IMG/VR virus record: IMGVR_UViG_3300045988_001900
Coordinates: 1 to 6,121 of that record
Direction: 5' to 3' (one strand)
Origin: a virus
DNA: 6,121 nt
The first letter of the stretch is position 1. The number at the start of each line of letters is the position of its first letter. The translations under genes and the position numbers were made by a program. The notes beneath the pieces were generated by a model that saw nothing but the letters and a program-made list of their open reading frames with translations, was not told where the DNA came from and made no database searches. Positions 1 to 6,121 of this stretch are shown piece after piece.

Positions 1-55
1 GCTCTTTGCGTCTTAATTCTGACCTTTCCGCCCTCTCAATCCGTGCAACAGAATA
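1..55. repeat. Terminal direct repeat (left copy), an assembly overlap of a circular genome
   Basis: gctctttgcgtcttaattctgacctttccgccctctcaatccgtgcaacagaata is identical, by eye, to 6067-6121. The unit length is therefore 6066 nt. Confidence 0.97.
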
Positions 56-794
56 CCTCCAGCGTTGGAAAGAAGTAGTTCAGTTTAGTAGTAAGGACTA
101 TTCGGACCAAATGGCTGCTCAATTCGGTATTAAAGCCCCCGAATACATGGGCAATCATGCACATTATATTGGCGGTTGGTCTAGTGTAATTAATATTAAT
201 GAGGTAGTTAATACTAATCTTGATTCTGATTCTTCTCAGGCTTCTATTGCTGGCAAAGGTGTATCTAGTAATTCCGGACATACTATTACTTATGACTGTG
301 GCGCTGAACATCAGGTAATTATGTGTGTGTATCACGCTGTACCTATGCTGGATTGGAATCTGACTGGCCAAAATCCTCAACTGACCGTGACTGCTATCTC
401 TGACTTTCCGCAACCTGCATTTGACCAGCTTGGTATGCAGGCTGTTCCTGCCCTTAATCTTCAGAACAACCCTGGACGTGGTGTTTCTGGTTCTCTTGGT
501 TATAACCTCCGTTATTGGCAATGGAAATCTAATATTGATACCGTTCACGCTGGATTTCGTGCTGGTGCTGCTTATCAGTCTTGGTCTGCTCCTCTTGATG
601 GCTGGCAGGTATTAACTTCTTCTGGTGCTTGGTCTTACCAGTCTATGAAAGTTCGCCCTCAACAGCTGAATTCTATATTCGTCCCTCAAGTTGATGCTGC
701 TAACTGTTCTATTGCATTTGACCAGTTGTTGTGTAATGTTAATTTCCAAGTATATGCCGTACAGAACTTGGATAGAAATGGTTTACCTTATTAA
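1..794 (+). CDS. VP1: Microviridae major capsid protein, C-terminal part (continuation of 5118..6066 across the circular junction). The joined product is about 580 aa.
   Basis: The frame is open from the left edge (positions 1-2 finish a split CGC codon) to TAA 792-794. The TTG 'start' at 6 in the track is an artefact of the window edge. The sequence IRATEYLQRWKEVVQFSSKDYSDQMAAQFGIKAPEYMGNHAHYIGG matches the capsid block lR-x-A-x-x-lQ-x-w-x-E ... RY-x-E ... FGV ... yLGG as I recall it. Confidence 0.93.
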   Translation, partial: SLRLNSDLSALSIRATEYLQRWKEVVQFSSKDYSDQMAAQFGIKAPEYMGNHAHYIGGWSSVININEVVNTNLDSDSSQASIAGKGVSSNSGHTITYDCGAEHQVIMCVYHAVPMLDWNLTGQNPQLTVTAISDFPQPAFDQLGMQAVPALNLQNNPGRGVSGSLGYNLRYWQWKSNIDTVHAGFRAGAAYQSWSAPLDGWQVLTSSGAWSYQSMKVRPQQLNSIFVPQVDAANCSIAFDQLLCNVNFQVYAVQNLDRNGLPY

Positions 795-805
795 TTTGTA
801 TTGTT

Positions 806-1246
806 ATGAGAAATTTTGCTTATAAAAACCCTGATTATATTAAAAACGAGGTTATTCCCGAGTTGATTGAGGATAATCCGTGTTACCAACAGTCTGTCTA
901 TGATTCAGTTATGTACGATGAGTCTCCTGACGGTGATTTGATTCAATGTGATATGACGCAGATTCTATTAAATCAGGAGAAGTATCGTCGTTTGCTTGGT
1001 GATATGAATGTTCAGAATATTCTTGCTCAAATGCATCCTACTCAGTCTACTATAATGGACGGTATGACTGATGAGGAACGTTTTGATTGTGTTATCTCCC
1101 GTCATTGTCAAACTATGTCTGAACGTCAGGCTGTTCTACAGCAGTTGGCTGGTGAGAAGTCTGAACTATCGGCTTATGCCGAATCTATGTTGGCAGAGAA
1201 AAAGGCAGCGCCGTCTTCGGATTCCGCATCTGCCTCTCCTGAATAA
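806..1246 (+). CDS. Hypothetical acidic 146-aa protein, possibly an internal scaffolding protein (VP3-like) judging only by size and position between VP1 and VP2
   Basis: ATG 806 lies 11 nt after the VP1 stop. The third-position T bias matches neighbouring genes. Its TAA (1244-1246) overlaps the next ATG (1246-1248) as TAATG. The product is rich in D/E/Q with an Ala/Ser-rich tail. I recognise no motif. Confidence 0.75.
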   Translation: MRNFAYKNPDYIKNEVIPELIEDNPCYQQSVYDSVMYDESPDGDLIQCDMTQILLNQEKYRRLLGDMNVQNILAQMHPTQSTIMDGMTDEERFDCVISRHCQTMSERQAVLQQLAGEKSELSAYAESMLAEKKAAPSSDSASASPE

Positions 1247-2388
1247 TGGGACTATTTGATGCTATAGCTTCCTCGGCTGCAAACCTTACCGACAATGTTG
1301 TCGGTATGGTTAATCAGAATCATCAGAATAAGGTTAATCTCCGCATGATGCGTGAACAAAACGCGTTTAATGCTCAACAGGCTCAACTACAACGTGATTG
1401 GCAGCAACAGATGTGGGGCATGAATAATGCCTACAATTCTCCTAACGCTATGATTTCTCGCGGTTTGAATCCGTTTGTTCAAGGTTCTGCTGCTATGGCT
1501 GGTTCTAGGTCCCCTGCTTCAGGCGGAGCTGCTGCTACTGCTGCTCCTGTTCCTAGTATGCAGGCCTATAAGCCTAATTTTTCTAGCGTGTTTCAGTCTC
1601 TTGCTTCTCTTGCTCAAGCTAAGGCTTCTGAGGCTTCTGCTGGTGAATCGGGCGCTCGCGCTAAACAAACTGATACGGTAACTCCTCTTTTGTCTGATTA
1701 TTATAGAGGCCTTACTAATTGGAAAAATCTAGCTATTGGCTCTTCCGGTTATTGGAATCAGGAAACAGGCCGTATATCTGCTGCCCTGGACCAGTCTACC
1801 GAGGCCCAGAATCTAAAAAACGCTCAGTTTGCTGAACGTATTTCTGCTGCTCAGGAAACACAGATTTTGCTTAATTCTGAAGCTCAACGTATTATGAATA
1901 AATATATGGACCAGAACCAACAGGCTGATTTGTTTATTAAGACTCAAACCTTATCCAATCTTCAGGCCCAAGGTGCTCTTACTGAGAAGCAAATCCAGAC
2001 TGAAATTCAGCGTGCTATTCTTACTGCTGCTGAGGCTTCTGGTAAGAAAATTGATAATCGTGTGGCTTCCGAGACGGCTGATTCTTTGATTAAGGCAGCT
2101 AACGCCTCTAATGAATTGCAATATCGTGATAGTACGTATGATTATAAGAATGTTAAGCTTCGTAAACATACGGAGTATAAAACTTCTATGGCTAATCAGA
2201 AAGCCGCTGAGTATGGTGCGGACTTGGTTCGCAAACAAGGCCGTACTCATTATTGGGAGTCTGTTGCTCGTGGTGTTGGTAGTATTGCTTCTGGTGCTGG
2301 TAATTTTATTGGTTCATTTCGCCCTGGTGCTAATATCTATCGTAATGATTATGGCCCCCGTAATACTACTATTTATAACGGCCGATAA
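1246..2388 (+). CDS. VP2: Minor capsid / DNA pilot protein (VP2 or H-like), 380 aa
   Basis: The N-terminus MGLFDAI...NQNHQNKVNLRMMREQNAFNAQQAQLQRDWQQQMWGMNNAYNSPNAMISRGLNPF fits the pattern I recall for gut-microvirus VP2. That pattern is MGLF..., then a Q/N-rich helical stretch, then YNSP-x-A-x-x-x-R-x-x-x-GLNP. A long Q/A/E-rich, coiled-coil-like middle and a Gly-rich C-terminus follow. It ends in tandem stops, TAA 2386-2388 then TAA 2389-2391. Confidence 0.85.
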   Translation: MGLFDAIASSAANLTDNVVGMVNQNHQNKVNLRMMREQNAFNAQQAQLQRDWQQQMWGMNNAYNSPNAMISRGLNPFVQGSAAMAGSRSPASGGAAATAAPVPSMQAYKPNFSSVFQSLASLAQAKASEASAGESGARAKQTDTVTPLLSDYYRGLTNWKNLAIGSSGYWNQETGRISAALDQSTEAQNLKNAQFAERISAAQETQILLNSEAQRIMNKYMDQNQQADLFIKTQTLSNLQAQGALTEKQIQTEIQRAILTAAEASGKKIDNRVASETADSLIKAANASNELQYRDSTYDYKNVKLRKHTEYKTSMANQKAAEYGADLVRKQGRTHYWESVARGVGSIASGAGNFIGSFRPGANIYRNDYGPRNTTIYNGR

Positions 2389-2575
2389 TAACATGAAATT
2401 GTATAATTATACTGTTTGTGTCCTGACACCCTGGCATACTTCAGAACTAAAAGCCCATCGCGGCGTTTGAGCGATATACACCCGCTGCCCGCGTAGGGCC
2501 TGATCGAAAAACGGAGCGGAGCGACTTCCTTAAAGAAGCGTCCCGCTTCGGTATTTTAGCACGTAGGTGCGCAAA

Positions 2576-2598
2576 GGCAAGACAGTTTCTGCCTTGCC
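2576..2598 (+). repeat. Inverted repeat / hairpin GGCAAGaCAG-ttt-CTGcCTTGCC
   Basis: 6 bp plus 3 bp of Watson-Crick pairing with one A/C mismatch and a TTT loop, read directly. GGTG (2566-2569) and CACC (2608-2611) could extend the stem. Confidence 0.7.
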
Positions 2599-2603
2599 GT
2601 GCC

Positions 2604-2618
2604 TATACACCCTGTATA
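2604..2618 (+). repeat. Inverted repeat / hairpin TATACA-ccc-TGTATA
   Basis: A perfect 6-bp stem with a CCC loop. Its left arm plus loop (tatacaccc, 2604-2612) also occurs as a direct repeat at 2475-2483. Confidence 0.6.
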
Positions 2619-2636
2619 CGTCCACTTGTTAATTAA

Positions 2637-2663
2637 GCGAAGCCCCTAGTTGTGTGCGAAAGC
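2637..2663 (+). other. Twin mini-hairpin motifs GCGAAGC (2637-2643) and GCGAAAGC (2656-2663)
   Basis: Both exact strings are present on the + (virion-sense) strand, 12 nt apart. My by-eye scan found no other copy in the window. Confidence 0.6.
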
Positions 2664-2664
2664 A

Positions 2665-2687
2665 AATTCGAGTTATCCTCTCGAATT
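2665..2687 (+). repeat. Inverted repeat / hairpin AATTCGAG-ttatcct-CTCGAATT
   Basis: A perfect 8-bp stem with a 7-nt loop, enclosed by the long-range helix 2648-2656 / 2708-2716. Confidence 0.7.
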
Positions 2688-2764
2688 CTCTATCCCTTGT
2701 CCATAAACGCACAACTCACACTCCGTCACAAATGGTCTTATCCCTATAGTTTCTAAAAAAAATA

Positions 2765-2795
2765 TTTGGAAATACAAAAAAAACTCATACCTTTG
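2765..2795 (+). promoter_or_regulatory. Bacteroides-type promoter: -33 TTTG (2765-2768), 19-nt spacer, -7 TAccTTTG (2788-2795)
   Basis: It is an exact match to the TTTG / TAnnTTTG consensus described for Bacteroides primary-sigma promoters. It sits in a 20%-GC tract carrying two A8 runs (2755-2762 and 2776-2783), about 50 nt upstream of ATG 2846. I found no other exact TAnnTTTG by eye. Confidence 0.55.
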
Positions 2796-2845
2796 CCTCA
2801 TGTAAAAGTTACAACTATTATTAACCTTTTAAAATTATTACAATT

Positions 2846-3040
2846 ATGCAGAAATTTATTATTTCAGTCAAAGAAAAAACTACTGGCCGCGATGTTATTC
2901 CGCCTTATATTGTCAATTCTCTCGATGGTCTTGGAGATTATTCTGAGCGAGTTTCTCCGTTGGGTCTTATTGTTATTGTGGATTCAATTAAAGAAGAAAA
3001 TAATTTTATTGAACTTAAAACTCAAGCTGATGAAAAGTAG
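2846..3040 (+). CDS. Hypothetical acidic 64-aa protein, the first ORF downstream of the predicted promoter
   Basis: It has an ATG start in an A/T-rich context like the other genes and a strong third-position T bias (ttt att att ... gat gtt att). It ends in TAG at 3038-3040. I recognise no motif. Confidence 0.6.
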   Translation: MQKFIISVKEKTTGRDVIPPYIVNSLDGLGDYSERVSPLGLIVIVDSIKEENNFIELKTQADEK

Positions 3041-3113
3041 TAATATTTGGAAAATTATTATCGGTGCTGTTTCTGCCGCATTAGGCTATATTTTAAATGC
3101 TATCGGACTATGA
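3030..3113 (+). CDS. 27-aa single-pass membrane peptide (MKSSNIWKIIIGAVSAALGYILNAIGL), a candidate holin-like or lysis accessory peptide
   Basis: The ATG at 3030 overlaps the end of the 64-aa ORF by 11 nt. Its TGA (3111-3113) overlaps the peptidase ATG (3110-3112) as ATGA, which suggests translational coupling. It has a polar, K-containing N-terminus followed by a 19-20 residue hydrophobic segment, and a moderate third-position T bias. The short length limits certainty. Confidence 0.4.
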   Translation: MKSSNIWKIIIGAVSAALGYILNAIGL

Positions 3114-3418
3114 ATTATACTCTTATGCATTTTCTTGAGTATCTGCTCTACTCTAATGTTCATTTTTCGGTGACTAGTGCTAGACGTACTCCTGAACAGA
3201 ATAAAGCTTGCAATGGTTCCCCGAACTCTCAGCACCTTGTAGGCGAGGCTGTTGATATTAAGCCTTATGGCTCTACTACATTTAGTAAGTTGCTTGAAAT
3301 GATTCATATCTTTTCGGATAATGTTTCGCCATTCGACCAGCTTATTATATATCCGACATTTATTCATGTTTCATTCTGCTCTCGTAATCGTCGGCAGGTG
3401 ATAGATAAACGTAAATAA
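3110..3418 (+). CDS. Zinc D-Ala-D-Ala carboxypeptidase-like peptidase (MEROPS M15 / Peptidase_M15_3-like), 102 aa; putative endolysin
   Basis: VTSARRTPEQNKACNGSPNSQHLVGEAVDI carries the family block S-x-x-R-t-p-x-x-N ... S-x-H-x-x-G-x-A-x-D, with H42 at nt 3233-3235 and D49. A distal His lies in TFIHVSF (H86, nt 3365-3367), which completes the H/D/H metal triad. I prefer ATG 3110 over the track's TTG 3047 because of the ATGA coupling with the upstream peptide. Confidence 0.85.
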   Translation: MNYTLMHFLEYLLYSNVHFSVTSARRTPEQNKACNGSPNSQHLVGEAVDIKPYGSTTFSKLLEMIHIFSDNVSPFDQLIIYPTFIHVSFCSRNRRQVIDKRK

Positions 3419-3420
3419 CT

Positions 3421-5100
3421 ATGAAATTTTCTCCTGATTTACTGAAAGCGGCTGACCATTGTCAGCATCGTTCGTTTATTACTAATCGTTACAACGGTGC
3501 ACGTATTGCCGTGGATTGTGGCCAATGCGATTATTGTATCCATAAGCGTGCTCAGAAAGCGTCCATGCGTGTGAAGACCGCTGGAAGTGCTTTTAAGTAT
3601 TCTTATTTTGTAACTCTTACGTATGACAACGAACATATTCCTCTTATGAATTGTAAGGTTCTTCACAGTGAATATGAGGACGTTTTAGGTATCTCAGGAG
3701 ATATTCATTTTGGTGATGAATATCATAAATATATCCCTGTTTCCGAGTATCGATGTAATGATAACTCCTTGCTGCGCCATATATTTTTCGAGCAGGTACA
3801 AGGTACAGTGCCGTTTGACCGTGAGATTAAGAAATATGTTCCTGTTAGGGATAATTGGTTTCTTAGTATGGCTGCTATTCGTAGTTTTATCTATAAGACG
3901 CAATCGGTTGACAAAACGGATTATCCCGCTTCTGAACAATACGGTCGTGATAACCTTATTCCCTTTTTAAACTATGTTGATGTTCAGAATTATATTAAAA
4001 GATTACGTAAATATTTATTTCAACAACTAGGAAAATATGAAACGCTACATTTCTACACTGTCGGTGAGTACGGCCCTGTCCATTTCCGTCCGCATTATCA
4101 TCTCTTACTATTCACAAACTCGGAGAAAGTCTCCGAGGTTTTACGATACTGTCACGCTAAGAGTTGGAAGCTCGGTCGTTCAGATTTCCAACGTTCCGCT
4201 GGTGGAGCTGGTTCGTACGTTGCGAGTTACGTTAACAGCTTGTGCTCTGCTCCCTTATTATATCGCTCATGCCGCTCATTTAGACCCAAGTCGAGAGCGT
4301 CTGTCGGATTCTTTGAGAAAGGCTGCGATTTCGTGGAAGACGAGGACCCTTATGCGCAGATTGAACAAAAAATCGATTCTGTCGTTAACGGAAGATGCTA
4401 CAACTTCAACGGTATCAGTGTTCGGTCAACTCCACCCCTGTCGTATATCCGTACCTTACTCCCCCGATTCTCGTCTGCTCGCAATGACGATGGTGTTGCG
4501 ATTGCTCGAATTCTTTGCGCTGTCCATTCAACGCCAAAAAGAATTTCAAGATTCGGATTTGTTGACTACAAACAGGACTTAATTTTGAGTCTTGTCCGTA
4601 CTTATTATCAATATCTTAAGGTTAATCCTATTCTTACTGATGATGACAAGATTATATTACATGCTTCTCGGTGTCTTACTAGGTTTGTTAACTGTTCTAG
4701 TGATGTCGATATTGAATCTTATATTAATAAGCTATATCGGCTGTTCTTATATGTCTATAAGTTCTTTCGGAATTGGCATTTGCCTCTCTTCGGCTCTGAT
4801 ATTAGTGCTTATTTCGGTCGTATTATGTTTATCATTAAAACAGGTATAGAGTATGAAAAGAAAAAGGATTATGAAAGTCTACGAGATGTATTCAACATAC
4901 GTTCCGCTAACCCGAACATATCGGATTGCATGTTTGCGTTGCCTGCGAACGGGCAGGAGCGTGATGTCTTGTCGGACGTTTCATGTGAAACGGTTCAACT
5001 CCTTGAGCAACTTCGGTATCGTAGTGCAACATTCTGTCGTGATATGATTAAGCATAAGAAGCTTAATGATGCTAATAATATTTTCAACCGTATGGTTTAA
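3421..5100 (+). CDS. VP4: Replication initiation protein (VP4 / phiX174 A-like HUH rolling-circle endonuclease), 559 aa
   Basis: Motif 1 is FVTLTY (aa 63-68, nt 3607-3624). Motif 2 is HYHLLLF (HUH, aa 225-231, from nt 4093). Motif 3 is YVASYVNS with two tyrosines spaced as Y-x-x-x-Y (aa 266 and 270, nt 4216-4230), as in phiX174 protein A. An N-terminal Cys/His cluster reads HCQH...CGQCDYCIH (aa 13-41). Confidence 0.93.
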   Translation: MKFSPDLLKAADHCQHRSFITNRYNGARIAVDCGQCDYCIHKRAQKASMRVKTAGSAFKYSYFVTLTYDNEHIPLMNCKVLHSEYEDVLGISGDIHFGDEYHKYIPVSEYRCNDNSLLRHIFFEQVQGTVPFDREIKKYVPVRDNWFLSMAAIRSFIYKTQSVDKTDYPASEQYGRDNLIPFLNYVDVQNYIKRLRKYLFQQLGKYETLHFYTVGEYGPVHFRPHYHLLLFTNSEKVSEVLRYCHAKSWKLGRSDFQRSAGGAGSYVASYVNSLCSAPLLYRSCRSFRPKSRASVGFFEKGCDFVEDEDPYAQIEQKIDSVVNGRCYNFNGISVRSTPPLSYIRTLLPRFSSARNDDGVAIARILCAVHSTPKRISRFGFVDYKQDLILSLVRTYYQYLKVNPILTDDDKIILHASRCLTRFVNCSSDVDIESYINKLYRLFLYVYKFFRNWHLPLFGSDISAYFGRIMFIIKTGIEYEKKKDYESLRDVFNIRSANPNISDCMFALPANGQERDVLSDVSCETVQLLEQLRYRSATFCRDMIKHKKLNDANNIFNRMV

Positions 5101-5117
5101 TTTAATATTTATAAACT

Positions 5118-6121
5118 ATGAGTGATTTTAATCCTTTAGACCGAGCTAAGATTCCTACCCATCGGTCTTCTTTCGACTTGAGCTCGAAAAAATTGTTTAC
5201 AGCCAAAATCGGCGAGATTCTTCCTTGCTATTGGCAGATTGCTATTCCCAATACGAAATATCGTATTTCCTCTGACTGGTTTACCCGTACTGTTCCGGTT
5301 AATACGGCTGCTTATACTCGTATTAAGGAATATTATGACTTCTACGCTGTGCCGTTACGTCTGATTTCCCGTGCTCTTCCGCAGGCATTTACCCAAGTGA
5401 CTAATTATATGACGAGTGCGTCAAGTGGTGATGAGAATACTACTGCATTAAGTTCTGTCCCTTATACTACTATGGCTCAGTTTAATAATCTATTGCTTAC
5501 TCTGAACGCTGGGGACCAGTCTAATGCTCGTGATGATGCTGGTCTTCCCTATGTCTATGGTACTTGTAAGTTATTGGATTTACTTGGCTATGGGTCTATA
5601 ATTGATAAGACTAATACGGCTAAGGCTGCGATTACTAAGAAATATTTGGGTCTTGATGGTCTTGGCGATGGAGATAACCCCCTTGTGTACTCTGTAAGTC
5701 AGACAGTAAATATGCTTCCTATTTTCACTTATCAGAAGATTTATTTTGATTTCTTCAGCAATTCCCAATGGGAGAAGCATTTAGCTTATGCTTATAATGT
5801 GGATTATTGGCAAGGCACCAGTTATATTACATTATACCCCGATATGCTTAAGCTGCGCTATGCAAATTATCCGAAAGACTACTTTATGGGTATGCTTCCC
5901 TCTTCTCAGTATGGTTCGGTAGCTGTTTTGCCTCAGTCTTATTCTCCTTCTATTTCCTCTAACTTGATTCTTTCTTATAATTCGGTTCCTTCTACTTCTG
6001 GGGTGACTAATCCTGTCGGTACCACTTCTGTTATTACTGACTCTTCTAACTCTTCGGGTTCTCCTCGCTCTTTGCGTCTTAATTCTGACCTTTCCGCCCT
6101 CTCAATCCGTGCAACAGAATA
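5118..6121 (+). CDS. VP1: Microviridae major capsid protein (VP1/F-like), N-terminal part. It has no in-window stop and continues at the left edge of the window through the terminal duplication.
   Basis: This ORF is absent from the supplied track because it has no in-window stop. Hand translation from ATG 5118 (TAA at 5112-5114 lies just upstream in frame) gives 334 codons with no stop: MSDFNPLDRAKIPTHRSSFDLSSKKLFTAKIGEILPCYWQIAIPNTKYRISSDWFTRTVPVNTAAYTRIKEYYDFYAVPLRLI... Blocks I recall as typical of microvirus capsids are present: the R-x-x-F-D/L-S start, the aromatic block ending in VP-x-R-L, YQKIYFDFF, and KDYF-x-G-x-LP-x-x-QYG. The frame matches ORF 6..794 once 6067 is equated with position 1 (6072-5118 = 954 = 3x318). 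Codon third positions are T-rich, as in the other genes. Confidence 0.93.
   Translation, partial: MSDFNPLDRAKIPTHRSSFDLSSKKLFTAKIGEILPCYWQIAIPNTKYRISSDWFTRTVPVNTAAYTRIKEYYDFYAVPLRLISRALPQAFTQVTNYMTSASSGDENTTALSSVPYTTMAQFNNLLLTLNAGDQSNARDDAGLPYVYGTCKLLDLLGYGSIIDKTNTAKAAITKKYLGLDGLGDGDNPLVYSVSQTVNMLPIFTYQKIYFDFFSNSQWEKHLAYAYNVDYWQGTSYITLYPDMLKLRYANYPKDYFMGMLPSSQYGSVAVLPQSYSPSISSNLILSYNSVPSTSGVTNPVGTTSVITDSSNSSGSPRSLRLNSDLSALSIRATE
6067..6121. repeat. Terminal direct repeat (right copy), an assembly overlap of a circular genome
   Basis: Exact 55-nt copy of positions 1-55. The capsid reading frame is preserved across the junction. Confidence 0.97.

Follow-up and report, generated by a model that had tools for sequence, protein, structure and literature searches.

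The locus analyzed here bears on how microviruses outside the phiX174 group lyse their hosts. Microviruses are among the commonest viruses of mammalian guts, and their sole lysis candidate has long been an M15 peptidase, which, however, has no route across the membrane and is missing in some relatives. In the window (the whole analyzed stretch of 6,121 nt), a conserved peptide gene missed by annotation sits where a partner of the peptidase would be expected, and this peptide persists in relatives without the enzyme. What, then, do the two products do for the virus, and which of them is the more fundamental?

Peptidase_M15_3 proteins were reported in 11 gut Alpavirinae and Gokushovirinae with a proposed role as endolysins (Roux 2012, PMC3394797), and peptidases are listed among the accessory lysis genes of microviruses (Kirchberger 2022, PMC9239249); marine microviruses likewise carry M15 peptidases. 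The sequence-only reading of this DNA had suspected that the peptidase alone might not be new, and it was right: the microviral enzyme has been known since 2012, and the peptide is the new part of the locus. In the literature searched, we found no description of a transmembrane or holin partner for microviral peptidases.

Genome Organization and Host

A 55-nt terminal direct repeat was found at the ends of the window, indicating a circular genome of 6,066 nt. The G+C content was 41%, the sequence was T-rich, and all genes were located on the + strand (Table 1). The genes of the 64-aa protein, the peptide, the peptidase, and VP4 formed a single tightly packed chain, with the start of VP4 only 2 nt past the peptidase stop codon. 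No other lysis candidates were identified in these 6-kb genomes among the ORFs or by Pfam and PHROG searches, and the Rfam and inverted-repeat scans gave no relevant match.

In GenBank, the nearest neighbours were lemur "Dulem" viruses and unclassified Microviridae of canine faecal origin (MG945572, with 86% identity across 89% of the window). VP4 was 30% identical to VP4 of phiHBP1, a cultured microvirus of Bacteroides fragilis. A prophage copy was not found in scans of 185,579 representative bacterial genomes with the peptidase and VP4. Bacteroidales are, by analogy, our guess for the host.

Table 1. Genes and other features of the 6,121-nt window.
Feature	Position	Strand	Basis or remark
Major capsid protein VP1	~5115 across junction to 794	+	
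146-aa gene	806–1246	+	
Pilot protein VP2	1246–2388	+	
Non-coding stretch, 457 nt	between VP2 and the 64-aa gene		
64-aa ORF, conserved, acidic, function unassigned	2846–3040	+	codon-position diversity; no family match
Possible 73-aa long form in the peptide frame, 3 hydrophobic segments	2892–3113	+	overprinted on the 64-aa gene
Gene of the 27-aa peptide, predicted single-helix membrane peptide, MKSSNIWKIIIGAVSAALGYILNAIGL	3030–3113	+	in-frame conservation, hydropathy
ATGA overlap of the peptidase start and peptide stop codons	3110–3113	+	
102-aa Peptidase_M15_3, N-terminally shortened, candidate endolysin, accessory	3110–3418	+	Pfam, PHROG, AF2 model
Replication initiator VP4	3421–5100	+	

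The 27-aa Peptide and Its Conservation

The presence of a 27-aa ORF overlapping a 102-aa ORF by ATGA, noticed in the sequence-only reading, was confirmed (Table 1). The small ORF extends from ATG at 3030 to TGA at 3111–3113 and encodes MKSSNIWKIIIGAVSAALGYILNAIGL. The product contains a single hydrophobic stretch of about 21 residues (approximately W7–L27), which reaches the C-terminus and has a Kyte–Doolittle 19-residue maximum of 2.03, in agreement with the one hydrophobic helix proposed earlier. The N-terminus is short and polar, with K2 and K8 on the N-terminal side of the helix. Small residues (G12/A13/S15/A16/A17/G19) form one face of the helix, which, judging from its composition, may suit self-packing and holin-like lesions. 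In both peptide families described below, the product ends within the helix (...LNAIGL-stop in the window) and has no charged C-terminal tail. Neither Pfam nor PHROG profiles, including those of holins, matched the 27-aa product. The peptide was annotated in none of the GenBank relatives inspected; at 84 nt, it falls short of the length cut-offs used by common gene callers.

The ORF was intact in 85 of 94 loci of the first set and in 13 GenBank relatives, and was carried by all 80 IMG/VR loci reached via the peptidase (68–100% identity). Two loci that seemed to lack it had a GTG start and a 27-nt duplication at the junction. A degenerate DNA pattern for IGAVSAALGY, which does not rely on the peptidase, was run against IMG/VR and detected the peptide core in 105 microvirus genomes, along with two chance matches in a tape-measure gene.

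Nucleotide diversity at codon positions 1, 2, and 3 of the peptide was 0.10, 0.007, and 0.35, respectively, among 82 distinct nucleotide versions. Shifted to the frame of the peptidase, these values would become 0.35, 0.10, and 0.007; the observed pattern indicates coding in the peptide frame only and excludes that of the peptidase. The core IGA(V/I)SAALGY(I/V)LN is practically invariant, and pairwise identity averaged 0.91 among the peptides, compared with 0.85 among the 64-aa proteins and 0.75 among the peptidases. A second peptide family of 29 aa, MKSETKSKIWSAIIAAAVSLLTSIAQIFS, probably related to the first, occupies the same position in 51 genomes of a sister clade, with diversity values of 0.026, 0.020, and 0.166 at codon positions 1, 2, and 3. 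Counting both families (27–29 aa), intact copies occur in more than 150 related genomes, and the peptide is a genuine gene under purifying selection. In-frame conservation in relatives, on which the sequence-only reading had staked its proposal, extends for the 27-aa ORF over more than 100 genomes, with variation concentrated at third positions.

We also considered that the small ORF could be a by-product of T-rich third positions; this was rejected for positions 3041–3109, where selection acts in the peptide's own frame and the middle bases are not T-dominated.

Upstream Gene and Peptide–Peptidase Junction

The 64-aa ORF showed diversity of 0.12, 0.04, and 0.20 at codon positions 1, 2, and 3, respectively, indicating that its frame is coding; its product matched no Pfam or PHROG family. 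The last 11 nt of this ORF overlap the start of the peptide, whose ATG lies 8 nt before the 64-aa stop codon. The peptide is thus translationally chained to the 64-aa gene, and three genes are chained in all. This upstream overlap was absent from the sequence-only reading. The 64-aa ORF adjoins the peptide in peptidase-less genomes as well.

The 102-aa protein is encoded from ATG at 3110 to TAA at 3416–3418, its first four nucleotides (ATGA) being common to both ORFs. In the 27-aa family, the stop offset is +1 in nearly all loci. In the second family, most spacers before the peptidase measure 3 nt, but their length varies, as does the relative frame. The conserved feature of the junction is close adjacency, not the ATGA overlap.

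An earlier start of the peptidase (TTG at 3047; ATG in Dulem virus 238, 243, and 226) was rejected, since third positions are near-invariant there and first positions variable. The GenBank records of these three viruses contain a wrongly extended peptidase of 124 aa, overlapping the peptide ORF. Upstream of its ATG, the peptidase frame shows little conservation and is interrupted by stops in 4 of the 13 GenBank relatives (L001, L006, L007, and L012).

Family, Fold, and Export of the Peptidase

The M15 assignment made from the sequence alone held in a profile search: Pfam PF08291 (Peptidase_M15_3) matched the 102-aa product with 35.8 bits against a curated cut-off of 23.2 (E 9.3e-9). This match spans only positions 43–107 of the 108 in the profile. 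PHROG 894, annotated as "endolysin", also matched (E 2e-14). Residues R26, H42, D49, D76, H86, and R94 were invariant in 14 diverse homologues from microviruses and tailed phages, down to 33% identity. R26/H42/D49 align to R138/H154/D161 of the zinc DD-peptidase of Streptomyces albus (PDB 1lbu), which we take to be zinc-site residues of that enzyme. The metal site H-x6-D...H and the conserved Arg are therefore intact in the 102-aa protein.

An AF2 model built from 53 sequences had a pLDDT of 90.6. Its best PDB neighbours were 1lbu (probability 1.00, TM 0.53), VanY, and LdcB. Viral neighbours comprised 41 M15A models at E ≤ 1e-3, with M15A peptidases of phages, other microviruses among them, ranking best. 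By profile and model, the 102-aa product is a short Peptidase_M15_3/LAS-fold zinc peptidase, a predicted murein enzyme.

The first 35–40 residues of the usual 130–160-aa enzymes are missing from the peptidase. Out of the thousands of protein clusters of the clade, all proteins listed were 97–104 aa long, so the short form is the norm in the clade, whose peptidase accounts for over 7,900 publicly available protein clusters. A catalytic residue of the HxH/ExxH/DxxH type before the last His was not evident in the 102-aa protein; judging from its invariance, D76 may substitute for it. The highest 19-residue hydropathy of the peptidase was 1.03, which indicates that it contains no transmembrane, signal, or SAR segment. 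Lacking a signal or SAR sequence, the enzyme needs a membrane lesion to reach murein.

The nearest non-microviral relatives of the peptidase were free-standing endolysins within annotated lysis cassettes. In Bacteroides phage BS-TP3, a holin gene is followed by that of the endolysin, a PHROG 894 homologue; in Stenotrophomonas phage Siara, the endolysin is followed by holin/antiholin and then by spanins; and in IMG/VR contigs, the peptidase homologue is found in a cassette of endolysin, holin, and spanin. Tailed phages also have M15A domains in entry proteins associated with the virion. A search for small transmembrane ORFs beside full-length M15 genes, carried out on IMG/VR contigs of 5–8 kb, yielded as convincing cases fragments of tailed-phage lysis cassettes and not microviruses.

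Co-occurrence of the Peptide and Peptidase

The peptidase followed the peptide in 98 of the 105 genomes found by the DNA pattern and was missing in the remaining seven (L215, L228, L236, L238, L249, L264, and L288). In these seven genomes, about 50 nt separate the peptide, itself preceded by the 64-aa gene, from VP4. An M15 homologue was found nowhere in them (best tblastn E 0.05), nor was any other recognisable wall enzyme identified among their ORFs. In four of the seven, all remaining genes were intact, and the peptide core differed in the seven by synonymous changes only. In the VP4 tree, they were scattered within an 80-tip clade including the window, each nearest to peptidase carriers. 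This nesting indicates that the peptidase is dispensable and was lost or swapped, while the peptide was retained.

The opposite case, a peptidase lacking the peptide, was not encountered among about 140 genomes. The sequence-only reading had suggested checking the synteny of a small transmembrane ORF upstream of M15 genes in related genomes, and all related loci reached via the peptidase had such an ORF directly upstream. For the second peptide family, the peptidase was directly downstream in 51 of 51 genomes, and over both families it adjoined the peptide in 149 of 156. With seven peptide-only genomes against no peptidase-only ones, the co-occurrence is one-way, as it would be were the enzyme dependent on the peptide. 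The adjacency is kept over two peptide families with differing spacers and frames; taken alone it is weak evidence, because the whole genome is syntenic within the clade.

These data divide the earlier proposal of a miniature holin/endolysin pair. What stood is a genuine conserved membrane-type gene coupled to a signal-less M15 peptidase with homologues beside holins and spanins. What did not stand is the pair as stated: the peptide has neither a holin tail nor a holin profile match, and its retention in the seven peptidase-less genomes speaks against a simple dedicated holin–endolysin pair.

Proposed Function of the Locus

A dedicated holin is not expected to outlive its endolysin, and a signal-less endolysin needs a membrane breach; together, these two points lead to a two-tier model. 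We tentatively favour, with a probability of roughly 45%, a lysis cassette in which the peptide is the core membrane-acting effector and the peptidase an accessory exploiting it. The peptide would insert in the inner membrane with its N-terminus inside and its helix spanning the bilayer, and would be self-sufficient as a lysis effector. Translated at a low level via coupling to the 64-aa gene, it would accumulate late, self-associate by the small-residue face of its helix, and then damage or depolarise the membrane. Reinitiation at ATGA (termination–reinitiation coupling) would yield the M15 zinc peptidase. Having no export signal, the latter would stay in the cytoplasm, gain access to the wall only via the damage made by the peptide, and then speed or complete wall breakdown. 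The enzyme would be a horizontally acquired add-on that lineages may lose.

Several observations count against such a cassette. The peptide lacks a charged C-terminal tail as well as any holin-family match, and no holin anywhere near 27 aa is known. An enzyme of about 12 kDa needs a large lesion, and to our knowledge no 27-aa helix makes one. In the peptidase-less genomes, lysis would have to rest on membrane damage alone, which is not how Gram-negative hosts are usually lysed. The adjacency of the two genes is weak evidence in a syntenic clade, and M15A domains are also present in virion entry proteins.

A bolder version of the cassette would make the peptide the smallest autonomous phage lysis protein, bursting its (probably Bacteroidales) host alone, either as a single-helix "protein antibiotic" or by disrupting the membrane, with the M15 peptidase as a later, dispensable add-on; we regard it as somewhat unlikely. 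If true, it would identify the core lysis gene of a very abundant gut microvirus clade and an evolutionary step linking single-gene lysis to the two-component holin–endolysin system. A peptide that lyses cells alone would also provide a 27-residue lead to a new antibacterial target in Bacteroidales and a natural case of a single-gene system gaining an endolysin. If the peptide is instead a holin, the minimum size of holins would have to be redefined.

Alternative Interpretations

The extreme conservation of the peptide and its persistence without the peptidase lean towards the blocking of a murein-synthesis enzyme, whereas lesions made by the peptide are favoured by its strict adjacency to an enzyme lacking a signal. 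The former possibility corresponds to a single-gene lysis (Sgl) "protein antibiotic", which would block a membrane enzyme of murein-precursor synthesis, the peptidase helping only after the wall has failed. Sgl proteins are typical of small-genome phages and have a reported single-helix precedent of 37 residues in LysM. Moreover, the peptide is under selection and persists in genomes without a wall enzyme, its start is overprinted on another gene like that of phiX174 E, and the near-invariance of its helix amid diverging neighbours is easier to reconcile with a specific protein target than with a pore formed by self-assembly. A cytoplasmic peptidase would, however, gain access to the wall only after lysis, and its strict adjacency to the peptide, together with its never being found alone, would be left unexplained; at 27 aa, the peptide is also shorter than any known Sgl, and its sequence permits no inference of a target. 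We consider this reading unlikely, and slightly more so a non-lytic membrane role of the peptide (superinfection exclusion, an anchor for replication or assembly, or a virion or entry factor) next to an independent peptidase acting in entry or another form of release. The latter agrees with the finding of the peptide without the peptidase, with the lack of any match to holin or lysis families, with the M15A domains of virion-associated proteins in tailed phages, and with the low weight of adjacency as a sign of shared function in a fully syntenic clade. It is opposed by the fact that the peptidase never occurs without a transmembrane peptide directly upstream, in two families and with variable junctions, and by the lack of another lysis candidate in these 6-kb genomes. 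It is also opposed by the nearest non-microviral relatives of the enzyme being free-standing endolysins of lysis cassettes. The T=1 capsid of microviruses has little room for an extra enzyme, which likewise counts against this reading.

Two further readings concern the product itself. According to one of them, which we find improbable, the real product is a three-helix protein of 73 aa starting at ATG 2892, a holin of ordinary size, with the 27-aa ORF as its last helix or as a second isoform initiated internally. The +1 frame of the 64-aa gene was indeed open in 125 of 128 variants (P ~0.003–0.05, about 0.01 overall, given the protein and genome-wide codon usage), the synonymous-site diversity of the 64-aa gene was lower (0.20) than in other genes (0.25–0.34), especially in codons 11–60, and the long form was called by gene callers in 219 protein clusters. 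However, throughout this genome T-rich third positions lengthen the +1 frame of every gene and make it hydrophobic; of the 61-codon stretches elsewhere in the genome, 22% were also open, and codon shuffling within the gene gave P of 0.1–0.8. Furthermore, stops interrupt the long form in three genomes without affecting the 64-aa ORF or the short peptide; the long form has no conserved counterpart in the second family, and its frame varies most at the second codon position. A database search with the 73-aa form returned the same clade only. The 73-aa form is probably a by-product. The other reading, in which frameshifting or readthrough fuses the helix to the peptidase and gives a self-exporting SAR-like endolysin, is very improbable. 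In its favour, the Gly-, Ala-, and Ser-rich helix resembles SAR domains, a fused enzyme would come to lie in the periplasm if the topology is N-in, and in some genomes of the second family the ORFs are in frame, one stop and one codon apart. Against fusion, a slippery heptamer is absent before the stop codon, and the stops in the peptidase frame of the four relatives named above lie a few codons upstream of ATG. The spacer and relative frame of the ORFs also differ among genomes, and all peptidase-family proteins listed (97–104 aa) are too short to include a helix extension.

Comparison with Known Lysis Systems

The enzyme of the favoured cassette has clear counterparts. With the M15_3 peptidases of Microviridae and the PHROG 894 endolysins it shares the Pfam family, the metal-binding residues, and the LAS fold, as well as the accessory status and the proposed role in host lysis; it differs from the usual 130–160-aa relatives by its shortening.

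The peptide resembles holins (single-TMD class III holins and pinholins) in several respects. It is likewise small, located upstream of and coupled to a signal-less wall hydrolase, its helix has a Gly/Ala/Ser face suited to self-association, and it is predicted to be a small membrane protein with at least one TMD. However, known holins have roughly 60 aa or more, compared with 27–29 aa here. They also have a hydrophilic charged C-terminal domain, which the peptide lacks along with any match to holin profiles. Lacking both this domain and family similarity, it cannot be filed as a holin. It is, moreover, far more conserved than its enzyme and persists without an endolysin. Such near-invariance is unlike that of fast-evolving holins and fits better with a specific helix–helix interaction, as in single-gene lysis peptides.

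Among the latter, protein E of phiX174 blocks MraY, and LysM of levivirus M, a single-helix peptide of 37 aa, is reported to block MurJ (PMC12506998). With these Sgl peptides, the product of the window shares a tiny genome, a single helix, and a start overprinted on another gene; in seven genomes it occurs without a wall enzyme, and its helix is highly constrained. Sgl phages, however, have no murein peptidase, whereas the peptide is usually paired with one, including in the window genome.

A third group for comparison consists of membrane-depolarising toxins such as TisB, a 29-aa product of a type I toxin–antitoxin system. The peptide is similar to them in size, in its single hydrophobic helix, and in its short polar N-terminus, and by this analogy could plausibly collapse the membrane potential. 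It differs in being encoded by a virus, and in having neither an antisense RNA context nor sequence similarity to these toxins. From these comparisons, we infer a minimal lysis module whose membrane component, the 27–29-aa peptide, would be the more fundamental part.

Genome Form and Non-Coding Stretch

Positions 1–55 of the window are identical to positions 6067–6121, and this exact terminal direct repeat of 55 nt indicates that the window is a genome that is circular and 6,066 nt long, in which the gene for the major capsid protein VP1 spans the circle junction (see the table). No Rfam match was found for the largest non-coding stretch. Its part at about 2470–2640 is conserved among relatives, where it reads as an ORF of 40–48 aa (MERSDFLIGA...). 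Since this ORF has no start codon in the window, a conserved DNA element, e.g., an origin or a promoter, is more likely here than a coding sequence.

Coordinates of features in the window and in related genomes
Feature	Locus	Coordinates	Strand	Source	Remark
Hydrophobic +1-frame ORF	window	1475–1681
Hydrophobic +1-frame ORF	window	2111–2470
Hydrophobic +1-frame ORF	window	4592–4849
Largest non-coding stretch	window	2389–2845			457 nt
VP1	window	about 5115 to 794			spans circle junction
Annotated 124-aa peptidase	L003	1506–1880		GenBank PP511332
Annotated 124-aa peptidase	L004	1509–1883		GenBank PP511322
Annotated 124-aa peptidase	L005	1512–1886		GenBank PP511489
Microviral block	L293	9878–12225		Logan SRR29466483	24.7-kb contig
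M15 peptidase locus of Bacteroides phage phiHBP1	L011	84–654	minus	PV598014

Reading Frames and Gene Starts

T occupied 54–63% of third codon positions across all genes of the window, and for this reason the +1 frame of every gene gives long, stop-poor, and very hydrophobic ORFs, examples of which are tabulated; 22% of the +1-frame windows of 61 codons in these genes were open. Such ORFs are a trap in any search for membrane ORFs of microviruses. The 64-aa gene (2846–3040), which overlaps the start of the 27-aa membrane peptide, avoids codons that would create stops in its +1 frame (P about 0.01 against the codon usage of the genome); the stretch of the peptide frame concerned is 2892–3029. 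Synonymous diversity was also lowered at codons 11–60 of this gene. Together, these two features may reflect overprinting or another constraint on the sequence.

In three GenBank records of related genomes (L003–L005), the M15 peptidase is annotated from an upstream ATG and overlaps the peptide ORF, which is itself unannotated. The resulting N-terminal extension was rejected as non-coding on the basis of codon-position variation and of stops among relatives.

Variation at the Gene Junctions

Short tandem duplications were found at gene junctions of three related loci: in L049 (about 430–460), 27 nt repeat the end of the peptide ORF ahead of the peptidase, and in L291 and L050, 12–30 nt of the end of the 64-aa gene are duplicated upstream of the peptide. 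The junctions concerned appear to be hot spots of slippage or recombination.

The peptidase was absent from the IMG/VR genomes L215, L228, L236, L238, L249, L264, and L288. Except for L236, whose peptide ends in ...SFGG, these genomes all have a peptide that ends in ...IGV, and in all of them a similar, T-rich spacer, about 50 nt long, precedes the gene for the replication initiator VP4. Because they are nevertheless scattered in the VP4 tree, the similar peptide ends and spacers suggest spread of a junction module by recombination rather than seven separate deletions.

The block in contig L293 matches positions 2987–5180 of the window with about 81% identity and comprises the end of the 64-aa gene, the peptide, the peptidase, VP4, and the first 20 codons of VP1. 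It is surrounded by genes of tailed-phage type (D5-type primase, dUTPase, Bro-N, and T5orf172), and neither a capsid nor a pilot gene was found on the contig. Here, the peptide is the C-terminal end of an ORF of 113 aa whose N-terminal part is unrelated. Either the contig was assembled as a chimera, or it reflects a genuine capture of a microviral module.

Comparison with a Cultured Microvirus

The M15 peptidase of phiHBP1, a cultured microvirus of B. fragilis, is full-length (134 aa) and preceded by a 54-aa non-membrane ORF (L011), and no homologue of the membrane peptide was seen. Phage phiHBP1 would serve well as an experimental comparison.
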